Shown one piece after another: positions 1-37,252 of a DNA stretch of 37,252 bases. Positions within the stretch are counted from its first letter, which is position 1. Each line of letters starts with the position of its first letter. The stretch lies in IMG/VR virus record IMGVR_UViG_2563366981_000002, positions 1-37,252 of that record, one strand, 5' to 3'. The position numbers and the translations under genes were made by a program. The DNA is from a virus. Lineage: Duplodnaviria > Heunggongvirae > Uroviricota > Caudoviricetes. The notes under the pieces were generated by a model, which made no database searches, was not told where the DNA came from, and saw only the letters and a list, made by a program, of their open reading frames with translations.

Positions 1-1053
1 TTACGGGGTAATGCCAACCGCTGCCGCCACTTTGTCGCCACTTGGCAGCGTTGCCAGAGGATTGAAACGGAGCGCCGTTTCCAGATGATCCGGTGCCAGA
101 TGTGCGTAACGCATCGTCATTTTTATATCGTGATGTCCGAGAATTTTTTGTAAGGCCAGGATGTTTCCACCCGACATCATGAAGTGCGCTGCAAACGTAT
201 GGCGCAGAACGTGTGTGAGTTGACCGCGAGGGAGCACGATAGACGTTTTTTCCATCACGGATAAAAATTGAAAATAGCAGTCTGTGAAGAAATTGAACCC
301 ATCAAGCGCCATGATCTCTTCGTAAAGCTCTTTACTGATAGGGATGCTTCTGTTTTTCTTCCCCTTCGTTCTTACAAAGGTAATTCGGTATTTGGTCACC
401 TGTGAACGAGTAAGATTTACGGCTTCTCGCCAGCGTGCGCCTGTGCTTAAGCATATCTTAACTACCAGTGCCAGAATTGGGTCCTGACGTTTGCAATCAG
501 CCAGTAATTCAACAATCTGCTCATGGGTAAGCCATGCCATCTCTTTTTCTGCGATGGTGAATTTTCGCATGTTCTCCAGTGGGTTCGGATACGACCATTC
601 GCCCAGGCGGGATAGTTCGCTAAAAACACTACTAAGATAGCTTTGCTCCAGGTTAATGGTGACCGGGCTTGCTCCTTTCTTCCATTTTTCGCTGAAGTAG
701 ATCTCTCCTGTCAGGCGTTTATCTCGATAGTGGGCAAACATTTTAGAGGTGAGATCGGTTGCAAGGGGATTGCCCAGAGCGTCAACTATCAACAGCAATT
801 TGTCATAGACATGCTGCCCAGCTGTCAGAGATTTACCATGTAGTTTGAACCATAGCTCAACCACGTCTTTCAGTGTTCGACGATCCACTGATTCACCCAG
901 CCAGGGCTTTGCTTCGGTTTCTTCCATCGTGTGACGCTCAAAAGCCAGAGCTTCACCTTTGGTGGCGAATTGTTTACGCACACGACGTCCACTACGTCCC
1001 GCGGGGTAACATTCGCATAGCCATTTTCCTGTGGTGAGTTTTCGTACTGCCAT
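1..1053 (-). CDS. int: tyrosine integrase (P2-type)
   Basis: 350-aa ORF; C-terminal catalytic signature (...HVLRHTFAAHFMMSGGNILALQKILGHHDIKMTMRYAHL...); first gene at prophage left end; RBS GGAGGG 9 nt upstream of ATG. Confidence 0.9.
   Translation of the reverse strand: MAVRKLTTGKWLCECYPAGRSGRRVRKQFATKGEALAFERHTMEETEAKPWLGESVDRRTLKDVVELWFKLHGKSLTAGQHVYDKLLLIVDALGNPLATDLTSKMFAHYRDKRLTGEIYFSEKWKKGASPVTINLEQSYLSSVFSELSRLGEWSYPNPLENMRKFTIAEKEMAWLTHEQIVELLADCKRQDPILALVVKICLSTGARWREAVNLTRSQVTKYRITFVRTKGKKNRSIPISKELYEEIMALDGFNFFTDCYFQFLSVMEKTSIVLPRGQLTHVLRHTFAAHFMMSGGNILALQKILGHHDIKMTMRYAHLAPDHLETALRFNPLATLPSGDKVAAAVGITP
19..40. repeat. putative attachment core copy (attL), inside the 3' end of int
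   Basis: CGCTGCCGCCACTTTGTCGCCA; matches 34398-34419 with one mismatch. Confidence 0.55.
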
Positions 1054-1077
1054 AAAAAATGCCCTCCAGTGGAGAGC

Positions 1078-1106
1078 ATTTTTACTGTATGTATAACCAG
1101 TGTCAA
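1078..1106 (-). promoter_or_regulatory. putative int promoter with operator-like dyad
   Basis: Minus strand reads TTGACA, 16-nt spacer, TAAAAA; the spacer contains CTG-N10-CAG (plus strand TACTGTATGTATAACCAGTG, 1083-1102), resembling a LexA box. Confidence 0.35.
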
Positions 1107-1142
1107 TGTATATGAATTAAGATTCATACATTGAGGTTAATT

Positions 1143-1748
1143 TTATCTTTCTACTTCCCAGCGTAGAGATTGCATTAACATAGCATAAATATTGAACAGG
1201 AAAGTTTTTAAAGTTAATACAAGGAACACTGCACTGCTTCCTACGAGTATATATAGTATTTGAACTCCAACAACTTTAGTGCAATGAGAAAACATTAAGG
1301 CTCTGAGTAATTTTGTAGCCAATCCATTTTCTTGCCCGAAAAGAAGGACTAAAAGATAGATAACAGACCAAAATATGAAATATATAAATACTCTCATAAA
1401 TACACCATAAACATATTTTAAGTAACTTATCCCGTATAATGGATGCTTATACTCCATTAATGAAAGGAAAAGTTCAGGTTTATTTATGGTTGCAAATATT
1501 GTAAATCCAGTAATTAAAAAACCTAATGTTGTTGTAGTGAATCCGAATACTAAAGGTGTCCATTGTCTAATAGATGAAATTAACTCTGGTGATGAAGATA
1601 GACAAAAAGCATTAATAGATAATAATATCACTAACAATAATGTGAAATAAAAGTCAAATGAATTGACCTTTATTTTTTTAGTTAATTTGTAAACATCATG
1701 CAAAGATCGCTCTTTGGTCAGATCTTCTGGGTTGAATGTATATTTCAT
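1143..1748 (-). CDS. accessory small membrane protein (about four predicted TM helices); function unknown
   Basis: 201-aa ORF with four hydrophobic segments; AT-rich; start 1 nt after the stop of the upstream ORF (translational coupling). Confidence 0.7.
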   Translation of the reverse strand: MKYTFNPEDLTKERSLHDVYKLTKKIKVNSFDFYFTLLLVILLSINAFCLSSSPELISSIRQWTPLVFGFTTTTLGFLITGFTIFATINKPELFLSLMEYKHPLYGISYLKYVYGVFMRVFIYFIFWSVIYLLVLLFGQENGLATKLLRALMFSHCTKVVGVQILYILVGSSAVFLVLTLKTFLFNIYAMLMQSLRWEVER

Positions 1749-1749
1749 A

Positions 1750-2799
1750 CTATAGCCACCTAGAAATTATTGATGTTAACTTGGAAAAAATTTTAGTATA
1801 ATCTTCACGTTCTGGAATAATAATATTTCCTTCATCCTTTAATTCTGTGAATGCAGAATACGCCTCTTGAGCAGCTCTTTCCAAATCAGAACTAAGTTGT
1901 GGCCTTGATGCTTTTAGAGTAAAACTATCATTATTCCCTGATAGCCTTGCTCCGTGTTCATCTTTACCACTGATAATTACTTTAGAGTTGGCCATTCGGG
2001 TTGCACTTGTTGTTTTTTGAATGACGGCCTCAGAATTTAAACCATCTTCATTTTTATTTGTGTATACTAATTGAGCTTTACTACTATTAAGTTCTTCTTT
2101 TTCTTGTTCAATTTTCCTCCAGAAGCCATCAAGAGATATATTTTCACTATTTGTTGGCAATAACTCAATTGATAATCTATTAACAACAGAAAAGAGTTCA
2201 ACAAAATTGCTCAATGATCTTGGGTCTGTTAAGGGGGTAACCCGTAATTTGGGGGCTCCTAGTTTACGATAAATATCTTTTTTATACAGTCGATCAATGT
2301 ATGATTTTTTCTTTCTAATTCTTTTATTTTTTTTTACTTCGTAATCCACAAAAGAATTATATCGCTGTGCAAGGCAATACTTGCTAGTATTTTCAAATTC
2401 TTCTAGGGTAGGGGCTCCAGAAACCTCTTTGCAAAGCATTAATCTGTGCTCATTAAGCATAAGAATAAAAATAGAGCTGGGGTGACTTTCTAGCGTCCTG
2501 TGATCTCGAATTAATTGACCATCTTGAAATATTTGATCTCGTTTAAATATGGTCTTTTTTATAATGCGGCCACACAATGCAATTGTTGGAACTATAGGAC
2601 CAATAAAATCTGAATCTGTAGTATCTAACGTAATAATTTTTGTGTCAGTAAAGAAATATTCTGTATCTTTAAATTTTCTAACGTATTTTTGTGCGAAAAA
2701 TGAAGGAAAAACAATGCAATCAAAAGCATCTAAGAGAACTTTGTCCTCTCCAAAATTTAAGGTATAGTTTGCAAATTCAATAGTTTTCGTAAAGCTCAT
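1750..2799 (-). CDS. accessory soluble protein, 349 aa, no motif recognised
   Basis: Long ORF, AT-rich, Lys/Asn/Ile-rich; start 2 nt after the repressor stop; between repressor and int where P2 has no gene. Confidence 0.7.
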   Translation of the reverse strand: MSFTKTIEFANYTLNFGEDKVLLDAFDCIVFPSFFAQKYVRKFKDTEYFFTDTKIITLDTTDSDFIGPIVPTIALCGRIIKKTIFKRDQIFQDGQLIRDHRTLESHPSSIFILMLNEHRLMLCKEVSGAPTLEEFENTSKYCLAQRYNSFVDYEVKKNKRIRKKKSYIDRLYKKDIYRKLGAPKLRVTPLTDPRSLSNFVELFSVVNRLSIELLPTNSENISLDGFWRKIEQEKEELNSSKAQLVYTNKNEDGLNSEAVIQKTTSATRMANSKVIISGKDEHGARLSGNNDSFTLKASRPQLSSDLERAAQEAYSAFTELKDEGNIIIPEREDYTKIFSKLTSIISRWL

Positions 2800-2801
2800 T
2801 G

Positions 2802-3743
2802 TTAAACCCTTTTTCTAATTATTCCTTTAACTTTATTATTAAATTCCAAATCTTCTTTATCGCATTCAAAGCTATATTTTGTGTTTTCAACGCGGATGCG
2901 ATTGTTTGGAAGTTTAAATATGTCTCTAAAAGTAAATTCTCCGTTAATAGATACTAACCATAGACCATCGCTAAGATACTCCTCTTTGCTAATGATATAT
3001 GAATCATTTGCGGAATTAACTATATAGGGATGTTTTAGATTTTGAGGTAAAATTTCGCTCGAAACGATTAATTCTCTTTGATCAGTAAGTTTGCCGTCAC
3101 GTAGATCATAGCAGTCTAATGTAAGCAACCCACTTAGCTTTGTTTGATTGGAATGCCCCTTACCAAAAGATAACCACTCGAGAGACACTCCTGTTTCTAA
3201 ACAGCATTGGATGATCCAGTCTGCCGGAAAAATGTCTCGCATGTATCGTGTAGCTAATGTGCTTTTTGAGATACCAAGGTGATCGGCTAAGGCTTGGCGC
3301 GTTTTGTAACCGTAAGCCTTAACAATTCGCTCTATTGCTGCTTTACCCCCTCGAGTGAAATCCATGTGGTTTTCATTATCGAACTTTATCGTGGGGGTGT
3401 GAACTTCATTGCAAAATTCATCTGCAGACTGTTTTTCAGCATGCCGTTCTGGCGAAGGAACTGGCACTCCTTCTTCAGCATCTAAACCAAATGCTAACCA
3501 TTCGATTGATGCGCCAGTTTCCATTGAACATATAACAACCCAATCAGCAGGGAAGGTATCGCGTGCATATCTGTTAGCCATTGTACTTTGTGAAATACCA
3601 AGGTGGTTACAGAATGCTTGGCGTGATTTGAAACCATAGGCCATGAGTATTCTCTCAATGACTTTTTGCCCTCCTCGATTCTGCATGACCATGGCTTTCA
3701 GATGATCTTCAATATGGCGAAATGTGATTTTATTAGTTGACAT
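2802..3743 (-). CDS. CI-type immunity repressor with tandem duplicated HTH domain and S24/LexA-like C-terminal domain
   Basis: Two internal repeats (…ERILMAYGFKSRQAFCNHLGISQSTMANRYARDTFPADWVVICSMETGASIEWLAFG / …ERIVKAYGYKTRQALADHLGISKSTLATRYMRDIFPADWIIQCCLETGVSLEWLSFG) resembling the 186 CI N-terminal fold; C-terminus has GEFTF motif like lambda CI; divergent from Apl/Cox-like gene. Confidence 0.75.
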   Translation of the reverse strand: MSTNKITFRHIEDHLKAMVMQNRGGQKVIERILMAYGFKSRQAFCNHLGISQSTMANRYARDTFPADWVVICSMETGASIEWLAFGLDAEEGVPVPSPERHAEKQSADEFCNEVHTPTIKFDNENHMDFTRGGKAAIERIVKAYGYKTRQALADHLGISKSTLATRYMRDIFPADWIIQCCLETGVSLEWLSFGKGHSNQTKLSGLLTLDCYDLRDGKLTDQRELIVSSEILPQNLKHPYIVNSANDSYIISKEEYLSDGLWLVSINGEFTFRDIFKLPNNRIRVENTKYSFECDKEDLEFNNKVKGIIRKRV

Positions 3744-3765
3744 ATTCTTTATGCGAACCTATTCT
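3737..3765 (+). promoter_or_regulatory. putative rightward early (lytic) promoter
   Basis: TTGACA (3737-3742), 17-nt spacer, TATTCT (3760-3765); the -35 overlaps the repressor start codon. Confidence 0.3.
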
Positions 3766-3831
3766 CCGTTTTGTGAAGTTTTCGTCACGATTAATACCGG
3801 CTCACCACAAGCCAATAGGAGATGTTGCATC

Positions 3832-4053
3832 ATGACCCCTAACATTTCAATAACTCTGAATACGCCGCACGTCACAATTGAGCGTTATAGCGAACTTACT
3901 GGTCTTTCTATCGACACAATCAACGATATGCTGGCTGATGGTCGCATCCCTCGTCATCGCCTTCGGAAAGACAAGAAAAGAGAAAAGGTAATGATCAACC
4001 TTGCTGCTCTTACCGTTGATGCACTTACTGATTGCAATGTTGTATTCAACTAG
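3832..4053 (+). CDS. Apl/Cox-like excisionase / switch regulator
   Basis: 73-aa basic protein from internal ATG of ORF 3724-4053; first rightward gene facing the repressor. Confidence 0.6.
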
Positions 4054-4085
4054 TTCCATTTTGGGATACATCAGGGGTGTCGACT

Positions 4086-4595
4086 ATGTTTGATTACCAA
4101 GTTTCCAAACATCCACATTTTGATGAAGCCTGTCGTGCATTCGCGCTGCGCCACAACCTGGTGCAACTGGCAGAACGTGCTGGCATGAATGTGCAGATTC
4201 TGCGGAACAAGCTGAACCCGGCTCAACCTCATTTATTAACCGCACCAGAAATCTGGCTGCTTACCGATCTGACTGAAGATTCAACGCTGGTAGATGGTTT
4301 TCTGGCTCAGATTCACTGCCTGCCATGCGTACCGATTAATGAGGTGGCAAAAGAGAAACTGCCACATTACGTCATGAGTGCAACCGCAGAGATCGGGCGT
4401 GTTGCTGCAGGTGCGGTATCTGGCGATGTAAAAACCAGTGCAGGTCGTCGTGATGCTATCAGCAGCATTAACTCTGTTACACGACTGATGGCGCTGGCTG
4501 CTGTTTCATTGCAGGCCCGTTTACAGGCTAATCCTGCGATGGCGAGTGCAGTTGATACCGTGACTGGCCTCGGTGCTTCATTCGGTTTGCTGTGA
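4086..4595 (+). CDS. CII-like lysogeny establishment regulator (186 type)
   Basis: 169 aa from ATG at 4086 ([24 protein letters not shown]...); position after Apl-like gene; recalled resemblance to 186 CII. Confidence 0.65.
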
Positions 4596-4602
4596 GGTGC
4601 TT

Positions 4603-4899
4603 ATGCTGACGAAAGAACCATCATTTGCATCGCTGCTGGTAAAACAAAGCCCGGCAATGCACTACGGTCACGGCTGGATCATGGGTGAGGATGGCAAACG
4701 CTGGCATCCATATCATTCACAAGATGAATTGCTGTCTGAATTGACCACGAGGAAACGGAGAAAGTCCAAATGTATGCGGCAGAAAGTGAAGTGGTTTATC
4801 AGTTTCGTTACAGAGGGGAGAGTTATTCAGTACCTGAAGATGATTTGCTCTGTTGCTATCCGTCGTTGTCGGGCGATGGTAGCTACTTTTTCACGCTAA
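4603..4899 (+). CDS. hypothetical early protein
   Basis: ATG at 4603 preceded by GAGGTG; C-terminal third overlaps the next ORF in another frame, so the true 3' end is uncertain. Confidence 0.3.
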   Translation: MLTKEPSFASLLVKQSPAMHYGHGWIMGEDGKRWHPYHSQDELLSELTTRKRRKSKCMRQKVKWFISFVTEGRVIQYLKMICSVAIRRCRAMVATFSR

Positions 4900-4994
4900 A
4901 GGATGGAACCTTTATACGTGGTGAAAGAGTACAAGAAGTGATGCGTATAAAGACATCACCTCTTGAACGTTATCGGCGAAGTATTTATCGGTAA
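4770..4994 (+). CDS. hypothetical early protein
   Basis: 74-aa ORF with GGAGAAAG RBS; protein-like composition. Confidence 0.45.
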   Translation: MYAAESEVVYQFRYRGESYSVPEDDLLCCYPSLSGDGSYFFTLKDGTFIRGERVQEVMRIKTSPLERYRRSIYR

Positions 4995-5233
4995 CGATCT
5001 ATCAGTGTCTGTATCAGATGAGTGAATTCTTGTTGTTTAACCGAACCTAAAGGAAGTTTGTTTAATTCTTCGCGGAGGAGCTCAAAAAATGCAGATTGAT
5101 TTGCTGAGTCAGTTCGAAATAAGGAGTGGATCAGACCTGAAACAAGAATTCGTTGAACAGCAACCTCATCGCGAAGACTGGAGATCTCGTTTTCAAGTTG
5201 CTCTAAACGCTCTCTTTCAACCGGGTTCAACAT
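4985..5233 (-). CDS. hypothetical coiled-coil protein, antisense to the early operon
   Basis: 82-aa ORF with heptad-like Leu/Glu pattern; RBS AAGGA 7 nt upstream; overlaps a less convincing plus-strand ORF (5089-5325). Confidence 0.4.
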   Translation of the reverse strand: MLNPVERERLEQLENEISSLRDEVAVQRILVSGLIHSLFRTDSANQSAFFELLREELNKLPLGSVKQQEFTHLIQTLIDRYR

Positions 5234-5314
5234 TGATGATTCCTTCTAGCTATCAATATGTTGGTAATGGATCATATCAAAAATTTTTTAGTAGATGTGT
5301 TGTGGGATGCATAA

Positions 5315-5656
5315 ATGGCTATTGAAGGCGCTGCGGCGACTGTTCCATTAAGCCCCGGTGAACGCCTGAATGGACTTAATCACATAGCGGAATTAAGGGC
5401 GAAAGTTTTTGGCCTGAATATTGAGTCAGAGCTTGAGCGGTTTATTAAAGATATGCGTGATCCACGGGATATCAATAACGAACAAAATAAACGAGCACTG
5501 GCAGCCATATTCTTTATGGCAAAAATTCCGGCTGAACGTCATAGCATCAGCATTAATGAGCTGACCACTGACGAAAAGCGGGAGTTGATTAAAGCAATGA
5601 ATCATTTTCGTGCAGTGGTGAGCTTATTTCCCAGACGGCTAACCATGCCGAATTAA
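5315..5656 (+). CDS. hypothetical early protein
   Basis: 113-aa ORF in early operon orientation. Confidence 0.5.
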   Translation: MAIEGAAATVPLSPGERLNGLNHIAELRAKVFGLNIESELERFIKDMRDPRDINNEQNKRALAAIFFMAKIPAERHSISINELTTDEKRELIKAMNHFRAVVSLFPRRLTMPN

Positions 5657-5723
5657 CCAACTAATGAAATTAATGGCGTAAACCCGCCGGGCATCCCTTT
5701 ATCTAAATTCAGGAGAATTGATT

Positions 5724-5957
5724 ATGCGTAATATTGAAATCCTCACGACTAAAACCGGACCGGATGATGCAGGGCTTAATATTTTACTGACAGAGGCTCG
5801 TCTGGAAGAACGCCGGGCAAGGGCTGAAGCAATGGCAGCTCGCCTTGATAGTTTGGCGTGTCATATTACATCCCGCCAGCTAAACCACGTCGAAGCGGCA
5901 GAACTGCTGCGTGTGACTGCTGAAGCAATCCAGAACGAAGCGCAGGAGATCCACTAA
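5724..5957 (+). CDS. hypothetical early protein
   Basis: ATG at 5724 with AGGAG 8 nt upstream; stop overlaps next start (TAATG). Confidence 0.6.
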   Translation: MRNIEILTTKTGPDDAGLNILLTEARLEERRARAEAMAARLDSLACHITSRQLNHVEAAELLRVTAEAIQNEAQEIH

Positions 5958-6184
5958 TGGCTGATGCAATGGATCTCGTACAGCAGCGCGTTGAAGAAGA
6001 ACGCCAGCGCCATATCCGTGCTGCCCGTGCCAGAACGCCGGGCGTGTCACGCGTGCTTTGCATTGAATGTGAAGCGCCAATTCCGCCAGCAAGACGCCGC
6101 GCCATTCCGGGAGTGCAGCTTTGCATTACCTGCCAGGAAATAGCAGAGCTGAAAGGCAAACATTACAACGGAGGTGCTGTATGA
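5957..6184 (+). CDS. TraR/DksA-family C4 zinc-finger protein
   Basis: CIECEAPIP...CITCQ four-cysteine motif in a 75-aa protein; typical P2-like early gene. Confidence 0.7.
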   Translation: MADAMDLVQQRVEEERQRHIRAARARTPGVSRVLCIECEAPIPPARRRAIPGVQLCITCQEIAELKGKHYNGGAV

Positions 6185-7038
6185 GCACCATCCTGAAATG
6201 GGCGGGTAATAAAACCGCCGTTATGTCCGAACTGAAAAAATACCTTCCTGCTGGCCCGCGACTGGTTGAACCTTTCGCGGGTTCCTGTGCAGTGATGATG
6301 GAGACGGATTACCCCAGCTATCTGGTAGCGGATATTAATCCTGATTTAATCAACCTCTATAAAAAGGTTGCTGCTGATTGTGAGGTGTTTATATCTCGCG
6401 CCAGAATTTTGTTTGAGGAAGCAAACAGTGAGCTGGCTTATTACAACATAAGGCAGGAGTTTAATTACTCAACTGAAATTACTGATTTCATGAAATCGGT
6501 ATATTTCCTGTATCTCAATCGTCATGGTTACCGTGGGTTATGTCGCTATAACAAGAGCGGGCATTTCAACATTCCCTACGGTAATTATAAAAAACCGTAT
6601 TTCCCTGAAAAAGAAATTCGCGCATTTGCAGAGAAAGCCCAGCGGGCAACGTTTATCTGCGCCAGCTTTGATGAAACGCTGGCGATGTTGAAGGCGGGGG
6701 ATGTGGTGTATTGCGATCCGCCGTATGACGGTACGTTTTCCGGCTATCACACTGATGGCTTCACTGAGGATGACCAGTATCACCTGGCATCCGTTCTTGA
6801 ACATCGATCATCTGAAGGTCATCCGGTCATTGTTTCTAACAGTGACACATCCCTGATTCGTTCGCTGTATCGCAATTTCACTCACCACTACATCAAGGCA
6901 AAACGCAGCATCGGCGTGTCGGCTGGCGAGAGTAAATCTGCAACAGAAATCATTGCTGTTTCCGGGGCGCGCTGCTGGGTGGGATTTGATCCTTCGCGTG
7001 GCGTGGATAGTTCTGCTGTGTACGAGGTGCGTGTATGA
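6181..7038 (+). CDS. dam: DNA adenine methyltransferase (Dam-like)
   Basis: [16 protein letters not shown] and DPPY motifs; ATGA overlap with the upstream gene. Confidence 0.85.
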
Positions 7039-9449
7039 GTCATGACGATATGAGCAACTCTAGCGGCTTTAACGAGGCCGCAGCAGCATTTTCATGGAAC
7101 GGCCCGAAAAAGGCCATTAACCCTTATCTGGACCCGGCGGAAGTTGCGCCGGAGTCTGCACTTTCAAACATGATCACTCTGTACGCTGCCGATAACGAGC
7201 AGGAACAGCTGCGCCGCGATGCACTGAGTGAGCAGGTCTGGGAGCGTTATTTCTTTAATGAATCCCGTGATCCTGTCCAGCGCGAAATGGAGCAGGATAA
7301 GCTCATTAGCCGCGCAAAGCTTGCGCATGAGCAGCAGCGTTTTAACCCGGACATGGTCATTCTGGCAGATGTCAGCGCCCAGCCTACCCACATCAGCAAG
7401 CCGCTGATGCAACGTATCGAATACTTCAGTAGCCTGGGCAGGCCAAAGGCTTATTCCCGCTATTTGCGTGAGACGATTAAGCCATGTCTGGAGCGACTGG
7501 ATTGTGTACGCGACAGTCAGCTATCCGCTTCTTTCCGTTTTATGGCAAGCCATCAAGGGCTTGAGGGCCTGCTGATCCTGCCTGAAATGAGTCAGGATCA
7601 GGTAAAACGCCTGTCCACCCTGGTAGCAGCGCATATGAGCATGTGTCTTGAGGTCGCTTGTGGTGATTTGTATGCCACCGATGACGTTAAGCCAGAAGAA
7701 ATCCGCAAGGCATGGGAAAAGGTGGCAGCGGAAACCCTGCGTCTGGATGTTATCCCGCCTGCGTTTGAGAAACTTCGTCGGAAAAGAAACCGCCGCAAAC
7801 CAGTGCCCTATGAACTCATACCGGGTTCGATGGCACGTATGCTTTGCGCCGACTGGTGGTATCGAAAATTGTGGAAGATGCGTTGCGAATGGCGGGAAGA
7901 GCAGTTGCGTGCTGTCTGTCTGGTCAGCAAAAAAGCATCTCCCTATGTCAGCTATGAAGCAGTGACGCATAAACGTGAGCAGCGCCGCAAGTCGCTGGAG
8001 TTTTTCCGTTCTCATGAATTGGTGAACGAAGACGGAGACACGCTGGATATGGAAGATGTGGTAAACGCCAGCAGCAGCAACCCGGCACATCGCCGAAATG
8101 AGATGATGGCTTGCGTTAAAGGTCTGGAGCTTATCGCGGAAATGCGTGGTGACTGCGCCGTTTTCTACACTATCACCTGTCCGTCACGTTTCCATTCCAC
8201 GCTAAATAACGGCAGGCCCAACCCGACCTGGACAAATACGACGGTAAGACAAAGCAGTGATTATCTGGTCGGCATGTTTGCTGCATTTCGTAAGGCGATG
8301 CACAAAGCCGGATTGCGCTGGTATGGCGTGCGGGTGGCTGAGCCGCATCATGACGGTACAGTTCACTGGCACCTGTTGTGTTTTATGCGCAAAAAAGATC
8401 GCCGCACCATTACTGCTTTGTTGCGTAAGTTTGCCATTCGTGAAGACCGCGAGGAGCTGGGTAATAACACTGGGCCGCGCTTTAAGTCTGAGCTGATTAA
8501 TCCGCGCAAAGGAACGCCGACAAGCTACATCGCGAAATATATCAGTAAGAACATTGACGGGCGTGGTCTGGCTGGCGAGATCAGCAAGGAAACGGGTAAA
8601 TCTCTGCGTGATAACGCTGAATACGTGAATGCCTGGGCGTCTCTGCATCGTGTTCAGCAATTCCGCTTCTTTGGCATTCCGGGGCGTCAGGCTTACCGTG
8701 AACTGCGATTGCTGGCTGGTCAGGCGGCAAGGCAACAGGGGGACAAAAAAGCAGGTGCGCCGGTACTGGATAACCCGCGCCTTGATGCAATCCTGGCTGC
8801 TGCTGATGCTGGTTGTTTTGCCACCTACATCATGAAGCAGGGCGGCGTACTGGTTCCCCGCAAATATCACCTCATCAGAACTGCTTATGAAATCAACGAA
8901 GAACCGACCGCATATGGCGATCACGGTATTCGTATTTATGGCATCTGGTCACCCATTGCAGAGGGCAAGATCTGCACTCATGCGGTGAAGTGGAAAATGG
9001 TTCGTAAGGCCGTTGACGTTCAGGAGGCGGCAGCCGACCAGGGCGCTTGCGCCCCTTGGACTCGTGGCAATAACTGTCCCCTTGCTGAAAATTTGAACCA
9101 ACAAGGGAAAGACAAATCAGCTGATGGGGATACCAGAACGGATATCACCCGCATGGATGACAAGGAGTTGCACGATTACCTGCACAGTATGAGCAAAAAA
9201 GAGCGCCGGGAACTGGCAGCAAGATTACGCCTGGTTAAACCGAAACGGCGTAAAGACTACAAACAGCGAATTACAGAGTATCAGCGTCAGCAGCTCGTCT
9301 ATGAGCTGAAGTCCAGAGGATTTGATGGCAGCGAGAAAGAGGTCGATTTGCTCCTTCGCGGTGGCAGTATTCCGTCAGGAGCAGGCCTGCGTATCTTCTA
9401 TCGGAACCAGCGTTTGCAGGAAGATGATAAGTGGCGGAACCTGTATTAA
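7035..9449 (+). CDS. A: replication initiation protein A (rolling-circle nickase)
   Basis: 804-aa ORF with HUH-like motif ([10 protein letters not shown]); conserved position after early genes. Confidence 0.85.
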
Positions 9450-9541
9450 TCACGCGGGTTAACAATCCGTGCTCTTAATAATACCAGGCATATCAGGCTG
9501 ATGAACGTAAAAAAACGTTTTACATCAGTAAGATTATTATA

Positions 9542-9561
9542 TACTGTAATTATAAACAGTG
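9542..9561. promoter_or_regulatory. LexA (SOS) box
   Basis: TACTGTAATTATAAACAGTG = CTGT-N8-ACAG; a weaker second dyad follows at about 9560-9577; lies upstream of ATG 9603. Confidence 0.6.
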
Positions 9562-9602
9562 GTTATGTATACAGTATTTCTTGTGGTGTCATAGGAGGAA
9601 AG

Positions 9603-9791
9603 ATGCAGGACTATTTTTTGGAGTCTTTGAAGCTCCAGCGCATTGATTTTTTTCTTAAGCTTGTAGCGGCTAGTGAGTGTAGTGATGAAGAGAAGGGGCT
9701 GGCTTTGCAGTGGGTTTCTGAACTAACAGATGAACTCATGGCAAAAATCAGAACCCACGAATACAACCGCTCAATGGATGTCATCAGTTGA
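9603..9791 (+). CDS. small SOS-regulated protein (possible Tum-like antirepressor; inference)
   Basis: 62-aa ORF with AGGAGG RBS directly downstream of the LexA box; the longer 9501 start is rejected because the box lies inside it. Confidence 0.5.
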   Translation: MQDYFLESLKLQRIDFFLKLVAASECSDEEKGLALQWVSELTDELMAKIRTHEYNRSMDVIS

Positions 9792-9801
9792 GGTGACTTT
9801 T

Positions 9802-10035
9802 ATGCGCATTGAAATAATGATCGATAAAGAGCAGAAGATTAGCCAGTCTACCCTGGACGCCCTTGAATCCGAGCTTTACCGTAATCTGCGCCCCCTGTAT
9901 CCCAAAACGGTAATTCGTATCCGCAAAGGTAGCTCTAACGGTGTGGAACTGACCGGACTGCAACTGGACGAAGAAAGGAAGCAAGTGATGAAAATTATGC
10001 AGAAGGTGTGGGAAGACGACAGCTGGCTGCATTAA
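9802..10035 (+). CDS. DinI-like protein
   Basis: 77-aa protein (MRIEIMIDKEQKISQSTLDALESELYRNL...WEDDSWLH) with DinI-like length and motifs; GAGGTG RBS. Confidence 0.8.
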   Translation: MRIEIMIDKEQKISQSTLDALESELYRNLRPLYPKTVIRIRKGSSNGVELTGLQLDEERKQVMKIMQKVWEDDSWLH

Positions 10036-10157
10036 GAAACGTTGCTGGCGTCTGAACTTGCTTCTGGCGTCAGCAAGGTTGAACAACGAGCTGTGCGAGG
10101 CGTTAGTTGATATAGTATCAATATATAAAAGGTTTCTCGAAGTTTTAAGGTAAGGTT

Positions 10158-10877
10158 ATGACAACTATTAACAAGCATGGGTTATCTAGAACAATTCCTG
10201 AACCTGTAAAACTGGAGGTAAGGCAGCGCTGTGGCTTTGGTTGCGTTGTTTGTGCTTCTCCCATTGTTGAGTATGAGCATGTAATTCCCACATACGCTGA
10301 TGCAAAGGAGCACTCTCCAAATGCAATAGCACTACTTTGTCCTACGTGCCATGCGAAAGTAACGAAACGTCTTTACTCTAAAGAGAAAATAATTAAAGCA
10401 ATGGAATCTCCTGCAGCCTTACAAAAAGGGAATGTGGCCGATATATTGGACTTTTCTGATAGGCATCCAACAATAATATTTGGTGGTGCGACGTTTGAAT
10501 CCTGTACTGTACCAATAATGTTTCAAAATGAGCCATTGTTAACCATTGAAAAAGAAAATAATGCTTTTCTTATTTCGGGTAAATTTTACGATAGTCAAGG
10601 TATTGTTAATCTTGAATTAATTAAGAATGAGTGGGTTTGTAGTGCAAGGCATTGGGATGTTCAGGTTGTTGGTCCTAGAATAACTATTATAGAAAAAAGG
10701 AAAGGTCCTCGTTTAATTATTAAAGTTGATGCGCCTGAAAGATTGATTGTGGAAAGATTAGATATGTTGGTTAAGGGGACTCGGATTGTAGGAGACGAAC
10801 ACAAGCTAAGAGTCGGTCCACATCAATTTCACAACTGTGGAGTTTCAAATTGCAATATTGGTTTCTGCTTTGGCTAA
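10158..10877 (+). CDS. HNH-endonuclease-domain protein with unknown C-terminal domain
   Basis: N-terminal CGFGCVVC...EYEHVIP...N...CPTCH (CxxC, EH, N, CxxCH HNH signature); markedly AT-rich; adjacent to cos-like motif. Confidence 0.75.
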   Translation: MTTINKHGLSRTIPEPVKLEVRQRCGFGCVVCASPIVEYEHVIPTYADAKEHSPNAIALLCPTCHAKVTKRLYSKEKIIKAMESPAALQKGNVADILDFSDRHPTIIFGGATFESCTVPIMFQNEPLLTIEKENNAFLISGKFYDSQGIVNLELIKNEWVCSARHWDVQVVGPRITIIEKRKGPRLIIKVDAPERLIVERLDMLVKGTRIVGDEHKLRVGPHQFHNCGVSNCNIGFCFG

Positions 10878-10990
10878 CTGGAGGTTGGAAAAAGACCATT
10901 TCCTGTAAGCTGAGTATTTCGTACATTTTTGCCAACGCATGTCTATGTCGCATGAAATCGCATGATCGTTTGAGGATCGTTTTTGCTGAT

Positions 10991-11018
10991 GCCCGCCAGA
11001 GCTGGCGGGCTTTTGCTT
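10991..11018 (+). terminator. rho-independent terminator after the HNH gene
   Basis: GCCCGCCAG / CTGGCGGGC stem followed by TTTTGCTT. Confidence 0.5.
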
Positions 11019-11059
11019 ATGTCATGCAGGTGCATGAAAACCACTACACAAAGCGGGCA

Positions 11060-11078
11060 GGCGTGGCGGGGATACGAG
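11060..11078. other. cos-like motif (putative cohesive-end site)
   Basis: GGCGTGGCGGGGATACGAG followed by GCGCGC; resembles the recalled P2/186 cohesive-end sequence; correct position and orientation relative to the portal gene. Confidence 0.4.
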
Positions 11079-11166
11079 CGCGCGCAATAGGGTTATGTAC
11101 AATAAATTTTTGACGATCTTCGAGTGTTATTAGCTTGAGGCTGTCAGGGAAAATGAATACAATAAG

Positions 11167-11198
11167 AAGCGCCTAGCAGAATGTTACTAGGCGCTTCG
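11167..11198. terminator. perfect hairpin between converging transcription units
   Basis: GAAGCGCCTAG, 10-nt loop, CTAGGCGCTTC; T-rich flank on the minus strand. Confidence 0.35.
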
Positions 11199-11230
11199 AA
11201 TATATAACCTGTATGACTTTCTTAACCTAC

Positions 11231-11338
11231 TTATCTTTTTGATTTCTTCTTCGTATCATCGTGATCGAATACTTGGCGGGTAGGCGGCTTGCTGGGTGGT
11301 GGCGGCGGCGGTAAATTAGATTTCTCATTTTTGCTCAT
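11231..11338 (-). CDS. polyproline micro-protein C (35 aa)
   Basis: MSKNEKSNLPPPPPPSKPPTRQVFDHDDTKKKSKR; AGGAAAA RBS; ATG overlaps the stop of micro-ORF B. Confidence 0.4.
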   Translation of the reverse strand: MSKNEKSNLPPPPPPSKPPTRQVFDHDDTKKKSKR

Positions 11339-11462
11339 CTTTATTTTTCCTATTTTTTGGATCATTGCCATAGCTTTCTCTAACTAACCGAGTGATTGGC
11401 GGTTTAGGTGGTGGTGGTGGTGGTGGTGCTTCATTTTTTTTAGGATTTTTGTGTTCGGTCAT
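11325..11462 (-). CDS. polyproline micro-protein B (45 aa)
   Basis: MTEHKNPKKNEAPPPPPPPKPPITRLVRESYGNDPKNRKNKDEQK; AAGGA RBS 8 nt upstream; paralogous to A and C. Confidence 0.45.
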   Translation of the reverse strand: MTEHKNPKKNEAPPPPPPPKPPITRLVRESYGNDPKNRKNKDEQK

Positions 11463-11577
11463 TTTTATCGTCCTTTCTGTCTCTTCGTAGTTGCCTTGCT
11501 TTTGAATCATCTTCAATAACGATCCTTCTTGCGGGTGGAGTAGGCTGAGGAGGTGGTGGCGGTAACGGTTTGGTCAT
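11440..11577 (-). CDS. polyproline micro-protein A (45 aa)
   Basis: MTKPLPPPPPQPTPPARRIVIEDDSKARQLRRDRKDDKNDRTQKS; AGGAG RBS 7 nt upstream; TAATG overlap with the membrane protein gene. Confidence 0.45.
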   Translation of the reverse strand: MTKPLPPPPPQPTPPARRIVIEDDSKARQLRRDRKDDKNDRTQKS

Positions 11578-12227
11578 TAAGTTCTCCTGACATTTTCAAT
11601 AGGTATTATCAAATAGTTAGGGGCGTTATTTTTCCGCGGTGATGCTGCATCTAAATCAGCTAAAAGAAATATGACTACTGCTGCGATAATTGGAATCCAT
11701 GACCAGACAAGATACTTTGTTGACTCAAATAGTTTACTGGAACGTTCTTCATTGATATTACTGTTCCAGCTAGCACACTCTCTGATTTCTTGATGAATAA
11801 ACTCCCAAAGTTTATTATCAGGGTTATAACTTTCATCGTATGTAAGTCCATTGTCATCGCAATATTTTTTATATTTCACTTCGTAACTAATCAGATCTAT
11901 GTGATAATCATGCAATGCTTTAGGTGCAGGGCAATACTTAAATTCATTTCCCCATATGACTTGTTTCAACAGAATTGATGATACAAGAACTAAGCCAAAT
12001 GAAATTGCGGTACATAAAAATACTAGGCAAGCTAGCCTTGGGTGGGATTCATAAGATGTGTTTTTGGCGAGATAAGTGAGTATAGTTGCGGTAATGACAA
12101 CTAATCCGAATTCGGCTTGAGCGCGAGTATGTATCTTGTCTTTATTCTCAATTTCTGAGAAATAAAGTTTTTCGTAAAATTCTAATGCTTTATCCTTTTT
12201 CATTTTTAGATTCAGTGTGATGTCCAT
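11577..12227 (-). CDS. accessory membrane protein (three predicted TM helices)
   Basis: 216-aa ORF, AT-rich, hydrophobic segments at about residues 40-55, 65-87 and 175-195; lies between the cos-like motif and the portal gene. Confidence 0.7.
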   Translation of the reverse strand: MDITLNLKMKKDKALEFYEKLYFSEIENKDKIHTRAQAEFGLVVITATILTYLAKNTSYESHPRLACLVFLCTAISFGLVLVSSILLKQVIWGNEFKYCPAPKALHDYHIDLISYEVKYKKYCDDNGLTYDESYNPDNKLWEFIHQEIRECASWNSNINEERSSKLFESTKYLVWSWIPIIAAVVIFLLADLDAASPRKNNAPNYLIIPIENVRRT

Positions 12228-12248
12228 GTATCAAACATATCACGATAA

Positions 12249-12278
12249 CAAAAAAAGAAAAGCCGCAATTCTGCGGCT
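12249..12278 (-). terminator. rho-independent terminator downstream of the portal gene
   Basis: AGCCGCA / TGCGGCT stem, then TTTTCTTTTTTTG on the minus strand. Confidence 0.5.
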
Positions 12279-12296
12279 GTTGGGAAGCTAATCTAG

Positions 12297-13325
12297 CTAT
12301 AATTCGTAATTTGTGAACCCTATCGCGTTTTTATCCAGCCATTTATTAAGCTCCTCAAAGCGTCTCTGAAGCGGAATAAGTTCATTACGAACGAATACGC
12401 GGCTGGCCTTCTCCACATCCCCAAATCCCCCAACATTATTAGGCATAATCCCCATCATTTGCGGTGGCACACGATGCGCCGCCATCATGTCATCCCGGCT
12501 CACGTTCTTGATGTTTAGAAACTCATCCTTCGCCGCGACTTCTGACAGAGGAATGATCTGAAGCCCATCCTTTTTGCCGTTAGGCGAGTACATAAACAGG
12601 TTGCGGAAGTTACCCGGTCCTTTGGCGCTTTTCATCGCATTGCGGAGGTTGTTCACATCCTCCTGGTTCTGCGCGGCATCGGTCATGTACATGATGAAGC
12701 CTGCATGACTACCGTTAATGTAATACTTCCGGCGGAACAGCGTGGCGGACTCGTTGAGCAAAGCGGATGGGATGGCAGAAAGATAGCCGGGCAGGCCGTA
12801 GATCTCCTGATTAATATCCGGTTCCATCAGATGAAAAATGCTGCCTTTCGTGAACTGATACGGCTGGGTTGTCATACCGTATTGCACAAACCAGTAGGTA
12901 TCCAGGTCTAACCCGCGTCGGGTATATTTTGCCAGAGCAGGCTCAAGGGCGATAACTTCACCGAAGCGGTTCGTGCGTTTCTCCAGATAAGCGTTACCAA
13001 ATACCAGATAGTCCTGCACAAAACGTGAAAAAGCCTGCTGGCTGAGCAGCGGGTGAGGGATGTAGGTACTGGTCAGTATGTTGCATTTCACCGCAATTGG
13101 TGAACTGTGATGCACGGCAGCGCGGAAGGTGCGCGCCAGTCCGTCAAAGCTTACTGGCGGCTCATACCAGTGATCTGTCTGTACGCATTCCACATAGTCC
13201 AGCAGTTCTCGGCGGTCCAGAACAGGAACGGGATCGCCGAAGCTGAATGCTTCGGCTGTAGTTTGACTTTTAAGCTGGATCTGTTTCGTCGCCGAAGCGC
13301 GGTTCTTCTTACTCTTTCCCATCAA
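12297..13325 (-). CDS. Q: portal protein
   Basis: 342-aa ORF, leftward, cos-proximal, ATGA-coupled to terminase; P2 Q-like position. Confidence 0.9.
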   Translation of the reverse strand: MMGKSKKNRASATKQIQLKSQTTAEAFSFGDPVPVLDRRELLDYVECVQTDHWYEPPVSFDGLARTFRAAVHHSSPIAVKCNILTSTYIPHPLLSQQAFSRFVQDYLVFGNAYLEKRTNRFGEVIALEPALAKYTRRGLDLDTYWFVQYGMTTQPYQFTKGSIFHLMEPDINQEIYGLPGYLSAIPSALLNESATLFRRKYYINGSHAGFIMYMTDAAQNQEDVNNLRNAMKSAKGPGNFRNLFMYSPNGKKDGLQIIPLSEVAAKDEFLNIKNVSRDDMMAAHRVPPQMMGIMPNNVGGFGDVEKASRVFVRNELIPLQRRFEELNKWLDKNAIGFTNYEL

Positions 13326-15088
13326 AAAATCTCCACAATATTGCTGGTATTGGCGGACTCGCCCTGCAGCGGTTCGTTAAACAGTGCGTGCATTGTTGCC
13401 CAGGCCAGATCGGCGTGACTGGCTTCTTCGCTGCGGCTGGCTTCATAGGTCGGGCGGTTGCCGCTGGCGGTGGTGGCGCGACGGATTGCCATAAATGACT
13501 GCGCTATGTCGGTGTGTCCGGCGTCAAACTCCAGACGGCGGTGGCTGATAATGTCGTAGGCCTTGAGTACCAGGGCGTTTTTAACATTGGGGTTGTAGAC
13601 AAACTCCCGGACGGCAGGAAAGAACGCTTTCACGTTCTCGTAAACCCCGTGGCCGACCCCAGTTGAGTCGATGCCGATGTAGGTCACGTTGTACTGTTCG
13701 GTCAGTTTTTTGATGGCGTCAGCCTGGGCGCGGAAGTCCATCCCGCGCCACTGGTGACGCTCAAGAATGCGGAACTTACCGCCCGGTACGGCTGGCGGTG
13801 CCACCACCACGCATCCGGCACTGTCGCCGTTCTGCGTACCTTTTGCCGGGTCATAACCGATCCATACTTCGCGCCAGCCAAACGGGCGCAGGGCCAGTGC
13901 ATGAAAGTCGGTCCAGACTTCCCAGCTGTCCACCATGCACGCCTGCAATTCGCTGAGCGGGAACACAGATGCGAGATCGTCAACGAATTCGCACATCAGC
14001 AGGTTCTGGTATTCGTCCGGGCTGTACTCCATGCGCAACTGGTCGAGGTCGAACAGGTTACAGCCGCCGCGTACCGCATCTTCCACGGTGACTATCTGGC
14101 GGTATTGCCCGTCTGCGCACAGCAGGCCGGGGGCCAGATTGCTGTGGGACAGGTCGATGTCCACCTTATCGGCTTTGTTGCGCCCACGGTTGAACAGCGC
14201 ACCGGACCAGAACGGATAAGCACTGTGTGTCAGGCTGGATGGCGTGGAAAAATAGGTCTGTCGCCATTTCTTGTGAATAGCCATCCCGGAAGCCACTTTG
14301 CGCAGCTCCTGGAATTTCGGTATCCAGAAATATTCATCCAGATACAGGTTGCCGTGGTAACTCTGGGCCGTGCGGGCATTGGTGCCGAGGAAATACAGTG
14401 TGGCCCCGTTGGGAAGCACCATCGGATCGCCTTTCAGCTCCACCTCCACTTCTTTGGCGAAGTCGATGATGTACTGCTTAAAGACGTGAGCCTGTGCCTT
14501 ACTGGCAGAAAGGAAAATCTGGTTACGTCCGGTAAGCAGGGCGTCAATCAGGGCTTCACGGGCAAAGTAAAAGGTCGCACCGATCTGGCGTGACTTCAGC
14601 AGGTTGCGGATGCGGTTGGTTTTTCCGGCTTCCCACCAGTGGCGCTGATAGTTGAACATGGAGGAATGGAAGATTTCTTCCAGCTTCTCAATCTGTTCAT
14701 CGGTGAAAACGTTCTTTTCCGGCTGACGACGCGGGCCTTTGTTGCGGTTGGCGACGTTAGGGTTTAAGTCGGCTTCGTTGCCGCCATTGTTAAACTTGCC
14801 GATCCGCGCATGGCGCTCCGACTGGCGCGCCAGCAGGTCAATCTCTTTGAAATCTTTCCCTTCTTTGTGCTCCTTCATAATGAGCTGGCAGTAGCGTGCG
14901 GCGGTGGTGAGCTGCATCTGATCCAGCGGCCCATAGTCACCCCACTTGTCGCGTTTTTTCCAGCTGTGAACGGTTGCAACTTTCTCGCCCAGCATTTCAG
15001 CAATGCGGGCTACGCGGTATCCCTGAAAGTACAGCAGCATGGCCTGCCGACGGGGATCGAGATCTGCGGGTGTCAGTGTGGTGTTCAT
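13322..15088 (-). CDS. P: terminase large subunit (ATPase)
   Basis: 588-aa ORF divergent from the capsid operon; P2 P-like position and size. Confidence 0.9.
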   Translation of the reverse strand: MNTTLTPADLDPRRQAMLLYFQGYRVARIAEMLGEKVATVHSWKKRDKWGDYGPLDQMQLTTAARYCQLIMKEHKEGKDFKEIDLLARQSERHARIGKFNNGGNEADLNPNVANRNKGPRRQPEKNVFTDEQIEKLEEIFHSSMFNYQRHWWEAGKTNRIRNLLKSRQIGATFYFAREALIDALLTGRNQIFLSASKAQAHVFKQYIIDFAKEVEVELKGDPMVLPNGATLYFLGTNARTAQSYHGNLYLDEYFWIPKFQELRKVASGMAIHKKWRQTYFSTPSSLTHSAYPFWSGALFNRGRNKADKVDIDLSHSNLAPGLLCADGQYRQIVTVEDAVRGGCNLFDLDQLRMEYSPDEYQNLLMCEFVDDLASVFPLSELQACMVDSWEVWTDFHALALRPFGWREVWIGYDPAKGTQNGDSAGCVVVAPPAVPGGKFRILERHQWRGMDFRAQADAIKKLTEQYNVTYIGIDSTGVGHGVYENVKAFFPAVREFVYNPNVKNALVLKAYDIISHRRLEFDAGHTDIAQSFMAIRRATTASGNRPTYEASRSEEASHADLAWATMHALFNEPLQGESANTSNIVEIF

Positions 15089-15134
15089 GGCACAAACCTA
15101 CAGCCTTGAATGAAGGCTTTCCCCGCCTGCGGTT

Positions 15135-15152
15135 TGTGTGGTTGTCGGTACA
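15135..15152. promoter_or_regulatory. Ogr-type late promoter dyad (P/O region)
   Basis: TGT-N12-ACA (TGTGTGGTTGTCGGTACA) in the divergent intergenic region. Confidence 0.55.
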
Positions 15153-15230
15153 AATACCGCGCATTGTTTCACTGCCCCCATCACCGCAACCATAAGGCTC
15201 CAGTAAGTTTTTTCTAACGGAGCACGGCTC

Positions 15231-16064
15231 ATGACAGTGAAAGCAAAGCGTTTTCGCATCGGGGTGGAAGGTGCCACCACCGACGGACGCGAAATCCAGC
15301 GTGAATGGCTGGAACAGATGGCAGCCAGCTACAACCCGGCGGTGTATACCGCGCTGATTAACCTTGAGCACATCAAGTCTTATCTGCCGGACAGCACCTT
15401 TAACCGCTACGGCAAGGTGACGGCGCTGTTTGCTGAAGAAATAACGGAAGGTCCGCTGGCAGGCAAGATGGCGCTGTATGCCGACGTTGAGCCAACGGAG
15501 TCCCTGGTGGAACTGGTGAAAAAAGGCCAGAAATTATTCACCTCTATGGAAGTCAGCCCGAAGTTCGCTGATACGGGCAAAGCCTACCTGGTCGGCCTGG
15601 CTGCCACTGATGACCCTGCCAGTCTGGGTACGGAAATGCTGACATTCAGCGCCAGTGCAGCTCATAACCCGCTGGCAAACCGCAAGCAGAATCCTGCAAA
15701 TCTCTTTACCGCTGCAGAGGAAACGGTGATCGAACTGGAAGAAATCCAGGACGACAAACCGTCCCTGTTTGCCCGTGTCACGGCGCTGTTTACCAAAAAA
15801 GAACAGTCCGATGACGCCCGGTTCTCTGATGTGCATAAGGCCGTGGAGCTGGTTGCCACTGAGCAGCAGAACCTGAGCGCACGCACCGAAAAATCCCTGT
15901 CTGAGCAGGAAGAACGCCTGTCTGAACTGGAGACTGCTCTGCAGGAGCAGCAAACCGCCTTTAACGAACTGGTGAATAAGCTGAGTCATGAAGACAGCCG
16001 CCAGGACTACCGCCAGCGTGCAACAGGCGGTAACGCCCCCGCTGACACTCTGACCAATTGCTGA
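15231..16064 (+). CDS. O: capsid scaffolding protein
   Basis: 277 aa, N-terminus FRIGVEGATTDGREIQ like P2 gpO; first gene of rightward late operon. Confidence 0.85.
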   Translation: MTVKAKRFRIGVEGATTDGREIQREWLEQMAASYNPAVYTALINLEHIKSYLPDSTFNRYGKVTALFAEEITEGPLAGKMALYADVEPTESLVELVKKGQKLFTSMEVSPKFADTGKAYLVGLAATDDPASLGTEMLTFSASAAHNPLANRKQNPANLFTAAEETVIELEEIQDDKPSLFARVTALFTKKEQSDDARFSDVHKAVELVATEQQNLSARTEKSLSEQEERLSELETALQEQQTAFNELVNKLSHEDSRQDYRQRATGGNAPADTLTNC

Positions 16065-16080
16065 TGGAGCACAAAACCTG

Positions 16081-17139
16081 ATGAAGAAGAATACCCGCTT
16101 TGCTTTTAACGCTTACCTGCAGCAGCTGGCGCGTCTGAACGGTGTGGCAGTTGAAGAACTGTCCAGCAAGTTCACCGTGGAGCCGTCTGTACAGCAGACG
16201 CTGGAAGACCAGATCCAGCAGTCCGCCGCTTTCCTGACGCTGATTAACGTCACGCCAGTGACTGAGCAGTCCGGTCAGCTGCTGGGGTTGGGTGTTGGTA
16301 GCACCATTGCCGGAACCACTGACACCACCGCGAAAGAGCGTGAACCTGTCGATCCTACGCTGATGGTCGATGTGGAATACAAATGCGAGCAGACCAACTT
16401 TGACACGGTACTGACCTACGCGAAGCTGGACCTGTGGGCGAAGTTTCAGGATTTCCAGGTGCGTATCCGTGACGCCATCGTGAAACGTCAGGCACTGGAC
16501 CGCATCATGATCGGCTTTAACGGCGTGAAGCGTGCGAAAACCTCCAACCGTAGCGAAAACCCGCTGCTGCAGGATGTGAACAAAGGCTGGTTGCAGAAAA
16601 TCCGTGAGGATGCACCGGATCACGTCATGGGCAGCACCACCACGGGCGGTGAAACCACACCGGGCGCGGTGAAAGTCGGAAAAGGTGGCGAATATGCCAA
16701 CCTGGACGCCGTAGTGATGGATGCCGTCAATGAGCTTATCGACGTGGTCTACCAGGACGATGACGATCTGGTGGTGATTTGCGGTCGTGAGCTGCTATCT
16801 GACAAGTATTTCCCGCTGGTCAACAAAGAGCAGGAAAACAGTGAAAAACTGGCTGCCGATATGATCATCAGTCAGAAACGCATGGGAGGCCTGCAGGCCG
16901 TGCGTGCGCCGTTCTTCCCGCCGAATGCGCTGCTGATCACCCGTCTGGATAACCTGTCCATCTACTGGCAGGAAGACACCCGCCGCCGTTCAGTTATCGA
17001 CAACCCGAAACGTGACCGGATTGAAAACTTTGAATCCGTTAACGAAGCCTATGTGGTTGAGGACTACCGCTGCGCCGCACTGGTGGAAAACATCCAGATT
17101 GGCGATTTCAGCGCCGCCGCAGCAGAAACCGGAGAGTAA
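16081..17139 (+). CDS. N: major capsid protein
   Basis: 352 aa; position and size match P2 gpN. Confidence 0.9.
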   Translation: MKKNTRFAFNAYLQQLARLNGVAVEELSSKFTVEPSVQQTLEDQIQQSAAFLTLINVTPVTEQSGQLLGLGVGSTIAGTTDTTAKEREPVDPTLMVDVEYKCEQTNFDTVLTYAKLDLWAKFQDFQVRIRDAIVKRQALDRIMIGFNGVKRAKTSNRSENPLLQDVNKGWLQKIREDAPDHVMGSTTTGGETTPGAVKVGKGGEYANLDAVVMDAVNELIDVVYQDDDDLVVICGRELLSDKYFPLVNKEQENSEKLAADMIISQKRMGGLQAVRAPFFPPNALLITRLDNLSIYWQEDTRRRSVIDNPKRDRIENFESVNEAYVVEDYRCAALVENIQIGDFSAAAAETGE

Positions 17140-17142
17140 TCC

Positions 17143-17793
17143 ATGAGCCTGAGTCCCGCACGGCAGCATCGCCTGCGCGTTCAGGCTGAACAGGCCGCCC
17201 GCGAGGGCGGCAGTGTTCGCCACGCATCGGGCTATGACCTGATGCTGCTGCAACTGGCGGAAGACCGCCGCCGTCTCAAGGGCGTTCAGTCCACGGTCAA
17301 AAAAGCGGAAATCAAGGTGGAGCTGCTGCCGAAGTACGCCGCCTGGGTAGAGGGTGTCCTGGCTGCCGGAGGCGCTCAACAGGATGACGTGCTGATGTAC
17401 GTGATGCTGTGGCGCATTGATGCCGGAGATTATGCCGGGGCGCTGGAGATCGGGCGTCATGCCCTGCGTCATGGCTGGGTGATGCCGCTGGGTAACCGCA
17501 ACGTGCAGACCGTGCTGGCAGAGGAAATGGCAGACGCCGCGCAGAGCGCAATGCTTGCCGCCACCGGCTTTGATGCCGATCTGTTGCTGCAGACGCTGGA
17601 GCTGACAGACGGTCTGGATATGCCGGACCAGTCACGGGCGCGTCTGCATAAAGCGATTGGCGCTGTCCTGAGTGAAAGCAATCCGGCTTTCGCCCTTAAT
17701 CATCTCAACCATGCGTTACAGCTCGATCCCCGCTGTGGCGTGAAAAAAGACAAACAGCAGCTGGAGCGCAGACTGCGCAATGACAGCCGCTGA
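17143..17793 (+). CDS. M: terminase small subunit / endonuclease
   Basis: 216 aa following the capsid gene; P2 gpM position. Confidence 0.8.
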   Translation: MSLSPARQHRLRVQAEQAAREGGSVRHASGYDLMLLQLAEDRRRLKGVQSTVKKAEIKVELLPKYAAWVEGVLAAGGAQQDDVLMYVMLWRIDAGDYAGALEIGRHALRHGWVMPLGNRNVQTVLAEEMADAAQSAMLAATGFDADLLLQTLELTDGLDMPDQSRARLHKAIGAVLSESNPAFALNHLNHALQLDPRCGVKKDKQQLERRLRNDSR

Positions 17794-17888
17794 CAGAACG
17801 TGCCCCCGCGCACGGGCGGCACGGGGTGGCGAAAGGCACTACCACATCAAAACCCCGTCCACCGCCCTCTATTTCAGGAGAAAGCAGC

Positions 17889-18353
17889 ATGAAGTTTGTT
17901 GCGCCAGAACAGGCACCGGAACAGGCGGAAATCATCAGAAATACGCCGTTCTGGCCTGATGTGGACCTGTCGGAGTTTCGCAGCGTGATGCGCACTGACG
18001 GCACGGTGACGCAGCCGCGTTTAAAGCAGGTTGCGCTGTCGGCAATTTCGGAGGTCAACGCAGAGCTGTATGAGTTTCGCAGACGTCAGCAGATGCTGGG
18101 GTATGCCTCGCTGGCTGAGGTTCCGGCTGAACAGCTGGACGGCAAAAGTGAGCGCATTCATCACTATTTCAACGCGGTTTACTGCTGGGCACGCGCCATG
18201 CTCAACGAGCGTTATCAGGACTATGACGCCACGGCATCCGGTGTGAAGCGGGGCGAGGAACTGGCGGAAGCCAGCGGTGATTTATGGCGTGACGCCCGCT
18301 GGGCCATCAGCCGGGTGCAGGATGCGCCGCACTGCACAGTGGAGCTTATCTGA
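17889..18353 (+). CDS. L: head completion protein
   Basis: Internal ATG with GGAGAAAG-region RBS; P2 gpL position. Confidence 0.75.
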   Translation: MKFVAPEQAPEQAEIIRNTPFWPDVDLSEFRSVMRTDGTVTQPRLKQVALSAISEVNAELYEFRRRQQMLGYASLAEVPAEQLDGKSERIHHYFNAVYCWARAMLNERYQDYDATASGVKRGEELAEASGDLWRDARWAISRVQDAPHCTVELI

Positions 18354-18556
18354 TGAAAGTGCGTGCGTATCAGTATGACACGGTGGACGCGCTTTGCTGG
18401 CGTCATTACGGGCGCACGCAGGGTGTCACGGAGCAGGTACTGAAGGCAAATCCGGGGCTTGCCGAATACGGCCCCTTTTTACCTCACGGGCTGCAGGTGG
18501 AGCTGCCGGACATTCCGACAACCACCACCGTGCAGACCGTCCAGCTATGGGACTGA
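18353..18556 (+). CDS. X: tail protein X
   Basis: 67-aa ORF at P2 gpX position; ATGA coupling. Confidence 0.75.
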   Translation: MKVRAYQYDTVDALCWRHYGRTQGVTEQVLKANPGLAEYGPFLPHGLQVELPDIPTTTTVQTVQLWD

Positions 18557-18559
18557 ATT

Positions 18560-18775
18560 ATGACGCTTGAGCGAATCAGCGCCTTTATCACGTACTGCAT
18601 CGCCGTCGTGCTGGCCTGGCTGGGCGATTTGTCCATCAAGGATGCCTCAACGCTGGGCGGCCTGATGATCGGTGTGCTGATGCTGGCTATCAACTGGTAC
18701 TACAAACACAAAGCCTACCAGCTTCTGCGCGACGGGCAGATCTCGCGGGAGGACTATGAATCCATCAATCGTTAA
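18560..18775 (+). CDS. Y: holin
   Basis: 71 aa with hydrophobic helices and charged C-terminus, immediately upstream of the endolysin. Confidence 0.75.
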   Translation: MTLERISAFITYCIAVVLAWLGDLSIKDASTLGGLMIGVLMLAINWYYKHKAYQLLRDGQISREDYESINR

Positions 18776-19268
18776 ACGCTGCCTTGTCGGGACCGTGCTG
18801 GCTATTGCTGCCACGCTGCCGGGTTTTCAGCAGCTTCACACCTCCGTGGAGGGGCTGAAACTGATTGCTGATTACGAAGGCTGTCGTCTGCAGCCGTATC
18901 AGTGCAGCGCGGGTGTCTGGACCGACGGCATTGGTAATACATCGGGCGTCATCCCGGGCAAAACCATTACGGAACGACAGGCAGCGGAAGGGCTGATCTC
19001 CAACGTGCTGCGTGTGGAGCGGGCGCTGGAAAGGTGTGTGAAGCAACAGCCGCCGCAGAAGGTGTATGACGCTGCGGTGTCGTTTGCCTTCAACGTGGGA
19101 ACGGGAAATGCCTGCAGTTCCACACTGGTGAAATTACTCAATCAGCGGCGCTGGGCAGATGCGTGCCGACAGTTGCCGCGCTGGGTTTATGTGAAAGGTG
19201 TTTTTAATCAGGGGCTGGATAACCGCCGTGCGCGGGAGATGGCCTGGTGCTTACAGGGAGCAAACTGA
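18756..19268 (+). CDS. K: endolysin (lysozyme-like), possibly SAR type
   Basis: Lysozyme-like catalytic region (…DYEGCRLQPYQCSAGVWTDGIGNT…); N-terminal hydrophobic segment CLVGTVLAIAATL suggests a signal-anchor-release domain. Confidence 0.8.
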   Translation: MNPSIVKRCLVGTVLAIAATLPGFQQLHTSVEGLKLIADYEGCRLQPYQCSAGVWTDGIGNTSGVIPGKTITERQAAEGLISNVLRVERALERCVKQQPPQKVYDAAVSFAFNVGTGNACSSTLVKLLNQRRWADACRQLPRWVYVKGVFNQGLDNRRAREMAWCLQGAN

Positions 19269-19269
19269 A

Positions 19270-19647
19270 ATGAAAAAGAAATTAATCAGCGGACTGTTTC
19301 TGATGTTATGGATGGCGCTGTTAATCGCAGCAATGGTGTATCCGCAGGGGATTTTTCCGGTACTGGCAGCGTCCGGCGTTTGGGTAGCCTGTTTGCTGAC
19401 ATGGGCGGTAATTCCGGTAGCACTGGCTGCGTTAATTAAGAATGGCCCGCTCTGGCAGGAGTTAAGGGCATCTTTGCTGAAGACAATTACCCGAAAAGAA
19501 AACGTATTTACCAGTTGGGTGATGCGATTGCTGATTGTTGTAAGTCTCGCCTGGACGGGGTGGGCTATTACCCTGGTCTTTTATCTACTGACCGTTATTG
19601 CCTTCTGGATCACCCGTAATCAGATGGCGCAACAGGTAGCAGCATGA
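19270..19647 (+). CDS. lysA: lysis accessory membrane protein (LysA-like)
   Basis: 125-aa multi-TM protein after the endolysin. Confidence 0.6.
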   Translation: MKKKLISGLFLMLWMALLIAAMVYPQGIFPVLAASGVWVACLLTWAVIPVALAALIKNGPLWQELRASLLKTITRKENVFTSWVMRLLIVVSLAWTGWAITLVFYLLTVIAFWITRNQMAQQVAA

Positions 19648-20072
19648 ACCGGTTGCTGCTGGTTGTGCTGGCGTTATTACTGGCGGCGCTGGGCTGGCAG
19701 ACGTGGCGGCTGGCTGATGCCAGCCAGACCATCAGCACGCAGGCAGACGAGCTGCAGAGCAAAAGCCAGGCACTGGCAAAGAGCAATAGCCAGCTTATCA
19801 GCCTGTCCATTCTGACTGAAACCAATAACCGGGAGCAGGCGCGGCTCTATGCCGAAGCAGAACAGACCAGTGTACTGCTGAGACAACGACAACACCGGAT
19901 TGAGGAACTGAAACGTGAGAACGAGGATTTACGCCGCTGGGCTGATACACCTTTGCCTGCTGACATTATCCGGCTGCGGGAACGCCCCACACTCACCGGA
20001 GGTGCAGCTTACCGTCAGTGGTTGTCCGCGAGTGACGCCGTGTCGGCTGGGACAGGCAGCGCCGCGCACTAA
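19644..20072 (+). CDS. lysB: inner-membrane spanin (LysB / Rz-like)
   Basis: N-terminal TM segment then coiled-coil-rich periplasmic domain; contains a nested ORF. Confidence 0.65.
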   Translation: MNRLLLVVLALLLAALGWQTWRLADASQTISTQADELQSKSQALAKSNSQLISLSILTETNNREQARLYAEAEQTSVLLRQRQHRIEELKRENEDLRRWADTPLPADIIRLRERPTLTGGAAYRQWLSASDAVSAGTGSAAH

Positions 20073-20205
20073 CGGTGGCCTGAACGCGTTGCTGGATGAA
20101 ACGGAGGCCGCCTGGGCGGTCTGTGCAGACAAAGTGGACATGATTATTGCGTGTCAGGAGCGAAACAGTGAACAAACCACAATCCCTGCGCCACGCCCTC
20201 AATAA
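19915..20205 (+). CDS. lysC: outer-membrane lipoprotein spanin (LysC / Rz1-like), out of frame within and beyond lysB
   Basis: GTG start with GAGGAA RBS; lipobox LTLSGC; Pro-rich. Confidence 0.6.
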   Translation: MRTRIYAAGLIHLCLLTLSGCGNAPHSPEVQLTVSGCPRVTPCRLGQAAPRTNGGLNALLDETEAAWAVCADKVDMIIACQERNSEQTTIPAPRPQ

Positions 20206-20599
20206 AGCGGTGCCTTATGTCCGCAATAACCCGGACAAACTGCATCTGTTTGTGGATAACGGTTCGCTGGTTGCCACGGGGGCCGGCTCCATGTCATGGG
20301 AGTACCGCTATACCCTGAACGTGGTGATAGAGGATTTCAGCGGCGACCAGAATCTGCTGATGGCCCCGGTTTTACTGTGGCTTCGGGATAACCAGCCCGA
20401 TGCCATCAATAACCCGGCGTTACGGGAAAAGCTATTCACCTTTGAGGTGGATATTTTGCGCAACGATGTCTGTGATATCAGCCTTAACCTGCAATTGACG
20501 GAACGTGTGCTGGTCAGTACTGACGGCAGTGTGTCGAGCGTTGAAGCTGTAGCAGAACCCGATGAACCTGAAGAAATGTGGACGGTGAAACGTGGCTGA
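20168..20599 (+). CDS. R: tail completion protein R
   Basis: ORF 20147-20599; GTG at 20168 preceded by AGGAG; exact start uncertain. Confidence 0.7.
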   Translation: MNKPQSLRHALNKAVPYVRNNPDKLHLFVDNGSLVATGAGSMSWEYRYTLNVVIEDFSGDQNLLMAPVLLWLRDNQPDAINNPALREKLFTFEVDILRNDVCDISLNLQLTERVLVSTDGSVSSVEAVAEPDEPEEMWTVKRG

Positions 20600-21038
20600 A
20601 CTGCAGAAGGTGGACGACTGGCTGAGTGCCTTGCTGGCGAATCTGGAACCAGCCACGAGAAGCCGCATGATGCGCCAGCTGGCGCAGGAACTGCGCCGGA
20701 CACAACAGCAGAATATCAGGATGCAGCGCAATCCAGATGGCAGCAGTTATGAACCGCGCAGGGTAACAGCACGCAGCAAGAAAGGCCGCATCAAACGTCA
20801 GATGTTTGCAAAGTTGCGCACCACAAAATACCTGAAAACTGCCGCCAGCGCCGACTCTGCCAGCGTACAGTTTGAAGGCAAGGTGCAGCGTATTGCCCGT
20901 GTTCACCATTACGGCCTGCGTGATCGCGTCAGTCGCAAAGGACCGGAGGTCCGTTACGCAGAGCGCCGCCTGCTGGGTGTAAATGATGATGTTGAGGCAA
21001 TGACCCGCGACATGATTCTGCAATGGCTGGCGGGGTGA
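20592..21038 (+). CDS. S: tail completion protein S
   Basis: 148-aa ORF, GTG start overlapping the R stop. Confidence 0.75.
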   Translation: MAELQKVDDWLSALLANLEPATRSRMMRQLAQELRRTQQQNIRMQRNPDGSSYEPRRVTARSKKGRIKRQMFAKLRTTKYLKTAASADSASVQFEGKVQRIARVHHYGLRDRVSRKGPEVRYAERRLLGVNDDVEAMTRDMILQWLAG

Positions 21039-21042
21039 TCTT

Positions 21043-21060
21043 TGTATCAGCACTGATACA
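21043..21060. promoter_or_regulatory. Ogr-type late promoter dyad upstream of V
   Basis: TGT-N12-ACA (TGTATCAGCACTGATACA), itself a near-perfect palindrome. Confidence 0.55.
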
Positions 21061-21106
21061 AGTTGCAGCACTGCCGCCTTTCTTCCCCTGATGGCAACCT
21101 TTCCCT

Positions 21107-21685
21107 ATGAACGCACAATTAACCGAAATCATGCGCCTTATCACCAACCTGATCCGCACTGGTGTAGTCACCGAAGTGGACCGGGAACACTGGCTTTGCC
21201 GGGTGAAAACGGGCGACCTTGAAACCAACTGGATTAACTGGCTGACGCTGCGCGCGGGTAATGCCCGCACATGGTGGAAACCATCGGAAGGTGAGCAGGT
21301 GGTGCTACTGAGTCTGGGCGGCAATCTGGAGACGGCCTTTGCGCTGCCCGCTGTCTATTCGAATCAGTTCGCACCACCGTCGACGTCGGCGGACGCCTGC
21401 GTGACAGAACATCCTGACGGTGGCTGGTTTGAATACGAACCCGCCAGTGGGCGCTGGTATGTCAGGGGCATCAAATCAATGGTCATTGAGGCCGCTGACA
21501 ACATCACCATGAAAACCAGTGAGTTTGTACTGGAGGCTGACCGCACGCGCATTAACAGCGAAGTGGTGATCAATGGTGGCGTTACCCAGGGCGGCGGAGC
21601 GATGAGTTCTAACGGGATCGTGGTTGATGCGCATCAGCATACTGGCGTCCTGAAAGGCGGCGATACCACCGGAGGTCCGGTATGA
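21107..21685 (+). CDS. V: baseplate spike / assembly protein V
   Basis: 192 aa, first gene after the late promoter dyad. Confidence 0.8.
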   Translation: MNAQLTEIMRLITNLIRTGVVTEVDREHWLCRVKTGDLETNWINWLTLRAGNARTWWKPSEGEQVVLLSLGGNLETAFALPAVYSNQFAPPSTSADACVTEHPDGGWFEYEPASGRWYVRGIKSMVIEAADNITMKTSEFVLEADRTRINSEVVINGGVTQGGGAMSSNGIVVDAHQHTGVLKGGDTTGGPV

Positions 21686-22041
21686 CGCTTTATAGCGGGA
21701 TGAACAATACCAGCGGTAAAGCTATTACTGATATTGACCATCTGCGCCAGTCGGTGCGGGACATTCTGCTGACACCGCAGGGTAGCCGCATTGCCCGCCG
21801 GGAATATGGTTCCCTGCTGTCGGCTTTAATAGATCAGCCACAAAATCCGGCGTTACGCCTGCAGGTCATGTCGGCTGTGTATGTGGCACTGAGTCGCTGG
21901 GAGCCACGGCTGACGCTGGATTCCATCACCATCAACAGCAATTTTGACGGTTCAATGGTGGTGGAGCTGACCGGGCGGCGGAATAACGGTGTGCCTGTGT
22001 CCCTTTCCGTATCAACAGGAGCAGAGAATGGCAGTGATTGA
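21682..22041 (+). CDS. W: baseplate protein W
   Basis: 119 aa; ATGA overlap with V. Confidence 0.8.
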   Translation: MTLYSGMNNTSGKAITDIDHLRQSVRDILLTPQGSRIARREYGSLLSALIDQPQNPALRLQVMSAVYVALSRWEPRLTLDSITINSNFDGSMVVELTGRRNNGVPVSLSVSTGAENGSD

Positions 22042-22936
22042 CCTTTCGCAGTTGCCTGCGCCGCAGATTGTGGATGTGCCGGACTTTGAGACGCTGCTTG
22101 CCGAACGCAAGGCAGAATTTGTGGCGCTTCATCCGAAAGATGAGCAGGAGGCTGTGATCCGCACGCTGGAACTGGAATCTGAACCCGTCACCAAATTGCT
22201 GCAGGAGAACGCTTACCGTGAGTTGCTTCTGCGCCAGCGCATTAACGAAGCCGCGCAGGCGGTGATGGTGGCTTACGCGATGGGCGGCGATCTGGACCAG
22301 CTCGCTGCCAACTACAACGTGAAACGCCTGACGGTGACGCCTGCTGATGATGACGCTGTGCCGCCCGTTGCAGCTGTGATGGAAAGCGATGAAGCGTTAC
22401 GCCTGCGTGTGCCTGCAGCCTTTGAGGGGCTTTCAGTTGCGGGGCCAACTGCAGCTTATGAATTTCATGCCCGAAGCGCCGACGGTCGGGTGGCGGATGC
22501 CAGTGCAACCAGTCCGGCACCTGCAGAGGTGGTGCTGACAGTCCTTAGCCGCGAAGGCGACGGAACAGCAGAAAAAGACCTGCTGGATGTGGTGGAAAAA
22601 GCCCTGAACAGTGAGAACGTCCGCCCGGTGGCTGACCGTCTGACGGTTCGCAGTGCAGAAATCATCCCGTACCGTGTGGAAGCCACCATTTTTCTCTATC
22701 CGGGACCGGAAGCGGAGCCGGTAATGGCAGCGGCAAAAGCCAGCCTGCAGAAGTACATCGCCAGTCAGACGCGGCTTGGTCGGGATATTCGCCGTAGTGC
22801 CATTTTTGCCGCCCTGCATGTTGAGGGGGTTCAACGTGTGGAGCTGGCTTCACCGCTGGCGGATGTGGTCCTGAACAAAACACAGGCCGCATCATGTACG
22901 CAGTGGAGCGTAACCAACGGAGGAACGGATGAATAG
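22028..22936 (+). CDS. J: baseplate protein J
   Basis: Internal ATG at 22028 (MAVIDLSQLPAPQIV) with GGAG RBS. Confidence 0.85.
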   Translation: MAVIDLSQLPAPQIVDVPDFETLLAERKAEFVALHPKDEQEAVIRTLELESEPVTKLLQENAYRELLLRQRINEAAQAVMVAYAMGGDLDQLAANYNVKRLTVTPADDDAVPPVAAVMESDEALRLRVPAAFEGLSVAGPTAAYEFHARSADGRVADASATSPAPAEVVLTVLSREGDGTAEKDLLDVVEKALNSENVRPVADRLTVRSAEIIPYRVEATIFLYPGPEAEPVMAAAKASLQKYIASQTRLGRDIRRSAIFAALHVEGVQRVELASPLADVVLNKTQAASCTQWSVTNGGTDE

Positions 22937-23534
22937 TCTGCTGCCACCGGGTTCAACTTCACTGGAGCGCCGACTGGCGCAAACCTGCAGCGGGATTTCT
23001 GATCTGCAGGTGCCGCTTCGTGACTTGTGGAATCCGGCAACCTGTCCGGTCAGTTTCCTGCCTTATCTCGCCTGGGCGTTCTCTGTGGATCGCTGGGACG
23101 AGGGCTGGACAGAAAGCGTCAAACGCCAGGTAGTGAAGGATGCTTTTTATATTCATCAGCACAAAGGAACCACCAGTGCCGTACGGCGGGTGGTGGAGCC
23201 GTTCGGCTTCCTGATCCGCATTATTGAGTGGTGGCAGACCGGAGAAACACCGGGCACGTTTCGCCTGGATATCGGCGTGCAGGACCAGGGCATCACTGAA
23301 GATACCTATCTGGAACTTGAGCGGCTGATAAGCGATGCCAAACCATGTAGCCGTCACATGATCGGCATGTCCATCAATCTGCAGACCAGCGGTCCGCATT
23401 GGGTGGGGGCCGCCAGCTATCTTGGCGAAGAAATCACGATCTATCCGTATATCAACGAAACAATTATTTCCGGCGGCACCGCGCATGAAGGCGGGGCGGT
23501 CCATGTTATTGACACAATGAGAGTGAATCCATGA
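22929..23534 (+). CDS. I: baseplate protein I
   Basis: 201 aa following J. Confidence 0.8.
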   Translation: MNSLLPPGSTSLERRLAQTCSGISDLQVPLRDLWNPATCPVSFLPYLAWAFSVDRWDEGWTESVKRQVVKDAFYIHQHKGTTSAVRRVVEPFGFLIRIIEWWQTGETPGTFRLDIGVQDQGITEDTYLELERLISDAKPCSRHMIGMSINLQTSGPHWVGAASYLGEEITIYPYINETIISGGTAHEGGAVHVIDTMRVNP

Positions 23535-25084
23535 GCACAAAATTTTATACCCTGCTGACGGATATTGGCGCGGCGAAACTTGCCAGCGCCGCCGCGCTCG
23601 GTGTGCCGCTAAAAATTACCCATATGGCGGTGGGCGATGGCGGCGGAGCATTGCCGACGCCGGACGCAAAGCAGACGGCACTGGTAAATGAGAAACGCCG
23701 GGCTGCGCTGAATATGCTCTATATCGACCCGCAGAACAGCAGCCAGATTATTGCTGAACAGGTGATCCCTGAAAATGAGGGTGGTTGGTGGATACGTGAA
23801 GTGGGTCTGTTTGATGAGTCTGGGGCATTGATTGCCGTGGGCAACTGCCCGGAAAGCTATAAGCCGCAACTGGCTGAAGGCAGCGGGCGTACCCAGACCG
23901 TGCGCATGGTGCTGATTACCAGCAGCACGGACAATATCACCCTGAAAATCGACCCTGCTGTAGTGCTGGCAACCCGCAAGTATGTGGATGACAAGGCACT
24001 GGAGCTGAAGGTGTACGTGGATGACCTGATGGCAAAACATCTTGCCGCGCCGGACCCGCATTCACAGTATGCACCCAAAGAAAGTCCAACGTTTACCGGA
24101 ACCCCCAAAGCGCCAACGCCAGCGGCGGGGAATAATACCACGCAGCTTGCGACCACCGCGTTTGTACAGGCGGCACTGACGGCCCTTATTAATGGTGCGC
24201 CAGCCACGCTGGACACGCTGAAAGAAATAGCCGCAGCCATTAACAATGATCCGAATTTCAGTACCACCATTAACAATGTGCTGGCACTAAAAGCACCGTT
24301 GTCGAGTCCGGCACTCACCGGAACGCCAACAGCCCCCACGGCGGCACAGTCGGTCAACAATACACAGATTGCCACTACGGCTTTTGTGAAATCGGCGATT
24401 GCGGCAATGGTGGGTTCTGCACCTGCGGCACTGGATACACTGAACGAACTGGCGGCGGCGCTGGGGAATGACCCGAACTTTGCCACGACAATGCTTAATG
24501 CACTGGCAGGTAAACAACCGCTGGACAATACGCTGACTAATTTGAGTGGAAAGGATGTAGCTGGTCTTCTCGCATACCTTGGTTTGGGAGAAGGCTCTGC
24601 ATTACCTGTTGGGGTGCCTGTTCCGTGGCCCTCAGCCACTCCGCCAACAGGCTGGCTGAAATGCAACGGTGCAGCTTTTTCTGCTGAAGAATACCCGGAA
24701 CTGGCAAAGGCTTACCCGACCAATAAATTGCCTGATTTACGCGGTGAATTTATTCGCGGCTGGGATGACGGGCGTGGAGTTGATTCGGGCCGAACTATAT
24801 TGAACTCTCAGGGAGATGCAATCAGAAATATCACGGGGACAATTGGTGCAAGGCATGAAATATCAGCACTGTATTTTTTTGGCAATGGCTCTGGTGCATT
24901 TTTTGGGAATGATGAGGGAATGTATGATTCCGTTGTGATAAAAGCTGAATCTACAGGTAAGTCATCAGTTTCTATGACAGATCGTCATATTTACGCTAAT
25001 TTGGATGTCTCAAGAGTTGTTCCTACAGCGACAGAAAACAGACCTCGTAATATTGCATTCAACTACATCGTGAGGGCGGCATAA
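23531..25084 (+). CDS. H: tail fibre protein, with variable C-terminal part inside the invertible segment
   Basis: N-terminus MSTKFYTLLTDIGAAKLASAAALGVPLKITHMAVGDGGG like P2 gpH; crossover site inside the ORF at 24567-24592. Confidence 0.85.
   Translation: MSTKFYTLLTDIGAAKLASAAALGVPLKITHMAVGDGGGALPTPDAKQTALVNEKRRAALNMLYIDPQNSSQIIAEQVIPENEGGWWIREVGLFDESGALIAVGNCPESYKPQLAEGSGRTQTVRMVLITSSTDNITLKIDPAVVLATRKYVDDKALELKVYVDDLMAKHLAAPDPHSQYAPKESPTFTGTPKAPTPAAGNNTTQLATTAFVQAALTALINGAPATLDTLKEIAAAINNDPNFSTTINNVLALKAPLSSPALTGTPTAPTAAQSVNNTQIATTAFVKSAIAAMVGSAPAALDTLNELAAALGNDPNFATTMLNALAGKQPLDNTLTNLSGKDVAGLLAYLGLGEGSALPVGVPVPWPSATPPTGWLKCNGAAFSAEEYPELAKAYPTNKLPDLRGEFIRGWDDGRGVDSGRTILNSQGDAIRNITGTIGARHEISALYFFGNGSGAFFGNDEGMYDSVVIKAESTGKSSVSMTDRHIYANLDVSRVVPTATENRPRNIAFNYIVRAA
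24567..24592. repeat. left recombination site of the tail-fibre invertible segment
   Basis: Contains TTGGTTTGGGAGAA, the exact inverted complement of part of the right site; encodes GLGE in H. Confidence 0.55.
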
Positions 25085-25701
25085 TGCGCGAGGATACCAT
25101 GAATACAGTCACACTGAATGAGGCCCTACTGGCGACTGTCGCGGGTGAAGTCGTCATATACAACTACGACAGCAAGACGCGGGAATATCTTTCCACATCA
25201 ACTGAATATCTTGCGGTTGGCGTCGGCATCCCGGCATGTTCTTGTTTAGATGCACCAGTTACACATAAAGCTGGTTATGCAATCTGCCGTTCTGCAGATT
25301 TTAACTCATGGGAATATGTGCCAGACCATCGCGGTGAAATCATCTATAGCACCGAAACAGGAGAATCGAAAGAAATCACAGCTCTGGGTGATTACCCTGA
25401 AAATACAACCACTATCGCCCCGTTAACGCCATATGATAAATGGGATGGTGAGAAATGGGTGACGAATACTGAGGCACAGCATAGCGCCGCAGTAGAAGCG
25501 GCAGAAGCACAGCGCCAGTCACTGATTGATGCAGCAATGGCTTCCATCAGTCTGATTCAACTGAAATTACAGGCCGGACGGAAGCTGACGCAGGCAGAAA
25601 CAACCCGTCTAAACGCTGTGCTGGATTACATTGATGCGGTGACGGCAACAGATACCAGAACCGCGCCGGATGTCATCTGGCCTGAACTGCCGGAGGCGTA
25701 G
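25084..25701 (+). CDS. G: tail fibre assembly protein (current orientation)
   Basis: 205-aa ORF, TAATG-coupled to H. Confidence 0.75.
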   Translation: MREDTMNTVTLNEALLATVAGEVVIYNYDSKTREYLSTSTEYLAVGVGIPACSCLDAPVTHKAGYAICRSADFNSWEYVPDHRGEIIYSTETGESKEITALGDYPENTTTIAPLTPYDKWDGEKWVTNTEAQHSAAVEAAEAQRQSLIDAAMASISLIQLKLQAGRKLTQAETTRLNAVLDYIDAVTATDTRTAPDVIWPELPEA

Positions 25702-26122
25702 GCCATTCAATATCTGGCGCACCGGAAGTATCGACCAGTTCTAGTGCGTCCAGATAATCCAGCCACAAATTATATTGCGCCAGTTCCTCACCTTTCAGGC
25801 GACCAATCGCCGCTTTACCAGGCCATTGCTTACTGTTTATGTATTCGTTGACCTGATTAATCAATTGCTGCTTTTCCAATTCGGCTGCGGCAATTTGTTC
25901 CTCATGAGTTGGCGGTGGAATATCAATCCATGCAGGCATTCCGTCGATGACACCTCTGTATTTTCCTTCTGGTGCTTCCTTCATAAATTCGGCAGCAACA
26001 GTGTCGTCAATTTTGATTCCATCATCGGGCCATTCGCCGGATTCCTGATAAGCGATTTTAAGCTCCACAGGGAAAAACGCATTTTTATCGGCACTGAAAA
26101 TATATTTCTGCATTTCTACCAT
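25673..26122 (-). CDS. alternative tail fibre assembly protein (inverted cassette)
   Basis: 149-aa minus-strand ORF with the same W-rich C-terminal motif as the plus-strand assembly protein. Confidence 0.7.
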   Translation of the reverse strand: MVEMQKYIFSADKNAFFPVELKIAYQESGEWPDDGIKIDDTVAAEFMKEAPEGKYRGVIDGMPAWIDIPPPTHEEQIAAAELEKQQLINQVNEYINSKQWPGKAAIGRLKGEELAQYNLWLDYLDALELVDTSGAPDIEWPTPPAVQAR

Positions 26123-26486
26123 CCTATCGAAATATAACTGAATCTGTATTGCTGTGAGATATCACTGGTTGCCACACGCCACGCTGAATTACTGATATGT
26201 TCAAAATTTACAGACAAAACCTGCGGGGCAGGAATCGACGGGTCTGACTGAACGGCATCAGACATAACACTGACTGAAACCATCGGCTGATTAGGGAATG
26301 GTATAGGGAAGTGTCCACTGATAAAGCGGGTCGTGTTTCCTGCAAAAGTGCCAAACTGAACAATATATCCACCTGGTAGCCTGAACCATCCCGAACCAGA
26401 AGCGAATGCTCCCATATCCGGTATCTGATTATCTCCTGTGCCCACATCCCTTTTCGCCGCTTCTCCCAAACCAACGTTTAAGAAAA
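26116..26486 (-). CDS. alternative tail fibre C-terminal cassette (no start of its own; expressed only after inversion)
   Basis: Minus-strand frame encodes ...FLNVGLGEAAKRD... across the right recombination site, matching the ...YLGLGEGSA... junction in H. Confidence 0.6.
26461..26486. repeat. right recombination site of the invertible segment
   Basis: TTCTCCCAAACCAACGTTTAAGAAAA, a 26-bp imperfect dyad resembling gix/hix-type sites, just upstream of the invertase gene. Confidence 0.6.
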
Positions 26487-26541
26487 TGAAGAGATAACGG
26501 CTAACTGGCATCATTTCCGGTTTCTATTCAGGGGGATGATC

Positions 26542-27108
26542 ATGCTTATTGGATATGTACGCGTGTCAACAAATGACCAGAACACCGATTTGCAACGCAA
26601 TGCGCTGAACTGCGCGGGATGTGAGCGGATTTTTGAGGATAAAATCAGTGGCACTAAGTCCGACAGACCGGGGCTGAAAAAACTGCTCAGGACACTATCG
26701 GCAGGAGACACGCTGGTTGTCTGGAAGCTGGACAGGTTGGGGCACAGTATGCGGCATCTTGTTACGCTGATAGAAGAGTTGCGCCAGCGTGGTGTGAATT
26801 TCCGAAGCCTGACTGACAGTATTGATACCAGTACCCCAATGGGCCGTTTCTTTTTTCATGTCATGGGTGCCCTGGCTGAAATGGAACGCGAACTGATAGT
26901 TGAACGTACCAAGGCAGGGCTGGCTGCAGCTCGTGCTAAAGGCAGAGTAGGTGGACGCCGTCCTAAGTTGACCACTGAACAGTGGGCACAGATTGGACGT
27001 TTACTCGAGGCCGGAGAATCAAGACAGCGTATTGCACTGATTTTTGATGTAGGCGTTTCTACCATTTATAGAAAATTTCCGGCAAATAAGAGCAATGAAT
27101 CCCCCTGA
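26542..27108 (+). CDS. serine DNA invertase (Hin/Gin/Cin family)
   Basis: N-terminus MLIGYVRVSTNDQNTDLQ with the catalytic Ser motif; C-terminal HTH; adjacent to the invertible segment. Confidence 0.9.
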   Translation: MLIGYVRVSTNDQNTDLQRNALNCAGCERIFEDKISGTKSDRPGLKKLLRTLSAGDTLVVWKLDRLGHSMRHLVTLIEELRQRGVNFRSLTDSIDTSTPMGRFFFHVMGALAEMERELIVERTKAGLAAARAKGRVGGRRPKLTTEQWAQIGRLLEAGESRQRIALIFDVGVSTIYRKFPANKSNESP

Positions 27109-27156
27109 CTCAGCATAATTTTGATTATCCCTGCAAGCAGACAAATACCGTCATTT

Positions 27157-27174
27157 TGTGTGAATAACGGTACA
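27157..27174. promoter_or_regulatory. Ogr-type late promoter dyad upstream of the sheath gene
   Basis: TGT-N12-ACA (TGTGTGAATAACGGTACA). Confidence 0.55.
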
Positions 27175-27250
27175 ACTGCGCTTAGCTGTTTGTCAGGCAC
27201 AATCACTTCAACATAGGGCGAAGCCTAATCCAATCAGGAGGTTCGCCACT

Positions 27251-28423
27251 ATGGCTCAGGATTACCACCACGGGGTGCGCGTTGTTGAAGTCAACGAAGG
27301 CACCCGATCCATTACCACGGTGAGCACCGCCATCGTGGGCATGGTCTGCACGGGCGATGATGCCGATGCAAAAATGTTTCCTCTTAATAAACCTGTACTG
27401 ATCACTGATGTGCTTACCGCCAGCGGTAAAGCGGGTGAGTCCGGCACGCTGGCCCGTTCGCTGGATGCCATCTCTGACCAGGCAAAACCCGTGACCGTTG
27501 TTGTGCGTGTGCCGCAGGGTGAAACGGAAGAAGAAACCACGACCAATATCATCGGCGCAGTGACCGCTGAAGGTAAAAAAACTGGCATGAAAGCCCTGTT
27601 ATCTGCACAGGCACAGCTCGGCGTTAAACCGCGCATTCTCGGCGTGCCAGGTCACGATAACAAAGCCGTTGCTACTGAGTTGCTGAGCGTGGCGCAAAGC
27701 CTGCGTGGGTTTGCTTACCTGTCAGCGTATGGCTGCAAGACGATACAGGAGGCGATCACTTACCGCGAAAACTTCAGCCAGCGCGAAGGGATGCTGATCT
27801 GGCCTGACTTTACTGGCTGGGACACGGTGCTGAATGCCGAAGCAACGGCATATGCCACCGCCCGTGCGCTTGGTCTGCGCGCCAAAATTGATGAGCAGAC
27901 TGGATGGCACAAAAGCCTGTCCAACGTGGGCGTGAACGGTGTCACCGGAATTTCTGCTGATGTGTTCTGGGATCTGCAGGACCCGGCAACCGATGCAGGT
28001 CTGCTGAACCAGAACGACGTCACCACGCTTGTGCGTAAAGACGGTTTCCGCTTCTGGGGTTCCCGCTGCCTGAGTGATGACCCGCTCTTTGCCTTCGAAA
28101 ACTACACCCGCACGGCGCAGGTGCTGATGGACACGATGGCAGAAGCACACATGTGGGCGGTGGATAAACCGCTTAACCCGTCGCTGGCCCGCGACATTAT
28201 CGAAGGTATCCGCGCCAAAATGCGCAGCCTGGTCAGTCAGGGCTATCTCATTGGTGGTGATTGCTGGCTGGATGAGTCGGTGAACGACAAAGACACGCTG
28301 AAAGCCGGAAAACTCACCATCGACTATGACTACACGCCAGTGCCGCCACTTGAAAATCTGATGCTGCGCCAGCGCATCACCGATCAGTACCTGGTGAATT
28401 TCGCCAGCCAGGTCAGCGCGTAA
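27251..28423 (+). CDS. FI: tail sheath protein
   Basis: 390-aa ORF, AGGAGG RBS, canonical position. Confidence 0.9.
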
Positions 28424-28432
28424 GGGGACAAC

Positions 28433-28948
28433 ATGGCTTTACCACGCAAATTAAAACATCTGAACCTGTTTAACGACGGGAACAACTGGCAGGGGATCGT
28501 TGAGTCGCTGACGCTGCCGAAATTCACCCGCAAATATGAGAAGTATCGCGGCGGCGGAATGCCGGGTGCAGTGGATGTGGATCTGGGACTGGATGACAGT
28601 GCACTGGATACAGAATTTTCCATTGGTGGTACTGAACTGCTGCTGTTTAAGCAGATGGGCAAATCCACGGTGGATGGCATCCAGCTGCGCTTTACCGGCT
28701 CTATCCAGCGTGACGATACCGGGGAAGTGCAGGCCGTGGAGCTTGTCGTGCGTGGACGTCACAAAGAAGTGGATTCCGGCGAGTGGAAGACGGGCGAAAG
28801 CAACACCACCAAAGTGACCAGTACCAACAGCTACGCGAAGCTGACCATCAATGGTGAGGTGCTCTATGAAGTGGACCTTATCAACATGGTGGAAATTGTG
28901 GACGGTGTGGACCTGATGGAAGCGCACCGCAACGCCCTCGGCCTCTGA
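28433..28948 (+). CDS. FII: tail tube protein
   Basis: 171-aa ORF immediately after the sheath gene. Confidence 0.9.
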   Translation: MALPRKLKHLNLFNDGNNWQGIVESLTLPKFTRKYEKYRGGGMPGAVDVDLGLDDSALDTEFSIGGTELLLFKQMGKSTVDGIQLRFTGSIQRDDTGEVQAVELVVRGRHKEVDSGEWKTGESNTTKVTSTNSYAKLTINGEVLYEVDLINMVEIVDGVDLMEAHRNALGL

Positions 28949-29002
28949 TGTATCTGAACGGCGCGGAATGCCGCGCCAGAACCTAATTTACAGGACAACA
29001 AA

Positions 29003-29305
29003 ATGAGCGATAAACAGACTGAAAAGACCATTCAACTGGATACCCCCATCATGCGCGGTAAAACAGAAATTACCGAAATTGTGTTGCGTAAACCGCAGTC
29101 CGGTGCGCTGCGCGGCACACGCCTGCAGGCCATTATGGATATGGATGTGAACGCGATGATGACCGTGATCCCCCGCATCTCCAGTCCGGCACTGACTGCA
29201 CAGGAAATCGCAGAGATGGACCCGGCAGATCTCACAGCCATGTCGGTTGAGGTTGTCACTTTTTTGTTGAAGAAGTCGGTGCTTGCCGGTTTACCGACAG
29301 CCTGA
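29003..29305 (+). CDS. E: tail assembly chaperone E
   Basis: 100-aa ORF preceding the tape measure gene; contains slippery TTTTTTG near its 3' end. Confidence 0.8.
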   Translation: MSDKQTEKTIQLDTPIMRGKTEITEIVLRKPQSGALRGTRLQAIMDMDVNAMMTVIPRISSPALTAQEIAEMDPADLTAMSVEVVTFLLKKSVLAGLPTA

Positions 29306-29439
29306 CGGTTGACGATCTGGTGGCAGATATCGCCACCATTTTTCACTGGCCGCCATCCGTTACTGACGTTATGCCGCTGACCGAAGTGCTGGAATGGCGG
29401 TATAAAGCGATTCAGAGAAGTGGGGCCAGCCATGAGTGA
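29003..29439 (+). CDS. E+E' fusion via -1 programmed frameshift
   Basis: Heptamer T_TTT_TTG at 29260-29266; the -1 frame stays open to TGA at 29437-29439, overlapping the T start. Confidence 0.55.
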
Positions 29440-32400
29440 CAATAACCTGCGTCTGCAGGTCATTCTTAATGCGGTTGACAAGCTCACCCGCCCATTTCGA
29501 TCTGCGCAGGCCAGTTCAAGAGAACTGGCTGCTGCTGTCAAAAAATCCCGCGATGCAATAAAGCAGCTTGATCAGGCCGGGAGCAGTCTGGACAGCTTCC
29601 GAAAGCTGCAGGCAGAAAATCAGAAATTAGGCGACAGGCTGAGCTATGCCCGCCAGCGTGCAAATTTGCTCAGTCAGGAACTGGGAGCGATGGGGCCGCC
29701 TTCGCAACGTCAGGTTGTTGCTCTGGGCCGTCAACGGCTGGCTGTTCAGCGCCTGGAAGAACGCCAGAAAAAGCTGCAGCAGCAGACGGCGCTTGTGCGT
29801 GCAGAACTTTATCGTGCTGGTATTTCAGCTAATGATGGTGCCAGTGCGACGGCCCGCATTACCCGTGAAACGATGCGTTATAACAGGCAGCTTTCTGAGC
29901 AGGAAGCGAGGTTACGACGTGTCGGGGAGCAACAGCGAAAAATGCACGCCGCCCGAGGGGCTTACGCCAGGCGTCTTGAAGTAAGGGATCGGATTGCAGG
30001 TGCCGGAGCCACCACCACGGCTGCAGGGCTGGCAATGGGCGCACCAGTGATGGCGGCAGTAAAAAGCTATACCAGCATGGAAGATGCCATGAAAGGTGTG
30101 GCAAAGCAGGTCAATGGTCTGCGTGACGATAATGGCAACCGCACTGCACGTTTTTATGAAATGCAGGATGCCATCAAGGCTGCCAGCGAACAATTGCCGA
30201 TGGAAAACGGTGCGGTGGATTTCGCTGCACTGGTTGAAGGTGGTGCGCGCATGAACGTCGCAAACCCTGACGACAGCTGGGAAGACCAGAAACGTGACCT
30301 GCTGGCCTTCGCCAGTACGGCAGCAAAGGCGGCAACAGCCTTTGAGCTGCCAGCGGATGAACTGTCAGAAAGTCTGGGGAAAATCGCCCAGCTCTACAAA
30401 ATCCCTACCCGCAATATTGAACAGCTCGGTGATGCGCTGAATTATCTGGATGATAACGCCATGTCGAAAGGTGCAGACATCATTGATGTCATGCAACGCC
30501 TGGGCGGTGTGGCTGATCGTCTGGATTATCGTAAAGCGGCGGCGCTGGGTTCCACCTTCCTGACACTGGGCGCTGCGCCAGAGGTTGCAGCCAGTGCAGC
30601 AAACGCGATGGTGCGTGAATTGTCCATTGCCACCATGCAAAGCAAGAGTTTCTTTGAAGGGATGAATCTGCTGAAACTCAATCCTGAAGTGATTGAAAAG
30701 CAGATGACGAAGGATGCGATGGGAACCATCCAGCGCGTGCTGGAGAAGGTGAACGCACTGCCGCAGGACAAGCGTCTGTCTGCCATGACCATGTTGTTTG
30801 GTAAAGAGTTTGGTGATGACGCGGCGAAACTGGCAAACAACCTTCCGGAACTGCAGCGCCAGCTAAAACTGACAGCGGGCAATGATGCGCTCGGTTCCAT
30901 GCAGAAAGAATCCGACATCAACAAAGACTCACTTTCTGCTCAGTGGTTGCTGGTCAAAACCGGAGCGCAGAACACCTTCAGCAGCCTGGGCGAAACGCTG
31001 CGCCAGCCGCTGATGGATATTCTGTACACGGTGAAAAGCATCACGGGGGCGTTGCGCCGCTGGGTGGAAGCTAACCCGGAACTGACAGGCACACTGATGA
31101 AAGCAGCGGCTGTTGTGGCTGCGGTTACTGTCGGCCTCGGCACCTTAGCGGTGGCGCTGGCTGCAGTGCTGGGGCCGCTGGCAGTGATCCGTCTGGGATT
31201 CTCTGTGCTGGGTATCAAAACGTTACCTTCCGTTACGGCAGCAGTAACTCGAACCAGCAGCGCGTTGTCCTGGTTAGCTGGCGCACCACTGATACTGCTG
31301 CGACGCGGGCTTGCTTCATCGGGCAACGCTGCGGGTTTACTTACTGCACCGTTGTCATCTTTGCGCCGCACGGCATCACTGACGGGAAATGTCATGAAAA
31401 CTGTAGCAGGTGCGCCGGTTGCACTTTTGCGGTCTGGATTATCCGGTTTACGTGCTGTTGCTGTGATGTTTATGAATCCTCTGGCGGTACTGCGCGGTGG
31501 ACTGGTCGCCGCAGGCACGGTGCTGCGAGTACTGGCATCTGGTCCACTGGCGATGCTGCGCGTTGCCCTGTATGCCGTATCTGGTCTGTTAGGTGCTCTG
31601 CTCAGTCCGATAGGTCTTGTGGTTACTGCACTGGCGGGCGTGGCGCTGGTTGTCTGGAAATACTGGCAACCCATCACCGCATTTCTTGGTGGCGTGGTGG
31701 AAGGATTCAAAGCGGCGGCAGGTCCCGTCAGTGCAGCATTCGAACCACTTAAGCCTGTGTTTCAGTGGATTGGCGACAAAGTGCAGGCGCTCTGGGGCTG
31801 GTTTACTGATCTGCTGACGCCCGTTAAGTCGACCTCTGCCGAACTGCAGAGTGCAGCGGCAATGGGGCGGCGATTCGGGGAGGCACTGGCGGAAGGGCTG
31901 AATATGGTCATGCATCCGCTGGACTCCCTGAAATCCGGCGTTTCCTGGTTGCTGGAGAAACTCGGCGTTGTCAGTAAAGAGGCCGCAAAGGCGAAACTAC
32001 CGGAAAGTGTGACGCGTCAGCAACCTGCGACGGTGAATACAGACGGTAAAGTGATGATGCCATCGGGTGGTTTTCCGTCATGGGGATATGGCTTTGCGGG
32101 GATGTATGACAGCGGCGGCTATATCCCGCGCGGGCAGTTTGGCATCGTCGGTGAAAACGGGCCGGAAATTGTTAACGGCCCGGCAAACGTAACCAGCCGG
32201 AGAAATACAGCTGCACTGGCTGCCGTTGTCGCCGGAATGATGGGTGTTGCTGCCGCGCCAGCAGAGCTTCCACCGTTACATCCTTTGGCACTTCCCGCGA
32301 AAGGCGGCGAAGCGATGGTGAGTCGTGCAGCCACTGTGCCGCCCGTTCAACGGATTGAGGCACCGACGCAGATCATCATTCAGACGCAGCCAGGACAAAG

Positions 32401-32509
32401 TGCGCAGGATATTGCGCGGGAGGTGGCCCGCCAGCTTGATGAACGTGAACGCAGGCTGAAGGCAAAAGCCAGGAGTAACTACAGCGATCAGGGGGGATAC
32501 GACGCATGA
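29432..32509 (+). CDS. T: tail tape measure protein
   Basis: About 1025 aa from ATG 29432; coiled-coil N-terminal half, Ala/Gly/Leu-rich hydrophobic repeats in the C-terminal half. Confidence 0.85.
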   Translation: MSDNNLRLQVILNAVDKLTRPFRSAQASSRELAAAVKKSRDAIKQLDQAGSSLDSFRKLQAENQKLGDRLSYARQRANLLSQELGAMGPPSQRQVVALGRQRLAVQRLEERQKKLQQQTALVRAELYRAGISANDGASATARITRETMRYNRQLSEQEARLRRVGEQQRKMHAARGAYARRLEVRDRIAGAGATTTAAGLAMGAPVMAAVKSYTSMEDAMKGVAKQVNGLRDDNGNRTARFYEMQDAIKAASEQLPMENGAVDFAALVEGGARMNVANPDDSWEDQKRDLLAFASTAAKAATAFELPADELSESLGKIAQLYKIPTRNIEQLGDALNYLDDNAMSKGADIIDVMQRLGGVADRLDYRKAAALGSTFLTLGAAPEVAASAANAMVRELSIATMQSKSFFEGMNLLKLNPEVIEKQMTKDAMGTIQRVLEKVNALPQDKRLSAMTMLFGKEFGDDAAKLANNLPELQRQLKLTAGNDALGSMQKESDINKDSLSAQWLLVKTGAQNTFSSLGETLRQPLMDILYTVKSITGALRRWVEANPELTGTLMKAAAVVAAVTVGLGTLAVALAAVLGPLAVIRLGFSVLGIKTLPSVTAAVTRTSSALSWLAGAPLILLRRGLASSGNAAGLLTAPLSSLRRTASLTGNVMKTVAGAPVALLRSGLSGLRAVAVMFMNPLAVLRGGLVAAGTVLRVLASGPLAMLRVALYAVSGLLGALLSPIGLVVTALAGVALVVWKYWQPITAFLGGVVEGFKAAAGPVSAAFEPLKPVFQWIGDKVQALWGWFTDLLTPVKSTSAELQSAAAMGRRFGEALAEGLNMVMHPLDSLKSGVSWLLEKLGVVSKEAAKAKLPESVTRQQPATVNTDGKVMMPSGGFPSWGYGFAGMYDSGGYIPRGQFGIVGENGPEIVNGPANVTSRRNTAALAAVVAGMMGVAAAPAELPPLHPLALPAKGGEAMVSRAATVPPVQRIEAPTQIIIQTQPGQSAQDIAREVARQLDERERRLKAKARSNYSDQGGYDA

Positions 32510-32991
32510 TGATGGTGCTGGGATTGTACGTGTTTATGCTGCGCACCGTTCCGTATCAGGAACTGCAGTATCAACGCAGCTGGCGACATGCGGCAAACAG
32601 CCGGGTAAACCGTCGTCCGTCCACGCAGTTTCTGGGACCGGACAACGACATGCTGACGCTTTCTGGTGTTCTTATGCCGGAGATAACAGGTGGCAGGCTG
32701 TCGTTGCTGACACTGGAGCAGATGGCAGAACAGGGGAAAGCATGGCCCCTGATTGAAGGCAGCGGCACGATTTATGGCATGTATGTGATTGAGGGACTGA
32801 ATCAGACTAAAACGGAGTTTTTCCGCGACGGTATGCCGCGCCGGATTGAGTTCACCCTGTCGCTCAAACGGGTGGATGAATCCCTGTCCGATATGTTCGG
32901 TGATCTCAGTGCGCAGCTGAATAATCTGCAGGGAACGGCAACATCTGCCTTAAGCGATATCAGTAAAACGGTGGGAGGGCTTCTGTCGTGA
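32506..32991 (+). CDS. U: tail protein U
   Basis: 161-aa ORF, ATGA-coupled after T. Confidence 0.85.
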   Translation: MMMVLGLYVFMLRTVPYQELQYQRSWRHAANSRVNRRPSTQFLGPDNDMLTLSGVLMPEITGGRLSLLTLEQMAEQGKAWPLIEGSGTIYGMYVIEGLNQTKTEFFRDGMPRRIEFTLSLKRVDESLSDMFGDLSAQLNNLQGTATSALSDISKTVGGLLS

Positions 32992-34088
32992 ATTTCAGCT
33001 CTGAACTGCTTAACAAAGGCAACAAAACTCCGGCATTCAGCATCAGTATTGAAGGCAGGGATATCACCACTGTGCTGGACAACCGCCTGATGGGGCTGAC
33101 GCTGACGGATAACCGGGGATTTGAAGCGGACCAGCTTGATCTGGAGCTGGACGACGCCGATGGAAAAATCGTGCTGCCGCGCCGTGGTGCGGTCATTACG
33201 CTGGCGCTGGGCTGGAAGGGGCAGCCGCTTTTCCCGAAAGGGGCATTCACGGTGGACGAGATTGAACACACTGGCGCACCGGACCGCCTGACTATCCGGG
33301 CGCGAAGTGCTGATTTTCGTGAAACGCTGAATACCCGCCGTGAAAAGTCGTGGCACAAGACCACCGTTGGGGAAGTGGTGAAGGAAATAGCTGCGCGGCA
33401 CAAACTGAAGATGGCATTGGGTAAAGACCTGTCAGATAAACCCGTGGAACATATAGACCAGACCAATGAGAGTGACGGCAGTTTTCTGATGCGGCTGGCG
33501 CGCCAGTACGGTGCTATTGCGTCGGTGAAAAATGGCAATCTGTTATTCATCCGACAGGGGCAGGGTAAAAGCGCCAGTGGTAAACCACTACCGGTTATCA
33601 CTATCACACGTAAGGACGGCGACAGTCACCGCTTTACCATGGCAGATCGCGGAGCTTACACGGGCGTAATTGCCAGCTGGTTGCATACCCACGAACCCGC
33701 GAAGAAAGAAAGCACCACGGTGAAGCGTAAGCGCAGGACTAAGAAGCAGAAGAAAGAGCCGGAAGCGAAGCAGGGCGATTACCTGGTGGGTACGGATGAA
33801 AACGTGTTGGTACTTAATCGCACCTATGCTAATCGGAGTAACGCCGAACGGGCAGCGAAAATGCAGTGGGAACGCCTGCAACGCGGCGTTGCGTCATTCT
33901 CGCTACAACTGGCGGAAGGGAGGGCAGATCTCTACACGGAAATGCCAGTGAAAGTCAGTGGCTTTAAACAGCCGATAGATGATGCGGAATGGACCATTAC
34001 GACTCTGACGCATACCGTCAGCCCGGATAACGGTTTTACGACCAGTCTGGAGCTTGAAGTGAGGATTGATGATTTCGAAATGGAATGA
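32988..34088 (+). CDS. D: tail protein D
   Basis: 366-aa ORF at the P2 gpD position. Confidence 0.85.
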   Translation: MNFSSELLNKGNKTPAFSISIEGRDITTVLDNRLMGLTLTDNRGFEADQLDLELDDADGKIVLPRRGAVITLALGWKGQPLFPKGAFTVDEIEHTGAPDRLTIRARSADFRETLNTRREKSWHKTTVGEVVKEIAARHKLKMALGKDLSDKPVEHIDQTNESDGSFLMRLARQYGAIASVKNGNLLFIRQGQGKSASGKPLPVITITRKDGDSHRFTMADRGAYTGVIASWLHTHEPAKKESTTVKRKRRTKKQKKEPEAKQGDYLVGTDENVLVLNRTYANRSNAERAAKMQWERLQRGVASFSLQLAEGRADLYTEMPVKVSGFKQPIDDAEWTITTLTHTVSPDNGFTTSLELEVRIDDFEME

Positions 34089-34178
34089 TTCTTCGCAATG
34101 GAGAACTTTTAAGTTTGCAAAATGGAATAATGCGGTATCATTATTGTGAATTTAGCAAAAATGGGGAGAACTCGAAAA

Positions 34179-34397
34179 ATGATGATTTGCCCACTGTGTG
34201 GAAGTGCCGCCCATACTCGCAGCAGTTTTCAGGTATCTTCATTGACCAAAGAGCGTTACAACCAGTGCCAGAACATTAACTGCAGCCATACTTTTGTTAC
34301 CCATGAAACTTTTGTTCGTTCAATTGCAACGCCAAAAGAGTCTAATCCGGTTCAGCCGCATCCAATGAAATCAGGACAGGTGGCGCTCTCTCTTTGA
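34179..34397 (+). CDS. ogr: late gene activator, Ogr/Delta zinc-finger family
   Basis: MMICPLCGSAAHTRSS...CQNINCSHTF C2C2 zinc-finger pattern; last phage gene before the right repeat. Confidence 0.8.
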   Translation: MMICPLCGSAAHTRSSFQVSSLTKERYNQCQNINCSHTFVTHETFVRSIATPKESNPVQPHPMKSGQVALSL

Positions 34398-34419
34398 CGC
34401 TGCCGCCATTTTGTCGCCA
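34398..34419. repeat. putative attachment core copy (attR)
   Basis: CGCTGCCGCCATTTTGTCGCCA, immediately after the ogr stop; 21/22 match to 19-40. Confidence 0.55.
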
Positions 34420-34473
34420 TCGTTAAAAAACAGTGCTTCTAACATCATGATTTTAAAAGGCATAAATTTCAGG

Positions 34474-34520
34474 CAACAAAAAACCCATCAACCTTGAACC
34501 GAAATGGCGGGGTTGATGGG
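34474..34520 (-). terminator. host rho-independent terminator downstream of ybjL
   Basis: CCCATCAACC / GGTTGATGGG stem followed by TTTTTTG on the minus strand. Confidence 0.5.
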
Positions 34521-34632
34521 CTCCACAAAATGGGGACATCAAAGAAAAGCAGTGGCACTAATTAAGACTGATGCCCTGCGGAAAAGTTCTGCGGTTGTGC
34601 AAAAAAATTTCATTTTCAGGGCAACTTCAGTT

Positions 34633-36318
34633 TTATCCTAATCCTGGCCATACCATGACGATGATTGTCCCTGCCAGCGTCAGCAGGACGTTGGCGATTG
34701 CATAGGTGCCCGCATAGCCCAGCGCCGGGATGTTACTGCGAGCTGTATCACTGATGATCTCCATTGCCGGCGCGCAGGTACGTGCGCCCATCATTGCGCC
34801 GAACAACAGCGCGCGGTTCATTCGCAATACATAAGCACCGAACAAGAAACAGATAACCACGGGCACCAGACTGACAATCAATCCGGCAATCAACATCTGA
34901 CCGCCAATCGCGCCCAGGCCGTTATTAATACCGCTACCGGCGCTCAGACCAACGCCTGCCATAAACACCATCAAGCCGAACTCTTTCACCATGCTTAATG
35001 CACCCTGCGGAATGTAACCGAAGGTCGGGTGGTTAGCACGCATAAAGCCCAGCATAATTCCGGCGAATAACAACCCGGCAGCGTTCCCCATGCCGAAACT
35101 GAATGTGCTGAACTGGAAGGTGATCATCCCGATCATCAGCCCAATAACAAAGAAGGCGCAGAATGCCAGCAGGTCAGTGACCTGGCTGTGAATCGAGATA
35201 AAGCCGATGCGATCGGCGATGGTTTTTACGCGGCGGGCATCGCCGCTGACTTGTAAAACGTCACCTTTGTTAAGCACGACGTTGTCATCTATCGGCATCT
35301 CAATCTGGCTACGAATGACGCGGTTAAGGAAGCAACCGTGATCGGTCAACTTCAGTTGTGCGAGACGTTTACCTACAGCGTTATGGTTTTTAACGACCAC
35401 TTCTTCAGTGACGATACGCATGTCGAGAAGGTCACGATCGAAAACTTCTTTACCGTTACGGAAGCTGGGATCGAGTCGGGCATGGGCGTCGGGATAGCCT
35501 ACCAACGCTATTTCATCGCCCATTTGTAGCACGGCATCACCGTCTGGATTTGCCAGAATCCCGTTACGTCGAATACGTTCAATGTAGCAGCCGGTTTGTC
35601 GATAAATACCCAGTTCACGCAGATTTTTGCCGTCGGTCCAGGCCACCAGTTCCGGGCCGACGCGATAGGCGCGGATCACCGGTAAATAAACCTTACGGTT
35701 GGCATCAGTGTCCAGGCCACGTTCGCGGGCGATTTGCTGGGCGCTGGTCTGTAAGTCCTGATGCTGCAATTTCGGCAAGTAACGCGCACCAACAATCAAA
35801 CTCACCAGACCGATTAAATAGGTTAAGGCATACCCGAGGCTCAGATTATCCAGTGCCAGTGAGAGCTGCCTGCTTTCCATGCCGGAATGACGCAGTGTAT
35901 CGCCAGCACCGACCAGAACCGGTGTCGACGTCATAGAGCCTGCTAACATACCGGCCGTCAGGCCAATATCCCAGCCAAACAGCTTACCTAACCCTAAGGC
36001 GATCACCAGCGCACTGCCAACCATCACCAGTGCTAACATTAGGTAATTTTTCCCATCGCGAAAAAAAATGGAAAAAAAGTTCGGTCCGGCTTCGACCCCG
36101 ACGCAGAAAATAAACAGCATAAAGCCAAGATTAAGCGCATCGGTGTTAATGCTGAAATGTTGTTGGCCTAATAACAGCGATACGACTAAAACGCCAATGG
36201 AATTACCCAGTTGGATCGAACCAAGTCGTAACTTTCCGAGACATAGCCCAAGCGCGAGGACCACAAATAATAACAGAATGTAATTCCCATTTAACAATTC
36301 GGCGACGTTTATATTCAC
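34633..36318 (-). CDS. ybjL: host putative transporter YbjL (YidE/YbjL family)
   Basis: 561-aa polytopic membrane protein with a central soluble region; synteny with ybjM and grxA. Confidence 0.8.
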
Positions 36319-36587
36319 GGAGGCTAACTTCTTGTTTACTAGTAAGCTGTTGAAAGAAATGGTAATTTACGATAATGTTTTTTACCAGAATTCAGGGCGC
36401 AGATTCATTCAGCGCACCTAAACGATAGTAAAGTAACAATATATTTTACTAGTGTAATCACATTAGGTATCAACGGCTATATGAATTGCGTTGGCCTATA
36501 TTAGCATGGAATGCGAAGCGGCTTTATCTTACTGAACGCCACACTGGCGAAAAATGTGTTCGATAGACGCAGTGTCAGGAGGAACGA

Positions 36588-36965
36588 GTGAAACATAAAC
36601 AACGTTGGGCGGGGGCAATCTGCTGTTTTGTCCTCTTCATTGTGGTGTGCCTTTTTCTGGCGACGCACATGAAAGGCGCTTTTCGGGCTGCCGGGCATCC
36701 TGAAATCGGCTTGCTATTTTTCATTCTTCCTGGAGCAGTCGCCAGCTTCTTTTCACAGCGTAGAGAAGTCCTGAAACCTCTGTTTGGCGCAATGCTGGCG
36801 GCACCCTGTTCGATGCTCATTATGCGGCTGTTTTTTTCACCGACGCGCTCATTCTGGCAAGAGCTGGCATGGTTACTAAGCGCGGTGTTCTGGTGTGCGC
36901 TGGGGGCACTGTGTTTCTTATTTATCAGTAGTTTGTTTAAACCACAGCACAGAAAAAATCAGTAA
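36588..36965 (+). CDS. ybjM: host inner membrane protein YbjM
   Basis: 125-aa four-TM protein between ybjL and grxA, as in E. coli. Confidence 0.7.
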   Translation: MKHKQRWAGAICCFVLFIVVCLFLATHMKGAFRAAGHPEIGLLFFILPGAVASFFSQRREVLKPLFGAMLAAPCSMLIMRLFFSPTRSFWQELAWLLSAVFWCALGALCFLFISSLFKPQHRKNQ

Positions 36966-36994
36966 AGCCCTCAACGCGAGGGCTTGTCAGACGA

Positions 36995-37252
36995 TCAGGC
37001 GTCCAGATTTTCTTTCACCCATGCAGCAAAATCGGTATAGCCGCCGATATGTTGCTGATCGACAAAAATCTGCGGCACGGTTTCTACGGGTTTACCTGCC
37101 TTTTGTTGTAGATCTTCTTTAGTGATCCCTTCCGCACGAATATCTACATACTGATACTGAAAATCATCGCGTTCATTGCTCAATTTCTCAGCCAGATCTT
37201 TTGCACGCACACAGTAAGGGCAACCCGAACGACCAAAAATAACGGTTTGCAT
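36995..37252 (-). CDS. grxA: glutaredoxin 1
   Basis: 85 aa with CPYC active site (MQTVIFGRSGCPYCVRAK...); ends at the window edge. Confidence 0.85.
   Translation of the reverse strand: MQTVIFGRSGCPYCVRAKDLAEKLSNERDDFQYQYVDIRAEGITKEDLQQKAGKPVETVPQIFVDQQHIGGYTDFAAWVKENLDA

Follow-up and report, generated by a model that had tools for sequence, protein, structure and literature searches.

How is the integrase gene expressed in a 186-like prophage in which int no longer adjoins the repressor gene cI? In P2- and 186-type phages, int is normally read through from the repressor promoter, and in 186 itself cI overlaps int by one base (record positions 22433..23011 and 21423..22433), with no promoter annotated between them. 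We examined this question in a complete 186-like (Peduoviridae) prophage, the 37,252-nucleotide virus record IMGVR_UViG_2563366981_000002 (hereafter, the window), in which two low-GC cargo ORFs separate cI from int. A sequence-only reading had proposed that int has its own promoter here, with a LexA-box-like dyad in the spacer, and that such an SOS- or repressor-gated promoter, placed after the inserted cassette, would decouple int from cassette expression. Our analysis indicates that a compact region in front of int carries predicted binding sites for the host DNA-damage repressor LexA and for the phage lysogeny activator CII, as well as a hairpin containing the Shine-Dalgarno (SD) sequence, and that integrase is probably made only on infection or after DNA damage. 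The features are listed in Table 1. Beyond cI, the gene order continues with an apl/cox-like ORF, cII, the replication gene A, a DinI-like tum and the late genes. The first 4.1 kb of the window are 99.1% identical to Klebsiella phage 4LV2017, and bases 600-1600 are 100% identical to Escherichia coli Combat13F7.

Table 1. Positions of the int control region and related features in the window. Binding sites, the promoter and the transcription start are predicted from sequence.
Feature	Position	Strand	Description
int	1..1053	-	Tyrosine integrase, 350 aa; ATG 1053..1051, stop codon 3..1; Pfam Int_N 5e-32, Phage_integrase 7e-22; homologues align from residue 1
Control module (P_int)	1054-1131	-	Comprises the elements in the next seven rows
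U-run	1054..1060	-	ATTTTTT on the int strand, between the hairpin and the ATG
Hairpin	1055..1083	-	AAAAATGCTCTCC-ACT-GGAGGGCATTTTT; core stem 1077..1071 paired with 1067..1061; right arm holds SD GGAGG (1067..1063)
Transcription start (inferred)	1070..1072	-	7-8 nt after the -10 hexamer, at the end of the hairpin's left arm or in the loop
-10 element	1078..1084	-	TAAAAA (1084..1079) after the 16-nt spacer CTGGTTATACATACAG (1100..1085), or AAAAAT (1083..1078) after a 17-nt spacer
LexA box	1083..1102		TACTGTATGTATAACCAGTG on the plus strand (CTG-N10-CAG); fills the spacer and overlaps both hexamers by 2 nt
-35 element	1101..1106	-	TTGACA
186-CII-type site	1106..1131		On the int strand ATGTATG (1131..1125), 12 nt, TATACAT (1112..1106); proximal half-site overlaps the -35 by one base
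Variable cargo	1143..2799	-	Two ORFs, 201 aa (hydrophobic stretches suggest a membrane protein) and 349 aa; GC about 30% against about 47% in the flanks; context, not part of the module
cI	2802..3743	-	186-type repressor with a duplicated HTH domain, head of the lysogenic operon; Pfam Phage_CI_repr 2.5e-57 in two stretches, Phage_CI_C 1e-19
cII	4086..4595	+	Predicted activator of the int promoter; Pfam Phage_CP76 (PF06892) 3e-42; first 27 nt (4086-4112) hold the phage's own pE-type CII site, ATGTTTG-N13-CAAACAT
Two overlapping LexA boxes	9542..9576	+	In a p95-like promoter upstream of tum; 22.0 and 15.6 bits
tum	9730-10035		DinI-like; Pfam DinI 1.3e-22

We first asked whether the proposed promoter and dyad are present and exceed chance. 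The sequence is exactly as the sequence-only reading described, so that its observation is confirmed. A promoter scan preferred the 17-nt spacer, with 10 of 12 hexamer matches. However, promoter-like hexamer pairs are not above chance (14 found against 12.4 +/- 3.6 expected in 4.5 kb), and TAAAAA lacks the conserved final T of a -10 element. The hexamers alone therefore prove nothing. The bare pattern CTGT-N9-CAG is also only weakly enriched (8 found against 4 expected). In contrast, scoring with a LexA weight matrix, a check that had been suggested beforehand, placed the dyad well above chance. The symmetrised matrix was built from 26 E. coli sites drawn from the literature (Lewis 1994; Fernandez de Henestrosa 2000), rather than from a curated file. 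With this matrix, the site scores 23.5 bits, compared with a range of 12.9-27.0 and a median of 20.1 for the training sites, is the top site of the window, and would be expected 0.005 times per shuffled 37 kb. It matches TACTGTATATATATACAGTA at 16 of 20 positions, and its heterology index on our own matrix is about 4.5. The next two sites in the window are the overlapping pair in front of tum, the counterpart of the LexA-controlled p95 promoter annotated in 186. The phage therefore already has an SOS module. Given that the box overlaps both promoter hexamers, a bound LexA dimer would exclude RNA polymerase.

Conservation is what decides the matter. The int 5' end, together with its upstream region as far as about position 1111, occurs in 1119 of 5426 complete E. 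coli genomes, and the promoter allele of the window occurs in 726, including BL21, CFT073, ATCC 8739 and APEC O18. Beyond that point the sequence differs from genome to genome, and other cargo lies between int and cI: an ASCH-domain gene plus two hypothetical genes, HEPN plus DUF262, an ATPase, or a single 72-aa ORF. A second, diverged allele of the upstream region retains TTGAC, a different but equally good CTG-N10-CAG box, and a different hairpin. We then retrieved 77 loci encoding Int homologues, one genome per species. In 40 of the 71 usable loci, a box of at least 12.9 bits lies 27-34 nt upstream of the int ATG, whereas only 7 of 5863 background 100-nt windows reach that score. These loci derive from Escherichia, Klebsiella, Raoultella, Citrobacter, Enterobacter, Kluyvera, Serratia, Yersinia, Rahnella, Pantoea, Pectobacterium, Brenneria, Mixta and other Enterobacterales, although they belong to related phages, and the 40 cases are not independent events. 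In an alignment of 41 LexA-box loci, CTG and ATACAGT are near-invariant (39-41 of 41 sequences) while the centre varies, which is the pattern that LexA recognises. The -35 position reads TTGACC, TTGACA, TTTACA, TTGAAT and similar, and the -10 position reads TTAAAT in 17 of the 41 loci, TAAAAT in 5 and TAAAAA in 4. The accompanying CI repressors are only 40-60% identical to one another, which argues for a conserved host factor rather than a phage repressor.

The distribution of the box also correlates perfectly with gene arrangement. Every LexA-box locus has at least 400 nt, and up to more than 3 kb, of variable cargo between cI and int, and every locus where cI ends within a few bases of the int ATG, as in 186, lacks a box. 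Cargo between cI and int does not by itself require a promoter; in K139-like Vibrio phage, Aeromonas LPM4 and Yersinia YenM_201.16 the cargo is translationally coupled to int. In the Rahnella/Pantoea lineage, the same module precedes an int that lies downstream of gpU-gpD-ogr and after the ogr terminator, where no lysogenic transcript can reach it. The module is therefore a conserved part of int whatever the cargo, and not a secondary addition placed after this particular cassette. With this qualification, the interpretation offered by the sequence-only reading is supported by comparative evidence for every one of its elements, although that reading missed two flanking elements that make this a predicted dual-input, insulated promoter.

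The first of these elements is an inverted repeat directly upstream of the -35. Because its arms are conserved, its interior varies and E. coli homology breaks inside it, we initially considered an RNA or DNA hairpin, or an attC-like recombination site marking the cargo boundary. Folding did not support this reading (median z = -0.67, with only 9 of 45 sequences below -2). Instead, the arms, spacing and position are explained by the CII-binding site annotated at pE in the 186 record, GATGTTTG-N13-CAAACAT. The repeat has one mismatch to ATGTWTG/CAWACAT. The pattern ATGTWT-N13-15-AWACAT occurs exactly twice in the window, here and at the phage's own pE, against 0.05 expected. In 653 kb of retrieved loci, all 54 occurrences lie either 77-85 nt before an int ATG (-109 in one further locus, designated L071) or at the pE position at the start of cII. 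Of the 41 LexA-box loci, 38 have the site with at most 2 mismatches of 14, although the distal half-site is degenerate in a few lineages (3-4 mismatches in loci L017, L074 and L076). The spacer is 12 nt in 21 loci, 13 nt in 19 and 14 nt in 1. The proximal half-site ends 21 nt before the -10 in both 186 pE and P_int, and the site centre is about -48 from the annotated or predicted start. The CII protein encoded in the window is 69% identical to 186 CII. TACAGT was considered as an alternative -10 but was rejected, because it would give a 12-nt spacer and would lie 15-16 nt from the CII half-site, against 21 nt at pE. P_int departs from the weak, activator-dependent core promoter expected of the pE type: it has a consensus -35 (TTGACC or TTTACA in most homologues), which is atypical for an activator-dependent promoter. 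P_int may therefore be active without CII once LexA is removed, so that it is not a simple copy of pE. It looks like a pE-type promoter with a better -35, in which a predicted host LexA operator replaces the CI operator, and would functionally be the 186-family counterpart of lambda pI.

The second element is the hairpin between the -10 and the ATG. It folds at -16.2 kcal/mol (z = -5.2) as an extended 13-bp stem, with the core GCUCUCC-ACU-GGAGGGC followed by AUUUUUU, and in this allele resembles an intrinsic terminator that read-through RNA would meet. An automated terminator scan did not list it, probably because the stem extends into the A and U tracts, but direct folding shows it clearly. 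Among 37 unique homologous leaders, 35 have a hairpin here, with about 24 different left arms (median z = -5.3), which is clear covariation, and 33 of the 35 hold an SD-like motif in the right arm. The U-run is present in the Escherichia/Klebsiella-type alleles and absent in the Rahnella, Yersinia and Serratia alleles, so that the feature common to all is sequestration of the SD. The left arm starts 0-3 nt after the -10 hexamer in nearly all alleles and always ends 7-10 nt after it. A transcript starting at the usual 7th nucleotide would lose at least half of the arm in 32 of 35 cases, and a leader starting at 1072 or 1070 is predicted to be unstructured (-2.1 kcal/mol).

We therefore propose that this region is a self-contained control module for int, which we call P_int. 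In this model, LexA occupies the operator in the lysogen and CII is absent, so P_int is silent; transcripts arriving from cI, the cargo or the late operon would form the hairpin and be terminated, or have their SD sequestered, and int would not be expressed by read-through. After infection, CII would activate P_int as it does pE, supplying Int for integration. On DNA damage, LexA cleavage would derepress P_int together with the tum promoter, supplying Int for excision; Tum would then inactivate CI, and Apl and CII would follow from pR. Transcripts that start at P_int would begin inside the left arm or loop of the hairpin and so have a free SD. What rests directly on sequence and comparison is the presence of the four elements (CII-type site, promoter, LexA box and hairpin), their fixed register, and their conservation or covariation; LexA and CII binding, SOS induction, CII-dependent transcription, the position of the transcription start, termination, and the way the two inputs combine are all inferred. 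A strong LexA operator would also be occupied during ordinary infection, so Int synthesis for lysogenisation depends on an assumption, either that CII-assisted polymerase recruitment competes with LexA or that low leaky expression suffices. Our guess is that CII can override LexA, and that loss of LexA alone suffices because the -35 is near consensus. We consider a functional dedicated promoter very likely, a functional LexA operator likely, and CII activation probable, whereas the hairpin as a bypassed insulator is about as likely as not and is the least secure step. For the model as a whole our confidence is moderate.

Among alternative explanations, the one that survives best concerns only the hairpin and is compatible with LexA and CII control. 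It is possible that the transcription start lies upstream of the hairpin, which would then act on all int mRNA as a translational brake or a stabilising 5' stem-loop. In some alleles, such as that of Rahnella, purines 3-5 nt after the -10 could serve as start sites and would keep much of the left arm, and low Int translation is a reported theme in P2 (Yu et al. 1994). However, given where the left arm lies, a start upstream of the stem would need an unusually short distance from the -10. Less likely, the promoter is repressed by LexA only, with the CII-like repeat a non-functional relic, for example a copy of pE from which P_int evolved, or an UP-like AT-rich element, and with Int for lysogenisation coming from leaky expression. 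The consensus -35 needs no activator, the distal half-site is degenerate in some lineages, and the spacer is 12 rather than 13 nt in half of the loci. Against this are the restriction of the motif to P_int and pE positions, its conservation although its spacer sequence is free to vary, and the shared distance to the -10. It is unlikely that the promoter is activated by CII only, with the dyad bound by something other than LexA, such as a phage repressor, or by nothing. At 186 pE, a CI operator (FR, ATTCAC-N5-GTGAAT) occupies the equivalent core position, which provides a precedent, but the dyad is unlike that operator, scores above the median of the LexA training sites, and is retained across phages with divergent CI proteins. 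Finally, the idea that no functional promoter exists, with int expressed by read-through from pL/pE across the cargo, merely attenuated by the hairpin, and the hexamers and dyad fortuitous, draws on the chance-level hexamers and on the co-transcribed cargo of the Vibrio, Aeromonas and Yersinia P2-like phages, but is very unlikely given the register conserved in 40 species and two genomic contexts, one of them beyond the ogr terminator, and the terminator-like hairpin immediately before the ATG.

Each component has known relatives, and what appears to be new is their combination in front of a P2/186-type int. Coliphage 186 pE has the same activator site and geometry, a homologous CII, and a repressor operator in the promoter core; however, pE drives cI-int, has a poor -35, and has a core operator for phage CI, whereas P_int drives int alone and has a predicted host LexA operator in that place. 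Phage lambda pI shares the logic of a dedicated int promoter switched on by the lysogeny-establishment activator, separate from the repressor operon. However, lambda CII is unrelated to 186 CII (PMC7708051). The pI promoter is not known to have a LexA operator, and lambda controls int after induction through pL and sib retroregulation. The 186 p95 promoter is likewise a LexA operator overlapping a sigma-70 promoter in a 186-type phage, but controls the antirepressor Tum, and no LexA site is annotated near int in 186. The integron promoter PintI (Guerin 2009; Cambray 2011, PMC3108266) also drives a tyrosine-recombinase gene, is overlapped by a LexA box, and lies next to exchangeable cargo. However, IntI belongs to a different recombinase subfamily acting on attC and attI sites, and PintI has no CII input and no SD hairpin; the Cambray et al. 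survey explicitly excluded phage integrases. The locus described here is not an integron, because Int has phage domains and is a P2/186-family integrase, and the repeat next to the cargo is explained as a CII site. A LexA-bound site upstream of a Firmicute phage integrase, confirmed by EMSA (2014, PMC3998124), is a precedent, but involves the Gram-positive motif, Bacillus subtilis LexA and an unrelated integrase, and is a single site without comparative or architectural analysis. Finally, the window Int is 35-57% identical to other Peduoviridae Ints, but in classical P2/186 phages int is expressed by read-through from Pc/pL-pE, abuts or overlaps the repressor gene, and has no promoter of its own. 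Literature searches, limited to open-access papers and so not proof of absence, found no described LexA- or CII-controlled int promoter in P2/186-like phages, no transcription-start or SOS-transcriptome data covering this int in BL21 or CFT073, and no LexA or CII binding data or expression data for this promoter.

If correct, the model would show how a large and common family of prophages times integrase production, by a mechanism that differs from the textbook 186/P2 arrangement and converges on lambda pI and integron PintI. It also gives a mechanistic reason why the cI-int interval can accept arbitrary cargo without disturbing int expression; published work describes the equivalent interval in related P2-like phages as a defence-system hotspot, and neither of the two papers concerned mentions LexA or SOS. 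More tentatively, P_int may be a portable three-layer logic module (activator site, LexA operator, and a terminator/SD-sequestering hairpin that its own transcripts skip by starting inside it), such that Int is produced only on infection or SOS and never by read-through. In this view, freeing int from the lysogenic operon is what allowed the interval to become a hotspot for variable cargo and allowed int to relocate next to ogr in other lineages. The module would then add a phage integrase to the SOS regulon of roughly a fifth of sequenced E. coli, including laboratory and pathogenic strains such as BL21 and CFT073. The start-inside-the-terminator arrangement, if real, is a compact insulator design of interest for synthetic biology.

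Pfam and PADLOC searches with the two cargo ORFs of the window returned no hits, so that this cargo has no recognisable family. An Rfam scan of positions 900-1400 gave only a sub-threshold Phe_leader hit (27 bits against a gathering score of 55), which we attribute to chance. In BL21, the defective prophage that carries this promoter allele also carries a retron St85-family reverse transcriptase.

Predicted LexA boxes were also identified outside the int control region. Two overlapping boxes, TACTGTAATTATAAACAGTG and CAGTGGTTATGTATACAGTA (22.0 and 15.6 bits), are arranged like the boxes of colicin promoters and lie in a p95-like promoter upstream of a small ORF and a DinI-like Tum. A similar box, TACTGTAAATATAAACAGTG, is present in BL21 and CFT073. 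The defective BL21 prophage has truncated cII and A genes and retains an intact P_int module (the predicted int promoter with its control elements) and a tum LexA box. Between tum and the portal gene, this prophage carries a retron St85-family reverse transcriptase and effector. In the window, an ORF with an HNH endonuclease domain lies just downstream of tum, in the interval between A/tum and the portal gene, which is the known major P2 defence hotspot.

The cI repressor of the window is 313 aa long, and has two tandem Phage_CI_repr HTH domains plus the CI C-terminal domain, whereas the 186 repressor has 192 aa. The same long form occurs in CFT073 and in L003 (one of the loci retrieved for comparison), whereas BL21 and another such locus, L002, have the short form (189 aa). 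The cargo next to cI consists of two ORFs of 201 aa and 349 aa, and hydrophobic stretches in the 201-aa product suggest a membrane protein. GC content is about 30%, compared with about 47% in the flanks. Pfam and PADLOC searches returned no hit for either ORF, so we consider this region an uncharacterised cassette in the cI-int hotspot, and possibly an unknown defence system. At the int end of the window, an Rfam search yielded only a sub-threshold match to Phe_leader, with 27.2 bits against a gathering score of 55 (E = 0.019), which we regard as a chance resemblance to a terminator-containing leader.

Positions of the additional features in the window and in the comparison loci
Sequence	Position	Strand	Feature
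Window	1052-1147	-	Sub-threshold Phe_leader match
Window	1143-2799	-	Two cargo ORFs
Window	2802-3743	-	cI repressor
Window	9542-9576		Two overlapping predicted LexA boxes
Window	9730-10035		tum
Window	10158-10877	+	ORF with HNH endonuclease domain
L039 and L033 (Rahnella, Pantoea)	L039 1450-5044; L033 2790-5065		int downstream of gpU-gpD-ogr
L082 (186 record)	3405-3421 (record positions 23404-23420)		CI operator FR in the core of pE
L086 (BL21, NZ_CP010816)	831681-853738 (NZ_CP010816)		Defective prophage

In the lineage represented by the Rahnella and Pantoea loci, int (55-57% identical) lies downstream of gpU-gpD-ogr in the same orientation, after the ogr terminator. It therefore sits at the opposite prophage end from the P2/186 arrangement, and yet it carries the same module of predicted CII box, LexA box and hairpin. 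In 186 itself, the CI operator FR (ATTCAC-N5-GTGAAT) occupies the core of pE at the position where P_int has the LexA box, which suggests that P_int arose from a pE-like promoter by exchange of the operator.

What the first reader, a model, noticed from the sequence alone, without database searches (positions are those of the whole stretch)
1143..2799. Repressor-coupled two-gene cassette (soluble 349-aa protein + four-helix membrane protein): RexAB-like architecture
Seen in sequence: the CI-type repressor gene, a 349-aa soluble ORF and a 201-aa four-TM ORF lie head-to-tail on the minus strand with 1-2 nt spacers, between repressor and int, where P2 has no genes. The block is visibly AT-rich against the GC-richer backbone. 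Established knowledge: this copies the lambda cI-rexA-rexB layout, where a soluble sensor and a four-helix membrane effector are expressed with the repressor in lysogens and cause abortive exclusion. Inference: an analogous, possibly non-homologous, two-component exclusion system; I recognise no catalytic motif in either protein.
Basis: partly seen in the sequence, partly recalled or inferred. Interest (0 to 1): 0.8.

Follow-up and report, generated by a model that had tools for sequence, protein, structure and literature searches.

The report
RexAB-like exclusion gene pair in prophage
A 186/P2-type E. coli prophage carries, wedged into its repressor-integrase operon, an unannotated two-gene cassette. 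Its soluble protein has the fold of phage lambda's RexA and its partner is a four-helix membrane protein, so it is most likely a distant, previously unlabelled relative of the classic RexAB "suicide on infection" phage-exclusion system.

Summary
CI (2802-3743), a 349-aa soluble ORF "A" (1750-2799) and a 201-aa four-helix membrane ORF "B" (1143-1748) lie head-to-tail on the minus strand, with 2-nt and 1-nt spacers. They sit between cI and int of a 186-like prophage, in a block of 31.6% GC against 50.7% for the window.

A belongs to a large family (703 clusters at 50% identity). In 26 fetched loci from several phyla (23 distinct), a B homologue lies immediately downstream. These pairs sit either in the CI-int slot of enterobacterial prophages or next to restriction-modification and Abi genes. 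Sister E. coli prophages carry other defence cargo (GmrSD+HEPN) in the same slot.

Verdict: a divergent RexAB-type module expressed with the repressor, probably abortive-infection. It is a new member of a known kind (Rex / Sbash / CarolAnn / Sucellos). The anti-phage function itself is inferred, not shown. Identity with the published Sucellos system could not be tested.

The parts
1750..2799 (-). Gene A: 349-aa soluble protein with a RexA/RdgC-type two-domain fold; the putative cytoplasmic sensor.
1143..1748 (-). Gene B: 201-aa four-helix inner-membrane protein with a conserved LGFLxxGFTIFA motif in helix 2 and FNIY..RWE at the C-terminus; the putative channel/effector.
   Evidence: ORF. Hydropathy. 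AlphaFold model with four long helices. Alignments. A homologue lies immediately downstream of A in 26 fetched loci, 23 of them distinct.
2802..3743 (-). CI-type immunity repressor with two tandem HTH domains plus a CI_C domain. It is the first gene of the lysogenic operon and is translationally close-coupled to A.
   Evidence: Pfam Phage_CI_repr 2.5e-57 (two stretches) and Phage_CI_C 1.3e-19. Stop-to-start spacing of 2 nt.
1112..3156 (.). The swapped, AT-rich cargo module: B, A and the last ~118 codons of cI (the CI_C domain).
   Evidence: Homology to sister E. coli prophages that carry other cargo stops at window 1111 and resumes at 3157. GC is 31.6%. The CI C-terminal domain is only ~33-35% identical between cargo types, against >85% for the N-terminal part.
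1055..1139 (-). Two strong RNA hairpins between B and int. The second (1055-1083) is an A5 / GC-stem / U6 terminator-like hairpin that contains the int Shine-Dalgarno sequence and ends 1 nt before the int AUG. It lies in the conserved backbone, not in the cargo.
   Evidence: strand folding gave MFE -33.5 kcal/mol, z = -6.8, with 0 of 200 shuffles as stable. The conserved region extends to 1111.
1..1053 (-). Tyrosine integrase, the last gene of the lysogenic operon. The prophage is inserted next to rcdA.
   Evidence: Pfam Int_N and Phage_integrase. RefSeq context.
3737..3765 (+). pR-like early lytic promoter (TTGACA-17-TATTCT) facing the cI start. The convergent lysogenic promoter pL, which would drive cI-A-B, is inferred by analogy with 186 to lie about 3820-3860(-), at the start of the apl-like gene.
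   Evidence: Consensus scan. The 186 annotation of pR/pL is and the alignment around the apl start. The pL position is an inference only.

Best explanation
A and B form a divergent RexAB-type two-component phage-exclusion (abortive-infection) module. It is carried as swappable cargo inside the lysogenic cI-int operon of a 186-like prophage.

Shown: A has the RexA/RdgC two-domain fold. B is a four-helix membrane protein encoded immediately after A. The pair is strictly conserved as a unit across phyla and is under purifying selection. It sits in a slot where sister prophages carry other defence genes, and elsewhere it sits beside restriction-modification and Abi genes.

Inferred: in lysogens the pair is transcribed from pL together with cI and translated in a fixed ratio through the 1-2 nt couplings. 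By analogy with lambda RexA, Sbash gp30/31, CarolAnn gp44/43 and Sucellos SclAB, an A dimer senses a product of superinfecting-phage development, such as a protein-DNA intermediate. It then activates oligomeric B to open a pore or channel. The membrane depolarises, ATP falls, the infected cell stops growing or dies, and the phage yields no burst.
For: - Architecture and coupling.
- A weak but co-linear profile match puts A 270-286 (ANSKVIISGKDEHGARL) on RexA 212-228 (QFSDISLRAKDEAGDIL). That RexA segment holds D215, R219 and K221, which matter for conformation and DNA binding.
- B: four hydrophobic segments conserved from E. coli to Polyangium and Armatimonadetes, the same count as for RexB and CarolAnn gp43. 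The best TM-score among viral models is a 165-aa Sbash protein, the published size of the RexB-like gp31 (size from PMC6426606).
- Co-occurrence: all 26 fetched loci in which sequence downstream of A is available (23 distinct) have a B homologue directly downstream.
- Context: CI-A-B-int in Enterobacter and Silvania. Elsewhere the pair lies next to type I R-M, NERD, RE endonuclease, DUF2806/Abi_alpha, WYL and YgjP genes. ResIII was found in 7 of 94 flanking proteins.
- Hotspot: GmrSD+HEPN, or another gene, occupies the same slot in sister E. coli prophages. A cI-int defence hotspot is already described for Vibrio P2-like phages (PMC9122126).
- Precedents with measured anti-phage activity: Sbash, CarolAnn, Butters and Sucellos.
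Against: - No phenotype was tested.
- There is no sequence-level link to RexA, RexB, CarolAnn gp44/43 or any PADLOC model.
- RdgC scores nearly as well as RexA, so the fold alone does not prove a Rex function.
- The resemblance of B to RexB-like proteins is not statistically significant (best E = 0.38; Sbash hit E = 2), and lambda RexB itself was not among the top 50.
- Even for lambda the sensing and channel steps are a model. RexA also has a separate role in the lysis-lysogeny switch (PMC11077077).
- Transcription from pL is inferred from the 186 layout only.
Confidence: 0.65

Rival explanations
1. The pair mainly serves the prophage's own lysis-lysogeny decision rather than defence. A, like RexA, would bind DNA and/or CI and stabilise the lytic state after induction, and B would antagonise A. 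Any exclusion of other phages would be a by-product.
For: Lambda RexA biases the CI-Cro switch, interacts with CI, and is antagonised by RexB (PMC11077077). Here the cassette is embedded in the lysogenic operon. The swapped module includes the CI C-terminal domain, which would fit a functional A-CI connection.
Against: The same A-B pair occurs without any CI or integrase, next to type I R-M and Abi-like genes, in Mesorhizobium, Alteromonas, Halomonas, Desulfuromonadaceae, Armatimonadetes and others. It also occurs with a different, single-HTH CI in Enterobacter. Sister prophages put overt defence genes in the same slot.
Confidence: 0.15
2. The pair is a membrane-level superinfection-exclusion or addiction (toxin-antitoxin-like) module that only shares a common fold with RexA. 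B would be a toxic or DNA-entry-blocking membrane protein and A its cytoplasmic regulator, with no abortive-infection logic.
For: B is a small multi-pass membrane protein, and membrane proteins expressed in lysogens often block DNA injection (established knowledge of Sie proteins). Tight translational coupling and strict pairing are also typical of toxin-antitoxin pairs. The fold match for B is non-significant.
Against: The best structural match of A is specifically RexA, and the gene order (soluble then four-helix membrane protein) is that of every validated Rex-like system. No PADLOC, Pfam or NCBIfam toxin-antitoxin or Sie model hits either protein.
Confidence: 0.12
3. A is an RdgC-like recombination or nucleoid-associated DNA-binding protein, and B is an unrelated accessory membrane protein. 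The module would modulate recombination or replication rather than defence.
Against: RdgC genes are not paired with membrane proteins. A is obligatorily paired with B, is AT-rich mobile cargo, and lies in defence neighbourhoods.
Confidence: 0.05

Closest known systems
Phage lambda RexA/RexB (Pfam PF15969/PF15968; RexA structure 8TWQ)
   Same: The order is repressor gene, then soluble protein, then four-helix membrane protein, all on one strand in the immunity region. A's predicted fold has RexA as its best solved match. Both have a beta-hairpin motif aligning with RexA 212-228. B has four membrane helices, like RexB.
   Different: There is no detectable sequence similarity and no Pfam RexA/RexB hit. 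A is 70 residues longer and B 57 residues longer. The spacers are 1-2 nt, against 112 and 15 nt in lambda. The host phage is a 186/P2-type myovirus, not a lambdoid. The family is also common outside prophages.
Actinobacteriophage Rex-like systems: Sbash gp30/31, CarolAnn gp44/43, Butters gp30/31 (the 'DUF4747/CarolAnn' system)
   Same: Each is a soluble ~370-aa protein plus a four-helix membrane protein. They are expressed in lysogens (CarolAnn with its repressor) and related to RexA only remotely, through a weak DUF4747 signal. RefSeq labels A 'DUF4747 family protein' in some genomes. B's best TM-score among viral models is a 165-aa Sbash protein.
   Different: There is no profile-level similarity to CarolAnn gp44 or gp43. 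DUF4747 does not reach E<=1 for the window protein and only 2 of 58 family members reach it. The host phylum differs.
Sucellos (SclA/SclB), V. cholerae superintegron cassette 68
   Same: It is described as structurally RexAB-like yet missed by the Rex Pfam models. It is a two-gene system in which both genes are required, it is abortive, and its homologues are reported mostly in enterobacterial (Salmonella) prophages. The A family is present in several Vibrio species.
   Different: Sequence identity or membership could not be tested, because the SclA/SclB sequences were not obtainable here. The Vibrio locus I examined shows no attC-type repeats.
RdgC (E. coli recombination-associated DNA-binding protein, 2OWL)
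   Different: RdgC is a housekeeping, unpaired chromosomal gene. A is mobile cargo that is always followed by B.
Kiwa (KwaA four-TM protein + KwaB DUF4868)
   Same: It is a two-gene defence system made of a four-helix membrane protein and a soluble DNA-binding protein.

Membership tests
Lambda RexA family (Pfam PF15969) | Significant match to the RexA sequence profile | tested here: not met
   No PF15969 hit at E<=1. The control, lambda RexA, scores 1e-97. BLASTP and hhalign against RexA are non-significant.
Lambda RexA family (Pfam PF15969) | Split globular domain plus inserted dimerisation domain (the RexA/RdgC fold) | tested here: met
Lambda RexA family (Pfam PF15969) | Homodimer with non-specific DNA binding | not testable with these tools
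   Needs SEC-MALS and EMSA. The only pointers are a basic helix at 150-180 and K279 aligning with RexA K221.
RexAB-type two-component exclusion system | The soluble component is immediately followed by a four-helix membrane partner, and the two are conserved as a pair | tested here: met
   In all 26 fetched loci with downstream sequence (23 distinct), a B homologue lies directly downstream.
RexAB-type two-component exclusion system | Expressed in lysogens together with the immunity repressor | tested here: inconclusive
   Same strand, 2-nt and 1-nt spacers, and no convincing terminator between the genes. The position is inside the 186-type pL/pE operon. No transcript data.
RexAB-type two-component exclusion system | Excludes superinfecting phage by membrane depolarisation / abortive infection | not testable with these tools
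   Experimental only.
Lambda RexB family (Pfam PF15968) | Match to the RexB profile or fold | tested here: not met
   No PF15968 hit (control 8.5e-92). hhalign is non-significant. Foldseek against viral models gave no hit at E<=1e-3, and lambda RexB is absent from the top 50. Only the four-helix topology is shared.
DUF4747 (Pfam PF15931) | Match above the Pfam threshold | tested here: inconclusive
   No hit at E<=1 for the window protein. Two of 58 family members match, best E 0.098. The precomputed hits are marked 'faint'. RefSeq nonetheless labels WP_001556499.1 as DUF4747 in 2 of 11 genomes.
Sucellos (SclA/SclB) | Sequence homology to V. cholerae SclA and SclB | not testable with these tools
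   The sequences are not retrievable here: the supplement is truncated and no V. cholerae genome is held. The qualitative descriptors match.
CarolAnn gp44/gp43 - Sbash gp30/gp31 family | Sequence or profile similarity to gp44 and gp43 | tested here: not met
   hhalign probability 0.1% for both.
Kiwa | KwaA/KwaB (DUF4868) profile match | tested here: not met
   No PADLOC hit for A, B or 58 family members.
Defence-cargo hotspot of P2/186-like prophages (cI-int slot) | The same flanks carry different, often defence-type, cargo in related prophages | tested here: met
   GmrSD+HEPN in strain 504239, and a 325-aa unknown protein in Ec1120, at the same rcdA-adjacent prophage slot. Breakpoints are at 1111 and 3157. 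998 E. coli genomes share the flanks and 11 share the cargo.

The most novel reading that the evidence does not exclude
A/B would define a large, pan-bacterial sister branch of the Rex superfamily (at least 703 clusters at 50% identity) that current defence-annotation models miss, and that works differently from lambda Rex.

Two observations allow this reading. First, the N-terminal domain of A carries an invariant or near-invariant polar set (N11, D24, R41, K81, Q89, H118, E125, within the motif SAPSSxFxLxLNNHRLxYxxET). This suggests a ligand-binding or catalytic site not reported for RexA. Second, in 186-like prophages the module is exchanged together with the CI C-terminal oligomerisation domain. 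This hints that the sensor is physically wired to the immunity repressor.
Probability: 0.15. Interest if true: 0.7.

Novelty: new member of a known kind. Interest (0 to 1): 0.45.

Why it matters
RexAB is the oldest known phage-exclusion system, yet its mechanism is still unsettled and it has been regarded as a narrow family of lambdoid and actinophage systems.

This work shows that a structurally RexA-like protein, strictly paired with a conserved four-helix membrane protein, forms a large family. It is found across Proteobacteria and also in Armatimonadetes, in 186/P2-type prophages of E. coli, Klebsiella and Enterobacter, and in chromosomal defence islands.

That gives many natural variants for dissecting how the sensor talks to the membrane effector. 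It also adds an unrecognised defence cargo to clinically relevant E. coli and Klebsiella prophages, which matters for phage therapy host range. Finally, it extends the cI-int cargo hotspot, described for Vibrio P2-like phages, to E. coli 186-like prophages.

Tried and rejected
- Sequence routes gave no link. Pfam, NCBIfam, PADLOC and PHROGs scans of A and B gave only phrog_10040 (unknown function) for A. BLASTP and hhalign against lambda RexA/RexB were non-significant, as were comparisons with CarolAnn gp44/gp43. Profile searches against PDB sequences found nothing relevant.
- Scanning 58 family members against PADLOC and Pfam found no known defence family; DUF4747 appeared in only 2 of 58.
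- Kiwa was rejected: no HMM hit and the opposite gene order.
- I tried to decide whether the pair is Sucellos. The held supplement is truncated and has no sequences or locus tags. A Vibrio sp. locus of the family has no attC-like repeat array. Cluster look-ups name V. parahaemolyticus, V. harveyi group, V. fluvialis and V. alginolyticus but not V. cholerae. The question stays unresolved.
- A guessed accession for phage Sbash (KP027195) turned out to be phage Cosmo, so CarolAnn was used instead.
- The search for related loci failed with the broad alignment A2. It timed out on viral contigs with A3. The single-protein viral scan returned only close relatives.
- The promoter and terminator consensus scans were no better than shuffled sequence. 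I therefore make no claim for an internal rexB-type (P_LIT-like) promoter at 1851-1822, which is only a 9/12 match.
- I tested whether the CI C-terminal domain co-varies with the A-B cargo. Identity was ~40% with the Enterobacter A-B carrier, against ~33-35% for carriers of other cargo. The difference is too small to conclude anything.

Full report
**Observation.** The window is a 186-like (Peduoviridae) prophage. It is 100% identical over 1000-3800 to prophages in E. coli ECE228, ECE218, H15 and others, inserted next to rcdA, and 99.3% identical to Klebsiella phage 4LV2017.

- int, 1-1053(-)
- a 201-aa ORF "B", 1143-1748(-)
- a 349-aa ORF "A", 1750-2799(-)
- a 313-aa CI repressor, 2802-3743(-)

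The junctions read TAA-ca-ATG and TAG-t-ATG, each with a Shine-Dalgarno-like sequence upstream. CI has two Phage_CI_repr HTH domains and a Phage_CI_C domain. B has four hydrophobic segments and four long predicted helices. A has no hydrophobic segment.

GC content is 31.6% over 1112-3156, against 48% in int and 50.7% for the window. In phage 186 itself, cI and int abut within the pL/pE lysogenic operon, so the pair is an insertion into that operon.

The genes are real. Compared with the 74%-identical Silvania locus, pN is 0.14-0.15 while pS is saturated at 0.73-0.79.

**What sequence methods say.** Nothing. Pfam, NCBIfam and PADLOC give no hit for A or B, and PHROGs gives only an unknown-function family for A. 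As a control, lambda RexA and RexB hit their own Pfam families at 1e-97 and 8.5e-92.

BLASTP and hhalign of A, or of its family profile, against lambda RexA are non-significant. So are B against RexB and both proteins against CarolAnn gp44/gp43.

RefSeq labels A "DUF4747 family protein" in 2 of 11 E. coli genomes. In my scans DUF4747 does not reach E<=1 for A, and it appears in only 2 of 58 family members. That label was still a useful lead. The actinophage literature links a weak DUF4747 signal to lambda RexA and to the validated Rex-like defence pairs Sbash gp30/31, CarolAnn gp44/43 and Butters gp30/31 (PMC6426596, PMC6426606, PMC7542560).

**What structure says.** An AlphaFold model of A built from 27 homologues is confident (pLDDT 86, pTM 0.85).
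- Foldseek against 350,542 PDB chains gives only two hits at E<=1e-3. Both are chains of lambda RexA 8TWQ (E 4e-5, probability 1.0). Global TM-scores are low (0.27-0.33), which is expected if the two domains are oriented differently.
- The order of secondary-structure elements fits RexA's split-globular plus inserted-domain topology: seven N-terminal strands with a helix, then a long helix, then an alpha/beta middle domain, then C-terminal helices.
- The only recurrent sequence signal is co-linear with this. A 270-286 (ANSKVIISGKDEHGARL) aligns with RexA 212-228 (QFSDISLRAKDEAGDIL), the hairpin that carries D215, R219 and K221.

I conclude with about 85% confidence that A is a remote RexA-fold homologue.

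For B the evidence is weaker. The model is good (pLDDT 81), but Foldseek against viral models gives no significant hit. The best TM-score (0.43/0.50, probability 0.57, E = 2) belongs to a 165-aa Sbash protein, which matches the published length of the RexB-like gp31. Lambda RexB is not among the top 50.

**Family and co-occurrence.** An exhaustive HMM search finds 703 clusters at 50% identity with E<=1e-3. Nearly all are 325-350 aa long and match over their full length. Named members are all "hypothetical protein" and come from Vibrio, Yersinia, Enterobacter, Kluyvera, Cronobacter and Mesorhizobium.

I fetched loci from the genome collection and from encoding contigs. In every one of the 26 (23 distinct) in which sequence downstream of A is available, a B homologue starts between -163 and +5 nt of A's stop on the same strand. 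These loci include Alteromonas, Shewanella, Halomonas, Rhodocyclales, Xenophilus, Desulfuromonadaceae, Polyangium and an Armatimonadetes MAG. B keeps four hydrophobic segments and the motifs LGFLxxGFTIFA and FNIY..RWE throughout.

**Context.** In Enterobacter cloacae and Silvania confinis the order is CI-A-B-int, as in the window.

Elsewhere the pair lies beside type I restriction-modification genes, a NERD nuclease, a restriction endonuclease, a DUF2806/Abi-alpha protein, a WYL regulator or a YgjP peptidase. ResIII occurs in 7 and HSDR_N in 3 of 94 flanking proteins.

In E. coli, 998 of 5426 complete genomes share the flanking int/cI sequences, but only 11 carry this cargo. Sister prophages at the same rcdA site carry GmrSD+HEPN, or a different 325-aa protein, in the slot. 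Homology breaks at window 1111 and 3157.

A cI-int defence hotspot was already described for Vibrio K139-like P2 relatives (PMC9122126). An int-primase hotspot holding 8% of P2 defence systems was reported in 2026.

**Mechanism (inferred).** The pair is probably transcribed with cI from the 186-type lysogenic promoter pL, and from pE during establishment. The near-zero spacers suggest translational coupling, so the A:B ratio would be fixed; that ratio is known to matter for lambda Rex.

By analogy with lambda Rex, Sbash, CarolAnn and Sucellos, A would sense an infection-specific cue and activate B. B would then depolarise the membrane and abort the infection. The presence of the pair outside prophages, in restriction-modification neighbourhoods, argues that defence is the ancestral role, rather than control of the prophage switch.

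Rivals are a switch-modulating role like that shown for RexA, a Sie-like or toxin-antitoxin-like membrane module, and an RdgC-like DNA-metabolism role. I give these about 0.15, 0.12 and 0.05.

**Comparison with what is known, and novelty.** The kind is known: Rex-like two-gene systems next to immunity repressors.

Two recent labels may already cover this family. One is the "DUF4747/CarolAnn" operons found downstream of CapK-CapS and restriction-modification systems (PMC13373217). The other is "Sucellos" SclAB from the V. cholerae superintegron. Sucellos is described as structurally RexAB-like but missed by the Rex Pfam models, with homologues mainly in Salmonella prophages. A Salmonella Welikade accessory pair of a "DUF4747 protein" plus a 606-bp gene, which is exactly the length of B, fits this picture.

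I could not obtain the SclA/SclB sequences, so membership is untested. I therefore rate the finding as a new member of a known kind, of moderate interest. It is a well-supported structural assignment for an unannotated cassette in E. coli and Klebsiella prophages, and it shows the Rex-like group is much larger and more widespread than its Pfam families suggest. It is not a new principle, and it has no phenotype yet.

Noticed in passing
window 10000-12950: A second AT-rich island (GC ~0.40) lies at the classical P2 hotspot between the replication/DinI-like genes and the portal gene. In the identical RefSeq prophage it holds a DUF4145 protein (~10164-10904, -), two hypothetical proteins (~11313-12008 and 12012-12662, +) and a small nucleotidyltransferase-domain protein (~12662-12943, +). 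This is probably another defence or toxin-antitoxin cargo.
   Followed up: no
window 2802-3743 (internal repeat 3162-3354 ~ 3486-3678): The CI repressor is 313 aa with two tandem Phage_CI_repr HTH domains, and the DNA copies are 67% identical. Phage 186 CI (~192 aa) and the Enterobacter CI (203 aa) have only one. This doubled-HTH CI is common in E. coli 186-like prophages.
   Followed up: partly
window 2802-3156: The right-hand recombination breakpoint of the cargo module lies inside cI, so the CI C-terminal (oligomerisation) domain is exchanged together with the cargo. This domain is ~33-35% identical between prophages with different cargo, against >85% for the N-terminal part. It is unresolved whether this reflects a functional link or just a convenient crossover point.
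   Followed up: partly
window 1055-1139 (-): The B-int spacer folds into two very stable hairpins (z = -6.8). The second, at 1055-1083, looks like a bidirectional intrinsic terminator. It sequesters the int GGAGG Shine-Dalgarno sequence and ends 1 nt before the int AUG, and a TTGACA-17-AAAAAT promoter-like site lies at 1106-1078. All of this is in the conserved backbone, which suggests int expression is uncoupled from cI and the cargo.
   Followed up: partly
window ~21360-22019 (-): A 219-aa hypothetical gene lies on the opposite strand, between the virion-morphogenesis and baseplate-V late genes. It may be another accessory or moron locus within the tail gene cluster.
   Followed up: no
L016:5091-5948 (Halomonas alkaliantarctica): The gene directly upstream of the A-B pair is a DUF2806/Abi_alpha protein. 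This is the same domain type as the 'Belisama' defence cassette of the V. cholerae superintegron, so two integron-type defence systems are adjacent here.
   Followed up: no
window 1750-2799, residues 11-130 of A: The family's invariant or near-invariant residues are concentrated in the N-terminal domain: N11, D24, R41, K81, Q89, H118, E125 and P130, within the motif SAPSSxFxLxLNNHRLxYxxET. This could mark a binding or catalytic site not described for lambda RexA.
   Followed up: no

Follow-up and report, generated by a model that had tools for sequence, protein, structure and literature searches.

A CI repressor carrying two HTH heads on one chain is encoded in the 37,252 nucleotides of viral DNA analysed here, referred to in full as the window. 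Its product is a CI of the coliphage 186 type (PF07022 + PF16452) and not an S24 protease of the lambda/LexA kind. Judged by homology and mapped DNA junctions, both the cI gene and the intergenic switch beside it are shown to be chimeras, formed by recombination between two CI lineages. The favoured reading, with a probability of roughly 0.5, is that an E. coli prophage of the 186/Fels-2 type (Peduoviridae) has this gene for its CI immunity repressor, a two-head chimera that would act by the mechanism proposed below. Literature searches brought up no published work on 186-like repressors with tandem PF07022 or two HTH domains, and only longer couplers have been noted (Nilsson et al., 2011).

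Table 1. Positions of the repressor gene, its domains and the associated features in the window
Feature	Position	Strand	Description
cI	2802..3743	-	313-aa immunity repressor; stop codon 2802-2804; two HTH heads and 186-type C-domain
N-terminal extension, residues 1-22	3678..3743	-	Common to 208-aa single-head CIs; predicted helix 13-20 (AF2)
Head 1 (N1), residues 23-86	3486..3677	-	Pfam/HMM domain; recognition helix SQSTMANRYARD
Inter-head linker, residues 87-130	3354..3485	-	Disordered, hypervariable
Head 2 (N2), residues 131-198	3150..3353	-	Recognition helix SKSTLATRYMRD
C-terminal oligomerisation domain, residues 213-313	2805..3107	-	186 CI CTD family, S24-like fold
Two low-GC cargo genes	1143..2799	-	349 aa and 201-aa predicted membrane protein
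Candidate lytic promoter pR	3737..3765	+	-35 TTGACA 3737-3742, -10 TATTCT 3760-3765; consensus scan 10/12
Three candidate CI sites around pR	3723..3777	+	TGTGAT 3723-3728, TGCGAA 3752-3757, TGTGAA 3772-3777
Two opposite-orientation candidate sites, pR-pL	3783..3810	+	CGTCAC 3783-3788, TCACCACAA 3802-3810; 20 bp apart
cox/apl-like excisionase-repressor	3832..4053	+	First gene of lytic operon; phrog_575, E 9.6e-32
FR-position element	4052..4068	+	AGTTCCATTTTGGGATA; immediately after cox stop codon
cII (186 CP76 family)	4086..4595	+	Lysogeny-establishment activator; PF06892, E 3.2e-42
LexA box	9544..9559	+	CTGTAATTATAAACAG; overlaps promoter-like -10
Split tum-like SOS operon	9603..10035	+	62-aa ORF 9603-9791 (candidate antirepressor) and DinI-like ORF 9802-10035
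Upstream region of ogr/B-like late activator	34073..34168	+	Repeated AAATGGAA motifs; TTGTGAAT after TATCAT -10

Position of the gene and domain organisation

The int gene occupies 1-1053, and cI sits between int and cox-cII, the canonical cI position; the order int-cI-cox-cII is comparable to the annotated 186 map. In a six-frame translation of the window, cI is the only ORF of the CI-type HTH kind. Both observations uphold the designation of immunity repressor given in an earlier note on this DNA, and the separate conventional repressor gene whose discovery would have spoken against it does not appear in that translation.

Pfam matches PF07022 (Phage_CI_repr) twice in the cI product (whole-protein E 2.5e-57) and assigns residues 213-305 to PF16452 (Phage_CI_C; E 1.3e-19). 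When the N-terminal 110 residues were compared with the rest of the protein by BLASTP, residues 23-86 aligned with 131-194 at 41 of 64 positions (64%), ungapped, with an E value of 3e-33, and the repeat of the two heads is therefore real. The AlphaFold2 model contains three separate folded domains, namely five-helix bundles at 25-85 and 133-193 and a beta C-domain at 206-310, while linker residues 90-124 have a pLDDT below 50 and the whole monomer model has a pTM of 0.38. The paralogous CI-type repeats originally placed at about 20-85 and 125-192 are thus confirmed at 23-86 and 131-198 by Pfam, BLASTP and AlphaFold2, as two full domains instead of a single domain followed by an unrelated linker. 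The motifs INGEFTFRD and NDSY lie at residues 266-274 and 246-249 of the translation.

A short isoform initiating at M127 was also considered and rejected, as this codon has no Shine-Dalgarno sequence and M127 is kept only in the nearest relatives. Given a promoter-like element directly upstream, a leaderless transcript for such an isoform is conceivable.

The C-terminal domain belongs to the 186 CI family

In a comparison with the PDB entry for 186 CI (2FJR), the cI product aligns over residues 136-309 with an E value of 1.8e-28, and a profile search of the PDB with the C-domain returns only 186 CI. In Foldseek, the C-domain model superposes on the 186 CI C-domain (2FKD) with a TMt of 0.91 and an rmsd of 1.6, at a sequence identity of about 28%. 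Further matches at the level of fold include LexA (3K2Z, E 2e-5; 1JHE and 8GMS, E about 1e-3) and UmuD'. By sequence, a relationship of the C-domain to lambda CI or LexA was rejected, as only the fold is common and neither profile nor alignment supports it: the Pfam scan gives no match to PF00717 (Peptidase_S24) in the product at E <= 0.01, and hhalign against lambda CI is insignificant (E 0.24), with no detectable sequence-level homology of the C-domain to lambda CI/LexA. The S24-like C-terminus of the earlier note accordingly stands as a description of the fold, and its affiliation with the lambda CI/LexA family gives way to PF16452 and 2FJR/2FKD; when both families were aligned, the match was to 186 CI.

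The positions corresponding to a Ser-Lys dyad are S248 and R273. Among 34 homologues, column 248 contains I (10), T (8), S (6), V (3), L (3) and others, so Ser is not conserved, and column 273 contains R (23) or K (11). In the top hhalign alignment, which is insignificant, Arg sits opposite the Lys of lambda CI. No Ala-Gly or Cys-Gly cleavage site is found in the hinge at residues 186-212, VSLEWLSFGKGHSNQTKLSGLLTLDCY, a segment with 7% identity across the family. Self-cleavage of the C-domain is unlikely on these residues, and the expectation of a non-cleavable C-terminus is supported by the Arg at the putative Lys position, the variable Ser column and the hinge without Ala-Gly.

Conservation and distribution of the two-head layout

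The 98% cluster of the 313-residue protein has 215 member sequences, and about 50 further clusters (90% identity) of 285-330 residues likewise have two N-terminal domains. Eleven complete E. coli genomes carry an annotated copy of cI, as does Klebsiella phage 4LV2017, and similar two-head layouts arose repeatedly, including in Shewanella. Among 33 double-head homologues, N1 averages 81% identity to the query, N2 75% and the N-terminal extension 60%, whereas the C-domain averages 29% and the linker 18%. Across about 49 proteins, N1 clusters with N1 and N2 with N2, and the alignments show strong purifying selection on both heads. The single-head CI P0054 has exactly the recognition helix of head 1, and that of head 2 is found unchanged in single-head CIs from Hafnia, Yersinia, Brenneria and Rahnella. 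With helices matching those of single-head CIs at the cI position, both heads are presumed to be functional. Recognition helices are strongly conserved across the whole family.

Chimeric origin of the gene and its switch

Residues 1-86 have 83% amino acid identity to P0054, a single-head CI of 208 residues, and residues 127-313 are 61% identical to the entire 187-residue single-head CI P0038 of Kluyvera, from its residue 1, with the M127 codon (3363-3365) aligning with the Met1 of that complete protein. At the level of DNA, 3777 to 3495 is 76% identical to a locus of the single-head 208-aa type (L091), and homology to the Kluyvera locus spans 3367 to 1003, across both cargo genes, and resumes at 3785-3850. 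The linker DNA between these segments, 3368-3494, has no blastn match in either parental-type locus. The intergenic switch is split likewise: about 30 bp beside cI, including the pR -10, match the 208-aa loci, and the cox-proximal 50 bp align with the Kluyvera single-head locus. Local tandem duplication was rejected as the origin, as each head resembles heads found in other proteins more than its partner in the same chain, and the junctions could be mapped at the level of DNA. The term tandem-duplicated first applied to the gene is therefore replaced by recombination between two CI lineages. The original part would be a complete single-head 186-type CI, consisting of head 2 and the C-domain, that was extended at its N-terminus; head 1 would be the added HTH head, taken from a different CI lineage and tethered by a disordered linker of about 40 residues.

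The region encoding the C-domain has a GC content of about 0.30, and low GC is common to this domain and the cargo cassette downstream. The cassette begins 2 nt from cI, and the cargo genes are packed 2 nt and 1 nt from their neighbouring genes. The two products have 77% and 76% amino acid identity to a pair that follows a single-head CI in Kluyvera, and the same pair is present in loci L097/L098. Neither gene has a match in PADLOC or in the Pfam scan, and a precomputed DUF4747 match is listed for the 349-residue protein. In relatives, the slot between cI and int contains defence-type cargo, for example GmrSD_N+HEPN and a nuclease. The cassette is best read as co-transcribed cargo that travels with the C-domain, and its genes would be transcribed together with cI from the lysogenic promoter.

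Promoters and candidate operators

The assignment of pR follows by analogy with the annotated pR of 186 and is tentative to that extent. Its -35 (TGTCAA in cI sense) overlaps the cI start codon and is conserved across the 208-aa loci and all double-head loci, and its -10 block (AGAATA in cI sense) lies within a 29-bp segment that is identical at 25 of 29 positions to single-head 208-aa loci. The three motifs around pR, also proposed by analogy as CI sites, share one orientation with spacings of 29 and 20 bp, and were inherited together with head 1; an [AT]TCACA array (cI sense) with 20-bp spacing flanking the -10 is also present in the single-head 208-aa loci L091 and L092. In 186, three pR operators are placed two turns apart (PMC3675496). 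The two motifs of opposite orientation at 3783-3810 were inherited with the cox/head-2 lineage, and the Kluyvera single-head locus has only their orientation. They could be CI sites read by head 2, or Cox sites, as 186 holds Apl (Cox) direct repeats at this place.

The FR-position element occupies the spot of the annotated CI site FR of 186, ATTCACTTTATGTGAAT. It is kept in about 50 loci amid otherwise diverged flanks, and in some lineages it is a clean palindrome, GTTCAATTATGAGAAC. Upstream of the ogr/B-like late activator, the repeated motifs are candidate CI sites by analogy with 186 pB. Six copies of the 8-mer AAATGGAA are found against 1.9 expected, three of them at positions equivalent to FR/pB, and Klebsiella phage L090, with a CI of only 52% identity, has a near-identical copy of the region (two differences). 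A link between HTH residue 2 (Q/K) and the FR half-site, at its fourth base, was tried as a recognition code and rejected, since TTCCA is present in several single-head loci of the K type; HTH residue type and FR half-site do not strictly covary.

Operators of the 186 A-type (TTCAC-N5-GTGAA, <=2 mismatches) number 24 in the window against 17.8 expected, with none in the switch, and 21 copies of a TTCCA-N3-TGGAA palindrome, modelled on the FR and ogr-promoter elements, are found against 18.3 expected, which is not significant genome-wide; of these patterns only the 8-mer AAATGGAA is enriched. Generic repeat finding in 3650-4150, an area that includes 3744-3831, gave only short families of two or three copies. 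The GTG[AG]/[TC]CAC marks are short, and no operator was identified with statistical confidence. It is plausible that two DNA-binding heads per chain change the geometry of the operators.

A putative SOS-controlled antirepressor operon

The LexA box is the only exact CTGT-N8-ACAG in the window and stands where 186 has the LexA site of p95. The 62-residue ORF of the operon that follows is 98.4% identical to STM2728 of Fels-2; between it and the N-half of 186 Tum no similarity could be detected. The DinI-like ORF has 41% identity to residues 71-145 of 186 Tum. The tum gene is also split in Fels-2 and PSP3, and the upstream half is the antirepressor in PSP3 (PMC3121763). Phages with CIs that have little in common besides the conserved head surface are served by this same 62-residue protein, at 98-100% identity. 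A LexA box preceding a split Tum-like operon, arranged as in Fels-2/PSP3, fits induction by an antirepressor, and the separate SOS-controlled antirepressor predicted from the C-terminus thereby has a candidate. A non-cleavable C-domain and induction by Tum are the ordinary biology of the 186 CI family and not peculiar to the gene at 2802-3743.

Proposed mechanism and alternative readings

In the proposed mechanism, the C-domain would dimerise and then form higher oligomers, as in the seven-dimer wheel of 186, with four heads displayed per dimer instead of two. The precedent from 186 comprises the wheel, the two-turn operator spacing and weak wrapping over pL (PMC3675496). Head 1 would bind the three sites at pR that came with it, and probably those at FR and the ogr promoter as well. 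Head 2 would bind the opposite-orientation pR-pL sites kept from the other parental lineage, strengthening the wrapping of the pR-pL region, and may extend immunity to phages of the second lineage. CI would not be cut by RecA; instead, LexA cleavage would release the 62-residue Tum-like antirepressor, which would block DNA binding. The switch contains site arrays of two orientations, each common with one parental lineage. The fullest version of this proposal is tentative, with odds clearly below even: a hetero-bivalent wheel repressor, in which a 14-mer displays 28 heads of two specificities, with a composite switch, dual-lineage immunity and recurrent shuffling of heads in Gammaproteobacteria.

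Two other readings grant the chimeric structure, and each is rather doubtful. Head 1 might run the phage's own switch, with head 2 retained to repress superinfecting phages of the 186 type that belong to the second lineage (K-type helix). Many single-head CIs from other genera indeed have a helix identical to that of head 2. Head 1 matches the 208-aa lineage, as do the pR core and the FR element, and could therefore serve every one of the phage's own sites; it might suffice alone, because single-head 208-aa phages carry both pR-type and FR-type elements. Broader exclusion would also accord with the defence cargo found in the cI-int slot of relatives. However, the head-2 lineage is the source of the cox-proximal half of the switch and of the oriented sites there, and no double-head locus departs from this arrangement, which suggests a role for head 2 in cis, and the family-wide conservation of the helices obscures the basis of specificity. 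Equally unlikely is a protein in which only one head binds DNA and the other serves as a docking or decoy module, with Cox or the Tum-like antirepressor as its partner, or as an additional dimerisation contact that tunes how sensitive induction is. Because the CIs served by the 62-residue protein share little except the conserved head surface, the head is its likely target; 186 Tum acts by blocking operator binding (PMC3121763), and in the AlphaFold2 model head 1 is a free bead on a flexible tether. Yet both recognition helices are complete and identical to those of single-head CIs, the heads are conserved at 75-81%, and a pure docking module has no need of an intact helix 3.

A protein that mainly regulates the downstream two-gene cassette, as the earlier note had suggested in the alternative, is very improbable. 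The close packing, the low GC content spanning the C-domain and the co-inheritance of C-domain type and cassette would suit this role, but this gene fills the cI slot facing cox-cII in a complete prophage of the 186 type that has no other repressor gene, and the same two-head N-terminus is found elsewhere with entirely different cassettes. Still less credence is given to an artefact, in which two neighbouring genes were fused by an error of sequencing or assembly or by a recent frameshift. M127 does fall on the start Met of a complete single-head CI; however, the open frame recurs in 11 complete E. coli genomes, several phage records and about 50 clusters drawn from many genera, and this recurrence in independent assemblies refutes an artefact. 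The linker contains neither a stop codon nor a ribosome-binding site. The two-head chimera acting as the immunity repressor is the preferred reading. Should only one head prove functional, the finding shrinks to an unremarked domain architecture in a well-known family.

Comparison with known systems

Lambda CI, LexA and UmuD combine an HTH head with a beta-rich C-domain of the same fold class, and EFTFKK of lambda resembles the strand motif EFTF[RK] of the query family. In contrast to these proteins, the query has no PF00717 match, no conserved Ser and no Ala-Gly site, and has Arg or Lys at the Lys position; its induction is expected to proceed via an antirepressor and not by RecA-stimulated autocleavage. 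That the heads are conserved while the C-domain diverges fast and is linked to cargo suggests that immunity specificity in these phages may reside elsewhere than in lambdoid phages, and exchange of the defence cargo appears to use breakpoints inside cI.

Engineered single-chain 434/P22 repressors hold two DNA-reading modules in one polypeptide. Among natural proteins, Wmk of Wolbachia prophages has two HTH domains (PMC12889037), and a mycobacteriophage repressor is two-domain and monomeric (PMC9283540). These multi-HTH proteins may in principle read non-palindromic or composite operators; unlike the query, they are monomeric or without a wheel domain, and they belong to other HTH families.

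Single-head CIs of the Fels-2/SopE-phi/PSP3 type (187-210 residues; P0054, P0038) are close homologues of the two halves of the query, and Fels-2 has the same split tum operon. Each of these CIs has one head, whereas the query joins one of each type and is accompanied by a chimeric pR-pL region. With both gene and switch chimeric, new immunity types can arise in one recombination step.

Coliphage 186 has a CI (2FJR, 2FKD) of the same HTH head family and C-domain family, likewise without the protease dyad. In both phages an FR-position element follows the cox stop codon, and the replication gene is followed, at the same place, by a Tum-type operon under LexA control. Unlike 186 CI, which has one head per chain as do all characterised members, the query has two, of different lineages and separated by a 40-residue disordered linker. 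In addition, the query switch is without A-type operators (ATTCAC-N5-GTGAAT), and its candidate sites form oriented arrays and not clear palindromes; its tum consists of two ORFs, with an N-half unrelated in sequence to that of 186 Tum; and defence-type cargo is inserted between cI and int. 186 CI, which builds its switch by wrapping and looping DNA on a seven-dimer wheel, is the main alternative model to lambda CI for a bistable switch, and a natural two-head variant offers a ready-made test of how head number, tether length and site orientation bear on wrapping, cooperativity and immunity specificity.

Domain architecture and identity of the repressor

The 313-aa product of cI carries two DNA-binding heads (head 1, residues 23-86; head 2, residues 131-198) ahead of its C-domain. 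Pfam assigns PF07022 (Phage_CI_repr) to two stretches of the protein (whole-protein E 2.5e-57) and PF16452 (Phage_CI_C) to residues 213-305 (E 1.3e-19). A gap-free alignment of the heads spans 64 residues with 64% identity (E 3e-33), and thus the repeat noted earlier is real. The nearest solved structure is the CI of coliphage 186, for which the aligned span covers only residues 136-309, namely head 2 and the C-domain. AlphaFold2, run on a 34-sequence alignment, predicts three well-folded beads, a linker at 90-124 with pLDDT <50, a whole-model pTM of 0.38 and no fixed inter-domain packing.

The prophage is P2/186-like (Peduoviridae), with its insertion site between rcdA and ybjL in E. coli, and NZ_CP196312.1 is identical to the window around cI. 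With int, the cox/apl-like gene and cII as neighbours, the 313-aa gene sits in the cI slot. A head-domain HMM run over six frames of the window found no second copy beyond the protein's own, and the RefSeq annotation of the identical prophage enters no other repressor, so that no separate conventional repressor turned up by either route. By position and content, then, the product is the immunity repressor of the prophage, as the earlier note had proposed.

Features of the prophage and of the repressor protein
Feature	Position	Strand	Sequence or domain	Remarks
int	1-1053			
Cargo genes	1143-1748 and 1750-2799			
cI	2802-3743	minus		ORF, 313 aa
Candidate pR	3737-3765		TTGACA-17-TATTCT	Promoter-like; conserved in double-head and 208-aa-type loci
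Candidate hexamers around pR	3723, 3752, 3772		TGTGAT, TGCGAA, TGTGAA	One orientation; spacing 29 and 20 bp
Candidate sites of opposite orientation	3783, 3802		CGTCAC, TCACCACAA	20 bp apart; Kluyvera-type half
cox/apl-like gene	3832-4053		phrog_575	
FR-position element	4052-4068		AGTTCCATTTTGGGATA	Directly after cox stop codon; exact 186 FR place
cII	4086-4595		PF06892	
LexA box	9544-9559		CTGTAATTATAAACAG	Exact CTGT-N8-ACAG; overlaps -10-like TATACT
ogr-like upstream region	34073-34168		AAATGGAA	Exact at 34078 and 34120
ogr-like gene	34179-34397			
Bead 1	residues 13-20 and 25-85			Helix and five-helix bundle (AlphaFold2)
Bead 2	residues 133-193			Five-helix bundle (AlphaFold2)
Bead 3	residues 206-310			Beta domain (AlphaFold2)

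Origin by fusion of two CI lineages

Over residues 1-86 the repressor shares 83% identity with the N-terminus of P0054, a 208-aa single-head CI from Salmonella encoded in the cI slot of its own prophage. Residues 127-313 correspond, at 61% identity, to a complete 187-aa single-head CI, P0038 from Kluyvera intermedia; the alignment starts at Met1 of P0038, and M127 is therefore a former start codon. The DNA is homologous to the Kluyvera locus from 3367 to 1003 (72% over 2.4 kb), spanning head 2, the C-domain and both downstream genes into int, and the homology picks up again at 3785-3850, within cox and the intergenic DNA adjoining it. The 208-aa-type locus matches at 3495-3777 (76% DNA identity), and the linker DNA between (3368-3494) has no match in either locus. 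The 94 bp between cI and cox are likewise a chimera: the 50 bp nearest cox are Kluyvera-type, and a 29-bp block on the cI side, which contains the candidate pR -10, is 208-aa-type (25/29 identical). The candidate pR -35 overlaps the cI start codon, where the DNA match is also 208-aa-type.

These alignments indicate that the repressor is a fusion of two CI lineages and not a local duplication, the full-length comparison with P0054 and P0038 being the strongest evidence. Of the tandem duplication described in the earlier note, the two paralogous heads stand, and the origin by duplication needs correction, as each half matches a different single-head CI and the DNA junctions can be mapped. On the minus strand, a promoter-like TTCACA-17-GATAAT (3363-3403; 10/12 match) comes to within 9 nt of the M127 codon. 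It is conceivable that a near-leaderless transcript yields a short 187-aa isoform from M127; this residue is conserved in the closest relatives only, and a Shine-Dalgarno sequence is absent before it.

Distribution and conservation

Two heads are found in 50 of 121 proteins (the best 120 clusters at 90% identity plus the query), with E. coli, Salmonella, Klebsiella, Enterobacter, Citrobacter, Kosakonia and Edwardsiella as hosts. Among 5426 complete E. coli genomes, 41 have the two-head N-terminus (DNA identity at least 80%) and 11 the full cI gene, and Klebsiella phage 4LV2017 has cI at 98.7%. Within the top 150 proteins, taken as 50%-identity representatives, two heads occur in 27 of the 144 that bear heads, a share biased upward by the two-headed query; these 27 include Hafnia, Citrobacter and Shewanella proteins and one with two PF07022 and a Peptidase_S24 domain. 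In most of them the protein's own heads are 27-49% identical to each other and 73-94% identical to heads of other proteins, some of the "single" partners in this comparison being short fragments. A few, such as a Shewanella protein with heads 70% identical, look like true internal duplications. The layout has thus arisen more than once. Of the representatives P0254, P0212 and P0220, one joins two PF07022 heads to a bona fide Peptidase_S24 domain (335 aa), and the other two (484 and 521 aa) consist of five or six HTH_3 domains in a row and have no C-domain. Literature searches found no published account of the two-head architecture; longer couplers in some CI proteins are described, with no further mention of the layout (Nilsson et al., 2011).

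Averaged over 33 double-head homologues, identity to the query amounts to 81% for head 1, 75% for head 2, 29% for the C-domain, 18% for the linker and 7% for the hinge. Of 49 head 1 domains, 48 grouped with others of their kind, and of 49 head 2 domains, 46 did so. By these measures the two-head architecture is old and maintained, with selection on both heads and neither decaying. The recognition helix S-[KQ]-S-T-[LM]-A-[NT]-R-Y-x-R-D shows almost no variation among CIs of Xenorhabdus, Photorhabdus, Yersinia, Hafnia, Klebsiella and others (loci L004-L102).

Cargo genes

The C-domain-coding third of cI has a GC content of about 0.30, like the two downstream genes, and the heads about 0.44. Three single-head CIs with a query-like C-domain, one from Kluyvera (L093) and two from a metagenome (L097 and L098), have the same pair behind them (a protein of 349-359 aa and a membrane protein of 201 aa), indicating that the C-domain part of cI is co-inherited with the pair. 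Other C-domains on double-head CIs go with other cargo, including GmrSD_N+HEPN and an ATP-dependent nuclease. Since cargo type goes with C-domain type, cargo swapping at the cI-int slot appears to use breakpoints inside cI, near the head-2/C-domain junction. The integrase-to-primase interval is a minor P2 defence hotspot in a recent survey (PMC13586616). PADLOC gave no match for the cargo pair, which may thus be an uncharacterised system expressed in lysogens. A further slot, which separates the replication gene/tum from the portal gene (about 10100-13000 and beyond), is the classical P2 tin/old defence hotspot; the annotation of the near-identical prophage lists a DUF4145 protein there, along with two hypothetical proteins and a small nucleotidyltransferase-domain protein. 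The window and that record are not colinear throughout, ogr lying about 566 bp left of its predicted place.

Candidate operators

The 186 annotation places A-type CI sites (ATTCAC-N5-GTGAAT) at pB, FL and FR and three different sites at pR; A-type sites are not above chance in the window. The three-hexamer array around the candidate pR is also present in 208-aa-type loci, and the Kluyvera locus has only the opposite orientation (CGTCAC/TCACCACAA). The three pR operators of 186 are spaced by two helical turns, and its pL DNA is weakly contacted and wrapped on the wheel (PMC3675496); two site types arrayed at two-turn spacing would be in keeping with this picture. The 186 counterpart of the CGTCAC/TCACCACAA zone holds Apl direct repeats, and thus the second array may instead consist of Cox sites.

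Nearly every related locus has the FR-position element directly after the cox stop codon. This element (15-17 bp, GTTC[CGA]AT[TA][TC]TG...) is kept in about 50 loci whose flanks have diverged, forms a clean palindrome in certain lineages (GTTCAATTATGAGAAC in KL-type loci) and may overlap the -10 of the CII-activated pE promoter. Covariation between helix type and the fourth base of its half-site is not strict, so no recognition code can be claimed. The half-motif AAATGGAA occurs six times in the window (1.9 expected). Besides its two exact copies, the ogr-like upstream region, the positional equivalent of the CI-repressed pB promoter of 186, has weaker variants (GCAATGGAGA at about 34094 and GCAAAAATGGGGA at about 34154) and TTGTGAAT downstream of a TATCAT -10. 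Klebsiella phage ST11-OXA245phi3.1, whose CI is only 52% identical overall, has this region with just two differences.

C-domain and induction

In structural comparison the C-domain model fits the 186 CI C-domain best (2FKD; TMt 0.91, rmsd 1.6), the next matches being LexA and UmuD' C-domains (E 2e-5 to 1e-2); "S24-like", as the C-terminus had been called, is therefore right as to fold. Membership of the S24 protease family did not hold: Pfam found no PF00717 in the query, a profile search of the PDB gave 186 CI as the sole match, and the protein is of the 186 CI type, outside that family. The reported Arg at the lambda Lys position is recovered in the top hhalign alignment, where R273 falls on the Lys of EFTFKK, an alignment to lambda CI that is itself insignificant (E 0.24). 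Among 34 double-head homologues, the putative Ser position is occupied by I10/T8/S6 and others and the Lys position by R23/K11, so that a conserved protease dyad is lacking, and the hinge of the query has no Ala-Gly; the protein is probably non-cleavable, as had been suspected.

The LexA box is the only exact CTGT-N8-ACAG in the window, and directly downstream are a 62-aa ORF, 98.4% identical to Fels-2 STM2728, and a DinI-like ORF (9544-10035 in all), 41% identical to residues 71-145 of 186 Tum. Together these ORFs form a split version of 186 tum, the gene for the LexA-controlled antirepressor that inactivates 186 CI (PMC3121763; NC_001317 annotation agrees). In Fels-2 and PSP3, tum is split in two, and in PSP3 it is the upstream half that has the antirepressor activity (PMC3121763). 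As the 62-aa ORF has no detected similarity to the N-half of 186 Tum, its putative role follows from position and from PSP3; with this qualification, a candidate for the separate SOS-controlled antirepressor anticipated earlier is present. The 62-aa protein is 98-100% identical among phages whose CIs share essentially just the conserved head surface, which points to the CI head as its target. Such targeting may be the reason for the near-invariant helix 3 across genera.

Proposed mechanism and comparison with known systems

If the C-domain oligomerises as in 186, a dimer would have four heads. Head 1 would read the candidate pR-core, FR and ogr-promoter sites matching its own lineage, head 2 would read the candidate pR-pL sites retained from the other lineage and possibly also operators of incoming phages of that lineage, and induction would occur by titration of the heads by the putative 62-aa antirepressor. 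This composite picture is given a probability of about 0.5. Of the two main rivals, each rather improbable, one has head 2 serve cross-immunity only and the other makes one head a docking module without DNA binding. Bearing on the latter, both heads look functional: the recognition helix of head 1 (SQSTMANRYARD) is the same in P0054, and that of head 2 (SKSTLATRYMRD) is the same in single-head CIs of Hafnia, Yersinia, Brenneria, Rahnella and Klebsiella.

In the 186 CI family, a non-protease C-domain with antirepressor induction is likewise the normal biology. Across the CIs with the near-invariant recognition helix, C-domain identity falls to about 29%, whereas lambdoid phages show the reverse pattern of conservation.

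Follow-up and report, generated by a model that had tools for sequence, protein, structure and literature searches.

A LexA-boxed tumA–dinI unit as the very probable SOS induction operon, in split tum form, of a Fels-2/186-type P2-like prophage

The prophage-inducing antirepressor Tum has been described in several P2-like phages, in both a fused and a divided form. A note in the phage 186 record ascribes binding and inactivation of the CI repressor to Tum, and CI inactivation is known biochemically for 186 Tum only (PMC3121763). Lemire et al. described Tum as resembling a fusion of an antirepressor with DinI, and noted that tum is split by a stop codon in Fels-2 and PSP3, with the upstream PSP3 gene being the one with antirepressor activity (PMC3121763). 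The GenBank record of PSP3 accordingly describes tumA as 'similar to 5' end 186 tum; UV induction of prophage' and tumB as 'similar to dinI and 3' end of 186 tum'. Genetic evidence comes from DuoHS, a prophage of E. coli HS, for which Ortiz de Ora et al. constructed delta-tum, an in-frame deletion joining the start codon to the stop codon; this deletion and lexA(Ind-) each abolished mitomycin C-induced lysis and virion formation (PMC12055606). Operators that bind two LexA dimers have been described for colicin genes, where they prevent untimely lethal expression (PMC2994835). The locus studied here is very probably this known SOS induction operon of a Fels-2/186-type P2-like prophage in its 'split tum' form. 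As such it is an already known and ordinary feature, which has been experimentally validated in a near-identical relative.

The window, i.e. the whole stretch of viral DNA that was analysed (IMGVR_UViG_2563366981_000002:1-37252; 37,252 nucleotides), represents a P2-like prophage of 186/Fels-2 type, and matches to the prophage region occur in about one in four complete E. coli genomes. Its minus strand carries an integrase gene (1-1053), two cargo genes (1143-2799) and cI, and its plus strand carries apl/cox-like and cII genes, a dam methylase gene and replication gene A (7035-9449), which stands directly before the operon (Table 1). A species-level genome scan for relatives of the 62-aa ORF returned 33 loci from Escherichia, Citrobacter, Enterobacter, Klebsiella, Serratia, Pantoea, Erwinia, Tatumella and other genera. 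An earlier note, made from the window sequence alone, had placed the module after the replication gene, and this placement was found to be kept throughout the 33 loci, with the ortholog starting about 150-400 nt after the replication gene and, in one locus (L026), 1.15 kb after it.

Table 1. Positions of the features discussed in the text, numbered from the first nucleotide of the window
Feature	Position	Strand	Basis or remark
-35 hexamer TTTACA of the tumA promoter (p95 equivalent)	9519-9524	+	Inferred; conserved spacing to box 1
Alternative -10 hexamer TATACT	9540-9545	+	Spacer would be 15 nt
Probable -10 hexamer TACTGT, 17-nt spacer	9542-9547	+	Analogy with 186 p95, conserved spacing in 33 loci; lies inside box 1
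LexA box 1, TACTGTAATTATAAACAGTG	9542-9561	.	Exact core, matrix score 22.2, conserved in relatives
LexA box 2 (weaker), CAGTGGTTATGTATACAGTA	9557-9576	.	Matrix score 15.6, offset conserved
tumA RBS AGGAGGA	9593-9599	+	Read from sequence; AGGAGG conserved in relatives
tumA-like gene, 62 aa	9603-9791	+	Profile homology to the N-terminal domain of 186 Tum
dinI-like RBS GAGGTG	9790-9795	+	Read from sequence; overlaps the tumA stop codon
dinI-like gene (tumB equivalent), 77 aa	9802-10035	+	PF06183 and homology to the Tum C-terminus
Stable RNA hairpin after dinI, no U-tract	10038-10080	+	RNA fold of 10030-10160
Presumed target: 186-type CI, 313 aa	2802-3743	-	Two PF07022 and one PF16452

The same note had read a near-consensus LexA box and a weaker adjacent dyad upstream of the 62-aa ORF, and scoring of the LexA motif bore out both. 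Box 1 agrees with the 20-nt consensus of the gammaproteobacterial LexA box at 16 of its 20 positions, and it holds the only exact CTGT-N8-ACAG core in the 37 kb window (9544-9559). This single core is weak evidence when taken alone, because 0.53 such cores are expected in the window by chance, and at least one was present in 40 of 100 shuffles. A 20-nt weight matrix, which was built from generally known E. coli SOS boxes, scored box 1 at 22.2, compared with shuffled-window maxima of 11.3 in the median and 16.8 at most. Box 2, which has GTGG where the consensus has CTGT, was the third best site in the window at 15.6, and the next site down, the best of the background, scored 8.6.

Conservation between species is a stronger argument for the LexA boxes than the core count. 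A box was kept directly upstream of the orthologous ORF in 32 of the 33 loci, which come from different species, and the second box was found at the same 15-nt offset in 21 of them, which supports the weaker dyad as well. Elsewhere in these 16-kb loci the sites above threshold came to six in all, three of which were boxes in int promoters. The one locus without the box (L036), from Siccibacter turicensis, has a tumA ORF truncated to 20 codons and has lost its LexA box. The orthologous genes of Fels-2, 186 and PSP3 also have a LexA box upstream, and the phage 186 record annotates the equivalent site as the LexA site of p95. The two 16-nt cores of the window (9544-9559 and 9559-9574) overlap by one base, which is, at the level of sequence, the arrangement of a colicin-type double operator. 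On the same level of evidence, the 62-aa gene would be expressed from a LexA-repressed promoter.

The promoter itself was located by comparison. In relatives, TTTACA and the CTGT of box 1 are held at a fixed distance of about 19 nt, which points to TACTGT as the -10 hexamer with a 17-nt spacer; the annotated layout of p95 in phage 186 is TTCACA-18-TACTGT, compared with TTTACA-17-TACTGT in the window. A consensus promoter scan called no promoter for tumA, and we attribute this to TACTGT matching TATAAT at three positions only. The tight spacing of stop codon, RBS and start codon at the tumA–dinI junction was conserved in relatives. A hairpin at 9780-9797, which extends across the tumA stop codon and the RBS of dinI and scanned as terminator-like, was considered as a translational-coupling or attenuator element and was set aside, as it is not conserved in relatives. 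Downstream of dinI the intrinsic terminator scan called no terminator, and the stable hairpin found by folding at that position could possibly act as a partial terminator or a transcript stabiliser. An Rfam scan of 9000-12400 returned nothing at E values up to 0.1.

The 62-aa ORF was found where the earlier note had described it, behind a strong RBS, and its proposed role as a Tum-type antirepressor is now supported by the homology search that the note had called for and by the deletion of its DuoHS ortholog. Pairwise BLASTP gave no alignment between the 62-aa protein and 186 Tum, and the homology between TumA and Tum therefore rests on profiles. A search of 1.8 billion representative proteins yielded a compact family of 66 clusters, in which most proteins stand alone and are about 55-75 residues long, and a profile of its diverse members matched Tum residues 6-48 with 34.5 bits (E 5e-8 at Z=1e5), compared with 7.8 bits at most for shuffled Tum N-termini in 2000 trials. 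Aligned together with 186-type Tum proteins, the family shows no gap in the core, and M1, E7, R13, C26, A34 and E40 are nearly invariant. The PHROG profiles cross-link the two proteins independently, since the window protein matched PHROGs 698, 8554 and 1993 and 186 Tum matched 1993, 8554 and 698. PSP3 TumA, which scored 4 bits against the window-family profile, is linked via PHROG 1993 only, its single PHROG match. Many E. coli and Klebsiella P2-like phages encode a protein 100 % identical to the TumA of the window.

No Pfam or PADLOC family matched the 62-aa protein, and its labels in RefSeq, PHROGs and UniRef are 'hypothetical', 'unknown function' or 'levan regulatory protein'. An AlphaFold2 model predicts a two-helix hairpin with a mean pLDDT of 86. 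A search of PDB sequences with the family profile gave nothing significant, and Foldseek of the model against the PDB returned generic helical hairpins only (best E 0.86). A 96-aa extended frame from the ATG at 9501 was rejected as the gene, as the promoter and both LexA boxes would fall inside it, family members in distant taxa begin with the Met of the 62-aa frame (the nearly invariant M1) and RefSeq gives 62 aa. Many distant members of the family (P0267, P0272, P0275, P0292, P0297, P0301 and others) carry a glycine-rich tail, ...NPQxGGxxxGGxxLQ, that is absent from the window protein.

The DuoHS genetics can be assigned to this ORF with precision. The deletion primers (PMC12055606, supplementary file 3) contain GTGGTGTCATAGGAGGAAAGATG and TGAGGTGACTTTTATGCGCATTG, which have exact matches in the window at 9583-9605, where the last three bases are the ATG of the ORF, and at 9789-9811, where the first three are its TGA. 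The protein deleted as 'tum' in that study (PMC12055606) is ECHS_RS04495 of E. coli HS, which is identical to the window protein at 61 of 62 residues, and the loss of induction upon its deletion supports the antirepressor reading of the 62-aa ORF. That the window ORF would likewise be required for induction is an extrapolation from this ortholog.

The second gene of the module is DinI-like, as the earlier note had it. It starts ten bases after the 62-codon ORF, and its product matched PF06183 over the whole profile (positions 1-63 of 63, E 6.6e-23) and the E. coli DinI structure 1GHH (E 2.7e-6); it ends in ...KVWEDDSWLH, in keeping with the acidic C-terminal helix of the DinI family. It is also 41 % identical to Tum residues 71-145 (E 3e-24). 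With the TumA profile on the N-terminus of Tum and DinI on its C-terminal half, Tum is a fusion of both genes and the window has the unfused form. This accounts for the length mismatch that had troubled the earlier comparison, as Tum (146 aa) comprises a TumA-like domain and a DinI domain. In a close set of 186-type loci, 79 of 80 have the fused Tum, and no fusion to DinI was identified in the TumA subfamily of the window.

In L020 and L037 dinI is interrupted, which, like the truncated tumA of L036, is a sign of decay in these prophages. Among the 33 loci dinI was present in 20 and absent from 13. This absence is consistent with an accessory role for DinI, and judging by its family the product may bind or modulate RecA filaments. 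In Gifsy phages, non-polar dinI deletions had no significant effect on induction (PMC3121763), in agreement with dinI being dispensable in evolution.

Taken together, these observations suggest the following course of events. In the lysogen, two LexA dimers on the two overlapping boxes would sit over the -10 hexamer, the start of transcription and the first transcribed stretch, and hold the operon tightly off. Upon DNA damage, RecA would become active, LexA would cleave itself and the tumA promoter would fire. The 62-residue, two-helix TumA would then bind the non-cleavable CI and free the lytic promoter, leading to lytic growth; we infer the direct contact between TumA and CI from phage 186 biochemistry. 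The DinI-family product of the same message would act on RecA filaments as an accessory and tune the SOS signal. By analogy with colicin operators, the second box would provide tight, low-leak repression of a gene whose product kills the lysogen.

The presumed target in the window has no peptidase S24 autocleavage domain in Pfam, as expected of the CI of a Tum-type phage. It carries two PF07022 helix-turn-helix domains in tandem, at about residues 20-86 and 131-197, followed by one CI C-terminal domain; the CI of most relatives has about 190-210 aa and one helix-turn-helix domain. Tandem-domain CI proteins were also found in Klebsiella phage 4LV2017 (98.7 % identical) and in ST11-OXA245phi3.1 (52 %). 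By homology to 186 Tum and CI, TumA probably acts on this protein, although its sensitivity is an extrapolation, given 49 % identity to the CI of DuoHS and an extra DNA-binding domain. The antirepressor is far more conserved than its presumed target, as phages such as DuoHS, Fels-2, Cartapus, the Kp48xx series and vB_EcoM-813R9 share a TumA of 98-100 % identity and have CI proteins with an identity of only 38-52 %.

We compared the CI proteins of 27 loci with window-type TumA to those of 57 loci with 186-type Tum. None of the 30 CI clusters formed at ≥80 % identity was common to both Tum types. For the N-terminal DNA-binding domain of CI, median identity was 59 % among window-type loci and 36 % from one type to the other. 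For the C-terminal domain it was 32 % within the window type, where TumA is 71-100 % identical. One exception to the pairing was seen in Pantoea stewartii (L027), which has a window-type TumA and a 186-like CI. This co-variation, confounded as it is by shared ancestry, hints weakly that TumA contacts the N-terminal DNA-binding domain of CI. The contact could instead be with the C-terminal domain, in which case TumA would inactivate CI by blocking its oligomerisation and not by masking the DNA-binding domain. Cooperative repression by 186 CI depends on multimerisation mediated by the C-terminal domain, and the helical hairpin of the TumA model could plausibly dock on either CI domain. However, the C-terminal domain is poorly conserved among loci with a highly similar TumA, and it is the better conserved N-terminal domain that tracks TumA type, a correlation open to the same confounding by ancestry. 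We therefore regard action through the C-terminal domain as unlikely.

A second alternative accepts the SOS-controlled tumA–dinI unit as genuine, and holds that TumA is inactive on the 313-aa CI of its own prophage. The prophage would then be non-inducible or poorly inducible, and the module would act in trans on co-resident relatives or be a leftover of recombination. Identical or near-identical TumA proteins do occur with CI proteins that share only 38-52 % identity, tandem-domain CI is rare among relatives, and the window is mosaic, with a left arm (int to cI) nearest to Klebsiella phage 4LV2017 and a tum region nearest to E. coli phages. However, tandem-domain CI and a 100 % identical TumA recur together in Klebsiella phages deposited as complete genomes (4LV2017 and the Kp48xx series), the N-terminal domains of CI are more alike within the window TumA type than between types, and the LexA boxes and tumA ORF are intact. 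An inactive pairing of TumA and CI in the window thus seems quite improbable.

It is hardly credible that the 62-aa ORF is a leader or an unrelated small protein, irrelevant to induction, within a host-benefit 'moron' whose DinI damps or tunes RecA and the SOS response: the database labels of 'hypothetical protein' or 'levan regulatory protein', the want of a Pfam family and the 'unknown function' of all matching PHROGs would fit such a view, but it is the ORF that consistently goes with the LexA box (13 of 33 loci have no DinI), its profile homology to the N-terminal domain of Tum is strong, and the DuoHS experiment already contradicts it, as removal of the ORF alone, with dinI intact, abolishes induction (PMC12055606).

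The top-scoring LexA box of the window lies elsewhere, directly upstream of the integrase gene (1083-1102 on the minus strand, TACTGTATGTATAACCAGTG, score 23.4), in the spacer of a near-consensus promoter, TTGACA-17-AAAAAT (1078-1106, minus strand). The int promoter and its box are identical in DuoHS of E. coli HS and in locus L006, and in Klebsiella sp. R390 (L038) the arrangement is kept with diverged sequence (TTGACC, CACTGTTCAAACATACAGTT, TAAATT). Relatives with other int alleles are without a LexA box in the int promoter. This suggests direct SOS control of int in the lineage of the window.

The cargo between int and cI, on the minus strand, encodes proteins of 201 aa and 349 aa, which had a weak match to PHROG 10040 only and no Pfam or PADLOC family; it is common to Klebsiella phage 4LV2017 and some E. 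coli prophages. Further cargo lies between dinI and the portal gene (10158-12227), and comprises a 239-aa HNH-domain protein (PF01844, PHROG 6544) and, on the minus strand, a predicted membrane protein of 216 aa and a tandem set of three small ORFs (11231-11577), each with a polyproline run, PPPPPP. PADLOC returned no matches in this cargo. Relatives carry DUF4145, reverse transcriptase, nucleotidyltransferase and other genes at the same position.

Returning to TumA as the antirepressor of the resident CI, a broader proposal can be put forward only tentatively, as possible rather than probable. One near-invariant TumA (71-100 % identical across Enterobacterales genera) would serve many heteroimmune CI proteins (30-50 % identical), the tandem-domain CI included, by recognising a surface that is conserved in the N-terminal domain. 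Co-resident relatives would then be cross-induced, as in Gifsy phages, whenever any one Fels-2-type prophage is derepressed by SOS, and int would be under direct LexA control as well. If true, the capacity for excision and the loss of repression would be triggered in parallel in the lineage of the window.

The main value of the present analysis is one of annotation, as tumA decides the induction of very common E. coli, Klebsiella and Salmonella prophages by DNA-damaging antibiotics. The firm link to Tum, provided by the profile match and the DuoHS deletion, lets prophage inducibility be predicted from sequence. The residual interest is for specialists, and concerns one antirepressor facing divergent CI proteins, the colicin-like operator and the LexA box of int itself.

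Among known systems, the dinI-gfoA/gftA operons of Gifsy phages likewise combine a LexA-repressed small antirepressor with a DinI homolog and act on an uncleaved repressor (PMC3121763). There dinI comes first, in the opposite gene order, and the phages are lambdoid with an unrelated repressor family; the likeness is one of organisation, and no relationship of sequence is claimed. The operators of colicin N and colicin R are 83-85 % identical to the 47-bp operator of the window, and likewise have two 16-nt cores sharing one base. They control a different gene from different promoter hexamers, with a product that is, like TumA, lethal if mistimed, and the resemblance may reflect the constraints of accommodating two LexA sites rather than common descent.

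The SOS operon of phage 186 (p95, LexA site, tum, orf97) shares with the window its place directly after gene A, a LexA box over the -10 hexamer, the same -35/-10 layout and a CI of the non-self-cleaving type. The N-terminal 48 or so residues of Tum correspond to the 62-aa ORF and residues 71-145 to the DinI gene. The two differ in that 186 makes a single fused polypeptide whereas the window has two genes, and in that 186 has one near-perfect LexA box (score 27.4) whereas the window has two overlapping boxes. The gene downstream of the operon in the window is the HNH-like one of 239 aa, which is unrelated to 186 orf97; it was considered as an orf97 homolog and rejected for want of homology, and belongs to the variable cargo.

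The two-gene architecture of the window is that of PSP3 tumA/tumB and of Fels-2 STM2728/STM2726.1. PSP3 tumB is a close DinI homolog, whereas PSP3 TumA belongs to the 186-like subfamily (PHROG 1993) and PSP3 has a single LexA box. Fels-2 STM2728, described in its record as a 'hypothetical protein' only, is 98 % identical to the TumA of the window and lies behind the same double LexA box. DuoHS differs from the window in its cargo genes and in its CI, a protein of 188 aa with a single helix-turn-helix domain that aligns with the C-terminal two-thirds of the 313-aa CI at 49 % identity. In the operon itself it shares with the window an identical RBS, start context and stop/dinI junction together with the double LexA box, and it has the same LexA-boxed int promoter.

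Follow-up and report, generated by a model that had tools for sequence, protein, structure and literature searches.

The locus raises the question of what has come to lie between the packaging site and the portal gene of a P2-like prophage, whether that site is what it seems, and whether its neighbour is out of place there. The window (the whole stretch of DNA that was analyzed, 37,252 nucleotides) looks, judging from its sequence, like a prophage of the 186/Fels-2-like type (Peduoviridae) that is apparently complete. The genes that we examined (int, CI, gpA, the terminase subunits and the portal gene) appear intact, the host genes ybjL and ybjM are found at 34.6-37 kb of the window, and a near-identical prophage resides in E. 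coli 23AR0998, where it is integrated beside rcdA. The order gpA, DinI/Tum-like gene, orf97-like HNH gene, cos, cargo and portal gene (minus strand) matches that of 186, and beyond the portal gene follow the large terminase, scaffold, capsid, small terminase and tail genes. The cognate P2-type terminase (gpP and gpM) and the portal are all encoded by the same element as cos. The landmarks are as follows:

1-1053: integrase.
7035-9449: gpA, left of cos.
12297-13325, minus strand: portal gene, homologue of P2 Q and 186 W (Pfam Phage_portal).
13322-15088, minus strand: large terminase subunit, P2 gpP homologue (Pfam Terminase_5, Terminase_6N and Terminase_6C), the enzyme expected to cut at cos.
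17143-17793, plus strand: small terminase subunit, P2 gpM homologue (Pfam Phage_term_smal, E = 3e-41).

Some other parts of the element can be mentioned in passing. Within 1143-3743 (minus strand), two genes without a Pfam match, of 201 and 349 aa, separate the integrase from the repressor. With 313 aa and two CI helix-turn-helix domains the CI-type repressor is unusually long; the related E. coli prophage has a CI of 189 aa in its place. Finally, a Hin/Gin-type serine invertase gene (26536-27108) adjoins an opposed tail-fibre C-terminus and tail-fibre assembly gene (25673-26514), and 25673-27108 as a whole looks like an invertible host-range segment.

The first-pass annotation had described around 1.2 kb of extra coding sequence between the putative cos site and the portal gene, bracketed by a perfect hairpin and the portal terminator. 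This description holds. The end of the cos 19-mer and the portal stop are 1218 nt apart, with coding sequence at 11231-12227 (minus strand); the hairpin is real, at one base from where it had been placed (11166-11197, not 11167-11198), and a terminator-like hairpin (12278-12261) follows the portal stop. The interval is occupied by a self-contained, AT-rich operon of 1.17 kb on the minus strand, which has a GC content of 33-41% as compared to ~50% in the phage flanks. In the direction of reading it consists of:

12261-12278, minus strand: portal terminator (tQ/tW analogue), a hairpin plus T-run found in the terminator scan.
12234-12242, minus strand: extended -10 promoter element TGATATGTT (TGnTATGTT in all five cassettes).
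11577-12203, minus strand: 208-aa all-helical protein with three predicted transmembrane (TM) helices (phrog_36961).
11440-11577, minus strand: small ORF a, 45 aa (MTKPLPPPPPQPTPPARRIVIEDDSKARQLRRDRKDDKNDRTQKS), beginning with MTKPLPPPPPQPTPPARRIVIEDDSK.
11325-11462, minus strand: small ORF b, 45 aa (MTEHKNPKKNEAPPPPPPPKPPITRLVRESYGNDPKNRKNKDEQK), beginning with MTEHKNPKKNEAPPPPPPPKPPITRLVRESY, kept in the cassettes.
11231-11338, minus strand: small ORF c, 35 aa (MSKNEKSNLPPPPPPSKPPTRQVFDHDDTKKKSKR), conserved in five cassettes.
11166-11197, minus strand: cargo terminator hairpin, with arms 11166-11176 and 11187-11197 of 11 bp that are 100% complementary.

The TGnTATGTT element is present upstream of five cassettes, two of which have no intact portal gene before them, and TGATATGTT is the likely promoter of the cargo operon. 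A sigma-70 consensus site inside the 3' end of the portal gene was considered for this role and rejected, as it lies upstream of the terminator. The hairpin and T-run of the portal terminator are also found upstream of the cassette in two other loci (L089 and L091), which implies that this element travels with the cassette, and in the same two loci hairpins with T-runs occur at the same place past ORF c. The start of the TM protein corresponds to M9 of a 216-aa ORF (position 12203; alignment A1), and its AF2 model has a pLDDT of 82.5. Charge counts (positive-inside) point only tentatively to a periplasmic C-terminus, a location that is hard to reconcile with free peptides without a signal peptide. 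Searches with Pfam gave nothing above threshold for the cargo proteins, PADLOC-DB v2.0.0 (E <= 0.01) gave no match for the TM protein or the three small proteins, and PHROGs returned one family of unknown function only (phrog_36961). Within 50,697 phage records no match to the TM protein was recovered by tblastn and no cassette DNA by blastn, and an Rfam scan over 10800-12400 found nothing.

To which family the operon belongs can be seen from the relatives of the TM protein. Its close homologues, at least 53% identical, make up 17 clusters from Enterobacterales genomes and metagenomes. Five further cassette loci were found. Four of these share the three small ORFs with the window, in unchanged order and frames, and the fifth (L100) has two; the four-gene layout persists in homologues with as little as 53-56% identity. 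The cassette of each of the six loci, the window included, is located between cos and either a portal gene or what remains of one. Searching 1.84 billion representatives with a profile recovered 957 members of the TM family at E <= 1e-3, which are representatives at 50% identity; many of them are 250-310 aa long. A tail of at least 45 aa was present in 53 members, and 36 of these 53 end in a Pro-rich motif, consisting of a Pro-rich stretch, P-x-x-R, three hydrophobic residues and E-D (e.g. PPPPPAPEPPEIRPLVEDD and KPTPPAHRVIMEDF). One member carries two Pro modules in tandem, and in the fused relatives an internal Met is often found just before the module. The motif PPxRRIVIEDD of ORF a matches this C-terminal module. 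Judging from the sequence match, the small ORFs are detached and multiplied copies of the Pro-rich module that elsewhere forms the C-terminal end of the TM protein itself.

Relatives in which the Pro module was noted include P0059, P0063, P0076, P0115 and P0207. Pfam and PADLOC searches on ten distant relatives gave nothing above threshold, and in the AF2 model of a fused relative the tail has low confidence. One fused relative, in a comM-inserted element, adjoins DprA-PRTase, a pair that was validated as a defence system by Rousset; one is found in a P2-like prophage near a homologue of tail gene D, one in a Mu-like phage, and another adjoins a SEFIR/TIR protein. Members of the TM family are found repeatedly in P2-like and Mu-like phages as well as in further mobile elements, beside defence genes.

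The other cassette loci differ in their state of preservation. L100 (6001-10087, from a metagenomic P2-like phage) has an a-like and a c-like small ORF, and carries a BsuBI/PstI-type restriction-modification pair across cos, so that cargo is present on both flanks of cos. L091 (Enterobacter) and L088 (Pantoea) are degraded mosaics with a portal remnant (L091 3057-5283; L088 3234-3794). In L091 one continuous blastn match corresponds to 13147-10937 of the window and covers the portal remnant, the cassette, cos and the block to its left. Beyond cos, a P4-type Psu fragment is present in L091, and across L091 and L088 the neighbour there is a P4-type Psu fragment or an Ogr/Delta gene. The possibility that these two loci are intact P4-like satellites was rejected, both being degraded mosaic islands in which a portal remnant persists; they look like mosaics that arose from recombination at cos. 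A 2026 survey describes P2-P4 exchanges as rare. In the window the last ~12 codons of the portal gene (12297-12340) are AT-rich and unlike those of the relatives whose 3' ends were compared, which suggests that the junction at which cargo was swapped lies inside the 3' end of the portal gene.

The TM protein turned out to be present, with an identical sequence, in an existing catalogue, as 'system 96' of Table S5B of Rousset. The row opens with MKKDKALEFYEKLYFSEIENKDK and describes a single gene labelled '2 TM', with 33 occurrences/loci and no Pfam domain; the small ORFs are not listed with it. A version of ORF b, WP_061090207, appears separately in Table S5A as 'hypothetical'. The TM protein is absent from the Rousset table of tested systems, and no plating test was found in the literature searched. 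The catalogue thus has one '2 TM' gene, without the three polyproline ORFs or the fused relatives. New here are the conservation of the small ORFs, the purifying selection on them and their homology to the fused Pro-rich module. Comparable arrangements are Rst_2TM_1TM_TIR of phage AC1 and gop-beta-cII of P4, which likewise combine small membrane proteins with partners in a cos-adjacent hotspot of a P2/P4-type element. The window cargo differs from both in that it has no sequence similarity to them (no PADLOC match), lacks a TIR or sensor domain and has polyproline partners of 35-45 aa.

The role of the operon was approached by comparison. By analogy with the other occupants of the slot (see below), and hence from context, we tentatively propose, at somewhat less than even chances, that it is an anti-phage or superinfection-exclusion module, expressed from the prophage and with a membrane protein as its effector. 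More specifically, the cargo could be a phage-borne membrane system that has gone unrecognised, in which a 3-TM protein works with a Pro-rich module that is either fused to it once or twice or encoded by two to three overlapping mini-genes; this we think possible, on the unlikely side. The searched literature contained nothing relevant on polyproline small proteins in phage defence. The main alternative, similarly possible and as a reading rather doubtful, is that the cargo has nothing to do with defence. It would then represent an addiction module or toxin-antitoxin system, an accessory for lysis or membrane remodelling, or some other form of lysogenic conversion, with peptides that maybe act as EF-P-dependent translational regulators. 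Runs of 5-12 prolines depend on EF-P to be translated efficiently. The lack of a match to any PADLOC model would fit a role other than defence, and a small membrane protein accompanied by small charged peptides that look labile is what one typically sees in toxin-antitoxin pairs; in addition, partition systems and toxins are listed by Rousset for the same hotspot. On the other hand, relatives of the TM protein adjoin validated or candidate defence genes, and in many of them the Pro module is covalently attached, which argues for a role at the protein level over a purely regulatory one, although neither observation is decisive.

Any such role presupposes that the three small ORFs are genes. At 35-45 aa they are short and of low complexity, they are in three different frames, as would result from frameshift decay of a tandem tail, PGAP calls only one of the three (a longer version of ORF b, WP_061090207), and the exact sequences of two of the three are absent from the protein collection. 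They might thus be chance ORFs in a 3' UTR rich in CCN repeats, or the decayed remains of a fused tail. Nevertheless, each of them starts with an ATG of its own, preceded at 8-10 nt by a purine-rich tract; the start of ORF a overlaps the stop of the TM gene (TAATG), and the small ORFs overlap each other by 23 and 14 nt. Their order, frames and motifs have been kept even though synonymous sites are near saturation, with pairwise dN/dS values that are mostly between 0.1 and 0.5. ORF c is the most constrained of the three, with an invariant FDHDD motif and computable dN/dS values of 0.07-0.22. The small ORFs are conserved and mostly under purifying selection. Among E. coli copies that are 99% identical the sole indel is one codon in the poly-Pro tract of ORF b (11407-11409), and it is in frame. 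The annotated versions of ORF b span 58 to 64 aa, which together with the indel suggests in-frame slippage in the CCN repeats. The internal Met before the module, which is also seen in fused relatives, likewise speaks against decay. Considering all this, we find it improbable that the three ORFs are not genes. The strongest evidence that they are genuine and work together with the TM protein is the presence of the fused module in relatives.

The packaging site to which this operon is attached was analyzed on basis of the ends of the P2 and 186 records, in which cos is annotated at bases 1-19, and of 80 loci from different species that were gathered via the portal protein, 55 of which could be laid over the cos region of the window without gaps. 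The following elements were distinguished:

11060-11078, plus strand: cosN, predicted 19-nt 5' cohesive end GGCGTGGCGGGGATACGAG, aligned base for base with the annotated cos of P2, 186 and P4.
11079-11085, plus strand: CGCGCGC, the last conserved bases right of cosN.
10937-11085, plus strand: conserved cos region, candidate terminase recognition block plus cleavage site (conservation over 55 loci).
10951-10965 and 11022-11037 (within 10950-11040), plus strand: paired CATGA/TCATGC repeats (repeat families D1, I1 and I4).
10991-11014, plus strand: Rho-independent terminator of the rightward tum/orf97-like operon (terminator scan; 9-bp perfect stem I3).

The first-pass annotation had noted a resemblance to the cohesive end of P2 and 186, and the alignment with both cos regions bears this out: the motif is conserved with both. 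P2 cosL reads GGCGAGGCGGGGAAAGCAC and 186 cos GGCGTGGCGGGGAAAGCAT, each followed by TGCGCGC. The 19-mer of the window is identical to that of 186 at 15 of 19 positions, the first 12-13 nt being the same and the differences falling at positions 14, 16, 17 and 19 (ATACGAG versus AAAGCAT), and to that of P2 at 14 of 19. Common to the window and the cos of 186, P2 and P4 is a 19-nt unit that opens with GGCG(T/A)GGCGGGG and is followed by (C/T)GCGCGC, and the left core before the 19-mer is alike in all four (TGCA..TGCAT.AAAACC....AAGCGGGC(A/G)). According to the alignment and the conservation profile, the conserved flanks of the window correspond to the 55-bp core of P2, 186 and P4 cos (Ziermann and Calendar 1990, as cited in PMC5694545). 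The site is also in the expected place and orientation: as in P2 and 186, the portal gene (12297-13325, minus strand) runs against the sense of the top strand of the 19-mer. Of the related loci, 34 have exactly the same 19-mer, and most others deviate at position 13 only. In the isolated, plaque-forming Salmonella phage SEN8 the cos is annotated as ggcgtggcggggatacgag (PMC5427200), which does not differ from the 19-mer of the window.

The conserved block measures ~150 bp and lies almost entirely left of the cut; on the right it extends 7 bp past the 19-mer, and from 11086 onward conservation is at background level. When 10880-12300 was compared to the 50,697 phage records by blastn, 10937-11093 was the sole matching stretch. 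The block is 85-96% identical in 84 P2-like phages of Yersinia, Klebsiella, Salmonella and Escherichia, including Fels-2, SopEPhi, RE-2010 and the P2-like phages of Yersinia and Klebsiella at 90-96%. Matches with E. coli genomes (megablast) stop at 11084-11094, and the variable slot begins at 11086-11094. Two pairs of CATGA/TCATGC repeats, 72 bp apart, are found left of the cut in columns that are 0.9-1.0 conserved over the 55 loci, and counterparts (TGCAACTGCAT) are present in 186 and P4; these repeats are candidate binding sites of the small terminase subunit. The terminator at 10991-11014 occupies the position of t95b in the annotation of 186.

Taken together, the alignment to P2, 186 and P4, the conservation of the block and the annotation of SEN8 allow us to assign 11060-11078 with high confidence as a cosN of the P2/186 type, at which cleavage is predicted, and it is very probable that cos and packaging are as described. 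It could be argued that the motif is a relic or a look-alike, and that the prophage packages from another site or is defective, considering the four differences from the 186 19-mer and the fact that the ends are predicted ones; phage records that begin at the 19-mer, which would be a sign of mapped ends, were sought in the phage collection and none was found. This is nevertheless very improbable: GGCGTGGCGGGGATACGAG is the sole match in the window at up to three mismatches (with 0 matches in 100 shuffles), conservation across many genera covers both the 19-mer and ~130 bp on its left side, the terminase and portal genes and the others that were examined are intact, and the same sequence is annotated as cos in a phage that forms plaques.

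The remaining claim, that this would be an unusual insertion site, had been based on the point that P2 has little or no cargo here. This point is right: in P2 and 186 the interval counts about 170-180 nt, is non-coding and has the terminator (tQ/tW) just past the portal stop. The comparison across relatives contradicts the claim itself. We measured the distance from portal stop to cos in 56 loci from different species in which cos could be assigned with confidence downstream of the portal gene. Nine of these showed the P2/186 state (148-249 nt), 7 had 0.6-1 kb and 40 more than 1 kb; around the median of 1667 nt and up to the maximum of 3499 nt, 47 of 56 thus fall within 0.6-3.5 kb. With 1218 nt the slot of the window is typical, and P2 and 186 represent the minority state. 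A recent or otherwise unusual insertion into a normally empty site, for which the short non-coding interval of P2 and 186, the low GC content of the cargo and the rarity of the exact cargo (6 of 5426 complete E. coli genomes) might be adduced, can be dismissed as extremely improbable in view of this distance survey, the hotspot descriptions of 1996 and 2022 and the other cargo in the slot of sibling E. coli prophages.

The contents of the slot in other prophages lead to the same picture. The cos block is present in 1255 of the 5426 E. coli genomes, and no more than 6 of these 1255 have the cargo of the window as well. In sibling prophages with the same left flank the slot is filled by a TIR-domain protein in strain D7 and by a protein of 554 aa in strain CI5; the group of SEN8, Fels-2 and RE-2010 also carries other cargo right of cos than the window. 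Seven cargo proteins of other relatives were scanned with PADLOC, and six of them gave matches: a Type II methyltransferase, bSEFIR, PDC-S49, a weak pAgo-associated match, an Old/GajA-like protein and AbiLi. According to Dodd and Egan 1996, as cited in PMC5694545, retrons replace the DNA from cos to the terminator in a 186-like prophage, and Nakayama 1999 is cited there as naming the slot a hotspot as well. Rousset et al. 2022 (PMC9122126) reported 1,650 arrangements in 18,150 loci for the cos-proximal gpA-gpQ region and classed this region as a defence hotspot, in which partition systems and toxins also occur, and the hotspot is restated by Moura de Sousa et al. 2026 (PMC13586616). Given the distance survey, the known defence genes in the slots of relatives and this literature, it is essentially certain that the slot of the window is part of the known gpA-gpQ defence hotspot of P2-like phages. 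Cassettes in this hotspot are in general AT-rich, self-contained and different between syntenic prophages, and that of the window is no exception. It does differ in direction, being co-directional with the portal gene; in 44 of 45 relatives with cargo (loci L008-L070) the largest ORF of the cargo is convergent with that gene.

The explanation that best accounts for the locus, in which we have good confidence as a whole, combines a cosN, a swappable slot and an operon of a membrane protein and Pro-rich peptides. Upon induction, the gpM and gpP homologues would recognise the block 10937-11085 and introduce nicks staggered by 19 nt, such that the virion chromosome would open with 5'-GGCGTGGCGGGGATACGAG and its left end would comprise cargo and portal gene. 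The DNA from ~11086 to the portal terminator, the classical cos-to-Q variable slot, could then be replaced freely, which fits the fact that only 7 bp are conserved right of the cut and the rest is on the left. The Pro-rich peptides would bind or regulate the TM protein and in this way govern the activity of the membrane system; that the membrane protein is their target is the most likely option given the fusion of the module to the same protein in relatives.

For the prophage, the cos assignment matters for annotation only: it fixes the predicted virion ends, and it probably indicates that the element is packaging-competent. As to its location, the cargo confirms a textbook hotspot without adding anything new; with a slot known for so long the finding is an ordinary one. 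The sole part that merits follow-up is the polyproline cassette, which is a concrete and cheap candidate for testing in phage defence or exclusion. As to the family, system 96 is a four-gene operon of which three polyproline mini-genes were missed, and it belongs to a large family without an assigned function. Should the anti-phage or exclusion role be true, the separately encoded polyproline peptides would amount to a regulator or sensor of a new type, which might for instance link the system to EF-P-dependent translation or compete for a binding site on the membrane protein.

Follow-up and report, generated by a model that had tools for sequence, protein, structure and literature searches.

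Proline-rich micro-ORFs and their membrane protein in the cos-proximal region of a P2-like prophage: a candidate anti-phage module

The window, a stretch of 37,252 nucleotides from a virus of the class Caudoviricetes (IMG/VR record IMGVR_UViG_2563366981_000002), carries a gene for a membrane protein followed by three micro-ORFs (A, B, and C), all on the minus strand. The unit lies between the cos site and the portal gene Q; the placement follows from a cos-like site that we take to resemble the P2/186 cohesive ends. The features of the region, by coordinate, are the following:

11060..11078, no strand assigned: cos-like site, GGCGTGGCGGGGATACGAG, read in the sequence
11166..11197, minus strand: predicted intrinsic terminator at the end of the operon, a 13-bp stem GAAGCGCCTAG...CTAGGCGCTTC and then a T-rich tail
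11231..11338, minus strand: micro-ORF C, 35 aa, MSKNEKSNLPPPPPPSKPPTRQVFDHDDTKKKSKR; 14-nt overlap with B; pN/pS 0.25, the strongest constraint of the three
11325..11462, minus strand: micro-ORF B, 45 aa, MTEHKNPKKNEAPPPPPPPKPPITRLVRES...; 23-nt overlap with A; pN/pS 0.55
11407..11428, no strand assigned: (GGT)7 microsatellite found by Tandem Repeats Finder, the source of the CCA proline codons of micro-ORF B
11440..11577, minus strand: micro-ORF A, 45 aa, MTKPLPPPPPQPTPPARRIVIEDDSK...; start overlapping the stop of the membrane-protein gene (TAATG); Shine-Dalgarno AGGAG; pN/pS 0.47
11577..12203, minus strand: membrane-protein gene, 208 aa from the conserved start Met9; all-helical, with three hydrophobic helices; a 627-nt CDS in PGAP
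12234..12242, minus strand: candidate extended -10 promoter TGaTATGTT; predicted transcription start near 12227
12261..12278, minus strand: predicted intrinsic terminator on the upstream side, just 3' of the portal gene Q; 7-bp stem AGCCGCAGAATTGCGGCT, then TTTCTTTTTT

A sequence-only reading of this DNA had described a three-TM protein of 216 aa followed by three small TAATG-coupled ORFs of 45, 45, and 35 aa. The arrangement is real, and the sizes of the small ORFs were confirmed. Three hydrophobic helices are present in an AlphaFold2 model of the membrane protein (pLDDT 82.5), only two of which were called in the window protein by a crude hydropathy scan. The length of 216 aa belongs to a longer ORF (11577-12227) that begins at an alternative upstream ATG at 12227; the start conserved in the aligned relatives is Met9, which gives 208 aa. 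Stops and starts do overlap as had been described, by 1 nt between the membrane gene and A, 23 nt between A and B, and 14 nt between B and C, but the frame steps along the operon are -1, +1, and +1 rather than +1 throughout. A run of six or seven prolines had been reported for each peptide; the uninterrupted runs comprise 5 residues in A, 7 in B, and 6 in C. Annotation of the micro-ORFs is poor: PGAP calls just one of the three, with a wrong start, and micro-ORF B is drawn as 58-64 aa by the ORF listing and PGAP (60-61 aa in the PGAP form), whereas only the start of the 45-aa form is conserved.

In a terminator scan, two predicted intrinsic terminators flank the operon, and by the predicted one at 12261..12278 the module is insulated from the phage late operon. 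The only conserved block 5' of the membrane gene is (G/A)TG(A/C)TATGTT, found in 7/7 aligned enterobacterial loci, including those in P4-like and non-prophage contexts, and we infer that this TGnTATGTT element is a working promoter. Each micro-ORF has its own ribosome-binding site, as had been read earlier: the energies of the duplexes with the 3' end of 16S rRNA are -7.4 (A), -5.3 (B), and -4.2 (C) kcal/mol, compared with a background of -0.96 within the membrane ORF. By the same scoring, the membrane-protein gene has no Shine-Dalgarno site. The presence of such sites on the peptide genes and their absence from the membrane gene give a hint about stoichiometry. A search of Rfam for structured RNA at the locus yielded no match at E up to 1. 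The predicted terminators bracket the genes as one unit whose components are found only together, as in type II-like toxin-antitoxin or abortive-infection pairs, where a toxin and a small neutralizing partner are co-transcribed. The unit appears self-sufficient, since strain 639 of E. coli has no other cargo between a DinI-like gene and the portal gene, and in Vibrio vulnificus a fused gene with a trailing micro-ORF lies amid small unrelated genes (glyoxalase, acetyltransferases, DUF3709) in a setting that resembles a cassette array.

The micro-ORF pattern was sought beside homologs of the membrane protein. A scan of species-representative genomes gave one locus only; thus, IMG/VR contigs and protein-to-contig look-ups supply most of the comparative data. 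Loci from Pantoea, Cedecea, Enterobacter, metagenomes, and IMG/VR contain the same three ORFs without change of order, and each ORF has a tail characteristic of its position. The tails are ..RRVVIEDDSK in A, ..RL(V/I)(R/K)E.. in B, and ..R.AFDHDD.KKK in C. Orthologs of micro-ORF A are present in all enterobacterial loci, and the trio is retained where identity of the membrane protein drops to 53-57%. The three paralogs share only about 47-57% nucleotide identity with each other, in agreement with the earlier remark that the DNA had diverged, and the suggested selection on the peptides is borne out by sense-frame pN/pS values of 0.25-0.55; the membrane gene has a value of 0.30. Of the five remaining frames, four give 0.9-2.0; the fifth is antisense with a shared wobble position and has pN/pS of 0.40-0.64, a second-lowest value that is the usual artifact of such frames. 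Two plus-strand antisense ORFs with poly-Gly/hydrophobic products (11289-11387 and 11392-11490) were rejected as real genes, as the sense frame has the lowest pN/pS and the fused relatives described below fix the frame. The micro-ORFs are real and conserved, and purifying selection acts on the reading frame of each.

Constraint runs along the whole peptide. The R and E residues 3' of the proline run are invariant in alignment A2, and the pattern R-x-hydrophobic-x-E/D after the run is conserved. The runs themselves vary in length from 4 to 12 residues across the family, always by indels that are multiples of three; near-identical alleles of the (GGT)7 region encode from 4 to 9 prolines, always in frame. 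In some orthologs (L018 and L022) the runs are interrupted (PTPPTPPTPP, PPQPPQPPQ, PPSSPQPPQAP), and many distant modules, e.g., PSTPKLPTPPPVRY, have PP pairs only.

These observations bear on the possibility that the micro-ORFs are cis-acting sensors of the translation state, in which polyproline stalling in the absence of EF-P would determine how well the operon mRNA is translated or how stable it is, and the peptides made would not matter. PPP motifs need EF-P, stretches of 5-12 prolines in a row are frequent in the family, and the ORFs are translationally coupled and overlapping. However, the runs are broken in some orthologs and reduced to PP pairs in many distant modules, conservation is strongest 3' of the run with selection along the whole peptide, and the module also occurs as the C-terminal end of a long protein. 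Moreover, a predicted terminator follows ORF C, so that nothing is left downstream to regulate. We consider the cis-acting role distinctly improbable, and the pure ribosome-stalling or EF-P sensor put forward by the sequence-only reading was judged unlikely on the interrupted runs, the conserved residues after them, and the terminator 3' of C.

The frame relations among the ORFs vary by locus; for instance, A and B are in one frame in L022. Because of this variation, the ORFs are neither pseudogene fragments nor products of a programmed frameshift; the latter was also rejected because each ORF in the window has its own Shine-Dalgarno site and ATG.

Comparison with distant relatives of the membrane protein revealed that the proline-rich module can be part of the same polypeptide. 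In 52 of the 149 distant representatives it forms the C-terminal end of the membrane protein itself, with a Met just ahead of the module in 47 of these 52. Six fused genes have an internal Shine-Dalgarno site of -5.9 to -12.2 kcal/mol (background, -1.2), within the top 0-5% of codon positions, and a single fused ORF probably gives rise to two products, the long membrane protein and a free peptide from its C-terminus. The module was present in 16/16 relatives outside the clade of the window for which DNA was inspected. Its arrangements include (i) one to three separate peptide ORFs (L008, L023-L025, L039-L041, L048, and L052) and (ii) a fused module accompanied by one separate ORF (L042, L043, L045, L046, L049, L051, and L055). 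Switches between the fused and the split form occur over short evolutionary distances: L046, which is fused, and L048, which is split, came up as relatives in one subgroup, and their modules match. Where the membrane ORF continues through a peptide ORF in another frame, gene callers add artifactual C-terminal extensions rich in T/H/A.

A continuous ORF in homologs had been named beforehand as a sign that the micro-ORFs are frameshift fragments of a decayed longer gene, and distant relatives do formally have one, ending in a single proline-rich module. Nevertheless, the fused genes point away from a pseudogene since the Met of the module is retained in them, along with a strong Shine-Dalgarno site ahead of it. 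Three ORFs with their own starts and low pN/pS persist down to 53% identity of the membrane protein, each with a Shine-Dalgarno site in the window; the frame relations shift from locus to locus, and indels in the proline runs preserve the frame. The origin from a pseudogene or a single frameshifted ancestor is effectively refuted by the conservation, the pN/pS values, and the variable frame relations, and its probability is next to nil; the earlier statement that this is not a broken gene stands.

The peptides are exclusively linked to this membrane protein: the module occurs in every locus examined, and among 2.9 million viral contigs the C-type motif FDHDD(T/V)KK was found only alongside the membrane gene (8/8). 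This linkage and the existence of fused forms argue against autonomous effectors, i.e., inhibitors of ribosomes or chaperones resembling proline-rich antimicrobial peptides (PrAMPs) and aimed at the host or at an incoming phage. The peptides are proline-rich and cytoplasmic and have a basic-hydrophobic patch 3' of the proline run (RRIVI, TRLV). However, they are not cationic: the charge of A, B, and C is mixed, an acidic motif is conserved, and PRP repeats are absent, as are a hydrophobic N-terminus, cysteine, lipobox, and export signal. An autonomous role is highly improbable, and the ribosome-targeting peptides of the sequence-only reading were set aside as they are not cationic PRP repeats. 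Of its three ideas, proline-rich ligands for the membrane protein fit best, given the fused modules and the co-occurrence of the C motif with the membrane gene.

The membrane protein belongs to a large and unnamed family, with at least 957 relatives (clusters) among 50%-identity representatives. The window protein matches PHROG 36961, which has no function assigned, over residues 9-199 (E 5.5e-22), as do the distant relatives P0203, P0100, and P0042 and the L008 protein. Neither the window protein nor its family has a match in Pfam, NCBIfam, or PDB, and PADLOC-DB v2.0.0 gave no match at E up to 1 for the window membrane protein, A, B, or C. Keyword searches of the literature found no described system with this organization, in accord with the earlier claim that none is known. 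Among 148 family members, PADLOC PycTM models are matched by 6 (about 4%; best E 2.8e-06), with scores little above Pfam membrane-protein noise, and each RTasSLATT (RT-associated SLATT) or CBASS 2TM effector model is matched by 1 to 3. A Pfam scan of the same set yielded only scattered membrane-protein noise and no SLATT family. By these matches, the family faintly resembles pore-type effectors of the SLATT/PycTM kind. The PycTM, RT-associated SLATT, and CBASS 2TM matches in a few members provide the effector hint used in the best explanation given below.

A crude positive-inside count (7.6 vs 3.4 K+R) weakly favors an N-in/C-out orientation of the membrane protein, which would place the fused tail in the periplasm; this conflicts with the free peptides, which must be cytoplasmic because they have no signal sequence. 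The predicted topology matters for any model in which the peptides bind the membrane protein.

The family was found almost only in phage-defense hotspots, namely the P2/P4 cos region, other prophages, Vibrio gene-cassette arrays, and toxin-antitoxin/defense islets, and it is spread over Enterobacterales, Vibrionales, Aeromonadales, and beyond. The module occupies the P2 cos hotspot in L005 and L006 and shares L007 with a P4-type Psu gene; a region similar to the cos-like one also lies 3' of the module in L005 and L007. Other settings are an Aeromonas lambdoid prophage, a position between ParE/Phd toxin-antitoxin pairs, and one beside an OLD-family nuclease and an inovirus. In a Campylobacterota locus, the module is followed by a TIR-like and a caspase-like gene, as read from the sequence alone. 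No cyclase, CD-NTase, or reverse transcriptase gene adjoins the module in the window, L003, L005-L007, L055, or L058-L061. No member of the family occurs among 50,697 genomes of isolated phages, and of the 5,426 complete E. coli genomes only 6 carry one; hence, there is no phenotype to borrow from a studied phage. The cos-proximal hotspots of P2 and P4 are described as reservoirs of anti-phage systems and as dominated by them (PMC9122126), and in the supplementary table of that paper this locus appears only as 'hypothetical' genes.

Taken together, the best explanation is that the accessory operon of this P2-like prophage is an autonomous unit in a cos-proximal cargo hotspot and encodes a membrane protein that is a candidate effector against phage, under the control of proline-rich partner peptides from the same operon, these three peptides being a detached and triplicated form of the C-terminal tail module that is fused in many relatives. 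As a whole, this explanation stands in our judgment an even chance of being correct. The peptides would bind the membrane protein and control its activity. In the direction that we prefer, restraint rather than activation, they would be produced in excess and hold back a membrane-damaging effector; an infecting phage would upset the balance between peptides and effector, the membrane of the cell would then be compromised, and the infection would be aborted or excluded. Both the anti-phage role and any role for EF-P-dependent translation of polyproline are inferred. A covalently fused 'antitoxin' is awkward for a model with a labile inhibitor. Also weighing against the explanation are the failure of the window protein to match any PADLOC model, the low AlphaFold2 confidence for the proline module of a fused relative (see below), and the conflict over topology.

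A more specific version of restraint treats the peptides as a fuse. Since they would need EF-P and continuous translation, their level would report translational health; a phage that shuts down or hijacks translation would exhaust the supply of these short-lived peptides, and the effector would then fire. The system would then be a translation-surveillance form of abortive infection, its sensor being one to three overlapping micro-ORFs or a nested internal-start product. We regard this chain as a whole as rather doubtful.

Alternatively, the peptides may be assembly or activating subunits, in which a polyproline-II rod and a short strand would nucleate or bridge oligomers of the membrane protein and thereby make the active complex. 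Fusion to the membrane protein is more in keeping with a structural partner than with a labile antidote, the run length of 4 to 12 residues is free to vary as in a spacer or rod, one to three distinct paralogs are retained with position-specific tails, and sub-threshold matches to Pfam PRIMA1 recur. However, these matches are far below threshold and driven by proline composition, and the internal start site in the fused genes is left unexplained. The AlphaFold2 model of a natural fused relative gives no confident docking of the proline module, as the pLDDT of the module is 51-68. Assembly by such subunits seems unlikely.

The operon could also be a prophage 'moron' with a role outside defense, in host fitness, in the envelope, or in post-segregational addiction that stabilizes the element. 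The case for defense is guilt by association only, toxin-antitoxin pairs are among the neighbors, and a membrane protein with a small partner would also suit an addiction module. On the other hand, the P2/P4 hotspot is dominated by anti-phage systems (PMC9122126), the family recurs in unrelated defense-type contexts, and the faint similarity of the membrane protein is to defense effectors; a role of this kind is, in our view, rather improbable.

Under the preferred explanation of a peptide-controlled membrane effector, the operon probably represents an anti-phage module of a new kind. Should it indeed confer protection against phage, it would be a widespread and very compact defense module, with at least 957 clusters at 50% identity, and its second component would belong to a class of genes mostly missed by annotation pipelines. 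The family also offers a case of small-protein evolution, in which a module of about 35 aa occurs as a fused tail, a nested internal-start product, or one to three free overlapping genes, and a natural system for asking whether polyproline tracts, and hence EF-P, serve as regulatory elements in phage-host conflict. The artifactual T/H/A-rich extensions pollute protein databases.

Comparison with known systems revealed partial likenesses. SLATT-type two-TM effectors (Pycsar PycTM, CBASS 2TM, and RT-associated SLATT) are likewise small helical membrane proteins in defense or mobile-element contexts, with presumed membrane damage that would extend to the window family by analogy. However, the window protein matches no such PADLOC model and no Pfam SLATT family, the module has no cyclase, CD-NTase, or reverse transcriptase partner, and its constant partner, a proline-rich peptide, is absent from those systems. 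Toxin-antitoxin-like and membrane-effector cargo of the P2/P4 cos hotspot includes gop-beta-cII and, in phage AC1, the TIR+2TM+1TM system (PMC9122126). The module resembles this cargo in lying in the hotspot, in being a compact operon that brings along its expression signals, and in that the effector is presumed to be a membrane protein, but PADLOC shows no homology to those proteins and the partners here are polyproline peptides of 35-45 aa.

The gene layout recalls spanins. In spanin pairs (lambda Rz/Rz1, P2 lysB/lysC), a small proline-rich ORF is embedded in, overlaps, or follows the 3' end of a membrane gene, and the embedded, overlapped, separated, and fused architectures interconvert within one family. 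The module similarly shows overlapped, separated, and in-frame fused arrangements. Unlike spanins, its micro-ORFs have no signal peptide, lipobox, or cysteine, its membrane protein contains three helices where spanins have a single N-terminal anchor, and its operon, with up to three peptide genes, lies at the cos hotspot between cos and Q and not in a lysis cassette.

A further comparison is with translational control by polyproline or arrest peptides (EF-P-dependent CadC; leaders of the SecM, MifM, and ApdA type). Long proline runs must slow ribosomes without EF-P. The ORFs of the module are short and coupled to one another as in arrest-peptide leaders, whereas the peptide is conserved beyond the proline run, the runs are interruptible, no regulated gene follows the last ORF, and the module can end a protein of 250-300 aa. 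PrAMPs are secreted cationic peptides that are built of PRP repeats and target ribosomes or DnaK; the module peptides instead combine mixed charge with an acidic motif and lack both PRP repeats and an export signal. In the PRAD-WAT assembly, the model for the assembly subunits considered above, four tail helices of acetylcholinesterase surround the PRAD peptide of PRiMA/ColQ, which threads through them. Like this assembly, the module pairs a short polyproline peptide with a helical partner and has weak Pfam PRIMA1 matches; the matches are compositional and far below threshold, and the likeness is one of analogy only. Finally, with their retained Met and strong internal Shine-Dalgarno site, the fused relatives recall genes with in-frame internal-start products (lambda S105/S107, ClpB-79, and IF2-beta), whereas the short product here would comprise the last 30-50 residues only and is encoded elsewhere in the family by one to three separate genes.

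The membrane-protein gene and micro-ORFs A, B and C, which encode three Pro-rich mini-proteins, lie on the minus strand with the following elements:

12278-12261, minus strand, terminator downstream of the portal gene Q
12242-12234, minus strand, block TGaTATGTT, candidate extended -10 promoter
12227, minus strand, E. coli-specific upstream ATG (216-aa membrane protein)
12203-11577, minus strand, membrane gene, 208 aa from the conserved Met
11577-11440, minus strand, micro-ORF A, starting within a TAATG stop/start overlap
11462-11325, minus strand, micro-ORF B, overlapping A by 23 nt
11407-11428, within micro-ORF B, (CCA)n microsatellite encoding its prolines
11338-11231, minus strand, micro-ORF C, overlapping B by 14 nt
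11197-11166, minus strand, terminator with a 13-bp stem, end of the unit

The TAATG coupling, the mutual overlaps and the individual ribosome-binding sites proposed in the sequence-only reading were all recovered, with Shine-Dalgarno energies of -7.4, -5.3 and -4.2 kcal/mol for A, B and C, respectively. The membrane gene has no Shine-Dalgarno sequence (+0.4 kcal/mol). The length of 216 aa assigned to its product holds from the upstream ATG, but this codon is specific to E. coli and the conserved Met gives 208 aa. TGaTATGTT is the sole upstream element kept in all seven enterobacterial loci aligned, and it resembles an extended -10 promoter. From the conserved form, TGnTATGTT, transcription is predicted to begin at about 12227, exactly the position of the upstream ATG; thus, a leaderless 216-aa form would be possible in this lineage only. 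The (CCA)n tract varies in length, encoding 4, 5, 6, 7, 8 or 9 prolines among near-identical alleles.

A word-based protein search identified 17 relatives at 53-100% identity, all of 208-216 aa except one 130-aa fragment. The micro-ORF pattern was sought beside membrane-protein homologs in loci of the same clade from Pantoea stewartii, Cedecea neteri, Enterobacter, one metagenome scaffold and 14 IMG/VR contigs. Micro-ORFs are present in every recovered locus, and most loci contain the full set, in unchanged order and with recognizable positional orthologs; one locus, L019, has A and C only. Pro-rich tracts persist throughout, but conservation of the uninterrupted run does not, as the tracts are broken in three loci (L018, L020 and L022). 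A model in which the Pro runs act solely by stalling ribosomes, and thus as a translation-state sensor, is disfavored, since (i) the runs can be interrupted, (ii) the residues after the run are the most conserved, and (iii) no gene to be regulated lies downstream of the last ORF. Frame relations also vary: in L022, A and B lie in a single frame, and the A-to-B step is -1 rather than +1 in L004. This variation excludes both programmed frameshifting and, as argued earlier, a recently broken gene.

For twelve diverged pairs, Nei-Gojobori counting yielded sense-frame pN/pS values of 0.47 (A), 0.55 (B) and 0.25 (C), compared with 0.30 for the membrane gene, 0.9-2.0 in four of the five other frames, and 0.40-0.64 in the antisense frame with the shared wobble position. 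The recurring loci, the kept order and these ratios confirm the micro-ORFs and the proposed selection on the peptides. Two plus-strand antisense ORFs (11289-11387 and 11392-11490), encoding poly-Gly followed by hydrophobic residues, mirror the codons for Pro and Lys/Asp and have counterparts in other loci; their pN/pS is worse than that of the sense frame, and they are probably not genes.

Searched with a profile, 1.84 billion representatives yielded 957 relatives at E-values up to 0.001. Among the 149 best, 52 are proteins of 230-310 aa that end in an in-frame fused module, preceded by a linker of widely varying length. In the module, a polar head is followed by a Pro tract, next by PPxR or PxPPxxR, and finally by x-[IVL]-x-[ED]. 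The following arrangements were read from the DNA of 16 further relatives (L-handles denote their loci):

Fused only: L047, L053, L058
Fused plus one separate micro-ORF: L042, L043, L045, L046, L049, L051, L055
One separate micro-ORF: L008, L023, L024, L025, L040
Two separate micro-ORFs: L039, L041, L048
Three separate micro-ORFs: L052

The fused L046 and the split L048 were retrieved as relatives from the same subgroup, and their modules match. The continuous ORFs, which the sequence-only reading had associated with fragments of a pseudogene, nevertheless retain a Met directly before the polar head (47 of 52) and an internal Shine-Dalgarno sequence. In six fused genes the latter (for example, AAGGAG, GAGGAG or GAAGGAGG) reaches -5.9 to -12.2 kcal/mol upstream of the module Met, against a mean of -1.2 kcal/mol within the same ORFs, and ranks within the highest 0-5% of codon positions. 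These strong internal sites suggest that the free peptide is probably made family-wide, including in members whose long protein carries it as a tail. The C-type motif FDHDD(T/V)KK, searched as a degenerate DNA pattern, matches 8 viral contigs among 2.9 million, all 8 of which carry the membrane gene. In several long forms that show no obvious module (representative proteins P0077, P0110, P0114, P0127, P0136, P0148 and P0153), the C-terminus is a T-, A- or H-rich string, such as TATATTTT or HHRHHH; these tails are probably annotation artefacts that arise when a gene caller reads across the proline ORF in another frame.

The membrane protein has no sequence match in Pfam, NCBIfam or PDB and matches PHROG 36961, a family without known function. 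Its AlphaFold2 model (pLDDT 82.5) contains four long helices, three with hydrophobic segments, in line with the three transmembrane segments previously noted. The loop between TM1 and TM2 is joined by a single-residue strand bridge to the motif DLDxSSPRK, directly after TM3. In a natural fused relative, AlphaFold2 did not dock the module. The charge count weakly favors an N-in/C-out topology, which would place the fused tail in the periplasm, whereas the free peptides must be cytoplasmic.

The best-supported step is a direct functional link between the peptides and the membrane protein, probably a physical one, which rests on the fusions and on their exclusive co-occurrence; of the roles proposed before, that of proline-rich ligands thus fared best. 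The peptides could be assembly factors of the membrane protein; the favored direction is that they would restrain it, since ribosome-binding sites precede the peptides and not the membrane gene, and the peptides lack a hydrophobic segment.

The window is a P2/186-like prophage with the following map:

1-1053, minus strand, integrase
1143-1748 and 1750-2799, minus strand, ORFs of 201 and 349 aa, back to back
2802-3743, minus strand, CI repressor, 313 aa as listed
6121-7038, Dam methylase
7035-9449, 804-aa ORF, corresponding to a gene that near-identical E. coli prophages have annotated as replication endonuclease
9730-10035, DinI-like gene
10158-10877, plus strand, 239-aa HNH-motif protein, on the opposite side of cos from the module
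11060-11078, cos-like site
between cos and Q, minus strand, membrane gene and micro-ORFs
12297-13325, minus strand, portal gene Q
13322-15088, minus strand, large terminase, followed by further ORFs
26536-27108, plus strand, DNA invertase (Hin/Cin-type serine invertase)
after the invertase, host genes ybjL and ybjM

The two ORFs between the integrase and the repressor have no match in Pfam or PADLOC, the 349-aa one weakly matches PHROG 10040 (function not known), and they may constitute a second cargo site. Pfam reports the CI HTH domain in two stretches of the repressor ORF; either the ORF as listed begins too far upstream or the repressor is atypical. The invertase adjoins oppositely oriented ORFs (25673-26514, minus strand), a layout that suggests an invertible tail-fibre segment.

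Among 5,426 complete E. coli genomes, the module occurs in only 6, in each case adjoining the portal gene and with differing cargo on the opposite side; strain 639 has no other cargo. Because of this variation, the HNH-type gene (Pfam HNH, E 2.4e-05; PHROG 6544, function not known, E 2.5e-111) is regarded as a separate passenger. Hotspots full of anti-phage systems have been described in the cos-proximal gpA-gpQ region of P2-like phages and, in P4-like satellites, next to cos (PMC9122126); in the supplementary table of that study, WP_061090207, the annotated form of micro-ORF B, appears only among several 'hypothetical' genes at such a locus. The family was found in none of 50,697 isolated phage genomes. 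Its contexts include P2 cos hotspots with PIN, M78/HTH and restriction genes (L006), a locus with a P4-type Psu gene (L007), an Aeromonas lambdoid prophage, a locus flanked by two ParE/Phd pairs, another with an inovirus and an OLD-family nuclease alongside, and a small islet with a DUF4145 gene. In Vibrio vulnificus (L055, 5001-5860), a fused gene with a perfect internal AAGGAG before the module Met is followed by a separate second Pro-rich ORF and a repeat resembling an integron attC/VCR site, in an array of small, unrelated, cassette-like genes that looks like a chromosomal integron. In a Campylobacterota MAG (L008, 2155-4274), a membrane protein with 25% identity is accompanied by one overlapping Pro-rich ORF (MSNNDETPATPKESPPPPPPRHRRGYVKPPKKK); directly downstream are a 129-aa and a 324-aa gene, which match PHROG families of no known function and were read from sequence as TIR-like and caspase-like, respectively. 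The core pair may plug into larger systems.

In PADLOC, the family representative P0042 matched a PycTM model (E 2.8e-06), each of the three PycTM models was matched by 5-6 of 148 family members, and a few members matched the RT-associated SLATT and CBASS 2TM effector models; the same set gave only scattered noise against Pfam. These faint matches make a relationship to SLATT-type membrane effectors suggestive but unproven. An anti-phage role is the most likely biology, judging from the hotspots in which the family occurs and from the effector-like character of the membrane protein. The two-part module is real and conserved and, as the sequence-only reading had supposed of this organization, apparently undescribed so far. 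Its peptide component is without a described counterpart, and the module as a whole would be best filed with the membrane-effector, toxin-antitoxin-like systems of prophage hotspots.
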